Assembly: GCA_002269645.1 (NCBI GenBank)
Contig: NIVC01002822.1
Location: forward strand, 74,043 to 138,042
DNA: 64,000 bases
Origin: Macrostomum lignano
Lineage: Eukaryota
Direction of reading: 5' to 3'
In this document: positions 1 to 64,000 of the stretch, one piece after another
Numbering within the stretch: position 1 is the first letter of the stretch
Layout: every line of letters begins with the position of its first letter
Program-made: the position numbers and the translations under genes
The notes under the pieces: generated by a model
What the model was told of the DNA's origin: nothing
Databases searched by the model: none
Seen by the model: the letters and a program-made list of their open reading frames with translations, nothing else

Positions 1-551
1 CAGAAACTTTGCTGCCAGCGGGTCTTCAGTTTTCTGCTTTCATTCCTGCTAGAAAAATTGGAAGGCAGGCCTTCTTCGGTTCCCCCTTCCCATCCGGTGG
101 CTGCCAAACGGAGCAGAGGAGAAATATCCCCTCAACTAAACCGCGCCCAACCTCCAATCCCCCAGCACTGCTCCCCTAGTCTCTTCCCACTCATTTTCCC
201 ACACGCAAAGGTTCCCCAGTTTTTTTCACTTTTCTGCCCCCCCCCCAGCGGCCGTTGCGTGATGGCGCGCTGCGCCGGCTGGCTCAGGGGTCCATAATAC
301 CCTCGGCTTCCAGGACCGCCACCACCACCACCCGATTTCTAGGAAAGCAATCACGCAATTGAGGGCGCCGCGGCTCCCCGGGCGTGTGGGAGCAAATCTG
401 CAAAGAGGCTGAGGTGATGGCGGAGGAAAGAAGAAAGCAGACAGCCAAGCTATGGCGGCTTGTTTAAGAGCAAAATGGGATTCTTGAAGTGATGGGCGTA
501 GTGTAAATACCTTGAGATTCTTGTGGAATGGATGCTGCAAACGACTGATAG

Positions 552-1137
552 ACCTAGTAGATCTTGAATGGATCTATCAGATGATTAGATAGATAGATCT
601 AGTTAGATGATTAGATAGATCTAGTTAGATGATTAGATAGATCTAGTTAGATGATTAGATAGATCTAGTTAGATGATTAGATAGATCTAGTAGATGATTA
701 GATAGATCTACTAGATAATTAGATAGATCTAGTACATTTTTATTTAGATCTAGTAGATGAATATATAGATTTTTTTATTTCGTAGATGATTAGATAGATC
801 TAGTAGATGATTAGATAGATCTAGTAGATGATTAGATAGATCTAGTAGATGATTAGATAGATCTAGTAGATGATTAGATAGATCTAGTTAGATGATAAGA
901 TAGATCTAGTAGATGATTAGATAGATCTAGTAGATGATTAGATAGATCTAGTAGATGATTAGATAGATCTAGTAGATGATTAGATAGATCTAGTAGATGA
1001 TTAGATAGACCTAGTAGATGATTAGATAGATCTAGTAGATGATTAGATAGATCTAGTAGATGATTAGATAGATCTAGTAGATGATTATATAGATCTAGTA
1101 GCTGATTAGATAGATCTAGTAGATGATTAGATAGATC
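552..1137. repeat. 21-bp minisatellite TAGATAGATCTAGTAGATGAT
   Basis: Direct inspection; 22-bp variants at left. Confidence 0.95.
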
Positions 1138-1845
1138 GGAAGTAACATAGAATGAAGATTGAGGAGAAAACTGGATTTTCTGTGCTATAAATATCAAGAC
1201 ACAAATAGAAATTAGAATGCACATCATTCGTTTTCAGCAGCCGTTATCAGCGCAAGTCAGGCATTTGCATCCTTGAATTATGTTTAATCTTTATCTTTAA
1301 CATGGAGCTGAGAGAATTATTCACAGCCTCGATGTCGGGGGACATACAGGATGAAAGCCCAGTGGATAAATATAGCTGCTGCGCTGGGATGACAGAGGCC
1401 AGCTCCCCACACGGCTCCCCATCAGGCTGGGACCGAATCCCCACTGGGCTCCACAGGGCATTCATTATTTACAAGGCCCTCAGCCAGCTAATACTGACTG
1501 GATTTGGACTCAAACAGCCTCCCAACCTGTCTGCCTGAGCAGAGATGATGATGCGACCTCAGTGGGCAGCCGGGCGGTCCCCAGTGATACCAGTTGCCTT
1601 CATCTCCCGCTGACAGAGCTGACAGAGCCCATCTGCCTGTATCTGAGCTTTCATATCTATAAGGAATTTCTCCATCCGCATCGGTTCTTCTTAGCTAAGA
1701 GATCGTTAATCAAATCTGGCGCGGTGTCTCTCTGACAGTGTTTGTGTGTGATAAACTCTTGTCCCAGCTGCCCTTCCCGCAGCTGGCCCCTATACCAGTG
1801 TGTTTTTCGAGGTCAACGTGTCCCATTCAGATTTCCTAGAAATAT

Positions 1846-2339
1846 GGAGTGGAGTTGGCCGGTGCGTACATCTGGATTCTCTATCCTGTTAGAGAGTGGG
1901 GTTGGCCAATGCGTACATCTGGATTCTCTATCCTGTTAGAGAGTGGGGTTGGCCAATGCGTACATCTGGATTCTCTATCCTATATGTAGAGTGGGGTTGG
2001 CCGGTGCGTACATCTGGATTCTCTATCCTGTTAGAGAGTGGGGTTGATCAATGCGTACATCTGGATTCTCTATCCTATATGTAGAGTGGGGTTGGCCGGT
2101 GCGTACATCTGGATTCTCTATCCTGTTAGAGAGTGGGGTTGACCAATGCGTACAACTGGATTCTCTATCCTATATGTAGAGTGGGGTTGGCCGGTGCGTA
2201 CATCTGGATTCTCTATCCTGTTAGAGAGTGGGGTTGGCCAATGCGTACATATGGATTCTATATCCTATTTGTGGAGTGGGGTTGGCCGGTGCGTACATCT
2301 GGATTCTCTGTCCTGTTATTGAGTGGGGTTGACCGGTGC
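1846..2339. repeat. 47/48-bp minisatellite, largely alternating dimer
   Basis: GAGTGGGGTTGGCC(AA/GG)TGCGTACATCTGGATTCTCTATCCT.. Confidence 0.95.
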
Positions 2340-3194
2340 TTCTCTGCTTTAGATAATGATACTTGCACTACACTCATTAACTGTGGCAATAAAACTGAAA
2401 AAATGAAGCCAATAAGTCAGGCCCAAATCAAAGCTTGGCAACCGTAAAACTCAGCATTAACTCAAATATCCAAGCAACGCCAGGGGTCTGGCTACTGGCT
2501 ATAAATCAAACTAATCACGAGGTCAATTGATGAAGCCTCACCAATTTATTGTTGAGGAAGCTGGGCCCCTGCGCCGACTTCCGACACGCGGGGAGAAAGC
2601 GAGATGGGGAGATGGGAAAACTTCTGCAGTCCAGGCCCACGTGCAGCGGGTCTGACTGCTGAAGTGACTAATGCCATCTTTCCTGGAAAATCCTCCAGCT
2701 CCTCTTCGCGTGCCTCCCTGCCTGCCTGTCCGTGTCCGTCGGCAGAGTTGAAACACAAATTATTTCTTATTGTAAAATTAAATTTCTCAATGCGAGAGAC
2801 GAGGGCAGTTGAAGAAATTTTTGCTGTTGAATTGGATTGGAGAGGTCAACTGAGGTCACGGAACACCGGCTTCATGACAGAGCCAGTGAAAGCCGGGCTG
2901 ATCTCATCTTTACTAAACCATACGGCAAAGTTTTACAATGCGGGCCCAGGGATCAGACAGGCGGCTTAGTGCGCAAATCCGGGGCCGCGGGGATCAAAAA
3001 TGAAGTGTCGGGTCACGCGCGCTCGACTCCTGCCTGCCCGCTGCCGGGGGGGGGGGCGGCCGCACGTGCCTGGAATGCCGAGGCCTGCGGCGGCTTCTTT
3101 CGGGGGCTCCTTTTGAGGGTTCAGCAATGCGGCAACAAATGCCGCTTCTGTAGCGAAATTGAACTGCAGTGAGTCAAGCTGCTCTCAATTGCGA

Positions 3195-3596
<402 letters not shown>

Positions 3597-4159
3597 CTGC
3601 GCACTCCGCACCCCAGACTAATAGCTGTTTTGCCGCAACGCTAATCGCCGCAAATTATCCGGAGGAATTTGCCTCTTGGCTCCGCTGACTGACGGCCTGC
3701 TGCTGGTGTGTCTATTTAGCTGCCTGCAGCCTCTGCCAGCCAGCGGGGGTGGCTAAACAAGCATTTTCACTCTGAAGCTGCTGCTGATAGCAGCTGTGAA
3801 CGGAGCGGGGCAGCGCGATCTGCATCTCTGTGTTCGCTGACGCGGCTCCGCAGATTGCTTAACGGCTCCACAGTGCGCCGTCCCTGTCTGCAGTTGAAAG
3901 TGTGATTTCTCGCACAGAGTGTAAGACGGGGAAAGCTGACAGGCACCCAGCCTTGAGACCCCAGGATACCGGACACTGAGGCTCTGTGATGCTAAATAAT
4001 ACAGACAGAAAAAGTGAAAGAGCAGAGGGGCAGCCAGAAATTCCCGGGCGAGGCGTCCCTAATGACATGGGCGTCATCAAAATGAGGTCAGCGACCCCCC
4101 AGTCTCGGCTGGTCCCGGCGGGGGGGGCTGAGTGACAACTCCGGCGCTTATTTTCACAG

Positions 4160-4283
4160 CTTTGCAGCCACCAAGCGTGAGGGGCGGCGATGCGAGAGCG
4201 GGCGGGGCGAGCGGTGGAATCGAAGTTGCGACGGTGGGCATCGCCTCCACCTCAGGCTGACCTCTGTTGACCTGTTGGGACAG
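4160..4283 (+). CDS. Possible upstream exon of the IgSF gene (would need a GC donor)
   Basis: ttattttcacag|[42 protein letters not shown] |gcaaat; phase 0 end fits the 5358 exon; RLHLRLTSV resembles an Ig E strand. Confidence 0.3.
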
Positions 4284-4401
4284 GCAAATTGGGGGGTGTT
4301 TTCTCCATGACAGGCGCAACACCGCTATGAGGCTTTTGGTAGCTGTGGCAGTTCTTACTGATTCTGACTGGGCCTGATCGCATGCAAGTGTGCAAACACT
4401 G

Positions 4402-5226
<825 letters not shown>

Positions 5227-5357
5227 GCAAGTGGGATTGGACGGACTACAACCATTAATAGTTTTAAATTGTTTCATTCATGAAAGTTTTCCAACGATGA
5301 AATTTGCTTTAACTGTCACTCCAGCTGCTAAATGAGACACCCGACAGCCGCCTGCAG

Positions 5358-23197
<17,840 letters not shown>

Positions 23198-23877
23198 GCC
23201 GCAGAATCGAACCCCGCACGTCACGCAGACTCTGAAAATTTTTTATCCATTGTAACTCACCGCAAAAAGATCTTCAACTGCTTGTGCAACACAAATTATC
23301 CAAGGCAAATCATATTTGAAATTCAGCTGATTAAACTCGAGCACGTATTAAGCACCTTGATGGTAGATTAAAAGTACTTTGAGATTATAATGTGTTTTCA
23401 GGTGCAAATCCTGGAAAAGCACCCAATCAAAGTCCGATCGTTAAATGTTCGATGAAAACCTTCCCGTGTTCGGTTGTGAATGCTTTTTCATTTTATGCTT
23501 ATTTTGTTAGAAACAGTTTACTTAAACAAAAAATTGCCATTGAAATGCTTGTTTGGTAGCCCCGCCCTGGTGGTCATGTAATAGCATTGTTGCAATGCCT
23601 TTTCTTGACCGTACTACTTTTAGTAGAAAATCTCAGCAATGTGAACGCCAGTGGGTGTGAATAGTTTATTAAATTGCAATTTTTACTTTGCCGCACGAAT
23701 TCATAAAAAGCAGAAATGCTTGAAAATGTTCCGCTATTCCAGCTGATCAACCCACGCGTTTTCTTGTCAGTCTGTACTTTTAATAATATTATATCAGCTG
23801 CGCTTCAACTGCCTCACTTACAGTACCTTCTGTCTGCTGGATCTTGTTCCTTACATACATGCTTCTATAGGGGCACC

Positions 23878-24110
23878 AGATCTAATTAGGGCACTGTAGC
23901 TGACCTAATTAGGGCACTGTAACTGACCTAATTAGGGCAATATAACTGACCTAATTAGGGCAATATAACTGACCAAATTAGGGCAATATAACTGACCAAA
24001 TTAGAGCAATATAACTGACCTAATTAGGCCAATATAACTGACCTAATTAGGGCACCTTAATTGATCTAAGGCACTATAACTAACTTAATTAGGGCTCTAT
24101 AACTGATCTA
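23878..24110. repeat. 23-bp minisatellite CTGACCTAATTAGGGCAATATAA
   Basis: Contains palindrome CCTAATTAGG. Confidence 0.9.
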
Positions 24111-24827
24111 GCAGCAGCCAAAAGTCCTTCCTGAAATTCCACAAAGCACCTCAACCCAATCTGCGCGTGTAAAATTCCCACAAACTGCGGTTAAAGCGTC
24201 AAATTACTTGATAATTAATTATTATTAATGCTTTAAACATCCACTACATTATTATCGATAATCTGCTGAGGATGAAATAAACAGAAAAGTTCAGTATGAA
24301 AATAATACAGTATTCAGCATTTCTCTTCTTTGTCAATTGTTTCTCGCAAACCTTTTAAAGGCTCGTTTCACAGCAGCTTAGAGGGTCGGTCACCCGATTT
24401 ATGTTGAATAGGAATATTAACTTCCTGAGACGGCAATTATGCACATATTGAGAGGCATTGAAAGGCTTTCAAGGCCTGGGTTTGCGGCAGCACTGCCAGC
24501 CCAAATAAGCAGAGGCGAGTCACATAAAGCTAAATAATTTAAAATCAGCCATTTGCATTCGCAGGATGGTAGCGCAGTTATAAATATGTATTTAAATATT
24601 TCTGCCAAAATTAATGCTTATAGCTACGCGTCAACAATAAGTTAATAGACGAAATATCGACAGAAATGGAAGGGAGCCATCAGCGAGCAGATTTAACTAA
24701 CAGTAGCGACTGCCGCATTGCATAGTGCTGAAGCTCGATAAGTGAAAATTGGCCTGCCTTCTGCAATTCATTAGACCGAATTTTATTGATTTGAAATATA
24801 AGTTATTCATGCTCTATAACTGGCAAA

Positions 24828-25308
24828 CTATATGACCAATAGTCTATGAGCTCTCTGACCAATAGTCTATGTCGTATGAGCACTCTAAACAATAGTCTAT
24901 TATCACTCTTTGACCAATAGTCTATGAGCACTCTATGACCAATGGTCTATGAGCACACTATGACCAATAGTATATGAGCACTCTATGACCAATAGTATAT
25001 GAGCACTCTATGACCAATAGTCTATGAGCACTCTATGACCAATAGTCTATGAGCACACTATGACCAATAGTCTATGAGCACTCTATGACCAATAGTCTAT
25101 GAGCACACTATGACCAGTAGTATATGAGCACTCTATGACCAATAGTATATGAGCACTCTATGACCAATAGTCTATGAGCACTCTATGACCAATAGTCCAT
25201 GAGCACTCTATGACCAATAGTATATGAGCACTCTATGACCAATAGTCTATGAGCACTCTATGACCAATAGTCCATGAGCACTCTATGACCAATAGTCTAT
25301 GAGCACTT
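24828..25308. repeat. 25-bp minisatellite ATGAGCACTCTATGACCAATAGTCT
   Basis: Inverted relative of 20608-22020. Confidence 0.96.
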
Positions 25309-25854
25309 TATTGAAATTCTACGAGTATGAGCACTAAATATTTGAATCGAGAAATACTTCGCAAGCATGCACATCTAACAAGGACAAAGTTAAGTCTCTT
25401 TACCCAATGATCATAATGTCACACAGGTATCAAACAGAAATGTTGCATTATTTGCATGGATAAAAAATAAGGCTCATAATAACTAACAACATGCGCCGAA
25501 ATCAATCAGCATGAAAATATAGCGATCAACTGATTATTAATGAAATAGGAGGCGCCGTACATGACAGACAAAAACAAAAGAAATTACCAAACAAAGAATT
25601 TGAATCGGCAGAGCCAGTGGCTCAAGGCCTAGCTATGTACACAGAATTAATACAGCACAATGCCAATCAATCAGGCTGACAATTTATAATTGAAAACATG
25701 ACAAAAACCAATTATAAGCAAATATTGACAATTAAAATTGATTTGTTTGTTCATTGTACACAATAGCATATTAATAACTATGTAGAAATATAAAAGTTTA
25801 AATACGAGCGTAAAAGGTTTATGGTTAACGGTGTAGTAAATAGGAATTCTTCAA

Positions 25855-26140
25855 GACGGTCACGTGACCCCTGTACATGTACAGCTTGGGGGCTACGCGA
25901 CCCAATCACCTAAAGGGGTCACTTGACCGTCAGATTTTTTTACATTGGCCTCAGATTTGATCAAGAGGGGTCACGTGACCCTCAAAGATTTTAACAAGGG
26001 GGTCACGTGACCCAAAAATCAGAAAATTTTGCGGTGAATCACGTGACCGAAATAGTTGACGGCTGATCAAACAAAGTACATCTTTATGAGGGGTCAAGAC
26101 ACCCCAATTAGTTAGTGCAAGGGTCACATGACCCCAATTA
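25855..26140. other. Cluster of GGTCACGTGACC palindromes with a 17-bp inverted repeat
   Basis: Six (G)TCAC(G/A/T)TGACC copies; 25855-25871 and 25915-25931 are reverse complements with 1 mismatch. Confidence 0.8.
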
Positions 26141-26393
26141 AAACTGCTACAGTATCAGAATACTTCCAAGTAGCGCAGGCGGACAGGCACTCCGATAAGT
26201 GTTTGAAAAAATGGCCGCAAAAAGGGGGAAATCTTGAGAAAAAAATGAACAAGTTGACCAAAAATATGAAACCAGCAAGAAAAGCTTGACAGCAATAAGC
26301 AATGAAACTGTCAATGATAAGGCAACTCGAACACAATACTCTGTAGCTGCTGATGCTGCTTGAGCTCTCCCAACAAGTCAAACTAGAAAGTGA

Positions 26394-26570
26394 TCAATAA
26401 ACCCAGTTAACCGGCACCCACTGGTGCTTGGTGTGCACCAGATCCACGCACTGCTTCAGCTGGGCGATGGTGTCCTCGATGTCGTTATTGATGATCTTCA
26501 GGTCAAAGTAGTGCCCGTAGTGCCGCTCCAGCAGCTCGCTCTCCTTGGCCAGCCGCTCCAGGCTGCCGTC
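26394..26570 (-). CDS. CASK: CASK exon 17 (GuK end, stop)
   Basis: ccgcag| [47 protein letters not shown]. Confidence 0.96.
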   Translation of the reverse strand, partial: DGSLERLAKESELLERHYGHYFDLKIINNDIEDTIAQLKQCVDLVHTKHQWVPVNWVY

Positions 26571-29500
26571 CTGCGGCAGTTCGAGGGGGGGGAGATAGAA
26601 AAGGGGGAGCGCTAAGCAACCGTGAGAAGTAGACAGGTGGAAGTTGACAGAGTGAGAGGTAGACAGGTGGAAGTTGACAAAGTGAGAGGTAGACAGGTGG
26701 AAGTTGACAGAGTGAGAAGTAGACAGGTGGAAGTTGACAGAGTGAGAGGTAGACAGGTGGAAGTTGACAAAGTGAGAGGTAGACAGGTGGAAGTTGACAG
26801 AGTGAGAAGTAGACAGGTGGAAGTTGACAGAGTGAGAGGTAGACAGGTGGAAGTTGACAGAGTGAGAGGTAGACAGGTGGAAGTTGACAGAGTGAGAGGT
26901 AGACAGCAGAAGTAGACAAAGGGAGAGGTAGACAGCAGAAGCAGACAAAGGGAGAGATAGACAGCAGAAGTAGGCAATGTGGACGTGAGAAACGCAGAAG
27001 TAGGCAATATGGACATGAGAAACGCAGTAGGCAATATGGACATGAGAAACGCAGAGGCAGCTCACATTGAGTCCGTGCACGTCACTCATGGTGCTGAGCT
27101 CGGGCGCAGCGATGAAGACCACGTAGGGCGCGAACTCGGCGGTGCGCAGGACGCGCAACGCCTGCGGCTCAACGTCAAGGATGGCGACTTTGCCGTGCCG
27201 ATGAATCTCCCGAATGGTGTCCAGCTTGGTGCCGTACATGGCGTCCTCGTGGGTGCCGTACTCCAGGTACTCGTTGTTGGTGATGTCCCGCATCATCTCC
27301 TCGCGGCCCACGAAATAATAACTGCGCCCGTTCACCTCGTTCTTGCCGGGAGGCCGGGTCGTGTCTGCGGTGGGGTGTCAGAGATCTACTACTGATCCGG
27401 GTTGATTACTAGTAGTATGTAAAGTATACGTCAATGAGCTACGGCTGACACTTGAAAAAGTTCAGAGAGGTTCTGATCTGAGTGACCCCTTTGGTTGCTC
27501 AGGACGGGTTACAATGGTTTCTCAGGACGGGTTCCAATGGTCACTCAGGACGGGTTCCAATGGTCACTCAGGAAGGGTTCCAATGGTCACTCAGGACGGG
27601 TTCCAATGGTCACTCAGGAAGGGTTCCAATGGTTTCTCAGGACGGGTTCCAATGGTCACTCAGGACGGGTTCCAATGGTCACTCAGGACGGGTTCCAATG
27701 GTCACTCAGGACGGGTTCCAATGGTCACTCAGGACGGGTTCCAATGGTCACTCAGGACGGGTTCCAATGGTCACTCAGGAAGGGTTCCAATGGTCACTCA
27801 GGAAGGGTTCCAATGGTCACTCAGGAAGGGTTCCAATGGTCACTCAGGAAGGGTTCCAATGGTCACTCAGGACGGGTTCCAATGGTCACTCAGGACGGGT
27901 TCCAATGGTCACTCAGGACGGGTTCTAATGGTCACTCAGGACGGGTTCTAATGGTCACTCAGGAAGGGTTCCAATGGTCACTCAGGAAGGGTTCCAATGG
28001 TCACTCAGGAAGGGTTCCAATGGTCACTCAGGACGGGTTCCAATGGTCACTCAGGACGGGTTCCAATGGTCACTCAGGACGGGTTCCAATGGTCACTCAG
28101 GACGGGTTCCAATGGTTTCTCAGGACGGGTTCCAATGGTTTCTCAGGACGGGTTCCAATGGTCACTCAGGACGGGTTCCAATGGTCACTCAGGAAGGGTT
28201 CCAATGGTCACTCAGGAAGGGTTCCAATGGTCACTCAGGAAGGGTTCCAATGGTCACTCGGGAAGGGTTCCAATGGTCACTCAGGAAGGGTTCCAATGGT
28301 CACTCGGGAAGGGTTCCAATGGTCACTCGGGAAGGGTTCCAATGGTCACTCGGGAAGGGTTCCAATGGTCACTCGGGAAGGGTTCCAATGGTTGCTTGGA
28401 CGCGAATTCAGCGGTGACATCAAAGGCCCCCAGAGCAGGCAGCCAGGCCAGCCGGACTCACGCGGAATCGGGTAGGCGAAGCGGTCGGGCGCGGACTGGA
28501 TCAGCGTGTTCTTGATGTGACGCCTGCCAACGCCGTGGGCGCCAAGCAGCACCAGCGTCTTCCTGCGGAAGTTGGTGAGCTGCACCACCTCCTCGTACGT
28601 GACCATCTCCAGCTGGTCGTAGGCCGCGGCCGCGAACTGCTGCTGCTTGCCGGCCATGCCGGCGCCGCCGCGCTGTTTAGTGCCAGATTTGGCGCCCTGG
28701 CGCCGACCAAACGAGAAGAGGCCGGCACCGCAGTTCACGGGGTCCTTCTTTGATCGTTCGATCGCGGTGCAGGCGGCGCGCCATTCCTGCAGCTCGGGCG
28801 ACGGAATCATGCTGGCCGGCGTGTTGCTGGGGGCGTTCCAGGCCCGGGCCTGGGGGCGGTGGGTTACGTGGGCCAAGTGTATCAATTGTGTCAAAGGTCA
28901 CATGGGTCAAGTGTGTCAAAGGTGACGTTGGTCAAGTGTGTCAAAGATCACATGGGTCAAGTGGGTCAAAGGTCACGTGGGTCAGGTGTGTCAAAAGTCA
29001 TCTGGGTCAAGTGAGTCAAAAGTCACATGGGTCAAGTGTGTCAAAGGTCACATGGGTCAAGTGGGTCAAGGTCACATGGGTCAAGTGGGTCAAAGGTCAC
29101 ATGGGTCAAGTGAGTCAAAGGTCACATTGGTTAAGTGTGTAAAGGTCACATGGGTCAAGTGTGTCAAAGATCACATGGGTCAAGTGGGTCAAAGGTCACA
29201 CATGGGTCAAGTAGGTCAAAGGTCACATGGGTCAAGTGGGTCAAAGGTCACACATGGGTCAAGTGGGTCAAAGGTCACATGGGTCAAGTGGGTCAAAGGT
29301 CACACATGGGTCAAGTGAGTGTAATAAGTCAAGATTAAATTTAAAAAATGCGCAAACCAGGATGAAGGGCATAACTTAAGGGCAAGGCCGGTCAAGGGCT
29401 TCCAGAAGGTCAATCTTACCTGCCACCAATGATGGTCGTCTTTGCTGATGACTTGCAGGACGTCGCCAACCCGGAAGCGGATACCGGCCTGAGGACACGG

Positions 29501-32500
29501 GTGCAGCTCGTCCTCGTCGGGATTGTAGTTGAACATGGCTTTCACGTAGATCTGGTGGGCGGTAGGTGTGGGCTTGGCTAATATGAACGGATGCACGCTA
29601 ACATTGCTACTGACACTAAGACTGTAAGTAGACAAAACGGTGGTTAGAAATTTATTCAAGATCATTCAGTTCAAATATTATTCAAACCAGAAAGGAGCAC
29701 TGATCACATTTGCAAGCTAACTAGCACTATTAAAGTAACATTAATTTTGCTACTAATTAGTCAACCTATGACATTAAAAAAGGTTTTTAAAAATAACAAC
29801 ATATTGGAAATGAACAGCAGAATTTCATGTTTATGCGCAGATGGGCGACATTTATAATGCATGGATTTAGTAGCACTACAATCATGAAGTGATATGGGAA
29901 ACTGACCCAGCAACTGAGGATCTGGGAGGCTGGCCCAGCAACTGAGGATCTGGGAGGCTGGCCCAGCAACTGAGGATCTGGGAGGCTGGCCCAGCAACTG
30001 AGGATCTGGGAGGCTGGCCCAGCAACTGAGGATCTGGGAGGCTGGCCCAGCAACTGAGGATCTGGGAAGCTGGCCCAGCAACTGAGGATCTGGGAGGCTG
30101 GCCCAGCAACTGAGGATCTGGGAGGCTGGCCCAGCAACTGAGGATCTGGGAGGCTGGCCCAGCAACTGAGGATCTGGGAGGCTGGCCCAGCAACTGAGGA
30201 TCTGGGAGGCTGGCCCAGCAACTGAGGATCTGGGAGGCTGGCCCAGCAACTGAGGATCTGGGAGGCTGGCCCAGAACTGAGGATCTGGGAGGTTGGCCCA
30301 GCAACTGAGGATCTGGGAGGCTGGCCCAGCAACTGAGGATCTGGGAGAGTGCCCAGTCGGTGAACACAGGACTCTGTGCATTCATGCGCAGATGGGCGAG
30401 CCTGATCTCGAACCCTGATTCTTACAGATTCCGGGACAGAAAAATTGCAGAATATACAATCATTGTGAATTATACGATTGGAATTTTAATGGGAAAACTA
30501 GACCAATTCACATGATTTAATGCTGTTTAGTATAAAAGAAAATCGAACTTGGTGCAGGGCTGTAAGATTTAGCAATTCAATCAGAGGTCGCACAACAGAA
30601 GCCAATAAGCGAGCAAAATTTTTATAACCATAAATTTCAACACGCGAAGAAGTTGATAAATGAAAGACTGAATTTTGTGAATTTATGAACGAGTGAAGTG
30701 GTGATTAGGCAAATTAGTGAACCCGTGAATGAATGTATCCATGAATGACTGAACCCATGAATGAGTGAAGCCGTGAATGAATGTATTAGTGAATGAGTGA
30801 ACCCATAAATGAATGAACTCGTGAATGAGTGAACTCGTGAATGAATGCATCCGTGAATGAATCAGTGAATAAGGTGAATGAGTGAAGCCATAAATGAGTG
30901 AACTCGTGAATGAATGCATCCGTGAATGAGTGAAATCGTGAATGAATGCATCCGTGAATGAGTGAACCCGTGAATGAACGTATTTATGAATGAATGCATC
31001 GTGAATGAGTGAAATCGTGAATGAATGCATCCGTGAATGAGTGAACCCGTGAATGAATGTATCCGTGAATGAATGTATTAGTGAATGAATGCATCCGTGA
31101 ATGAGTGAATTCGTGAATGAGTGAATTCGTGAATGAATGCATCCGTGAATGAGTGAAGCCATGAATGAGTGAACTCGTGAGTGAATGCATCCGTGAATGA
31201 GTGAACGAGGTGAATGAGTGAAGCCATGAATGAGTGAACTCGTGAGTGAATGCACCCGTGAATGTGATGGAATCCGTGATTGTTGGTATACCTCGCACTG
31301 CATTGGGTGATTTCGGTAGCTGGGTACAATTTTCAAAGTGACGCTGCCCCGAGCCTCTTTCTGAAATGTGTTTAGAAAATTAAAGTAATAAGCCTGTGAG
31401 TCACGACTCGATTGCATCTAAGAACTGAGCAGGGTCGCCTGCTGTTGCGGGAGCACTCCGATTAGCCAATAGGAAAACTGATTTCTTAGAAAAAGCGCAG
31501 TGTGGGAGAATAAACTAGAAAATATAGGCAATACTTGGAAATTATTAAAACAGCACTGCCTTCCGACCGATTTCACTGAGCTTGATCGCATGTACATAAT
31601 TTATGCACATTCCACACGATAATGCGCATGCTATATGTGTACAATGAAAATAATTTGTATACTGTCTATGATAATGCATACTTATATGTACATTGCTCAT
31701 GATAGTGTGTACAGGATATGCACATTGCTCATGATTATGTGTACAATGCATGCACATTGATCATGATCATGTGTACAGTACATGCAAATCGCTCATGATA
31801 ATGTATACAGTACATGCAAATCGCTCATGATAATGTGTACAGTGAATGTACATTGCTCATGATAATGTGTACAGTGTATGTACATTTCTCATGATTGTGT
31901 ACAGGACATGTACATTGCTCATGACAATGTGTACAGGACATGTAAATTGCTCATGATTATGTGTACAGTGAATGTACATTGCTCATGATAATGTGTACAG
32001 GACATGCACATTGCTCATGATTATGTGTACAATGCGTGCACATTGCTCATGATTATGTGTACGGGACATGCAAATCGCTCATGACAATATGTACAAAATT
32101 CATATCAGCAGTCGAAGATAAACAAACCATAATCAGAGCAAGTGAATTAAAAATGCTTTACAAAATGGAACAATGCACCAAAAGCCAAACACACTTATAA
32201 TTATTATCAATAAGGTGAGATATAAATTAACTAAATGATAAACTCTAACCAAGGCCCAATGTTAAGAGCAGTGGGGATAGAGTGCACTCAGAACCGTGAC
32301 TAGGATAAATAAGATAATGATTATATATTAGTGAGTGGCATAAACATCCTGTGAGACTTTAATAACCAAATCATATCAGGAGTCACTGGTTATTAAAGTG
32401 AATAAAATGTAGAAATTTATTGAAACAGCTATTGAATACATTCTCATTGCTGCAGTGCTGAATGCAAAAGCCATTCCATCGGACTGCGGAGTCCCATTGC

Positions 32501-35500
32501 ACAGCTTCAGCATCTGCTGTAGCAATTGTAAGCCAACTACATCACCAGCAGCTGGACAAAGCTGCTGCTTGCACTCACAGCTGCATCATCCATTGGTTAC
32601 TCACCTTGTACTGTCCACCTGCTTTGATTTCCCCTCTCTGTCTACTGTCTCCCTCACCTGTCTTACTGTCTTCCTTATCTGTCTTACTGTCTTCCTTATC
32701 TATCTTACTGTCTTCTTATCTGTCTTACTGTCTCCCTCACCTGTCTACTCTCTCCTTCACCTGTCTACTCTTCCCCTTATCCTGTCTACTCTCTCCCTAC
32801 CCTGTCTACTACTCCCTTCATCACCTGTCTACCTCTCATCCCACCTGTCTACCTCACCTGTTTACCCCACCTGTCTACTCTCACCCTACATGTCTACTCT
32901 CATCCCACCTGTCTATCTCTCTACCTCACCTGTCTACCTCTCTCACTCATGTCTACCTCTCTACCTCACCTGTCTACCTCTCTCACTCATGTCTACCTCT
33001 CTACCTCACCTGTCTACCTCTCTAACTCATGTTTACCTCTCTACCTCACCTGTCTACCTCTCTAACTCATGTTTACCTCTCTACCTCATCTGTCTACCTC
33101 TCTACCTCACTTGTCTACCTCTAACTCACCTGTATGCCTCTCTACCTCACCTGTGTACTTCTAACTCACCTGTCTACGCTTATCTCACCTATCTGCTTTC
33201 ATCCCACTTGTCTACTCTCATCGCACTTATCTACTCTAATCTCATCTGTCTACTCCCCCCACACAGACCTCACACACAGTAGCACATCAACCCGCACAAA
33301 GAAATCACCAAGTTTACCTCCTTGAACGATTGGCACACTGTCTTAGGCGCGCAAAGGCTTGGCACAATTTTTATCGTCACCATGCCGCGTAGAGATTTCT
33401 GCGAATTTAATAAACGCGATAGATAATAGCCTGTAGGTCAATGCTCCGGACACGCTACTGACAGTAGACAAAACAGCATATGTCAGAGACGTACTGCAGA
33501 AAATGAATATTTTCATTATTATAAACCGAGGCAAATGACTGAATCGGAGTGCTCTAATGAAGCTAATCTGACACAACTAATACAAAATAACACAAGCATT
33601 TAGGGGCCAAAGCTCACCAGCAGTCGCTGCAGAGCCTCAACGGACTGGCCAAGCACAGGCTCGCCATTGATTTCTCGAATCTCGTCGCCAACATGAAGCG
33701 TGCCTTGAAAATATTTTATAATAAAAACATAGAAATCGCGAACATCTTAGATACACTACTTAAAAGTAATGCTCGTTTCTTTAAATTGTTGTAAGAATTG
33801 AAAAACTTAAATTTTATTGCCTAAATGCTGTTGCCTGGATAGTAACTAATTTGGATTGGAATTACGAAAATCGGGGATCCGTGAATATGGGACTCAGTGA
33901 AGATTAGGGATCCGTGAATATGGGAGTCCGTGAAGATTTGGGATCCTTGAAAAGGAAAGTCCGTGAAGATAGGGTCCGTGAAGATTAAGAATCCGTGAAA
34001 ATTGAGGATCCGTGAAGATGGGATAAGTGAAGATGGGGATCCGAGTAGATTGAGGATCCGTGAAGATGCGAGTCCGAGAAGAAGATTGAAGATCCGTGAA
34101 GATGGGGATCCGTGAAGATTGAGGATCCGTGAAGATAGGGATCCGTGAAGATGGGGATCCGAGTAGATTGAGGATCCGTGAAGATGGGAGCCCAAGAAGA
34201 AGATTGAGGATTTGTGAAGATGGGGATCCGAGTAGATTGAGGATTTGTGAAGATGGGGATCCGAGTATATTGAGGATCCGTGAAGATGCGAGTCCGAGAA
34301 GAAGATTGAAGATCCGTGAAGATGGGGATCCGTGAAGATTGAGGATCCGTGAAGATGGGGATCCGAGTAGATTGAGGATCCGTGAAGATAGGGATCCGTG
34401 AAGATGGGGATCCGAGTAGATTGAGGATCCGTGAAGATAGGGATCCGTGAAGATGGGGATCCGAGAAGATTGAGGATCCGTGAAGATAGGGATCCGTGAA
34501 GATGGGGATCCGGGAAGATTGAGGATCCGTGAAGATGGGGATCCGTGAAGATGGGGATCCGTGAAGTTGGGGATCCGAGTAGATTGAGGATCCGTGAAGA
34601 TAGGGATCCGTGAAGATGGGGATCCGTGAAGTTTGGGATCCGTGAAGATGGGGATCCGTGAAGATAGTGATCCATGAAGATGGGGATCCATAAAGATGGG
34701 GACCCGTAAATTCGGATTTCAAAATCAAACGGCAATTTCCAGGAATTGAAACCCCCCTGCACTGCACAATCTAATCCTGTGAACGGCAGTCTTACCCTGC
34801 CTGTGAATCATGCCGCCGTGCATAATCCTGGCCACGATAATCTTGTTCTCCTCCGACATTTTCAGCGTGATGCCCTGCGCAGTGGAGCGGGGTGAACTGG
34901 TAAATGCGGTGCAGCAATCATGGCTAATGCGCTTTGCTTGTAGAAAACGCAAAAAGAAACGCAAAGTAAAGTGAAGGAGTGGTGGCTTAAGTTACAGTAT
35001 GCGCACAGGTAAAGAGACGTGCGAGTACAAGAGCTGTTTAGCATGTTGGGATTTGTGATTATCAATACACTACGAATGATCAGAACCTTTGAAAGTTAAG
35101 CAGAGCTGACAGCGGTTAGTAAACTCAGAATATTCTTATCAAAGTGCACCTGTTATCTATCTCAGCAGTTTGACAACTTGCTGAGCGGGAGTTGCACAGG
35201 TATACTCAGTCACTGAGTCACTCACTCAGTCACTCACTCATTCACTCACTCAGTCACTCATTCACTCACTCAGTCACTCACTCAGTCACTCATTCACTCA
35301 CTCACTCATTCACTCAGTCACTCACTCAGTCTCTCACTCACTCACACAATCCCCACTAGCTTAATTGTCCCTCTGCACAGCCATAAAAGTAAAACCGAAA
35401 ACCCACCATTGGCTCATTGGTGTTCTTCTGAAACTGCACCAGTCTGACTCGGGTGACATTGTCGGGTTCGGCGTCCAGGCCGCCTTCGTCGGCAACGTCA

Positions 35501-36452
35501 CCGTTCAGATAGGAGGACAGCGGCGGCGGGGTCACCCGGATGGCTTGGTCGCTGTACACGTCGTGGGCGAGCACGTCGTGGGCTTGAAGGAGCGCCTGCA
35601 GAGATAAGGGTAGGATTTAGTGGGAAATATAGGATTGGCTCTAGAGTTTTCTTTGAACATCATTTATTTAGCAGTCAGTATGTGGCGCCGATGAGAAACC
35701 AGTGTGGCGCCGATGGGGAAACCAGTGTGGCGCCGATGGGGAAACCAGTGTGGCGCCGATGGGGAAACCAGTGTGGTGCCGATAGGGAAGCCAGTGTGGC
35801 GCCGATGGGGAAGCCAGTGTGGCGCCTATAAGGAAACCAGTGTGGCGCCAAAAAGACAGCCAGTGTGGCGCCAAAAAGACAGCCAGTGTGGCGCCAACAG
35901 GGAAGCCAGTGTGGCGCCAACAGGGAAGTCAGTGTGGCGCTAATAAGGAAGCCAGTGTGAAGGCCAGAGCAATACTAATGTGAAAAAGCAATCACTGGCC
36001 GATACGAGGCTCTCCAGTGCATCGCCATTGCACACGGCTGCACCCGCTGATAACGATCGGGCACTGCTGCAGAGCAAGGCTTGCCAAAGCCACAAATTCT
36101 CAAAGTCAGTCAGCCAAAAATGTTCGGTCAAAATGCTAGTTAACTGACCTCAAGGCACTGCACTATTGTTAAAAAAATAATTTTATTCACTGTTGGCTCT
36201 CAACAATTCTGCACTACTTGCATTGGAGAACTTGTGGAAGCCTTCTGGGCTGGTGTTAATGGCTGGGAATATATGGTGGGAAAACAAACAAATAATGGAC
36301 TGACAGACGGACAGATAGACAGACAGACACTAAGACAGACAGACAGACAGACAGACAGACAGGCAGACAGACAGACAGATAGACACACAGACAGACAAAC
36401 AGACAGGCAGACACAGACAGACAGACAGACAGGCAGACAGACAGACAGACAC

Positions 36453-36483
<31 letters not shown>

Positions 36484-39400
36484 CACACAGACAGACAGAC
36501 AGGCAGACAGACAGGCAGACAGACAGACAGACAGACAGACAGGCAGATAGACAGACAGACAGACACAGGCAGGCGCTCACCCAGATGACGAGGTCATCCT
36601 TACTCAGCCCGCACTGCGTAAGCGCGGGGCGGCACCGCTCGCACTGGCAGAGCAGCTGGCCAGCTGCCTCGGGCTGCATCAAAATCCCCTGGCCGCTACT
36701 CAGGAGCAGCTCCGAATTCCGATTGATCGATCGCTGCTAAGCAAGGCCTATTCTGACAGCCAACAACTGAGCTTTCGGGTTTTTCCTACCTCAGGACCTG
36801 GCGCTGGGCAGCTCGGAATTTATGCGCGAGGAGGCGATTAGGAAGGGAGGGGGCGGGCCGGGACCCCCGATTCGCAGCAGAAGCGAATCGCGCAGAACAA
36901 GCGCAGCGCACGGCTGGGGAGTGGCCGGTGGGTCGAAGCGAAAAATCCCACGCGAAGCATACTTTTATTAATCCAATCTCTGCTGGATTAGCAACAGCAC
37001 ACAACTGCTGACAGGCAGCTGCGGCTCTCCCCGTTTCATCGGAATTTTCCTCTCTGCCTGCCAGCCAGTCAGTCAGTCAGTCAGTCAGTCAGTCAGTCAG
37101 TCAGTCAGTCAGTCAGTCAGTCAGTCAGCCAGTCAGTCAGTCAGTCAGTCAGTCAGTCAGTCAGTCAGTCAGTCAGTCAGTCAGTCAGTCAGTCAGTCAG
37201 TCAGTCAGTCAGTCAGTCAGTCAGTCAGTCAGTCAGTCAGTCAGTCAGTCAGTCAGTCAGTCAGTCAGTCAGTCAGTCAGTCAGTCAGTCAGTCAGTCAG
37301 TCAGTCAGTCAGTCAGTCAGTCAGTCACCCACTCACTCAAGTCAGTCAGTCAGTCAGTCAAATTCTACTCTCCCAATCGATCGAGCAGCCCAGACTCTGC
37401 AGGGCATTCATTTGGCAGAGGCGGTGTTGGGGAAAAGCCGGACACAGCACAGTCTGTCTGCATGCTGGCACGGAGAGACTCCCGCATTCAGAAAGATTAA
37501 TGCCCACAGGGGGAGAGACATGAAATTGTCAGTCTGCAGGCGCCGTGCCGGACCAGCCACTTGCGGGCTGCACACTCTTGCAGTTGTAAATTCTGCATAA
37601 AAAAGTGACAATAAAAGTTCCCAGGCACAGAAGTGGCTGGTGAAAAAACGCTAAAATGTTTTTGCAATTCGCGGATTCAAACTGCCTTTCTGCGGCCTGG
37701 AGCCATTTTGGCTGATGAAGGCGCACCAGTGTGAGAGAATGGGTGCCTGGGCATGCTGTGAGAGAATGGGTGCCTGGGCATGCTGTGAGAGAATGGGTGC
37801 CTGGGCATGCTGGAAGGAGGGGTATTTTAGGGCCACGGAAGCTGCATGGCGCCAAGAAGAGACATATTTTGGCGCAAAAGAGGCTGCGTAACGCCTAGAA
37901 GGGGTATTTTAGTACCAAGAACGAGTATTTTGGCGCCTAGAAGGGGTATTTTGGCGCCAAGCAAGAAGAGGTATTTTTATGCCAAGAAGGGGTATTTTGG
38001 CGCCAAGAGGCTGTCTAGCGCCAAGAAGGGGTATTTTGGCGCCAAGAAAGAAGGGGTATTTTGGCGCCAAGCAAGAAGGGGTATTTTTATGCCAAGAAGG
38101 GGTATTTTGGCGCTAAGAGGCTGTCTAGCGCCAAGAAGGGGTATTTTGGCGCCAAGAAAGAAGGGGTATTTTGGCGCCAAGAAAGAAGGGGTATTTTGGC
38201 GCCAAGAAAGAAGGGCTATTTTGGCGCCAAGAAAGAAGGGATATTTTGGCGCCAAGAAAGAAGGGATATTTTGGCGCCAAGAAAGGGATATTTTGGCGCT
38301 AAGAAAGGCTATTTTGGCGCCACGCAGACAGCGCGACACTGATAACTGACAATTCGATTCAGTGCGGCCTCAATTCTCCCTCATCGCCCGCACCCCGGCA
38401 GCTGCTCACCCTGAAGTGCGGCTGCAGCAGCAGCTCCCGCAGCTCCATGCAGTCGCTGTAGAACTCCCTGGAGCGGCACTGGCCGATGCTGTCGAGAACG
38501 TCCCGGCCGAGGCTGACCGCTTTGTCCGGGATCTGTCCGCGAATGGCCGAGCCGCTCAGATTGCGACTGTTGATGTGATCGTACAGCTGGGGAAGTGGCC
38601 GGGACGGGTTGAGGATCAGCTTTCGTAGTACACGATGCACTTTGTATTTACATTAAAACAGTTAGTCAATTAGATTAAAAAAACAATTTAATACTACAGT
38701 TCACTGAGGGAATTGAGAATGTGGCACTGGGAGAATTCAGAGTGTGGCCCTGAGGAAATTCAGAGTGTGGCACTGGGAGAATTCAGAGTGTGGCACTGAG
38801 GGAGTTCAGAGTGTGACACTAAGGGAATTCAGAGTGTGGCACGGAGGGAATTCAGAGTGCAGCACTGGGGAAATTCAGAGTGGCACTGGGAGAGTTCAGA
38901 GTGTGGCACTGGGGGGAATTCAGAGTGTGACACTAAGGGAATTCAGAGTGTGGCACGGAGGGAATTCAGAGTGCAGCACTGGGGAAATTCAGAGTGTAGC
39001 ACTGGGGGGATTCAGAATGTGGCATTGGGGGGATTCAGTGTGGCACTGGGGGAATTCAGAGTGTAGCACTGGGGGGATTCAGAATGTGGCATTGGGGGGA
39101 TTCAGTGTGGCACTGGGGGAATTCAGAGTGTGGCACTGGGGGAATTCAGAGTGTGGCACTGGGGGAATTCAGAGTGCGGCACGGGGAGAATTCAGAGTGC
39201 GGCACGGGGAGAATTCAGTGTGTGGCACTGGGGGAATTCAGAGTGCGGCACGGGGAGAATTCAGAGTGTGGCACTAAAGTATTCAATAGATTGCCTACAG
39301 TAGCCAGCAGCCTCCTACAGTGCAACAGATCTCATTCCCCTATCTGCACGAGATGCAAAGCAGCAGAAGGAGTCACTCGGACTCGAAGATGGGACAGACG

Positions 39401-42400
39401 ATAACAAAGTTAGCAGGCGCCAGTCCACTACAAAACAATACACGCATGAGTATTCTGCACACTCGCAGATCAGCCGCCAAACCCCCCGGGGATTCGGGGA
39501 AACTCGGGATATCCCCAAATTCAAATTCTGCACCTACAGAGAGAGGCCAGCCCATGGCCGGAAGGCAGGCGGAAAATTCAAATTTAGCTGTTTATTTACT
39601 GTATTTATCATATCAGATAGATCTGTATAAATAATACTACTTATGACTGAAAAAGAGTAGAGATGTTGAAACATTTATGGAAAAAGTTAATAAAAAGAAA
39701 AAAAAGAAAATGAATGCTGCTAAACTTGGACTTCAGACTCACCTCGAGCAGCGAATGCAGGGTGTCATTTTCGAACACCGACTGCAGCAGGTCTCGATCG
39801 CCTTCGTTGCACTCGGTGAGACACTGCATATCCTCCAGGCTGTCCAGCACTGCTGACACGGCTGCAGAGTTTGCATGGGGTGGCATTTTCGAAGGCTATG
39901 GAGACGATAGGAGCAATATAAAACTGCCTTTCTGGGAGGCTGGCCCAGCAACTGGGGATCTGGGAGGCTGGCCCAGCAACTGAGGATCTGGGAGGCTGGC
40001 CCAGCAACTGAGGATCTGGGAGGCTGGCCCAGCAACTGGGGATCTGGGAGGCTGGCCCAGCCACTGAAAATCTGGGAGGCTGGCCCAGCAACTAGGAATC
40101 TGGGAGGCTGGCCCAGCAAATGAGGATCTGGGAGGCTGGCCCAGAAACTGAGGATCTGGGAGGCTAGCCCAGCAACTGAGAATCTGGGAGGCTGGCCCAG
40201 AAACTGAGGATCTGGGAGAGTCCCAACATGAGGAACTAAAAATGTCTGTACGCAAATGATATATATAGTACTAATACAGCAGGCCTCTGATCAAGCGAAG
40301 ACTGTACGCAGCGCTCACTATGGCCCAGACAAATCGGCAATCAGCAAAAGGTGCTGACAGATGCAGGGCCAACTCTCGGCTGCACATAACTGAGTTCAAT
40401 CTCTCACAAGTGTAACATAGTCTGTAGCTGCGGGTGGGGGCTACGACTGCCGGAAATTGTGAGTCACTTGATATATTATATTTTCATTACTCTACTATAT
40501 TACTTACTACTTACTAAATTTAAATTACTGATATTAAGCAACACAAGGATCTGAGAGTCTGTCTACGAGCATGGGGATCTGGGAGAGTCTGTGTTCCAGC
40601 ATGGGGATCTGGGAGAGTCTGTGTTCCAGCATGGGGATCTGGGAAAGTCTGTGTCCCAGCATGAGGATCTGGGAGAGTCTGTGTTCCAGCATGAGGATCT
40701 GGGAGAGTCTGTGTCCCAGCATGAGGATCTGGGAGAGTCTGTGTCCCAGCATGAGGATCTGGGAGAGTCTGTGTCCCAGCATGAGGATCTGGGAGAGTCT
40801 GTGTCCCAGCATGGGGATCTGGGAGAGTCTGTGTCCCAGCATGAGGATCTGGGAGAGTCTGTGTCCCAACATGATGATCTGGGAGAGTCTGTGTCAACAC
40901 AGGGATCTGGGAGAGTCTGTGTCCCAGCATGAGGATCTGGGAGAGTCTGTGTCCCAGCATGGGGATCTGGGAGAGTCTGTGTCCCAGCATGAGGATCTGG
41001 GAGAGTCTGTGTCCCAGCATGGGGATCTGGGAGAGTCTGTGTTCCAGCATGGGGATCTGGGAGAGTCTGTGTTCCAGCATGGGGATCTGGGAGAGTCTGT
41101 GTTCCAGCATGGGGATCTGGGAGAGTCTGTGTTCCAGCATGGGGATCTGGGAGAGTCTGTGTTCCAGCATGGGGATCTGGGAGAGTCTGTGTCCCAGCAT
41201 GGGGATCTGGAAGTCTTTCTCCCAACATGGGGATCTAAGAAAGTCTGTACGCAACGCTCACTATGGCCCAGACAAATCGGCAATCAGCAAAAGATGCTGA
41301 CAGATGCAGGGCCAACTCTCGGCTGCACATAACTGAGTTCAATCTCTCACAAGTGTAACATAGTCTGTAGCTGGAAAAGTTTCAGTGCTAAGACTGCCGG
41401 AAGTTGTGAGAACTCTGCTTTAACCAAGCTTCTGCATCTGTAAGCTGTCATAAGATTTCGAGCCTACAATTCAATAACCAACCAACCTCAAGCCTGGTCT
41501 CTGAGTGTGGATCTAAGAACAATTTTAACACTTGGAAAAATTAACTTTTAGAGCTGAGGAAAGGAAAAATCTGACAGTGCAAATGTCAATGCAGCAACGG
41601 CTTCTCAGAAGCTGGGAGAATTCTGCAAACTGAGCCGAATTGGCAAGGCAATCCATCAAAACAGTAAATAATTAACAAGTTTCAACTGGCACAGTTTATC
41701 CCAATCATGCTGACGATGCTAACAGAATCTGCCTCTCTGCTCTTTCAGGCCTGGAGAATCTGCCTCTCCGCTATTTCAGGCCTTGAGAATCTGCCTCTCC
41801 GCTATTTCAGGCCTTGAGAATCTGCCTCTCCGCTCCATCAGGCCTTGAGAATCTGCCTCTCCGCTCCTTCAGGCCTTGAGAATCTGCCTCTCCACTTTTT
41901 CAGTCCTTTAGAATCTGCCTCTCCGCCTCTCCGCAATTTCAGGCCTTGAGAATCTGCCTCTCCGCTCTTTCAGGCCTTGAGAATCTGCCTCTCCGCTCTT
42001 TCAGGCCTTGAGAATCTGCCTCTCCGCTATTTCAGGCCTTGAGAATCTGCCTCTCCGCTCCATCAGGCCTTGAGAATCTGCCTCTCCGCTCCTTCAGGCC
42101 TTGAGAATCTGCCTCTCCACTTTTTCAGTCCTTTAGAATCTGCCTCTCCACTTTTTCAGGCCTTGAGAATCTGCCTCTCCGCTCTTTCAGTCCTTGAGAA
42201 TCTGCCTCTCTGCTCTTTCAGTACTTGAGAATCTGCCTCTCCGCTCTTTCAGTCCTTGAGAATCTGCCTCTCCGCTCTTTCAGTCCTTGATAATCTGCCT
42301 CTCCGCTATTTCAGGCCTTGAGAATCTGCCTCTCCGCCGCCTCAGTCCTTGAGAATCTGCCTCTCCGCCGCCTCAGTCCTTGAGAATCTGCCTCTCCGCC

Positions 42401-45400
42401 GCCTCAGTCCTTGAGAATCTGCCTCTCCGCTCTTTCAGGCCTTGAGAATCTGCCTCTCCGCTCTTTCAGTCCTTGATAATCTGCCTCTCCGCTATTTCAG
42501 GCCTTGAGAATCTGCCTCTCCGCTCTTTCAGGCCTTGAGAATCTGCCTCTCCGCTCTTTCAGGCCTTGAGAATCTGCCTCTCCACTCTTTCAGGCCTTGA
42601 GAATCTGCCTCTCCGCTATTTCAGGCCTTGAGAATCTGCCTCTCCGCTATTTCAGTCTTTGAGAATCTGCCTCTCCGCCGCCTCAGTCCTTGAGAATCTG
42701 CCTCTCCGCCGCCTCAGTCCTTGAGAATCTGCCTCTCCGCCGCCTCAGTCCTTGAGAATCTGCCTCTCCGCCGCCTCAGTCCTTGAGAATCTGCCTCTCC
42801 GCTCTTTCAGGCCTTGAGAATCTGCCTCTCCGCTCTTTCAGTCCTTGATAATCTGCCTCTCCGCTATTTCAGGCCTTGAGAATCTGCCTCTCCGCTCTTT
42901 CAGGCCTTGAGAATCTGCCTCTCCACTCTTTCAGGCCTTGAGAATCTGCCTCTCCGCTATTTCAGGCCTTGAGAATCTGCCTCTCCGCTATTTCAGTCTT
43001 TGAGAATCTGCCTCTCCGCCGCCTCAGTCCTTGAGAATCTGCCTCTCCGCCGCCTCAGTCCTTGAGAATCTGTCTTCACTCTTAATCTATCAGTTTCTGC
43101 ACGCAGAAGAACACACAAAGGTTAAATATCTACCTGACACAGACGAAGCCAAAGAGCCGCGCAATATCATGATTCTTTAGCATTGAAAAGTTGCTAGAAA
43201 GAAATTGCTTTTAGCAGCAAGAAGAGAAATGCTGAGGACTGCATCGACTAACAGATGGAGAGCAGAGAAACGTCAGGAAATGCAGTAGTAAGCCTTCTAG
43301 AGGGACGGGCAAGTGGGTTGCTGGCGGAGGCTGGAAAGCCGATAGGACAGCGGAAGGGGGGATCGCCCCGAGGCAGGCAGAGATTGGGAAATCTCGGCGG
43401 CTGCGGTGGGGAAATTAACGAGATGGGAGGGGAGAAGGGCGAGTCAGATGGAGAACAGGAGCTTCAGACAGGGCTGGGAACAGGAAGAACCGGACTGGAG
43501 AGGCAGCCTGGTCGATGATATCAAGACTTTTAGCATCACTGGTGTGAGCCATGCGACTGCCAGCGTGTAAGGCGCTATGAGTCCGTCACACAGGTAACAG
43601 GGACACGAACTACTGGGGAGAGGCGGAGGGAGACGGGGAGGTCAGACATTCTCCGTGTGGGACGATTCTCACAGTGGATTTGGGGCGATTCTCACAGTGG
43701 ATTTGAGACGATTCTCACAGTGGATTTGAGACGATTCTCACAGTGGATTTGGGACGATTCTCACAGTGGATTTGGGACGATTCTCACAGTGGATTTGGGA
43801 CGATTCTCACAGTGGATTTGGGACGATTCTCACAGTGGATTTGGGACGATTCTCACAGTGGATTTGGGGGCGATTCTCACAGTGGATTTGGGACGATTCT
43901 CACAGTGGATTTGGGGCGATTCTCACAGTGGATTTGGGGCGATTCTCACAGTGAATTTGGGACGATTCTCACAGTGAATTTGAGACGATTCTCACAGTGG
44001 ATTTGAGACGATACTCACAGTGGATTTGGGGCGATTCCCACACTGGATTTGAAACGATTCTCACAGCGGATTTCAGGCGGTTCTCACAGTGGATTTGAGA
44101 AGATTCTCACAGTGGATTTGAGACGATTCTCACAGTGGATTTGGGACGATTCTCACAGTGGATTTGGGACGATTCCCACAGTGGATTTGGGGCAATTTTT
44201 ACAGAGGATTTTAGGCGATTCTCACAGTGGATTTGAAACGATTCTCATAGTGGATTTGAGACGATTCTCACAGTGGATTTGAGACGATTCTCACAGTGGA
44301 TTTGGAGCGATTCTCACTGTGAATTTGAGACGATTCTCACAGTGGATTTGAAACGATTCTCATAGTGGATTTGAGACGATTCTCACAGTGGATTTGAGAC
44401 GATTCTCACAGTGGATTTGGAGCGATTCTCACTGTGAATTTGAGACGATTCTCACAGTGGATTTGGAACGATTCTCACTGTGAATTTGAGACGATTCTGA
44501 CAGTGGATTTGAGACGATTCTCACAGTGGATTTGAGACGATTCTCACAGTTGTTTTGAAACGATTCTCACATTGGATTTGGAGCGATTTTTACAGAGGAT
44601 TTTAGGCGATTCTCACAGTGAATTTGGGACGATTCTCACAGTGGATTTGAGACGATTCTCACAGTTGTTTTGAGACGATTCTCACAGTGGATTTGGAACG
44701 ATTCTCACTGTGAATTTGAGACGATTCTGACAGTGGATTTGAGACGATTCTCACAGTGGATTTGAGACGATTCTCACAGTTGTTTTGAAACGATTCTCAC
44801 ATTGGATTTGGAGCGATTTTTACAGAGGATTTTAGGCGATTCTCACAGTGAATTTGGGACGATTCTCACAGTGGATTTGAGACGATTCTCACAGTGGATT
44901 TGGAGCGATTTTTAGAGGATTTCAGGCGATTCTCACAGTGGATTTGAGACGATTCTCACAGTGGATTTGGGGGCGATTCTCACAGTGGATTTGAAACGAT
45001 TCTCACAGTGGATTTGAGACGATTCTCACAGTCGATTTAGGGGCGATTCTCAGTGGATTTGGAGGCTATTCTCCAAATCCAATTAGTGGATTTGGGATAA
45101 ACTAATAACATAGCAGTACCAACCTGCCGAGGTGACGTCATCCTCAGCGGGATCGGCGGCCGAGGCCGCGGTGTCCGCATCGGCGTAGCTGGCGGACCAC
45201 TTGGCGCTGGACACGGCTGCCAGGACGGCGCCCTTCAGCTTCCGCCTCGAATTGAACTTCTTCATCTCTTCCACCGTCTCGCTCAGGTGCAGCTTCGGCA
45301 CCCGGCTGCGCTCGTGGATCCACGGGTGCCGCAGCGCCTCCTCCACCGTCAAGCGTCGCTGCGGATCGACATCCAGTAGCCGGCTCACCAGGTCCTTCGC

Positions 45401-45632
45401 CTCTGCCGAGATGTGGTCCCAGACTCGAGGCTTCTTCTGCCAGAGTTCGATTGGCGGGGTGGCGCTGCTGCCTTAATTAGTGCTCACAATGGGCTCCATC
45501 CGGTCATGCAGTGAGTCCTTGTCTAATTCACGGTAATTGTCCGATAGTGTACTACTACTACTACTACCACTACTACTACTACCACTACTACTACCACTAC
45601 TACTACTACCACTACTACTACTACCACTACTA

Positions 45633-45699
<67 letters not shown>

Positions 45700-45845
45700 C
45701 ACTACTACTACTACCACTACTACTACCACTACTACTACTACTAGCACTACTACTACTACCACTACTACTACTACCACTACTACTACTACTAGCACTACTA
45801 CTACCACTACTACTACTACCACTACTACTACTACTACCACTACTA

Positions 45846-45921
<76 letters not shown>

Positions 45922-48900
45922 CACTAATACTACTACTACCACTACTACTACTACTACCACTACTTACTACTACTACTACTGCTGATTGGGGCTGAAGGCT
46001 AATCAAATTCTTGCTACCACGAGCCACTATAAGCAGAGGACAGCCACTCACCCGATACCGGCCGCTGAGAATCTGCCTGAACAGCACATCCTTGGTGCCG
46101 TAGAAGGGCAGCGAGCCGGTCAACAGGATGTACAGCAGGACTCCGCAGCCCCAGGCGTCCACCGGCTTGCCGTAGGCCTCCCGCCGAATGACTTCGGGCG
46201 CCATGAAGTGCGGCGTGCCGATGCGGCCTTTGAATCGCGAGCGGAACGGATGGCACGGTGCGGTGAAATGCTTCTATTATAAATTTCTACTGTATATAAA
46301 TAGTTATCTATAAACTATTAATGCGGTTAAATCCTACAGACACGAGAGCTGTTTTTGAAGCGAATCCAGGCACTATTAACCAGCTCAAGTCTAGTTCAAA
46401 TCGGTCAAGTTTAGGATTTTTTAAATTTGACTAGCGAGCGGCGCCTTTTAAATTATAACAAAACTGAGCCATGCAAAATAAATTTAAAACAAAAAAACTG
46501 AAGCTCACACAAGCAGTTAAAATTCTGGTCTACTGTAATATTATCTCTGTGTATCACTACTCACTATTAAAAGCAGTCAGTAGTGTGGCAACGCAGCGTT
46601 TAAAGGAAATTGAAGATTAACACCGGATTAAATAACCAAAGAACAAATTGGGGGGTCAAATAAGATTATAAGCCAACGCTTCCAATGCGCTTATTAGATA
46701 ATCCGCCATAGCCAGCCGGTTATTGCTGTTAGGCTAAGTATAATAATTAACCGAGAATAAAATTATGAAAACATGAAATGAGAAATCAGAATTAAGAACA
46801 AAAGCTGTAAGGCATAGCAGCAGCACACGGCAAAGCTCAAGTCCTCAAACCCATTGTCCACATCAGTTATCACACACACACACAGCACCGTGTTGTTTAG
46901 TTAAAATGTTGTGCAGCTTCTTACCCAGCTGGTCATCTCTCAGGCTCACAAAGATTTCCTGCTCTACTTTAACTGGAGTGTCTGCAATAAGCGCGCGGTG
47001 CGGGCAGAGGGGAGAGGCAGGTTGGCAAGCACAATTATCAGGTCTTATTGAATTCTTCTTCAAAATTTTCAAAGTATCTTCTATCATCTAGATTCTGTGA
47101 AGGAAAGACAAGAGTTGGAGAATTGGGAAGCAGGTGAGATAAGAGATTAAGAATCTGGGAGACACGTGAGATGAGAGACTAAGAACCGGGAGGCAAGTAA
47201 GATTAAAGACTGAGAATCGGGGAGACAGGTTGGATGAGAGACTGAGAATCGGAAAGACAGGTGAGATGAGAGACTGAGAATCGGGGAGACAGGTGAGATG
47301 AGAGACTGACAATCGAAGAGACAGGTGAGATGAGACACTGAGAATCGGGGAGACAGGTGAGATGAGACACTGAGAATCGGGGAGACATGTGAGATAAGAC
47401 ACTGAGAATCGGGAGGCAGGTAAAACGAAACCCGAGTGCAGAATGTGCGGCAGTAACACAACTCAGCATAACTCAGCGTACTGCCAGTGCTGACGGTCCA
47501 GCTAGATACTGTAAAAATTTAAAGTACAAGCAGCAAAAGCAATAAAATAGCGGAAGTGTTGCAGAAAAAATGTTGCATAGTAAATGAAAAAAATTCACTT
47601 CTACAATTGACAAAACTATTTCGATTCACACAAAAGCAGAACAAACATCAAGAGTACTAAGTTGAAGCCAAATTAAAGCAGTTTCTTAGAATCTACGAGT
47701 GCATGACTGGGCGGTGTGAGGCCTCATCCGGACAGACTTCACAATTATCAACTATTTCGAATATTTTACGTTTTTTGAAACTCTTACGACCAAAACTACA
47801 GCTCATGGGATAGGGATCACAGATCATGGGATAGTGGGATAGGGTTCACAGATCATGGAATAGGGACCACAGATCATGGGATAGGGATCACAGATCATGG
47901 AATAGGGGTCAAAGATCATGGGATAGGGATCACAGATCATGGGATAGGGATCACAGATCATGGGATAGGGATCACAGATCATGGAATACGGATCACAGAT
48001 CATGGAATACGGATCACAGATCATGGGATAGGGGTCAAAGATCATGGGATAGGGATCACAGCTCATGGGATAGGGATCACAGATCATGGGATAGGGACCA
48101 CAGATCATGGGATAGGGATCACAGATCATGGAATAGGGGTCAAAGATCATGGGATAGGGATCACAGATCATGGGATAGGGATCACAGATCATGGGATAGG
48201 GATCACAGATCATGGGATAGGGATCACAAATCATGGGATAGGGATCACAGATCATGGGATAGGGATCACAGATCATGGAATACGGATCACAGATCATGGG
48301 ATAGAGATCACAGATCATGGGATAGGGATCACAGATCATGGGATAGGGGTCAAAGATCATGGGATAGTGGGATAGGGATCACAGATCATGGGATAGGGAT
48401 CACAGATCATGGAATACGGATCACAGATCATGGGATAGGGATCACAGATCATGGGATAGGGATCACAAATCATGGGATAGGGATCACAGATCATGGGATA
48501 GGGATCACAGATCATGGAATACGGATCACAGATCATGGGATAGAGATCACAGATCATGGGATAGGGATCACAGATCATGGGATAGGGGTCAAAGATCATG
48601 GGATAGTGGGATAGGGATCACAGATCATGGGATAGGGATCACAGATCATGGAATACGGATCACAGATCATGGGATAGGGATCACAGATCATGGGATAGGG
48701 ATCACAGATCATGGGATAGGGATCACAGATCATGGGATAGAGATCACAGATCATGGGATAGGGATCACAGATCATGGGATAGGGATCACAGATCATGGGA
48801 TAGTGGGATAGGGATCACAGATCATGGGATAGGGATCACAGATCATGGAATACGGATCACAGATCATGGGATAGGGATCACAGATCATGGGATAGGGATC

Positions 48901-51900
48901 ACAGATCATGGGATAGGGATCACAGATCATGGGATAGGGATCACAGATCATGGGATAGAGATCACAGATCATGGGATAGGGATCACAGCTCATGGGATAG
49001 GGATTACAGCTCATGGGATAGGGATTACAGATCATAGGATAGGGATCACAGCTCATGGGGTAGGGATCATAGATCATGGGATAGGGATCAAAGATCATGG
49101 AATAGGGATCACAGATCATGGGGTAGGGGTCACAAATCATGGGGTAGGGATCACAGATCATGAGATAGGGATCACATATCATGTGATAGGGATCACAGCT
49201 GAATGAGACAAAGATCGTGATGGCAGGTGAACTATAAGACACATCTATAAGACAGAGCAGCAAGAAAAAGCAAACAAAATCTCAGGTGAGATCTCACCCC
49301 CAGGAACGAGCCCGCTGCTGTCGAGCTGTATGGCGATGCCAAAACCGCCGAGTTTCACAGGCGCCGAGTTCTCCTTGGAGTGCAGCAGCACGCAGTGCGG
49401 CTTCAGGTCGCGGTGGATGATGTTGTGCTCGTGACAGTAGCGCACCGCCTCCAGGATCTGCCGCATGTAGTGCCTGCAGAGGTGACGGCGTGTGAGCTGA
49501 AGCAGCAACTTAGAGATCCCTTGAGATACCCAGGGGGAGCTGCCGTGACAAACTGCTAGCATTCCCTGTCACACTGCCAGGCATTCCCTGTCACACTGCC
49601 AGGCATTCCCTGTCACACTGCCAGGCATTCCCTGTCACACTGCTAGGCATTCCCTGTCACACTGCTAGGTATTCCCTGTCACACTGCTAGGCATTCACTG
49701 TCCCACACTGCTAGGCATTCACTGTCACACACTGCTAGGCATTCACTGTCACACACTGCTAGGCATTCACTGTCACACACTGCTAGGCATTTACTGTCAC
49801 ACACTGCTAGGCATTCACTGTCACACACTGCTAGGCATTCACTGTCACACACTGCTAGGCATTCACTGTCACACACTGCTAGCATTCACTATCACACACT
49901 GCTAGCATTCCCTGTCACACACTGCTAGGCATTCACTGTCACACACTGCTAGGCATTCACTGTCACACACTGCTAGGCATTCACTGTCACACACTGCTAG
50001 GCATTCACTGTCACACACTGCTAGCATTCACTGTCACACACTGCTAGGCATTCACTGTCACACACTGCTAGGCATTCACTGTCACACACTGCTAGCATTC
50101 ACTGTCACACACTGCTAGCATTCACTGTCACACACTGCTAGGCATTCACTGTCACACACTGCTAGGCATTCCCTGTCACACTGCTAGGCATTCACTGTCA
50201 CACACTGCTAGGCATTCCCTATCACACACTGCTAGGCATTCACTGTCACACACTGCTAGGCATTCCCTGTCACACTGCTAGGCATTCACTGTCACACACT
50301 GCTAGGCATTCCCTATCACACACTGCTAGGCATTCACTGTCACACACTGCTAGGCATTCCCTGTCACACTGCTAGGCATTCACTATCACACACTGCTAGG
50401 CATTCACTATCACACACTGCTAGGCATTCCCTGTCACACACTGCTAGGCATTCACTGTCACACACTGCTAGGCATTCCCTGTCACACTGCTAGGCATTCA
50501 CTATCACACACTGCTAGGCATTCCCTGTCACACACTGCTAGGCATTCACTGTCACACACTGCTAGCATTCACTGTCACACACTGCTAGCATTCACTGTCA
50601 CACACTGCTAGCATTCACTGTCACACACTGCTAGCATTCACTGTCACACACTGCTAGCATTCACTGTCACACACTGCTAGCATTCACTGTCACACACTGC
50701 TAGGCATTCACTGTCACACACTGCTAGGCATTCACTGTCACACACTGCTAGCATTCACTGTCACACACTGCTAGCATTCACTGTCACACACTGCTAGGCA
50801 TTCACTGTCACACACTGCTAGGCATTCACTATCACACACTGCTAGGCATTCCCTGTCACACACTGCTAGCATTCACTGTCACACACTGCTAGCATTCACT
50901 GTCACACACTGCTAGCATTCACTGTCACACACTGCTAGCATTCACTGCCCGAAAGCAGAGTACAAAAGCAACGCTGCGGCTTACGTGGCGACACTCTCGC
51001 TGAACACGAAACCGGCAGTGGCCCGCTTGACAATCTCGAAGCAGAGATCGGCGCCGTCCATGCTGCGGTGAACAGACGGGGATCGGTGCGGCTTGAGACC
51101 TTAGATAGTTTGAACTACTAACAAGTAGCATAACTCATATTTTAAGCAGAACAAATTTTCTGCTTTAAAATTTTCCAACTTGTCCCGCCTCCAGTGAAGC
51201 AGTTCCGGAAGCTTAAAGTGTGAAAAGCAAAGACAAAATCTTGCTTTCAGCATAGCAAACCGAACTGGATGAAAGATCCACTGACAGCCGGAGGGCGGTG
51301 GAGACTGAAAAAATGCAGTCTTTTCCCAATAATCTGCGCCTCAAAAACTATCACAATGCGCACTGACTGCTTGCTAAGCAAATAGGTGGGCTCAGCAAGC
51401 GGCTGGCATTGTGGGCTCGGAGAGACGGAAAATAATTTGCACCTTTTTAAAAATTTGTTCCAAATTCAATTATTTTGGCATGTGAATACTGCGGCATCAC
51501 AAAAGCACATTTAAATGGGGAGCTTATGGACTGCCTTGGACACAAAACTCAAAGGGCTTGTGGACGCATGAAATACATGTATTGTAATTGCAGAAAGCAG
51601 AGGACACCCTTTAAGACACCCATTGGAACTGTACTGAGGACACCCCTTGGAACACCCATTGGAACTGTACTGAGGACACCCCTAGAACACCCATTGGAAC
51701 TGTACTGCGGACACCCCTTGGAACACCCATTGGAACTGTACTGAGGACACCCCTTGGAACACCCATTGGAACTGTACTGAGGACACCCCTAGAACACCCA
51801 TTGGAACTGTACTGCGGACACCCATTGGAACACCCATTGGAACTGTACTGAGGACACCCCTTGGAACACCCATTGGAACTGTACTGAGGACACCCCTTGG

Positions 51901-54900
51901 AACACCCATTGGAACTGTACTGAGGACACCCCTTGGAACACCCATTGGAACTGTACTGAGGACACCCCTTGGAACACCCATTGAAACTGTACTGAGGACA
52001 CAAATAAAGACACCATTGGAAAATCACTGCGGACACACATTTGAAGCAAACTTGTACTCAAACCCAATCTTGAATAATTGCAATCTGAATTTACTTGGCT
52101 AAAATGAGTTTAGCAAGCAGAGAAATACACAAAAACACAATTAGTGTAACACCCAACCCAAGCCCCAGCGAGTTCCGATAATCAATCAAGTGCAGAGCAT
52201 CACTGGTTATTGATTGCTTGCAGGCCGTGGAGCCTCGCCGGGATGTCCAGACAGGGGAATCCGTAAGGCGGATTACCGCAACCAACCGACTGCAAAGCAG
52301 CTCTATTAAGCCGCGGCCAAATCCACCAGTTTGCAAGGGATGGGGGGCGGGGAGGTCTCGCGAGAGATGGGAGCCATCGATTTGGAATCACAGCTGGGCG
52401 AGACTTCTGTCTGACTGTCTGGCTGGGTGAGATGGGGAATTTTGAGTGAGAAGAGTGAGAATGAACAGAGGTAGTGGCAATTATGTTTCTTGAGAGTTAA
52501 TAGAAAAAGAAGAGGTTAAGAGTGGAGGTCACTGACTGGAGGGATGGTATAAAGAGAGATAGAGAGAATGAGAGAAAGAGAGAAAGAGATAGAGGGGGGA
52601 GGTAGAGTTAGGAGAGGGTAGCAAGCTAGGATACGGTAGAGGGTCAGTGATAAGACAGACAGAAGCGCCTGCACTGCAGCATCAATGCAGACTATAATGC
52701 AATAACAGCAATAATTATATTAGACCGAATATACAAGCCAGTCCAATACGAGAGCTTGCTGCGGCTTTTCGCGGAGAAATTCGCCAGAATAAAAGAAAGA
52801 GACACCGAGACGGTGGATTAGGCTGGCAGACTTGCGCGGGTTGAGAAGGATAAATTTGATGAGGTCGGTGCAGTCCAGCCTCCGCCTCAAGCTGCAGGGG
52901 ATGGCAGGCAGCAGTTGAGGAGATCAGTGGGCGCTCTCACCCCGCCTCTCGACTAGGTCTGACGCGGTTGCCGGAGAAAATCCCAGGCGAACCGCCCGCC
53001 CCTGTCTGACCCGCTTCGCCCGCTTTCTTGTGCAGTCTATCTCTACTTTGAGCTCCATGCGGAGAAAAAACACTAAAAGCAGAGGGAAGAATTAGGAAAA
53101 ACTGCTGCTCCGTAAGCTCACGCCCTACCGCCTCAGTCTCGTCCACCCAGCTCATCTCTGTACTGTCTGTCCCTGCGCCTGATATACAAGGACAAGTGAA
53201 GTGGATCAGGCGCTGCTGCTTCGCTTTGTTGCCTCCCTCAACGGGGGGGGGGGAAGATGGCTAGTCCACTACACTAAAAATGAGTATTTATCGAAAAATA
53301 AAATACTCTGTTATTTCAATGTGTTTTGAGACCTGCTCAATTTTAAAACAATCTGACAGTTTAATTTCCGCTATCTAAGTTTCCAGCCCAGATGTCTAGC
53401 CTGAGGCGCCCATGGCTCACCTCAAGTTGCCCCTCCCTTAGGTTAGAGAGGGGGGCAAGGACATAATACCGGAGGAGAAGAAGGGTTGCCAAATTCCTTT
53501 TCAGGCTTTGATCGCTGCCCTCCCTTATCTAATACAGACTCTCTGATGGTCAGCCCGGCAGGCGGCCAAGTTCCGCACAGGGTGGAAAATCTCGCTAATA
53601 AAGGAAGTTGCTTGGGATTTCACCCCTGTCCGTCAGAGGTGTCATCAGGCGAAGACGGGCCCGTGTGGAACAGATTAACAGGCAGTAATCACAGCTGGAA
53701 TTCCGCGAAGGACAGACAGACAGACAGACAATTCATTTTTTTTCAAACTAAAACGTTCAAAAACTTCAAAGGAATCTGAGTCTGTGTTTGTACCACCCTG
53801 TAGGCATTTAGCAGAATCTACAGATTCACTGCCGAAAAACCTACACTACCAAATTCTTTCCTAGCTTGGCATAGTGTGAACACACTGACAGACAGACAGG
53901 TTAAAATAGAATCGTCAGATTATGATCTTAACCGCACCCGAATTTGCGCACAGACTGCCTATGTCCACTCTGCTTAACTGTAGAATGCAGTTGTACTTTT
54001 ACTAAGCTATGTATTACTATGGAACAGCTGGAACTGGAGATTAGGTACTTGAAATAAGTTTTACAATACCCACTGCTGCCTAAAATAAGACCTAGCAGAT
54101 AGGGAATCGGAAATACTGAGTGTCTAAATAATAGCCTAACTATATATTCTCAATCCTTTTGCAGCTTAGCTTATTAATGTGACTTGACTGTGTACTTGTA
54201 TTTATGTTGTCAGTTTGGACCGTGTTGTTTTTATCTATGGGCTCGCATGAAGCCAAGAGACAGTACCAGTTTTAAAGCCCCGCTGTGTGGCAAGCTAAAA
54301 TATCGAAGAACCTTAAGAGGTCTGGAGGGTAAGAAGTACGCAATTACTCGTATTTTGCAAGACACAGGAAGCAGAGAGTATTTGTGAATTCGCTTTCATT
54401 TGAAAGCATTTGAGTAATGTTTCACTGTCATCAAAAGGGATTGCTTTAAAGAAAAAGCAGCCAACCTCTAACCCCAAAAGAAAATAACAAGGTTAATCTT
54501 TTCCAGCGAATAGGCGTGCAACACCGTGGATTCGCTGAAAGAAACAACAAAGAATGATTCGTACGACAGCAGAATCCAGCGCGAACTAAACTTGGCTGAT
54601 GGAGACATATGATATATACGTGTATACGAATACACAGCAGCAGCAACCGCAAACCGCAGGTATGGAGGTGACAGAAAGACGCACAGAAATTCAGCAAGAG
54701 CCGGTCACGCTGCGCTGACTGCACAGTATGCTAGAAAAGGACTGCAGTTTTGCAACAGAAAATGGGGTTGGTGGAGAGGAAGTGAGAGACGGGGACGCAG
54801 GAAGGGAAAAATGGGTGCAATAAATCATGGAGGGGAGCCGCCTCTTCGCTCTTTACCCCCCCCCTGCTCCCCCGCAGTGTGTTGATTAACTTCAACGCCG

Positions 54901-57900
54901 AACGGGCATCCTGCGTAAAACAGCGCTGAAAGCAACTCACTATTCAAACACCATGTAGAGCATGCCCTCCATGCTGTAGGTTTCCTGCAGCTCCACAATG
55001 TGGTTGTGCTTCAGCAGATGGCAGATGCTGGCCTCCCGCTTCAGGTCTGCGAATTTCGGGTCGGGGGTTGATAAAGCTGATTCTTGTGCGGCAAAGCGGT
55101 TTAAGGACGATTTTTTGGGGGATTTAGGGGCGATTCTTGTGGGGATTGAGGGGCGATTCTTATGGGGGTTGAGGGGCGATTCTTTTGGGGATTGAGAGGC
55201 GAATCTTTTGGGGATTGAGGGGCGATTCTTTTGGGGATTGAGGGGCGATTCTTTTGGGGATTCAGGGGCGATTGTTTTGGGGATTGAAGGGAGATTTTTT
55301 TGGGGATTGAAGGGCGATTCTTTTGGGGATTGAGGGGCGATTGTTTTGGGGATTGAAGGGCGATTCTTTTGGGGATTGAGGGGCGATTCTTTTGGGGATT
55401 GAAGGGCGATTCTTTTGGGGATTGAAGGGCGATTCTTTTGGGGATTGAGGGGCGAGGAACAATTTTAAAAGTCAATACTTTCAGAATCTCAATACTCACC
55501 AGCAGTTGACAGCCCAGGACTCGAAGCAAACTTTGTCACATCCACAGTTTTAACAGCATACAGCTTTTGTGTCTGCTTGTGAATGCACTTGCGCACAATG
55601 CTGAATGGGCCCCTAAAATTAGTAGTTCGATCATTTATTTGGATACAGTTGACATTGCGTTTAAAAATAATTTAATGACTAGCTGTAGTAATTAATATAC
55701 TTTGAATGTATAGCCCTTAGCTTTGTCTATAGTAACAAAGCTAGCTGTATAGTGCAATTTTCCAGTGGATTGTTCCATATGCCAAATATTTTATGCCAGC
55801 CCATTTTTCACGTCTATTATATGCCAGAATTTTCCAACATATATAAAAGATTTGGGAGTAGGGAGTTCTATAATAAGACTTTTCAAAATTGTCTACCAAT
55901 TTTAAGTATACACTAGCTATCACAAATAGGTACCATAAATTACTAGCATATATAACATGATCCTATTCTAATTTAATTGTCTATCAAGTTTAGACAAATA
56001 TTTTTTTTAAGTTTTAGAATTAGATACACATTATACTACAACCTTAAAATCACCAATATACTAAATCTCTTAGATCCGTCTGTCTGTCTGTCTGTCCTGA
56101 CCGGTATTTCAGTCTACAGCCTGAATGCCTAAACTGATTTTTTTCAAACTTGCTTTATTCATTTGAAAATTCTTGTGAGATTGTGTGGGTGTAAATTGCA
56201 TTGATAAATTCGAATGGGAAGATGGTTAAATATTCAAAAAACTGTATTTTCCCTATCTAATTAGTGTATTTTTCTCACAGTGAGGGCTCAATATGTCTAT
56301 GGCCATAGACTAAACTTCAACTTCTTGAGCTAATGCTATATGAGCTATAAATAATTAAATATGCATATTCAAAAACATGCTTTTTTGCATAAGGGAGAGA
56401 TATCAGCCAGTGCACTTTAAAAGTATTGAAGTATTGCGCAACTATGTATAGGCCTCACTGCTATATATCACTGCTATGTATTTGACTGCAGTGCCAAAGC
56501 ATATATGGCTGATGCTAAAAATGGTCTGTCTGTGTGTGCCCTGGGTCTCGGGTGCTTGCTACATCTGTTGGATGCTTGCTAATTGGCGCCATTATATAGT
56601 ATATGCAAGGGATAGAAAAATGCTCAGTGGCTACATGCTTGCTGTCTAGGGGATGCTTGCTGTCTGGGGGATGCTTGCTGTCTTGGAGAATGCTTACTGT
56701 CTGGGGGATGCTTGCTGTCTTGGGGATGCTTGCTGATGCTTGTTGTCTGAGTAATGCTTGCTGTTTAGGGGATGCTTGCTGTCTGAGGAATGCTTGCTGT
56801 TTAGGAGATGCTTGCTATCTGAGGGATGCTTGCTGTCTGGGTGATACTTGCTGTCTGGGGGATGTTTGCTGATGCTTGCTGTCTGGGGGATGCTTGCTAT
56901 CTGAGGAATGCTTGCTGTCTGAAGGATGCTTGCTATCTGAGGAATGCTTGCTGTCTGGGGAATGCTTGCTGTCTGAGGAATGCTTGCTGTCTGAGGAATG
57001 CTTGCTGTCTGGGGGGTTTTTGCTGTCTGGGGAATGCTTGCTAATGCTTGCTGTCTGGGGAATGCTTGCTGATGCTTGCTGTCTGGGGGATACTTGCTGT
57101 CTAAGGAATGCTTGCTGTCTGTGGGATGCTTGCTGTCTGAGGAATACTTGCTGTCTGGGAGATGCTTGCAGATGCTTGCTGTCTGAGGAATACTTGCTAT
57201 CTGGGGGCTGCTTGCTTTCTGGGAGATTCTTTGAGTTAGGCTAATAAAGAGGGGTCTAAGGCTGTGAGCACCTGCTATAGACCAGAATATGCTCCGGCCA
57301 GTGATAATATGCACTAAGAGTTTGTGCTTGAAAGGATAAGCACTATTTGCTGATTGAGAAAGGGTTTTGGGTTGATGAAGGAAACTTTCTTGATGAAAGT
57401 TTTGATTTATGGCAATTTGGTGTCATTTTTAAGGCCTCCCAATGGGGGGGGGCTAAATGGCTAGTATATATACTAAAGTGCTTATGGTTTGGTCATCTCC
57501 AAAGAACCATAGTGCAAAAAGATGGGTGTATAATAGAAATTTTCATTACACAAAGGCTAGCCATTGTACACATTAAAGATCATTCATTTTTGCAAGGGCC
57601 CTTTGTTGTACATGTTGTACCATTGTATATATTGGTCATGTTATTATACATTACATGCATTTAAAAGTTTACAAAAGACTGTGAATTTATGAGTGGTTAT
57701 ATTACTACTATTTGAATTACTTGTAGTAGTAAAATTTTTTCATGATATACTATATAGTATTTAATTAAGTTAGAATGCTGATTAAAAACAACATTTACAT
57801 TATATCTATCATGTTTTTTTCTACAATTCAAGTAAAAAAACTGCACAATGCAATAGTTTTTAACCTTGCTACAGAAAAAAAAATTTAAGCCAAGCAAATA

Positions 57901-59019
57901 TGCATTGGTGCTATACTCAGGATCATGGCATGTCTGCGCCAGAATAAATTCTATCAAAAAGATTAATTGCACGGTGTATTGGAATAAATCCTATCAAAAA
58001 TAGGTTGGGCATTCTTTGGTCTTATGATACCCAATAGAAAATAGTAAGAATTGAAATAGACATAGCATTAGCATGATTGCAAAAATGCAATTGTAGCTTG
58101 ATAGAGCACAATCCTTATATTTACTTTTGCTATTATGGTATTTGTGCACCTTTTGTTTTAATCTTTATTTCATGTAATGATTTTGTAAATTCAATCAATG
58201 CTTCAAATTTGTAGCTAAAATTAAAAATGAAACATTAGGAATAATAACCATGAAAATAAAATGAGTGTTATAAACAATTTTGTATGTTGTAAATTATTAT
58301 ATATCCAAAGTAAAATAAATAACTTGATTATTATTATATAGTTGTAGAAGAGACTAAATTTGAAATTTACTTTCTCTATTGTAGGCCCTATAGTTTAAAA
58401 GGTGACATATACACCAGATTTCCTAGCTTACAACAAAGGTCTTATCATTTTTTAGCATACATCAAAATATATCCTAGTATATATGACACAATAGATACAT
58501 TGTGTCAAATGACATTTTTTGTATTGGTGCACAAACCTGGCATACAAATGAGGTCTTGTCATTTTTTCTAGCATTAAACCTGGCGTATACTAATATACAA
58601 TCTGAACTATGGCCTAGGCCCCCCTACATGGAAATCTTTTTGCACTATAGGCCTAGCTAAAAAGATAGGAGGGTAGTCATTTAAGAGCTGCAATACAGCC
58701 CTTATCCCCTGCCTTTTGCACTATTACTAAATACTAAATATTATTATTAGAATATTAAATTTATATTATAATTTATAATAAATAAAAGCTAAAAAGTCAA
58801 AGAATAAGAATATATTTATGATTGCTAGATCTATTTAATATCCATGGCTATTAAATAGGCCTCCTATTTATTGAAAATTAAAATAAAATATTAAACTTAC
58901 TTTCCAATAATTTCAAGCATTTGATATACATCATCAAACAATACTTCTTGATCAACAGATGGACTGGGACCAGAATTTAAATTGGGCTCATGGTGGCTGT
59001 TTCCTTGATGATATTCCAT
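26394..59019 (-). CDS. CASK: CASK/LIN-2 MAGUK (CaMK-like, 2x L27, PDZ, SH3, guanylate-kinase-like), 17 exons, ~931 aa
   Basis: join(minus): 59019-58901,55612-55500,55046-54941,51062-50985,49473-49298,46227-46052,45436-45124,39861-39743,38586-38410,35595-35407,34874-34796,33703-33618,31360-31292,29551-29420,28849-28462,27364-27066,26570-26394. Sum 2796 nt, all GT-AG, phases compatible. Peptides match recalled CASK sequence throughout ([42 protein letters not shown], ..WVPVNWVY*). Confidence 0.96.
26622..27058. repeat. 30-bp minisatellite AGAGTGAGAGGTAGACAGGTGGAAGTTGAC plus short adjacent repeats
   Basis: CASK intron 16. Confidence 0.93.
27066..27364 (-). CDS. CASK: CASK exon 16 (GuK)
   Basis: ccgcag| [65 protein letters not shown] |gtgagc; 299 nt. 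Confidence 0.96.
27483..28392. repeat. 23-bp minisatellite CTCAGGACGGGTTCCAATGGTCA
   Basis: CASK intron 15. Confidence 0.97.
28462..28849 (-). CDS. CASK: CASK exon 15 (SH3 end, HOOK, GuK start)
   Basis: cccccag| [57 protein letters not shown] |gtgagt; 388 nt. Confidence 0.96.
28866..29318. repeat. ~25-bp degenerate repeat GGGTCAAGTGGGTCAAAGGTCACAT
   Basis: CASK intron 14. Confidence 0.92.
29420..29551 (-). CDS. CASK: CASK exon 14 (SH3)
   Basis: caccag| [44 protein letters not shown] |gtaaga; 132 nt. Confidence 0.96.
29903..30356. repeat. 28-bp minisatellite CCCAGCAACTGAGGATCTGGGAGGCTGG
   Basis: Near-perfect array; same family as 39929-40230. Confidence 0.97.
30703..31270. repeat. Degenerate GTGAAT/GAAT-based repeat
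   Basis: Direct inspection. Confidence 0.9.
31292..31360 (-). CDS. CASK: CASK exon 13b (PDZ last strand and linker)
   Basis: catttcag| [23 protein letters not shown] |gtatac; 69 nt, phase 0-0. Confidence 0.92.
31628..32095. repeat. ~32-bp minisatellite ACATTGCTCATGATTATGTGTACAGTGAATGT
   Basis: Direct inspection. Confidence 0.88.
32630..33255. repeat. Degenerate CACCTGTCTACCTC repeat
   Basis: Reverse complement of the core of the 26622 array. Confidence 0.88.
33318..33398 (-). CDS. CASK: CASK exon 13a, duplicated alternative PDZ-closing exon
   Basis: attcgcag| [27 protein letters not shown] |gtaaac; 81 nt, phase 0-0; 10 of the first 14 aa identical to exon 13b. Confidence 0.7.
33618..33703 (-). 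CDS. CASK: CASK exon 12 (PDZ)
   Basis: ttttcaag| [29 protein letters not shown] |gtgagc; 86 nt. Confidence 0.95.
33872..34708. repeat. 18-19-bp minisatellite GGATCCGTGAAGAT(GG/TGA)
   Basis: Direct inspection. Confidence 0.94.
34796..34874 (-). CDS. CASK: CASK exon 11 (PDZ)
   Basis: cgcag| [26 protein letters not shown](G) |gtaaga; 79 nt. Confidence 0.96.
35205..35346. repeat. (CACT/CAGT)n microsatellite
   Basis: Direct inspection. Confidence 0.9.
35407..35595 (-). CDS. CASK: CASK exon 10 (L27 end to PDZ start)
   Basis: ctgcag| [25 protein letters not shown]...[17 protein letters not shown] |gtgggt; 189 nt. Confidence 0.96.
35678..35958. repeat. 23-bp minisatellite GCCGATGGGGAAACCAGTGTGGC
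   Basis: Direct inspection. Confidence 0.92.
36297..36570. repeat. (GACA)n microsatellite
   Basis: Direct inspection. Confidence 0.95.
36581..36679 (-). CDS. CASK: Putative alternative first coding exon of a short (CaMK-less) CASK isoform
   Basis: [36 protein letters not shown] (33 codons) ending TGG|gtgagc, phase 0, in frame with exon 10 (ALLQAHDV); CpG-rich region upstream. Confidence 0.6.
36790..37060 (-). promoter_or_regulatory. Candidate internal promoter / non-coding 5' exon for short CASK isoform
   Basis: CpG/GC-rich unique block with a minus-strand donor GAG|gtagga at 36790, upstream of the Cys-rich ATG exon; bounded by (CAGT)n. Confidence 0.35.
37062..37360. repeat. (CAGT)n microsatellite, near perfect
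   Basis: Direct inspection. Confidence 0.97.
37729..37811. repeat. 27-bp repeat x3 GTGAGAGAATGGGTGCCTGGGCATGCT
   Basis: Direct inspection. Confidence 0.88.
37846..38322. repeat. 22-25-bp minisatellite GGGGTATTTTGGCGCCAAGAA
   Basis: Direct inspection. Confidence 0.92.
38410..38586 (-). CDS. CASK: CASK exon 9 (L27)
   Basis: ccccag| LYDHINSR...[15 protein letters not shown] |gtgagc; 177 nt. Confidence 0.93.
38708..39276. repeat. 23-bp minisatellite GGGGGAATTCAGAGTGTGGCACT
   Basis: Direct inspection. Confidence 0.93.
39743..39861 (-). CDS. CASK: CASK exon 8 (first L27)
   Basis: ctgcag| [40 protein letters not shown] |gtgagt; 119 nt. Confidence 0.94.
39929..40230. repeat. 28-bp minisatellite (family of 29903)
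   Basis: Direct inspection. Confidence 0.94.
40302..41373. repeat. 129-bp direct repeat pair (40302-40430, 41245-41373)
   Basis: CTGTACGCA(G/A)CGCTCACTATGGCCCAGACAAATCGG...TAGTCTGTAGCTG present twice, 943 bp apart. Confidence 0.93.
40544..41240. repeat. 30-bp minisatellite CCCAGCATGAGGATCTGGGAGAGTCTGTGT
   Basis: Relative of the 28-mer. Confidence 0.96.
41724..43074. repeat. 31-bp minisatellite (family of 9468)
   Basis: GAGAATCTGCCTCTCCGCTCTTTCAGGCCTT and variants. Confidence 0.97.
43657..45062. repeat. 23-bp minisatellite GATTCTCACAGTGGATTTGGGAC
   Basis: Direct inspection. Confidence 0.97.
45124..45436 (-). CDS. CASK: CASK exon 7 (end of CaMK domain, regulatory segment)
   Basis: ggcag| [21 protein letters not shown]...[18 protein letters not shown]...DDVTSA |gttggt; 313 nt. 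Confidence 0.93.
45549..45979. repeat. (CTA)n/(CCA) trinucleotide microsatellite
   Basis: CASK intron 6. Confidence 0.97.
46052..46227 (-). CDS. CASK: CASK exon 6
   Basis: tcaaag| [59 protein letters not shown] |gtgagt; 176 nt. Confidence 0.96.
47105..47418. repeat. 32-bp minisatellite GAGACAGGTGAGATGAGAGACTGAGAATCGGG
   Basis: Direct inspection. Confidence 0.9.
47803..49200. repeat. 21-bp minisatellite GATCATGGGATAGGGATCACA
   Basis: Direct inspection; blocks punctuated by a GATAGTGGGATAG variant. Confidence 0.97.
49298..49473 (-). CDS. CASK: CASK exon 5 (catalytic loop, GFG motif)
   Basis: ctgcag| [58 protein letters not shown] |gtgaga; 176 nt. Confidence 0.96.
49553..50947. repeat. 22-24-bp minisatellite ATTCACTGTCACACACTGCTAGGC
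   Basis: CASK intron 4. Confidence 0.97.
50985..51062 (-). CDS. CASK: CASK exon 4
   Basis: cgcag| [25 protein letters not shown](T) |gtaagc; 78 nt. Confidence 0.95.
51601..52030. repeat. 36-bp minisatellite CCATTGGAACTGTACTGAGGACACCCCTTGGAACAC
   Basis: Direct inspection. Confidence 0.95.
53231..53285 (+). mobile_element. Helitron 3' terminus joined to a 5'-like terminus
   Basis: GCCTCCCTCAACG(G)nAAGATGGCTAG|TCCACTACACTAAAA; same style of end as 57434-57464. Confidence 0.45.
54941..55046 (-). CDS. CASK: CASK exon 3
   Basis: cgcag| [35 protein letters not shown](Y) |gtgagt; 106 nt. Confidence 0.95.
55103..55455. repeat. 23-bp minisatellite GGGGATTGAGGGGCGATTCTTTT
   Basis: CASK intron 2; related to the 43657 array. 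Confidence 0.94.
55500..55612 (-). CDS. CASK: CASK exon 2
   Basis: ttttag|[38 protein letters not shown] |gtgagt; 113 nt. Confidence 0.95.
56050..57464 (+). mobile_element. Non-autonomous Helitron-like element in CASK intron 1
   Basis: A|TCACCAATATACTAAATCT start, (GTCT)n, ~250 bp resembling 61147-61370 (shared CCTATCTAATTAGTGTATTTTTCTC); ends in hairpin GCCTCCC-aatg-GGGGGGC then CTAG|T. Confidence 0.6.
56565..57225. repeat. 18-bp minisatellite GATGCTTGCTGTCTGGGG
   Basis: Inside the putative non-autonomous Helitron. Confidence 0.93.
58901..59019 (-). CDS. CASK: CASK exon 1 (start; beginning of CaMK-like domain)
   Basis: ATG in AACAATGG context; [39 protein letters not shown](K); donor AA|gtaagt. 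Confidence 0.88.
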
Positions 59020-61146
59020 TGTTAAATGGTTTGAAATGTAGAATAACTTTATTATGTAAAAAATAAAGGTTTAATCAAGGTTTTAGGTCTACAGTAATGA
59101 TCTGATTCAGTAAATAAAACTAGGACTTAGGCCTACTAAAAATGAAAATTAACGTATGTGGCTCTCAATAATAGTCAATATCATAGGCCCCTAGAAAATA
59201 ACAGGTATTATTAATTTATTTGTCTTTTTACAACTCGAAAAAATCGAGAAATCAGTCAAAATGGTTTTATTTATCAAAACTTTGGCTTGGGCCTTGGGCC
59301 TCGTCCGTTAGGCCTAGTGAACCCAAACAGAATTTTAAAAAAGACCAACACTGGAGGGACTGCTGTACAACAGAAACAAATATATTTACAAACAAGTGAA
59401 CAAGTAGAGCAATCGGAGTAAAGATGTCTTCCACTAGACTCTTTAGTCATGCAAACTGATTGATTGATTGGATATTAATTTACCGACATTCAGACCGTCG
59501 ACGATTCAAAAAACGAGTGTTTTTTAACAAATATGCTTAATGCAGACTGCATTTAAGCGTCTTTTTTGCATACGTAAGCTTTTTTTGATGCAAAAGTTTT
59601 TATTTTTATGCTAAAATTAAAGAAAAAATAAAAAAGACGGTCCAGCAACACCAAAATTATCAGCAAGTTTTTACAGTGTGTAAGAGAATTTCCCAAACTT
59701 TTTGAACAGAAAATAATTTATACACATTCACACCATTTATTTCCATTTGTTTCCTACTCAACTCTCTAAGTCGACAAAGACACTCCCGCTCTGTGTAACT
59801 GTCGACAGTTAGATTTCAATGTAAAAGCACACCCAGCTTTTAATTTACATCGCGAGCGCTCCTAATCAACGTTTATAGTCGGAAAAAATTGCGCTTGAAG
59901 TGTTTCTGCACTGAAATTAGAAAGGCCTCGATAATACATCAGATTTTTGTCGCATCACAGTGTTGCTCTCTTTTGTCTGAGTGCTTGATATCAGTAGTGA
60001 CAATTTTTACGCATGCCTCTTGTGACGTTGCTAGTTTAAAGTGGTCCCGCAAAAGGGCCGTTGGACTACAATTTTCCCTTACAATTTCTCATTTAAAATT
60101 TCCAATTGTGTATTCTCACGTTTACTTGTAGTAGCGCGCAACTAATCTGTATCAATTGCTAAATCATTGCGTACTTTGTAAGCGTTGCGTACGGCTGTAG
60201 GGTCTCGCGCGATCGATAATTTCTGTTTCTTGTTTTTCCCTCGCCAGCCAATGATAACTCTCCGCATATATTATGCTAACCCTCCTGCGCTCCTTTATTA
60301 ACCCCGCCTGGCGGCAGGCTGGGGGTTTTTTCACTTTCCTGTCCGTTCCTCCCTTTCCTTCCTTTCTTTTTGGCGTTTCTTCGTGGCCTCTTGTTTTCCT
60401 TCTCTCTTCTTATCTCTCGCCACGGCCCCCTCTGTCTGGGCCAGCCTGTTTACGCACTCTTACTCCACCGTGTACTGCCACGGGCTAACGCCCAATCTCG
60501 CCACTACTAGTCTGCCTGTCTACTTGCTACTCACTGCCATCACTGTGCTCACCGCCATCACTTACCACGTTGCGTCGCCACTGCATCTTTCGTCAACTAC
60601 TTGACTTCATAACTCCAATTACATTCAAAACCATTGTTGCAGCCGCCAGTGCCCCAGAACGCTATAAGTTTTGTATTGACATTAATCAATCATCATATTA
60701 ATAACGATAATAAATAGCATACGGCAGTCCCCTGCCTTTATACGCCAAGTGCTCCGCTACACAATCCGCTTCGCAAGAATTGACTTCACAATCTCGTCAA
60801 AACGGCCCTTTTAAGGGTTGTAGTCACCACGCCAATAACGTGACACTCTAACCTTTGAAATGAAGCCTTTGGGGGCTTAAAATTACTAAAAAGTTTTTCC
60901 TATAGTTAAAAGAAAACTAGGAGACAACACAACAGGAACAACCTGTGTTTGGATACAGGTTGAGAGACAGGACTTTGATAAAGCCTCCCATGCGTTTCAT
61001 TCCGGGAAAGGGAGGAAAGTGATGTCTGCACTTTTATGTTTATGGTCTAAACCAAAGATTATATATCCCAGGTTTTAAGGGCGATAATGGGAAAGCCAGA
61101 GGGCGCCGAAGGCCCTTAAAGCCTGGGTAATCCATCCATCCGTCCA

Positions 61147-63765
61147 TCTTATATACTAAATCTGAAAATGTTTGTAACTTTGTTTATAAGTTTCGCATCT
61201 CCTCTTGAACCACTTGGTAGATTTTCGTCAAATTTGTTTCATTCGATGTGGAATTCTACTGGGACCATGTGGTCTAATTTTCATTTTGATGTCGTAGTGT
61301 GAAGCCTCTCAAATTGGAGAAATACTGTATTTCGCCTATCTAATTAGTGTATTTTTCTCGCAGTCAGAGTTAAATTTTCAATTTTATATCTATGGTGGTC
61401 CGTGAAGTTGACTACGCGGCCGCAGCATCAGCAGCAGCAGCAGCGGCGGGTGGCACGAGACCAGCGTCCACGTCGCGCCCTGGACACCCCGCCAATGTGG
61501 CAGGAGCTCCGTGCGTCCCTGCCATCGACGGGGTGACGAATTGGTCTCACCTCCGGTATGCAGCCTGGGAGAGCTGTCCCCCAACGTTGGGTTGGCGGTG
61601 GATGGCGGTTTTTACAGCGTAAGTCGGTCTTCGGAGGAGCCCTGCGCACCGGGACTCGGGTCCCCACGCTCTCTGGCCACCCGCCGCAGGCCGCAAATTG
61701 GATTCCGCCGTCTACTGCCCGCCCGCGCAGGGTCAGCGCCCCGGCTGCATGGGGCTACGCCCCGGTCCTATTAGCTACGTCTAGCTACAATGTCCGTGAC
61801 CCGAAAAAGAAAGAAAGAAAGCAGCAGCGGCGGCTCGAGTCTAAATAAAGTCTTTCAATATATAAAGCTAATTATATAGTGTATTTTTCTCGCATTGATT
61901 TTATAACCTTGAAGTTCTTTAAGGTGAGTTCAACCGGTGAGTTCAACCGGTGAGTCTGTTCAACTTCGATTCATTCGTATTCGTGCTGGATTGGAGTGAT
62001 TTGTCTGATCTTCTGTTTGTTGTTCGATTATTTGTCGGCCTGAACCGGTTGACCGGTCTCAACAATTTCATGTGAATGTGTCTCTTAGTTTTTGATACCT
62101 GGGCGCGGGTGTGCTGTCGCTCATGCCGAAGAGGAAGCGAAAGAGTGAGTTAGTAAGAGTCGGGAAGCAAAATTGCGTCGTCGGCAGGAAACAGCGGAGG
62201 AGCGTAATTCGCGGCTTGAGAAACAACTAGAGTATAGTCGGAAGCGTATACAGAACGAATCCATAAGTGCACGGTCTGACAGGTTAGATGCCGCGCGTGT
62301 TCGCGCGGCTGAAAGGCGAGCTAATGAGTCAGACGCAGGGCGTTTCTCTCGATTGAACGCCGCACGTGCCCACGACGCCGATATGCGAGCTACTGAGACA
62401 GACGCAGCACGCGCCTCAAGATTGGATGCTGCGCGTGTTCGCGCTTCGAAACAACGTGCCACAGAGACTGACGCAGTGCGCGCAGACAGACGGGACGCAA
62501 TTGGTATTCATGTCGCTAATAAACGCGCTACAGAGACTGATGCTGTACGGCATATCCGTGGCGGATGTTGTGGCGACTTTCGGCAGCTGCTGCCGGTCGT
62601 AAAACATGGAACACGCGCAAACAATGTAATCGCCTGTGTAAGTCGATCAGCTCTGTGGTTAAGTTTCAAAGACATCACTTGACACGAAACATTCGACTTT
62701 TTAACAGTGGCTCTGTCGATCAATCGCAAACTGGTATGCTGAGTTTCTACTTCAGGTAAGTTACTTTCGAATTATTGAAAGCAGGATGTGACAGTGGGTC
62801 TCATACTCTACTCTATTTTGTTTCTAACCATTTTAGGTTGGCGAAGGTTCGATACCGAGTGATTCAGACGCCAATATCGTGCTACCACCCGAAATCGTTT
62901 TGCCTGGTGACGCTACTGTTGTTGATTTGATCCGGCTTGTATACCCAACGTTCGCTGGGATCGAAAACAGGAGAAGTTTTTTGAGAGCCGCGTCATTTTA
63001 GCTCCACTAAACGACTCCGTTGATAAAATTAACGATGCATGTTTAGATTTATTTCCAGGCGTTGATCGCGAATATAGATCAATTGACAGTGTCGAGGATG
63101 AGGATGACTTGACGCACTATCCACCTGAAGTGCTGAATAGTATGGACGCACCTGGATTGCCAAAGCATCGGCTTCGTCAATGCGGGATGCCTGTAGTTCT
63201 ACTACGAAACTTAAACCCACCACGACTGTGCAACGGAACACGATTAATCATTAAGGAATTGCGAAACAATATCTTACAATGTCAAATTGCTGCGGTCAAT
63301 TCAAAGGCGAAACAGTTTTGTTGCCGCGTACCATTGATACAAGTAATTTGGATCTACCTGTTAAGTTCAGAAGGCTACAATTTCCTCTACGACCTGTTTC
63401 TGCATGACTATTCATAAAGCACAAGGCCAATCCTTGACGTAGTTGGAATTGACCTTGCAGGTAGCTTTTTGCGCATGGACAGCTCTACACTGCACTTTCC
63501 AGAGCAAAAAATGTTTGTAATGTTCGAGTTCGAATGTGCGGCGAAAGAACCAAAAATATCGTTTACCCAGAAGTTTTTTGAATTGGACGTCTTTATTATC
63601 TATTAATAATTTTTTACAATTCAATTTAAAAAAAATATGTTGCTATTTTACTACGAGCCACGATTAATATGAAAGTGCATGCTGTCACGCAAAACGTCTA
63701 TGAGAAAATGTGTGTCCTGAAACTGTATTTTTCGCGGAATGCATAAGCTTGAGATGCATTTCTAG
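61147..63765 (+). mobile_element. Helitron (rolling-circle transposon), internally deleted and decayed; 3' end uncertain
   Basis: 5' A|TCTTATATACTAAA terminus at 61147; RepHel remnants inside. A weak hairpin+CTAG lies at 63738-63765, but the element may extend beyond the window. Confidence 0.75.
62123..63581 (+). pseudogene. Helitron RepHel remnant: NLS + 23-aa STPR-like repeats fused to C-terminal Pif1-family helicase
   Basis: MPKRKRK start; repeats such as RRANESDAGRFSRLNAARAHDAD; then GDFRQLLPVV, YAEFLLQ|VGEG (81-nt intron 62756-62836), ILAPLNDSVDKIN, LLRNLNPPRLCNGTRL, FRRLQFPL, TIHKAQGQSL, HGQLY, NIVYPEVF*; several frameshifts. Confidence 0.9.
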
Positions 63766-64000
63766 CTTAAGATGAATTTCTAGCTGCAAGTGTAAATTCC
63801 ATTAAATTTGTCTTCATCGTTATGTTAAAAGATGGCAAGCAAGCTAAGCAAGTTAACGATTTCTTCTCTCTCTGTCGGTCCCATGCGCGTAGTCTCCGGA
63901 ATTACTTCGTTAAGAACTGAGGTAAGCTTCCATAATTTGCTATTTTGCTTCATATATATACTTTTTTTATAAAATCAATCCACTTAAACAACATCGTTTT

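Follow-up and report, generated by a model that had tools for sequence, protein, structure and literature searches.

Tandem-duplicated, mutually exclusive exons are familiar from SNAP25 (5a/5b), the SCN alpha genes (5a/5b), ATE1 (7a/7b) and the Dscam and Mhc clusters of insects. The 64,000-nucleotide stretch of Macrostomum lignano DNA analysed here (the window) contains a CASK gene in which the exon closing the PDZ domain is present as two homologous copies in tandem, named 13a and 13b. Like the exons of that class, which is the subject of two reviews (PMC9013439; PMC9741552), 13a and 13b are adjacent, homologous, equal in phase and similar in length, each completes one structural element, and both are under purifying selection; unlike them, they can be included together or skipped together in frame, they are separated by an intron of 1957 nt, and one paralogue of the gene includes both. 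A second comparison is offered by vertebrate CASK, whose cassette exons 19 (69 bp) and 20 (36 bp) are regulated alternative exons; in human they code for the PDZ-SH3 linker, and at least one of the two is always included (PMC8208546). Like 13a, they vary this linker within the CASK PDZ-SH3-GK supramodule, but they are non-homologous inserts after the canonical exon and leave helix B and strand F untouched. In Branchiostoma CASK, exon 13 is tandem-duplicated as in Macrostomum, and isoforms X44 and X27/X28 use one or the other copy; however, both copies are of the canonical type (23 aa, Ala3, Tyr-Arg), so that this is most likely an independent and younger event. Finally, 13a-type isoforms of lophotrochozoans resemble Macrostomum 13a in carrying their exon after the one for helix B and before that for SH3, and in its composition, [KR]-x-[LM]-x-G-x-V-x-x-K-V/I-x-P with a variable tail devoid of Tyr-Arg..Cys-Glu and then I[YF]V[RK]A, while Macrostomum differs from them in keeping Ile at position 11 and in having no annotated product of the window gene with 13a.

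The features of the window needed below all lie on the reverse strand:

26394 to 59019, minus strand: complete CASK gene (CaMK, two L27, PDZ, SH3 and GuK domains), delimited by tblastn with resolution of GT-AG junctions.
33618 to 33703, minus strand: exon 12, which codes for strands D-E of the PDZ domain and for the greater part of helix B (..ALQRLL); donor CTG/gtgagc with +5G.
33318 to 33398, minus strand: exon 13a, 81 nt, phase 0-0, unannotated; acceptor ..aaattcgcAG, weak donor GAG/gtaaac.
32637 to 33255, minus strand: minisatellite in the 13a-13b intron, with a unit of about 20 nt, CAGGTGAGGTAGAGAGGTAGA (gene strand), that resembles a 5' splice site.
31292 to 31360, minus strand: exon 13b, 69 nt, phase 0-0, canonical and in the annotated model; acceptor ..cacatttcAG, weak donor GAG/gtatac.
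29420 to 29551, minus strand: exon 14, with which the SH3 domain begins (IYVKAMF..); its acceptor is common to 13a or 13b.

Besides 13a, the gene consists of 17 constitutive exons and a kinase microexon. Translation of the 17-exon model agrees residue for residue with P0121 (M. lignano BOX15_Mlig028881g1, GenBank model Mlig028881.g1), and residues 2-926 of human CASK were matched in order along the gene by tblastn. Pfam assigns Pkinase, L27, PDZ and Guanylate_kin to P0121, PDZ and SH3 were scored separately, and the order CaMK - L27 - L27 - PDZ - SH3 - GuK is present in one protein. Every one of the top database matches is named CASK, and among solved structures the CASK PDZ (6NH9/1KWA; E = 1e-39) ranks above MPP5 and MPP1. 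The sequence-only reading had taken the gene for CASK, and the database and structure matches identify it as a CASK orthologue, not another MPP-family MAGUK.

Exons 13a and 13b, encoding 27 and 23 residues respectively, both lie between exon 12 and the SH3 exon. As that reading had described them, they are two phase 0-0 exons with AG and GT sites, and 10 of their 14 N-terminal residues are identical while 5 of the 10 shared codons differ synonymously. The resemblance is beyond chance level: a six-frame scan of the window for 14-mers that agree with the start of 13b at 8 or more of 14 positions yields, apart from 13b itself, 13a alone, and in 200 Markov-1 randomised windows the best identity was 8/14 (nine times) and otherwise 6-7. 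Blastn also connects 13a with 13b across paralogues. The 69-nt copy proved, as that reading had suggested, to be the canonical CASK exon with the KIVPSY motif: its counterpart has 23 aa in 16 of 16 sequences compared from human to flatworms, KIVPSYR is present in 14 of them and the YR..CE tail in most, and the junction of 13b to exon 14 agrees with orthologues (..CE, then IYV/IFV). The minisatellite begins about 60 nt past the 13a donor, and the paralogues have no conserved copy of it.

Does 13a behave as a coding exon? We compared three CASK paralogues of Macrostomum, namely A (the window), B (L002) and D (L001), in which an exon at the 13a position with phase 0-0 and AG...GT borders measures 81, 87 and 102 nt, respectively; an exon of the same kind is seen in a fourth paralogue, in protein model P0123. 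Between A and B synonymous divergence is near saturation (pS 0.67-0.76 in exons 12, 13b and 14), and exon 12, 13a, 13b and exon 14 are the only islands in the exon 12-14 interval that blastn can align. The first 13 codons of 13a (S = 10.2, N = 28.8) carry five synonymous and no nonsynonymous changes between the two, and the chance that five random changes are all synonymous is about 0.26^5 = 0.001; for 13b the counts are 11 and 0. The synonymous differences in 13a also argue against recent gene conversion. The tail of 13a diverges fast, although its frame and the terminal AAG GAG/gt are retained, and the D copy is relaxed (pN about 0.34) and Gly/Pro-rich. Homeologues of the gene (L005, L006), for which a marked contrast of exon and intron had been expected, show one difference in the 81 nt of 13a, a synonymous one (1.2% divergence), against 1.7-4.6% in non-repetitive intron segments and 8-12% in minisatellite segments; this faintly agrees with constraint and is not significant by itself. 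Purifying selection on 13a, proposed earlier from the comparison of the two copies within the gene, is thus supported far more strongly by the paralogues. Although absent from the annotated model, 13a shows the behaviour of a functional exon.

What would such an exon do to the protein? Alignment to the CASK PDZ (6NH9/1KWA) and to PALS1 (4WSI) assigns to the duplicated segment what the earlier reading had given it, namely the helix-B end, the final strand of the PDZ domain and the linker from there to SH3; the PDZ-SH3-GK structure of PALS1 was reportedly described by Li et al. in 2014. With either copy the protein matches the Pfam PDZ profile from position 2 to position 80 of 81, scoring 65.5 bits for 13a and 70.4 for 13b, while the product that skips both reaches 57.4 bits and ends at position 68, and with 13a the domain aligns from 4 to 87 with the solved CASK PDZ (6NH9/1KWA; E = 3e-37). 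The duplicated unit comprises the last turn of helix B, the final strand (beta-F) and the linker. Replacing 13b by 13a would be expected to keep the PDZ fold with strand VTIKIVPS in place of VTLKIVPS, to change the helix-B cap from EA to SL, and to exchange the conserved Tyr-Arg...Cys-Glu linker of 9 residues for an unrelated one of 13. The most likely effect would be a changed coupling between the PDZ and SH3-GuK in the supramodule, and through it a shift in how tightly or selectively C-terminal ligands, for instance neurexin-type tails, are bound. In function this would parallel the vertebrate exons 19/20. AlphaFold2 models of PDZ-SH3-GuK (mean pLDDT 43.5 for the window protein with 13b, 50.9 for a 13a-type Haliotis isoform) are too poor for an isoform comparison; in these low-confidence models GSVTFKVV appears as a strand, whereas pLDDT stays below 50 in the tail. 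We consider it likely that 13a serves CASK as an alternative coding exon which is functional, arose by tandem duplication and can replace 13b, and which would thereby alter PDZ-SH3-GuK coupling.

Exons of the 13a type are not confined to Macrostomum. In automated RefSeq predictions, such an exon is joined directly to the SH3 exon in a chiton, gastropods, bivalves, a brachiopod and a nemertean, that is, in Liolophura sinensis (X3), Haliotis rufescens (X6), Patella vulgata (X4), Gigantopelta aegis (X2), Argopecten irradians (X2), Mytilus edulis (X25), Lingula anatina (X3) and Tubulanus polymorphus, whose CASK gene spans 178 kb. Position 3 is Leu or Met in 13 of 13 exons of the 13a type and Ala in 13 of 16 of the 13b type; the former have no Tyr15-Arg16 and vary from 26 to 34 aa, against the invariant 23 aa of the latter. 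A 144-aa PDZ-13a-SH3 protein query, to which full-length CASK was out of reach, found only canonical fragments of at most 252 aa with at most 70% identity. The sequence-only reading knew of no report of such a switch; our literature search likewise found no paper on the pair, but since RefSeq already predicts 13a-type isoforms for eight or more species of Lophotrochozoa, the pair is not specific to one genome, and 13a is a real splice option that is not unprecedented. From the distribution of these isoforms across phyla, the pair probably goes far back in Lophotrochozoa. Macrostomum 13a is likely orthologous to the other 13a-type exons.

Overall, Macrostomum 13a is no closer to foreign 13a than to foreign 13b, so that the case for a common origin depends on exon order and a small number of characters. 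Could 13a instead go back to an independent duplication within its own lineage, older than the divergence of the CASK paralogues, and have converged on the 13a type at an exon position that is a recurrent hot spot of duplication? The clearly separate duplication in Branchiostoma, with two 13b-like copies, would fit such a hot spot. Macrostomum 13a has Ile11 as in 13b where all non-flatworm 13a exons have Val11, its mean identity is 8.8/14 to foreign 13b and 7.1/14 to foreign 13a, there is no 13a in Capitella (where the intron has 60 nt), and Schistosoma japonicum has no recognisable copy. However, a higher similarity to 13b is expected anyway as 13b is nearly frozen, and independent origin would need parallel multi-nucleotide changes of E to S and A to L to explain KSL(R/Q)G, which is common to Macrostomum A and B, Octopus and Liolophura. 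Likewise shared are the loss of Tyr-Arg with a long variable tail and the order of a upstream of b, the latter known outside Macrostomum from the Octopus protein model alone. On balance we regard independent origin as doubtful, though far from negligible. Clustering of 13a and 13b across phyla by overall similarity did not separate single from multiple origin.

Whether the two exons exclude each other is another question. Exclusive use is annotated in RefSeq isoforms of other phyla only, with one a-only (X2) and one b-only isoform (X8) in Argopecten besides the seven other species. In Macrostomum, the sole annotated product of the window gene (P0121) lacks 13a, and 13b alone is found throughout its 90% cluster of five members; it is to be noted that the annotation was built by RNA-seq-guided StringTie/TACO with minor isoforms filtered out. 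The only RNA-supported Macrostomum models with a 13a exon, P0129 and P0245 of paralogue D, hold 13a at exactly the predicted boundaries in tandem with 13b, and a third D model (P0246) has 13b only. No enforcing mechanism came to light among frame shift with NMD, steric hindrance, incompatible spliceosomes and RNA structure, the last in a test of low power. Inclusion of a, b or both, or skipping, keeps the reading frame in every combination, hence NMD cannot enforce a choice; with 1957 nt of intron between the copies, steric exclusion is ruled out; and all splice sites are GT-AG. For docking and selector structures, the inverted-repeat search gave one 15-nt pair of 87% (33465-33479 / 30520-30534), and when windows close to the exons of A, B and D were scanned for duplexes, z-scores stayed within about ±2, so that no recurrent or conserved intron pairing emerged from this low-power search; the scan had one low-complexity outlier in B, which did not recur in the other paralogues. 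Both donors are weak and lack +5G, as do the 13a and 13b donors throughout A, B and D (6/6), whereas the gene's remaining 15 internal donors all have it. The choice between 13a and 13b is therefore probably made by trans-acting splicing factors, and not by NMD, steric exclusion or a conserved RNA docking structure. The mutual exclusivity that had been proposed for the window gene is accordingly not established.

The same data bring up the possibility that 13a is a cassette exon used alongside 13b, one beta-F-like segment closing the PDZ domain and the other forming a loop or a linker extension of 23-27 aa. The tandem product is in frame, occurs in the RNA-seq-derived D models next to the 13b-only one, is accepted by Pfam (64.5 bits, with 13a as the closing strand), has parallels in the Octopus X3 and Branchiostoma X4 protein models, which hold both copies, and would give a linker comparable in length to that of vertebrates when exons 19 and 20 are included. 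Yet the strand-coding half of 13a in A and B is constrained like a true beta-F, which a mere loop would not need, RNA-supported tandem inclusion is known only for the relaxed, Gly/Pro-rich D copy, and eight other species join the 13a type straight to the SH3 exon, so that we hold the cassette arrangement to be unlikely. That 13a is a non-functional relic or a chance open frame never present in mRNA of this gene, as its absence from the annotated product and cluster members and the commonness of 27-codon open frames might suggest, is very improbable given an identity to 13b above that of any randomised window, no nonsynonymous change against near-saturated synonymous divergence, a conserved island amid unalignable introns, frame and splice sites retained in three loci, and a completed PDZ profile.

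If 13a is, as we favour, an alternative to 13b, what does the pair mean for CASK? CASK forms a link between the presynaptic machinery and adhesion molecules, neurexins among them. Neurexin binding by human CASK requires the entire PDZ-SH3-GK unit (PMC12666738). High-affinity ligand binding depends on the whole unit. The choice between 13a and 13b is a plausible natural way of tuning its coupling, one which appears to be used in several invertebrate phyla while vertebrates vary the linker by other exons. It may even be, though we offer this as speculation that could well be wrong, that 13a/13b is one ancient mutually exclusive switch of the lophotrochozoan stem or older (>500 Myr), toggling two ligand-binding states and repeatedly lost. 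In that case, losses would have occurred in Capitella, probably in parasitic flatworms and perhaps in vertebrates and arthropods, and vertebrates would have rebuilt the same control point through cassette exons 19/20; the literature search found no paper describing such an ancient PDZ-strand/linker switch in CASK. Annotations filtered by transcriptomes overlook conserved alternative exons, and comparison of paralogues recovers them. For Macrostomum, a transgenic model of regeneration, a missing isoform has been identified in four CASK paralogues, and for structural biologists 13a and 13b provide a natural pair of PDZ-SH3-GuK variants.

A tblastn comparison with human CASK as the query places a complete CaMK-L27-PDZ-SH3-GuK gene on the minus strand from about 58956 to 26397. 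When its GT-AG junctions are resolved, the gene has 17 exons, and two similar exons, 13a and 13b, lie between exons 12 and 14:

33703-33618, minus strand: exon 12, ending in ..ALQRLL
33398-33318, minus strand: exon 13a, 81 nt, 27 aa, acceptor ..ttcgcAG, donor GTAAAC
31360-31292, minus strand: exon 13b, 69 nt, 23 aa, acceptor ..tttcAG, donor GTATAC
29551-29420, minus strand: exon 14, IYVKAMF.., start of SH3

The sequence-only reading took the two as a tandem duplicate, and this resemblance is not a product of chance: 10/14 N-terminal residues are identical, with synonymous differences in 5 of the 10 shared codons, while the start of 13b is matched at no more than 7/14 by any other 14-mer in a six-frame scan of the window, and at no more than 8/14 by the top hit in 200 Markov-1 randomised windows. 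Splice products with 13a, with 13b, with both or with neither each keep the reading frame. The model containing 13b is identical throughout to the annotated product PAA55015.1 (BOX15_Mlig028881g1, P0121), so that 13b is annotated in the window gene and 13a is not. It is to be noted that the M. lignano annotation comes from a genome-guided RNA-seq transcriptome (runs SRP082513 and SRR2682326) built by StringTie and TACO with --isoform-frac 0.75 and then filtered (PMC5730564), and minor isoforms were thus dropped by design.

Is 13a then kept in other copies of the gene? M. lignano has several CASK genes, with protein identity of about 77% or lower, and gene models from three of these paralogues carry a 13a-like segment directly upstream of 13b:

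P0125: segment of 29 aa
P0123: RHLQGMVTIKIAPNLSRMIGSHRASLFKE
P0129 / P0245: MDLRGRVTLRLVSHPAGRPGGPRTAAGSQSAAKE

At the genomic loci of paralogues B (L002) and D (L001), exon 12 and 13b flank a phase 0-0 AG...GT exon, 87 nt long in B and 102 nt in D, just as they do in the window gene (paralogue A). Between A and B, synonymous sites of exons 12, 13b and 14 are near saturation (pS 0.67-0.76, Nei-Gojobori). In the first 13 codons of 13a, neutral divergence predicts 14-20 nonsynonymous changes, and the same method counts none, beside five synonymous ones (S = 10.2, N = 28.8); the chance that all five would be synonymous if changes fell at random is about 0.001. Purifying selection on 13a, which had been proposed from the two window copies, is therefore upheld by the paralogues. 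Recent gene conversion between the A and B copies is excluded by these synonymous differences. When the whole exon 12-14 interval is compared between A and B by blastn, only four islands align, namely exon 12, 13a, 13b and exon 14, and the 13a island extends over 8 nt of the acceptor. The tail of 13a varies in sequence and length among paralogues, with its frame and its AAG GAG|gt end constant, and the 13a of paralogue D is relaxed (pN ~0.34). In the recent homeologues L005 and L006, 13a differs from that of the window gene by one synonymous base, against divergence of 1.7-4.6% in non-repetitive intron segments and 8-12% in minisatellite segments, a pattern consistent with constraint on 13a although not significant alone.

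Minisatellites fill the introns around the two exons (33255-32637, 32095-31686, 31279-30718 and 30347-29891). The first array begins about 60 nt past the 13a donor, with a unit of about 20 nt, CAGGTGAGGTAGAGAGGTAGA on the gene strand, and holds about 25 tandem motifs that resemble 5' splice sites in sequence; the paralogues do not conserve it. Downstream of CASK, in window 1-26000, the long ORFs all arise as artefacts of extended tandem-repeat arrays whose strand composition is strongly skewed (for example 3159-5277, 7642-9176, 14826-15724, 16137-17892 and 19324-20569), and no further gene was recognised there. Upstream of CASK lie fragments of a PIF1-like helicase of Helitron type on the plus strand (62173-62682 and 63109-63417; Pfam PIF1 E = 7e-8, Pif1_2B_dom E = 1.5e-13, and an STPR repeat match). 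At L002 a tetraspanin gene (1-1554) precedes the CASK of paralogue B, and the tetraspanin-like-CASK fusion in the ab initio model P0247 is probably a prediction artefact.

Exon 13a is conserved and splice-competent and completes the PDZ domain, either as an alternative to 13b or in addition to it. The possible products score as follows.

Match of the splice products to the Pfam PDZ profile
13b isoform: 70.4 bits, profile positions 2-80 of 81
13a isoform: 65.5 bits, profile positions 2-80 of 81
tandem 13a+13b: 64.5 bits, positions 2-80, closing strand from 13a
exon 13 skipped: 57.4 bits, profile positions 2-68

The PDZ domain with 13a can also be aligned over its whole length to the solved PDZ of human CASK (6NH9/1KWA, E = 3e-37). 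Alignment to PALS1 PDZ-SH3-GK (4WSI) confirms that the segment covers the last PDZ strand and the PDZ-SH3 linker, as the sequence-only reading had it: strand F is VTLKIVPS in 13b and VTIKIVPS in 13a, and the linker has 9 aa with 13b (YRNHPMQCE), 13 aa with 13a and 12 aa in PALS1. The PDZ ends of MPP1 (PDB 2EV8, ..KETKGMISLKVIPN) and of PALS1 with its 12-aa linker (4WSI, ..SDMHGTLTFVLIPS) are nearer the 13a type than 13b, and by this resemblance the 13a type may sample an MPP-like version of the PDZ-closing element.

How would the cell choose between the two exons? The mutually exclusive use proposed earlier is not demonstrated in the window gene. NMD is unable to enforce it, steric hindrance is excluded by the 1957-nt intron between 13a and 13b, and no conserved or recurrent intron pairing was found. 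The donors of both exons lack the +5 G in A, B and D (6/6), while in the window gene this G is present at all 15 remaining internal donors. The missing G is thus a sign of weak donors that is conserved and is typically seen at regulated exons; it marks 13b too as alternative, and the weak donors suggest control of the choice by splicing factors. It might also be that 13a is a cassette added alongside 13b rather than a replacement. Paralogue D provides the sole RNA-based Macrostomum models with the 13a exon; in these, 13a and 13b occur together, and a further D model has 13b alone, as a cassette would give. However, the D copy used together with 13b is the relaxed one, and tight constraint on the strand residues in A and B is better fitted by a true replacement strand.

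Exons of the 13a type are not limited to Macrostomum. A profile made from 13a-type sequences found RefSeq isoforms in which such an exon is joined straight to the SH3 exon:

Liolophura sinensis X3: RSLQGTVTLKVVPSSMGEKAESTNSKE
Haliotis rufescens X6: RNLRGSVTFKVVPSVGGAQKVESGIE
Patella vulgata X4: KNLRGQVTFKVSPSVAGAFKLDSNPAHKE
Gigantopelta aegis X2: RNLHGSVMFKVLPTAEGNYKNDNIMHPE
Argopecten irradians X2: KELSGSVTFKVIPQPLLSMFGGHGDNNSHNQ
Mytilus edulis X25: KTLKGHVTFKVQPHATSGLFAQQHMNNNHKK
Lingula anatina X3: RNLHGDVVMTVVASNDRCFYESIADNSPLIAE
Tubulanus polymorphus: KKMHGAITFKVIPNFDVSAHDFNANLHQQ

Argopecten irradians has an additional isoform, X8, with 13b only, and in Octopus bimaculoides X3 a shortened 13b comes after a segment of the 13a type. 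Among 16 canonical 13b-type sequences, all have 23 aa, with Arg4 and Ile11, 13 have Ala3, 14 have Tyr15-Arg16, and most end in Cys-Glu; the 13 compared 13a-type sequences all have Leu or Met at position 3, lack Tyr-Arg and are 26-34 aa long. By overall similarity within this set, Macrostomum 13a does not group with foreign 13a (7.1/14 identity, vs 8.8/14 to foreign 13b), as is expected when fast-evolving copies stand beside a frozen 13b. Since overall similarity is uninformative here, the case for a single origin of the 13a type, which we regard as fairly probable, is made by the KSL(R/Q)G start that is shared, by tail features and by exon order. Branchiostoma CASK differs in having a separate exon-13 duplication, of which both copies are canonical-type and alternatively used (X44 vs X27/28), with both present in X4; these models are P0134, P0253, P0254 and P0256, and X4 also repeats NVTRVRL[VI]QFQKNT[ED]EPM. 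In Capitella the exon 12-13b intron has only 60 nt, and in Schistosoma japonicum no 13a is recognisable in the 2.3-kb intron; thus, the exon appears to be absent or lost in these lineages.

Other variation was seen along the same gene. A 57-nt microexon of 19 aa in the kinase domain (46981-46925, minus strand; acceptor ttgcAG, donor GTAAG), between exons 5 and 6, is included in the homeologue model P0241 and skipped in P0121, and a homologous insert occurs in CASK of parasitic flatworms (P0127, P0135, P0136, P0139) as well as in certain isoforms from molluscs and nemerteans. Exon 16 (minus strand) can end at either of two in-frame GT donors spaced by 15 nt, 27081 (..MSD|DGSLE) or 27066 (..MSDVHGLN|DGSLE); 27066 is the one used in the annotated product, and P0247 of paralogue B has the short form. 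In nemertean and chiton CASK models (P0138, P0248, P0128 vs P0130) the GuK domain too has a tandem exon pair, alternatively used in Lineus, whereas the models of Tubulanus and Liolophura include both copies; a single copy, 27161-27066, is present in the window.

A full-text literature search for alternative or duplicated CASK exons gave nothing on the 13a/13b pair, the splicing papers found dealing only with vertebrate exons 11, 19, 20 and 23L. The 13a type is already among public RefSeq predictions of at least eight species, and the window 13a is therefore a previously unannotated exon in a class of tandem-duplicated alternative exons. In place of 13b, it would keep the PDZ core, with changes in the helix-B cap and most of all in the linker between PDZ and SH3. 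Human CASK varies this linker through its cassette exons 19 (69 bp) and 20 (36 bp), of which at least one is always retained (PMC8208546), and high-affinity neurexin binding needs the assembled PDZ-SH3-GK supramodule (PMC12666738). In view of these two observations, the likeliest role of the choice between 13a and 13b would be to tune how the supramodule is coupled and how strongly it binds ligands.

What the first reader, a model, noticed from the sequence alone, without database searches (positions are those of the whole stretch)
36581..37060. Internal Cys-rich first exon: a short, possibly palmitoylated CASK isoform lacking the kinase and L27 modules
Seen: ATG-initiated 33-codon exon ([33 protein letters not shown]) ending at TGG|gtgagc, in frame with exon 10. 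It has four Cys (CxCxxC..C), an upstream CpG-rich block with its own donor at 36790, and microsatellites on both sides. Established: Drosophila CASK makes a short CASK-alpha from an internal start without CaMK/L27 domains, and N-terminal Cys palmitoylation targets MAGUKs such as PSD-95 to membranes. Inference: an MPP1/p55-like PDZ-SH3-GuK isoform from the same locus, pointing to an ancient two-promoter design.
Basis: partly seen in the sequence, partly recalled or inferred. Interest (0 to 1): 0.74.

Follow-up and report, generated by a model that had tools for sequence, protein, structure and literature searches.

The report
Hidden alternative start exon in CASK
An intron of the flatworm Macrostomum lignano's CASK scaffold gene holds a small unannotated start exon, conserved in a sister gene copy, that would make a short protein without the kinase and L27 parts, a design already known from fruit flies; the proposed lipid anchor is not supported.

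Summary
The sequence is as described. On the minus strand an ATG-initiated 33-codon ORF (36679-36581) ends at TGG|GTGAGC. It is in phase with the exon that starts at 35595 (ALLQAHD...). It lies in the 2.8-kb intron after the L27-2 exon of a CASK gene.

The window is 100% identical to Macrostomum lignano contig NIVC01002822.1, where only full-length CASK (931 aa) is annotated.

The exon is probably real. A divergent M. lignano CASK paralog has, in the same intron, strand and phase, ATG CTG TGC GGC CAT CGA GAC GAT ATT GTC CTG TGG|GTAAGC (MLCGHRDDIVLW). The window reads ..[13 protein letters not shown]|GTGAGC. Each intron has exactly one ATG/phase-0/GTRAG candidate. These two are the top pair of 4795 (score 32, next 15), although fourfold sites are saturated and the introns do not align.

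Only the last 11 codons are conserved. The CxCxxC part and the ATG are not: the window has ACG where the paralog has ATG.

The product has PDZ, SH3 and GuK but no kinase or L27, like Drosophila CASK-alpha. Arthropod short isoforms (MLCY|ALLQAHD) join at the same junction.

Palmitoylation, the CpG block and the 36790 donor are not supported. No RNA data could be checked. Verdict: a new member of a known kind, of moderate interest.

The parts
36581..36679 (-). ATG-initiated 33-codon ORF ([33 protein letters not shown]). This is the candidate alternative first coding exon as read by the first stage.
   Evidence: Sequence. Codon-usage LLR is +14.8, against an intron null with mean -18 (0.04% of null windows reach it). 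Against a local-composition null, frame 0 scores +3.5 and the other five frames score -1 to -19.
36581..36613 (-). Conserved core of the exon: TGC GGG CTG AGT AAG GAT GAC CTC GTC ATC TGG = [11 protein letters not shown].
   Evidence: Homologous to L002 9434-9463 (CGHRDDIVLW) in intron 9 of paralog C. With the two codons just upstream (ACG CAG, 36619-36614; ATG CTG in L002), nucleotide identity is 22/36 and 9/12 residues are identical or conservative. K/R differ at all three codon positions, and G, D and D changes are synonymous. The pair ranks first of 4795 candidate pairs, 32 against 15.
36575..36580 (-). Splice donor GTGAGC of the candidate exon.
   Evidence: The same hexamer serves as the donor of canonical exon 9 and of two other CASK exons. 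Paralog C has GTAAGC at the same place. GT[G/A]AG is the species' donor motif. Outside the exon-9 donor there are only three GTRAG sites on the sense strand of this intron: this one, one inside the alternative exon (36603) and one at a microsatellite edge (37336).
36614..36619 (-). ACG CAG, where paralog C has ATG CTG. The start codon is lost, and an AG (36615-36614) falls exactly on the codon boundary before the conserved Cys. This is a possible cis or spliced-leader acceptor.
   Evidence: The M. lignano spliced leader ends in ATG. Flatworm SL AUGs can initiate translation (PMC9851317). Use of this acceptor is inference only.
36680..36739 (-). Open frame upstream of the ATG (19 codons), bounded by TAG 36739-36737. 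It is a putative 5' UTR. The AG of that TAG is another possible acceptor.
   Evidence: There is no conservation with paralog C, where a TAA directly precedes the ATG.
36740..37061 (-). Unique sequence upstream of the ORF.
   Evidence: CpG o/e is about 0.93-1.07, not exceptional. There is no significant alignment to the paralog C upstream region and no colinear shared k-mers.
37062..37360 (.). (CAGT)n microsatellite, about 74 copies.
36298..36565 (.). (GACA)n microsatellite, about 68 copies.
38410..38586 (-). Canonical exon 9 (LYDHINSRN...LLLQPHFR), encoding the first two thirds of L27-2. Its donor is GTGAGC and it ends in phase 0.
   Evidence: L27 hit when joined to exon 10. Present in the annotated protein P0304.
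35407..35595 (-). Exon 10 (ALLQAHDV...NTNEPM): the last L27-2 helix, a linker and the start of the PDZ domain. It would be the acceptor exon for both exon 9 and the candidate exon.

Best explanation
The finding is a genuine, unannotated alternative 5' coding exon of Macrostomum lignano CASK (paralog Mlig028881). It lies in the intron between the L27-2 exon and the ALLQAHD exon.

A transcript that starts upstream of it, within the unique 0.5-kb island between two microsatellites, would be translated from ATG 36679 and spliced from 36581 to 35595. The product is a roughly 505-aa protein: a 33-aa leader, the orphan last helix of L27-2, then PDZ, SH3-HOOK and GuK.

By established CASK biology, such a protein lacks the CaMK domain (Mint/liprin binding) and the L27 pair (Veli/Lin-7 and SAP97 binding). 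It would therefore act as an MPP1/p55-like or CASK-alpha-like scaffold, keeping its PDZ and GuK partners but staying outside the tripartite complex.

Shown: the anatomy, the phase, the domain content, and conservation of the last 11 codons plus the donor in a paralog.
Inferred: transcription, the start site, which codon starts translation, and the function.
A lipid anchor is not part of this explanation.
For: 1. The ORF, donor and phase are as described.
2. The window equals M. lignano contig NIVC01002822.1, and the gene is CASK.
3. Paralog C (L002, L005, L006) carries ATG CTG TGC GGC CAT CGA GAC GAT ATT GTC CTG TGG|GTAAGC in the homologous intron. It is preceded by an in-frame TAA and lies 281 nt upstream of exon 10.
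4. Each intron has exactly one ATG/phase-0/GTRAG candidate. Their anchored tail score is 32, against a next best of 15 (mean -7.5, sd 6.9, 4795 pairs).
5. Neutral sites are saturated between the two paralogs: 14/33 fourfold sites are identical, and the introns are unalignable. The substitutions in the exon are synonymous or conservative.
6. Codon usage favours frame 0 over the other five frames.
7. The product has PDZ, SH3 and GuK, with only a sub-threshold L27 remnant.
8. The same junction is used by Drosophila CASK-alpha-type isoforms, pancrustacean MLCY|ALLQAHD isoforms, spider isoforms and a cephalopod transcript.
Against: - No transcript, TSS or junction evidence could be accessed.
- The transcriptome-based GenBank models at this locus and at paralog C use exon 9 to exon 10 only. 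None of the 422 proteins retrieved contains the peptide.
- The ATG of paralog C corresponds to ACG in the window, and the 21 codons upstream of it have no counterpart in paralog C.
- Paralog B lacks the exon altogether.
- Conservation rests on two deep lineages only. L002, L005 and L006 are about 99-100% identical to each other.
- The upstream region shows no conserved promoter-like block and no outstanding CpG signal.
Confidence: 0.45

Rival explanations
1. The exon is real, but in this paralog neither the transcript nor the protein starts where the reader thought.

The spliced leader, which ends in ...TTGCATG, would be trans-spliced to the AG at 36615-36614 (ACG CAG|TGC). It would donate the AUG, giving a 12-aa leader, [12 protein letters not shown]. 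That is the same length as paralog C's MLCGHRDDIVLW, with a Cys next to the initiator Met.

No internal promoter is needed, because the short mRNA would be cut out of the long CASK pre-mRNA.
For: - The window has ACG CAG where paralog C has ATG CTG. The start codon is lost and a CAG acceptor is created exactly on the codon boundary before the conserved Cys.
- The M. lignano SL ends in ATG and about 30% of genes are SL trans-spliced (PMC8629364).
- Flatworm SL AUGs serve as initiators (PMC9851317).
- The upstream tract ccgccccgcgcttacgcag resembles the CGCAG-type acceptors of canonical CASK exons.
- The paralog-C 'partial' models P0123 and P0302 begin exactly at the first base of exon 11. This hints at internal trans-splicing in CASK.
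Against: - The site does not match the most enriched SL-acceptor motif [T/C]TNCAG.
- An AG on that boundary has about a 6% chance expectation.
- The 21 codons that this model treats as outron score as coding-like.
- No SL reads could be examined.
Confidence: 0.2
2. The exon is a relic. It was, and in paralog C may still be, a functional first exon, but the window copy lost its ATG (now ACG) and is decaying. The upstream in-frame ATG and open frame are fortuitous in GC-rich sequence.
For: - ATG has become ACG at the homologous position, and the upstream 21 codons have no counterpart.
- Paralog B has lost the exon completely, so loss is tolerated.
- My rough estimate is a 20-30% chance of an in-frame ATG with no stop in about 60% GC sequence. 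This was not computed with a tool.
Against: - The 11 codons after the lost ATG still show conservative or synonymous change, and the donor is intact, despite saturated neutral divergence.
- The frame is open for 52 codons, and frame 0 has the best codon usage of the six frames.
Confidence: 0.12
3. It is not an exon. The ORF is a chance product of GC-rich unique intron sequence, and the short match to paralog C reflects chance or a conserved non-coding element, for example a splicing or transcriptional regulator of CASK.
For: - The match is short (11-12 codons; tblastn E = 0.5 on its own).
- There is no nucleotide-level similarity in the flanks.
- No annotation or transcript supports it.
Against: - It is the top pair of 4795 by a wide margin, and it is the only GTRAG-ended ATG ORF in each intron.
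- The similarity ends exactly at a consensus donor, in the same phase and on the same strand.
- The substitution pattern is that of a translated sequence: 61% nucleotide identity but 9/12 similar residues.
Confidence: 0.13
4. It is an internal cassette exon of full-length CASK, spliced in cis from exon 9. It would be either a 33-nt microexon (36613-36581, inserting [11 protein letters not shown]) or a 156-nt exon (36736-36581). Either would insert residues into L27-2.
For: Both versions are in frame and free of stops in the window, and AG dinucleotides lie at 36615-36614 and 36738-36737.
Against: - Paralog C has no AG at the equivalent boundary.
- Paralog C has a TAA directly upstream of the conserved codons. 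The only nearby upstream AG there gives a 59-nt, frame-breaking exon.
- A coding cassette therefore cannot be the conserved function.
Confidence: 0.05

Closest known systems
Drosophila CASK-alpha (the short, MPP1-like products of the Cask/caki locus; Slawson et al. 2011, as summarised in PMC4075472)
   Same: - One CASK gene gives a full-length CaMK-L27-L27-PDZ-SH3-GuK protein and a short protein with a brief unique N-terminus that lacks CaMK and L27.
- In the drosophilid isoform retrieved here, the unique part ends exactly before the ALLHTHD exon, which is the same junction as in the window (P0236).
   Different: - The fly N-terminal region (..WIG.ET..LPPH..YY..) is longer and unrelated in sequence.
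- In the fly, independent transcription start sites and a genetic separation of the two classes have been shown.
[quoted passage not shown]
Pancrustacean 'MLCY' short CASK isoforms (RefSeq and GenBank predictions for Schistocerca, Cardiocondyla, Cataglyphis, Macrobrachium, Penaeus, Cherax, Scylla and Oratosquilla)
   Same: - A mini first coding exon lies a few hundred bp upstream of the ALLQAHD exon: 520 nt in Cataglyphis (L003), 281 nt in M. lignano paralog C, and 985 nt in the window.
- Paralog C also begins M-L-C.
- All of them place hydrophobic or aromatic residues directly before ALLQ (MLCY|ALL, IVLW|ALL, LVIW|ALL).
   Different: - The arthropod exon codes 4 aa (7 in Cataglyphis), against 12 or 33 in the flatworm.
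- The window copy reads TQC, not MLC.
- Spiders, other insects and a cephalopod use unrelated N-termini at the same junction, so homology of the exons across phyla is not established. A three-residue match is a lead only.
Vertebrate MPP1/p55 (membrane palmitoylated protein 1)
   Same: - The domain content of the predicted short product is PDZ-SH3-GuK without CaMK or a working L27.
- MPP1 is a palmitoylated MAGUK (PMC8470630).
   Different: - MPP1 is a separate gene, not an isoform of CASK.
- The paper read describes palmitate attachment to internal cysteine residues, not to an N-terminal motif.
- No sequence relation to the leader was seen. I compared it only with the human MPP1 sequence recalled from memory; no tool was run.
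N-terminal palmitoylation motifs of PSD-95 (Cys3, Cys5) and GAP-43 (MLCCM)
   Same: - Cysteines lie near a MAGUK N-terminus.
- Paralog C (MLCG) and the arthropod form (MLCYALL) have Cys3, as GAP-43 does.
   Different: - The motif requires five consecutive hydrophobic residues that include the Cys (PMC2156213).
- The window leader has [10 protein letters not shown] and TQCGL, and none of these fits.
- Its first Cys is residue 11.
- Three of its four Cys have no counterpart in paralog C.

Membership tests
CASK (MAGUK with an N-terminal CaMK domain) | The gene encodes CaMK-like kinase, two L27 domains, PDZ, SH3 and guanylate-kinase-like domains in that order. | tested here: met
   tblastn maps all parts on the minus strand from 58956 to 26397. 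The annotated product P0304 (931 aa; 98% identical to my approximate model, C-terminal half identical) carries Pkinase, L27, PDZ and Guanylate_kin. SH3 is found in my own scan.
CASK-alpha-type short isoform (internal start) | An alternative 5' exon lies in the intron upstream of the exon encoding the last L27-2 helix, with an in-frame start and a usable donor. | tested here: met
   ATG 36679 ... TGG|GTGAGC, phase 0 into 35595. It is the only such candidate in the intron.
CASK-alpha-type short isoform (internal start) | The product lacks CaMK and functional L27 domains but keeps PDZ, SH3 and GuK. | tested here: met
   Pfam scan of the conceptual 505-aa product finds PDZ, SH3 and Guanylate_kin. 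The only L27 signal is sub-threshold (14.3 bits against a cut-off of 22) and covers the last helix only.
CASK-alpha-type short isoform (internal start) | An independent transcription start or transcript containing the exon joined to the downstream exon. | not testable with these tools
   No eukaryotic RNA-seq or CAGE resource was available.
CASK-alpha-type short isoform (internal start) | Evolutionary conservation of the exon as coding sequence. | tested here: met
   Met for the last 11 codons plus the donor, between paralogs A and C. Not met for codons 1-21 or for the ATG. The exon is absent from paralog B.
N-terminally palmitoylated MAGUK (PSD-95/GAP-43-type motif) | Cysteine(s) lie within the first few residues, embedded in five consecutive hydrophobic residues. 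| tested here: not met
   The rule comes from PMC2156213. In the window leader the Cys are at positions 11, 13, 16 and 23, in the contexts [10 protein letters not shown] and TQCGL. Paralog C (MLCGHR) meets the position requirement but not the hydrophobic run.
N-terminally palmitoylated MAGUK (PSD-95/GAP-43-type motif) | Thioester-linked palmitate demonstrated on the protein. | not testable with these tools
   This needs acyl-biotin exchange or metabolic labelling.
CpG-island-type internal promoter | The upstream block stands out from the local background in CpG o/e and GC. | tested here: not met
   CpG o/e is 0.93 for 36680-37060 and 1.07 for the core. That is the 70th-83rd percentile of 492 unique 300-bp windows, and CASK exons range from 0.68 to 1.22.
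MPP1/p55 orthologue | A separate gene that encodes only the PDZ-SH3-GuK architecture. | tested here: not met
   The exons downstream of 35595 are the C-terminal exons of the annotated full-length CASK at the same locus.

The most novel reading that the evidence does not exclude
The mini-exon may be an ancestral protostome feature. On this reading, a first exon coding M-L-C-...-aromatic lay a few hundred bp upstream of the ALLQAHD exon before flatworms and arthropods split. It survives as MLCY in pancrustaceans and as MLCGHRDDIVLW in M. lignano paralog C, and it gives a Cys-anchored, MPP1-like CASK isoform.

In the window's paralog the genomic start codon would then have been replaced by the AUG of the spliced leader (ACG CAG|TGC giving SL-AUG+[11 protein letters not shown]). 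That would be a documented case of a gene handing its initiator codon over to trans-splicing.
Probability: 0.15. Interest if true: 0.65.

Novelty: new member of a known kind. Interest (0 to 1): 0.45.

Why it matters
CASK is a central synaptic and epithelial scaffold. Its N-terminal kinase and L27 modules decide whether it joins the Mint/Veli complex.

In flies a short isoform from the same locus has separate genetic roles. Whether that two-product design is a fly peculiarity or a general property of the gene has not been clear.

This is evidence that a flatworm keeps a protein-coding start exon at exactly the same intron, under selection in two old gene copies. It extends the design to Lophotrochozoa. 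It also flags an unannotated isoform in a regeneration model that has transgenesis.

The case can also test whether internal spliced-leader trans-splicing, rather than a second promoter, can generate domain-truncated isoforms.

It does not establish lipid anchoring.

Tried and rejected
- Rfam scan of the whole window: nothing.
- Search for other copies of the 0.5-kb island in the window: none, so it is not a repeat or transposable element.
- Search for the 33-aa peptide in 422 retrieved CASK-family proteins, and by tblastn in eight related loci: the only hit is the paralog-C element.
- Nucleotide alignment of the upstream regions of paralogs A and C: the score is at the shuffle null. Shared 8-mers are not colinear.
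- A 28-nt block (window 36278-36251 against L002 9321-9348, 82% identity) lies on opposite sides of the exon in the two loci, so I treated it as chance.
- CpG-island reading: rejected.
- Homeologs L002, L005 and L006 are too similar (99-100%) to add information.
- P0122 and P0183 are not on record for locus retrieval.
- Reading the g1/g2 suffixes of the GenBank locus tags (BOX15_Mlig017014g1/g2) as 'cut transcriptional units' was dropped once the two models turned out to lie on different contigs.
- The 16-bp palindrome in the ORF was considered as an E-box pair or a hairpin, but about one such palindrome is expected per 64 kb.
- Structure prediction of the leader was not run, because two homologous sequences give no useful alignment.
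Full report
OBSERVATION

On the minus strand the window reads gATG CAG CCC GAG ... ATC TGG|gtgagc. The ATG is at 36679-36677 and the last codon is at 36583-36581. That makes 33 codons, [33 protein letters not shown], with Cys at positions 11, 13, 16 and 23. The frame is open upstream to TAG at 36739-36737.

The next exon starts at 35595 after ctctgcag| and reads [25 protein letters not shown]...NTNEPM|gtgggt. The splice would therefore be phase 0 to phase 0.

The unique island holding the ORF (about 36566-37061) is bracketed by (GACA)n at 36298-36565 and (CAGT)n at 37062-37360.

CONTEXT

Canonical exon 9 is 38586-38410 (LYDHINSRN...LLLQPHFR|gtgagc). Joined to exon 10 it gives a Pfam L27 hit. 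The candidate therefore lies in the 2.8-kb intron between the L27-2 exon and the exon that carries the last L27-2 helix and the start of the PDZ domain.

The window is 100% identical over 35 kb to Macrostomum lignano contig NIVC01002822.1 of assembly GCA_002269645.1 (L008). The only product annotated there is the 931-aa full-length CASK, BOX15_Mlig028881g1 (P0304). Its C-terminal 472 residues are identical to my exon model.

Tandem repeats fill 46% of the gene span, so the flanking microsatellites carry no information.

The upstream 'CpG-rich block' has CpG o/e 0.93-1.07. That is the 70th-83rd percentile of unique 300-bp windows and no higher than the CASK exons. The proposed upstream donor at 36790 is GAG|GTAGGA, which does not match the species' GT[G/A]AG donor motif. 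Rfam finds nothing in the window, and the island has no other copy in the window.

IS THE EXON MORE THAN CHANCE?

M. lignano has at least three old CASK paralog families:
- A is the window (Mlig028881).
- B is Mlig029367/005720 (P0305, P0121; loci L007, L001).
- C is Mlig003891/017014 (P0303, P0123, P0302; loci L005, L002, L006).

A is about 81% identical to B (full length), and about 76% identical to C in its C-terminal half.

Intron 9 of paralog C, on the sense strand and 281 nt upstream of exon 10, reads ...tttttatTAA ATG CTG TGC GGC CAT CGA GAC GAT ATT GVC-equivalent codons GTC CTG TGG|GTAAGC, that is MLCGHRDDIVLW (L002 9428-9463). The same sequence is present in L005 and L006. The window has ACG CAG TGC GGG CTG AGT AAG GAT GAC CTC GTC ATC TGG|GTGAGC.

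I enumerated every ATG-initiated, phase-0 ORF that ends at any GT in the three introns. This gave 36, 114 and 24 candidates. Exactly one per intron ends at GTRAG in A and in C, and none does in B. These two form the best of 4795 pairs by anchored BLOSUM62 tail score: 32 against a next best of 15 (mean -7.5, sd 6.9).

Neutral divergence between A and C is saturated. Only 14/33 fourfold sites are identical in exons 10-11. The introns and the regions upstream of the element do not align.

Within the element, nucleotide identity is 22/36, yet 9 of 12 residues are identical or conservative. Lys/Arg differ at all three codon positions, Leu/Ile and Ile/Leu are swapped, and Gly, Asp and Asp changes are synonymous. 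That is the signature of a translated sequence that ends at a used donor.

Codon usage gives weaker support.
- Against unique intron sequence, the 33 codons score +14.8, where stop-free intron windows average -18 (0.04% reach it).
- Against the local base composition, frame 0 scores +3.5 and the other five frames score -1 to -19.
- The stretch upstream of the ATG scores similarly, so this signal does not fix the start.

WHAT IS NOT CONSERVED

Only the last 11 codons and the donor are shared. Paralog C has a TAA immediately before its ATG, so nothing corresponds to the window's first 21 codons, including the CxCxxC cluster. Where C has ATG CTG, the window has ACG CAG.

Paralog B has a 0.9-1.1-kb intron 9 made almost wholly of a 37-bp minisatellite, with no trace of the element.

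None of the 422 CASK-family proteins retrieved contains the peptide. The transcriptome-based GenBank models for A and C splice exon 9 to exon 10.

I could not reach any RNA data.

HOW IT MOST LIKELY WORKS

Spliced to exon 10, the ORF gives a 505-aa protein with PDZ, SH3 and guanylate-kinase domains. Its only L27 signal is a sub-threshold remnant of the last helix.

From established CASK biology (my knowledge, not tested here), such a protein cannot bind Mint or liprin through the CaMK domain, nor Veli/Lin-7 and SAP97 through the L27 pair. It keeps the PDZ, HOOK and GuK interactions. That makes it an MPP1/p55-like scaffold.

The conserved residues put a hydrophobic run across the junction (LVIW|ALL, IVLW|ALL). 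What that does is unknown.

Three readings of the 5' end remain open.
(i) An own start site in the island, with ATG 36679.
(ii) Spliced-leader trans-splicing to the AG at 36615-36614, which sits exactly on the codon boundary before the conserved Cys. The M. lignano SL ends in ATG (PMC8629364), and flatworm SL AUGs can initiate translation (PMC9851317). This would give [12 protein letters not shown], 12 residues like paralog C, and it would explain the ATG-to-ACG and CTG-to-CAG changes together.
(iii) The window copy is a decaying relic.

A coding cassette exon is unlikely to be the conserved function, because paralog C has no acceptor in frame and has a stop directly upstream.

COMPARISON WITH WHAT IS KNOWN

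The Drosophila statement is correct. The Cask gene gives CASK-beta (full length) and CASK-alpha from two start sites. CASK-alpha has a short unique N-terminus, lacks CaMK and L27, and is MPP1-like (PMC4075472).

In my searches many arthropod isoforms begin with a lineage-specific N-terminus joined exactly before ALLQAHD.
- MLCY|ALLQAHD occurs in several Schistocerca species, an ant, and decapod and stomatopod crustaceans.
- MLCKKSY| occurs in Cataglyphis, where the exon lies 520 nt upstream of the ALLQAHD exon and the L27 exon is more than 10 kb away (L003).
- A ..WIGEETKR.. class includes the drosophilid form.
- Spiders have other N-termini.
- A 1.8-kb cephalopod transcript contig reads MYL|SLLQAHD after a 5' region that does not code for L27.

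The junction is therefore widely used for internal starts in protostomes. The M. lignano exon is a new, unannotated member of that kind.

Paralog C's MLC start matches the pancrustacean MLCY. That is a three-residue resemblance and the window copy does not share it, so I treat it as a lead and not as homology.

PALMITOYLATION

PSD-95 and GAP-43 need five consecutive hydrophobic residues that include the modified Cys near the N-terminus (PMC2156213). The window leader offers [10 protein letters not shown] and TQCGL, with the first Cys at residue 11. Three of its four Cys are not conserved.

MPP1 is indeed palmitoylated (PMC8470630), but that says nothing about this leader.

The arthropod MLCYALL would fit the rule better than the flatworm sequence does. 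Palmitoylation of the window's product is therefore unsupported. I put it at roughly 0.15-0.2.

VERDICT

- The exon is probably real. All readings in which it is or was an exon sum to about 0.8.
- The specific 33-aa Cys-rich reading has a probability of about 0.45.
- The lipid-anchor, CpG-promoter and upstream-donor elements are not supported.
- Novelty: a new member of a known kind.
- Interest: moderate.

Noticed in passing
window 33318-33398 (-) versus 31292-31360 (-): The exon for the PDZ C-terminal strand is duplicated. [27 protein letters not shown] (ag|...|gtaaac, phase 0/0) lies 2 kb upstream of the constitutive [23 protein letters not shown]. The annotated full-length proteins use only the second. 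The paralog-C partial models (P0123, P0302) and the UniRef model P0122 contain both. This is probably an alternative or mutually exclusive exon that is conserved among the paralogs.
   Followed up: partly
L002 10001 and L006 10001 (paralog C, exon 11): The GenBank 'partial' models P0123 and P0302 start exactly at the first base of exon 11 (after ttgtag|GGAATC). A transcript 5' end at an acceptor suggests internal spliced-leader trans-splicing in CASK. The SL's terminal ATG would be in frame (M+GITLKM...), giving a PDZ domain that lacks its first strand.
   Followed up: no
window 36614-36619 (-): The window has ACG CAG|TGC where paralog C has ATG CTG TGC. The start codon is lost, and an AG is created on the codon boundary before the conserved Cys. 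This is compatible with an SL-donated AUG or with a 33-nt in-frame microexon.
   Followed up: partly
window 36652-36667: A perfect 16-bp palindrome, GCAGCTGGCCAGCTGC, lies inside the ORF. It contains two CAGCTG E-boxes and could form a 6-bp stem with a 4-nt loop, starting 13 nt after the A of the ATG. About one such palindrome is expected by chance in 64 kb.
   Followed up: no
window 62173-62682 (+): This ORF has an STPR-repeat region and a PIF1-like helicase fragment (PF05970, E = 7e-8, ...GDFRQLLPVV...). It is probably a Helitron-type transposon remnant upstream of CASK.
   Followed up: partly
L001 9891-10066 versus L007 21023-21199: Exon 9 of paralog-B copy Mlig005720 is 176 nt, against 177 nt in its homeolog Mlig029367. 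This is a frameshift or an assembly error. It explains why P0121 starts at an internal Met (MSRDFLADC...).
   Followed up: partly
window, whole CASK span 26397-58956: Nearly every intron is packed with minisatellites (periods 11-47 bp; arrays of up to 1.4 kb inside the gene and 3.3 kb just outside it) and tetranucleotide arrays. Tandem repeats make up 46% of the gene. The arrays differ between paralogs, and only the exons and the mini-exon align.
   Followed up: partly
window 36603 (-): A second GTAAG lies inside the candidate exon (CTGA|GTAAGG). It would be out of frame with exon 10 if it were used as a donor.
   Followed up: no
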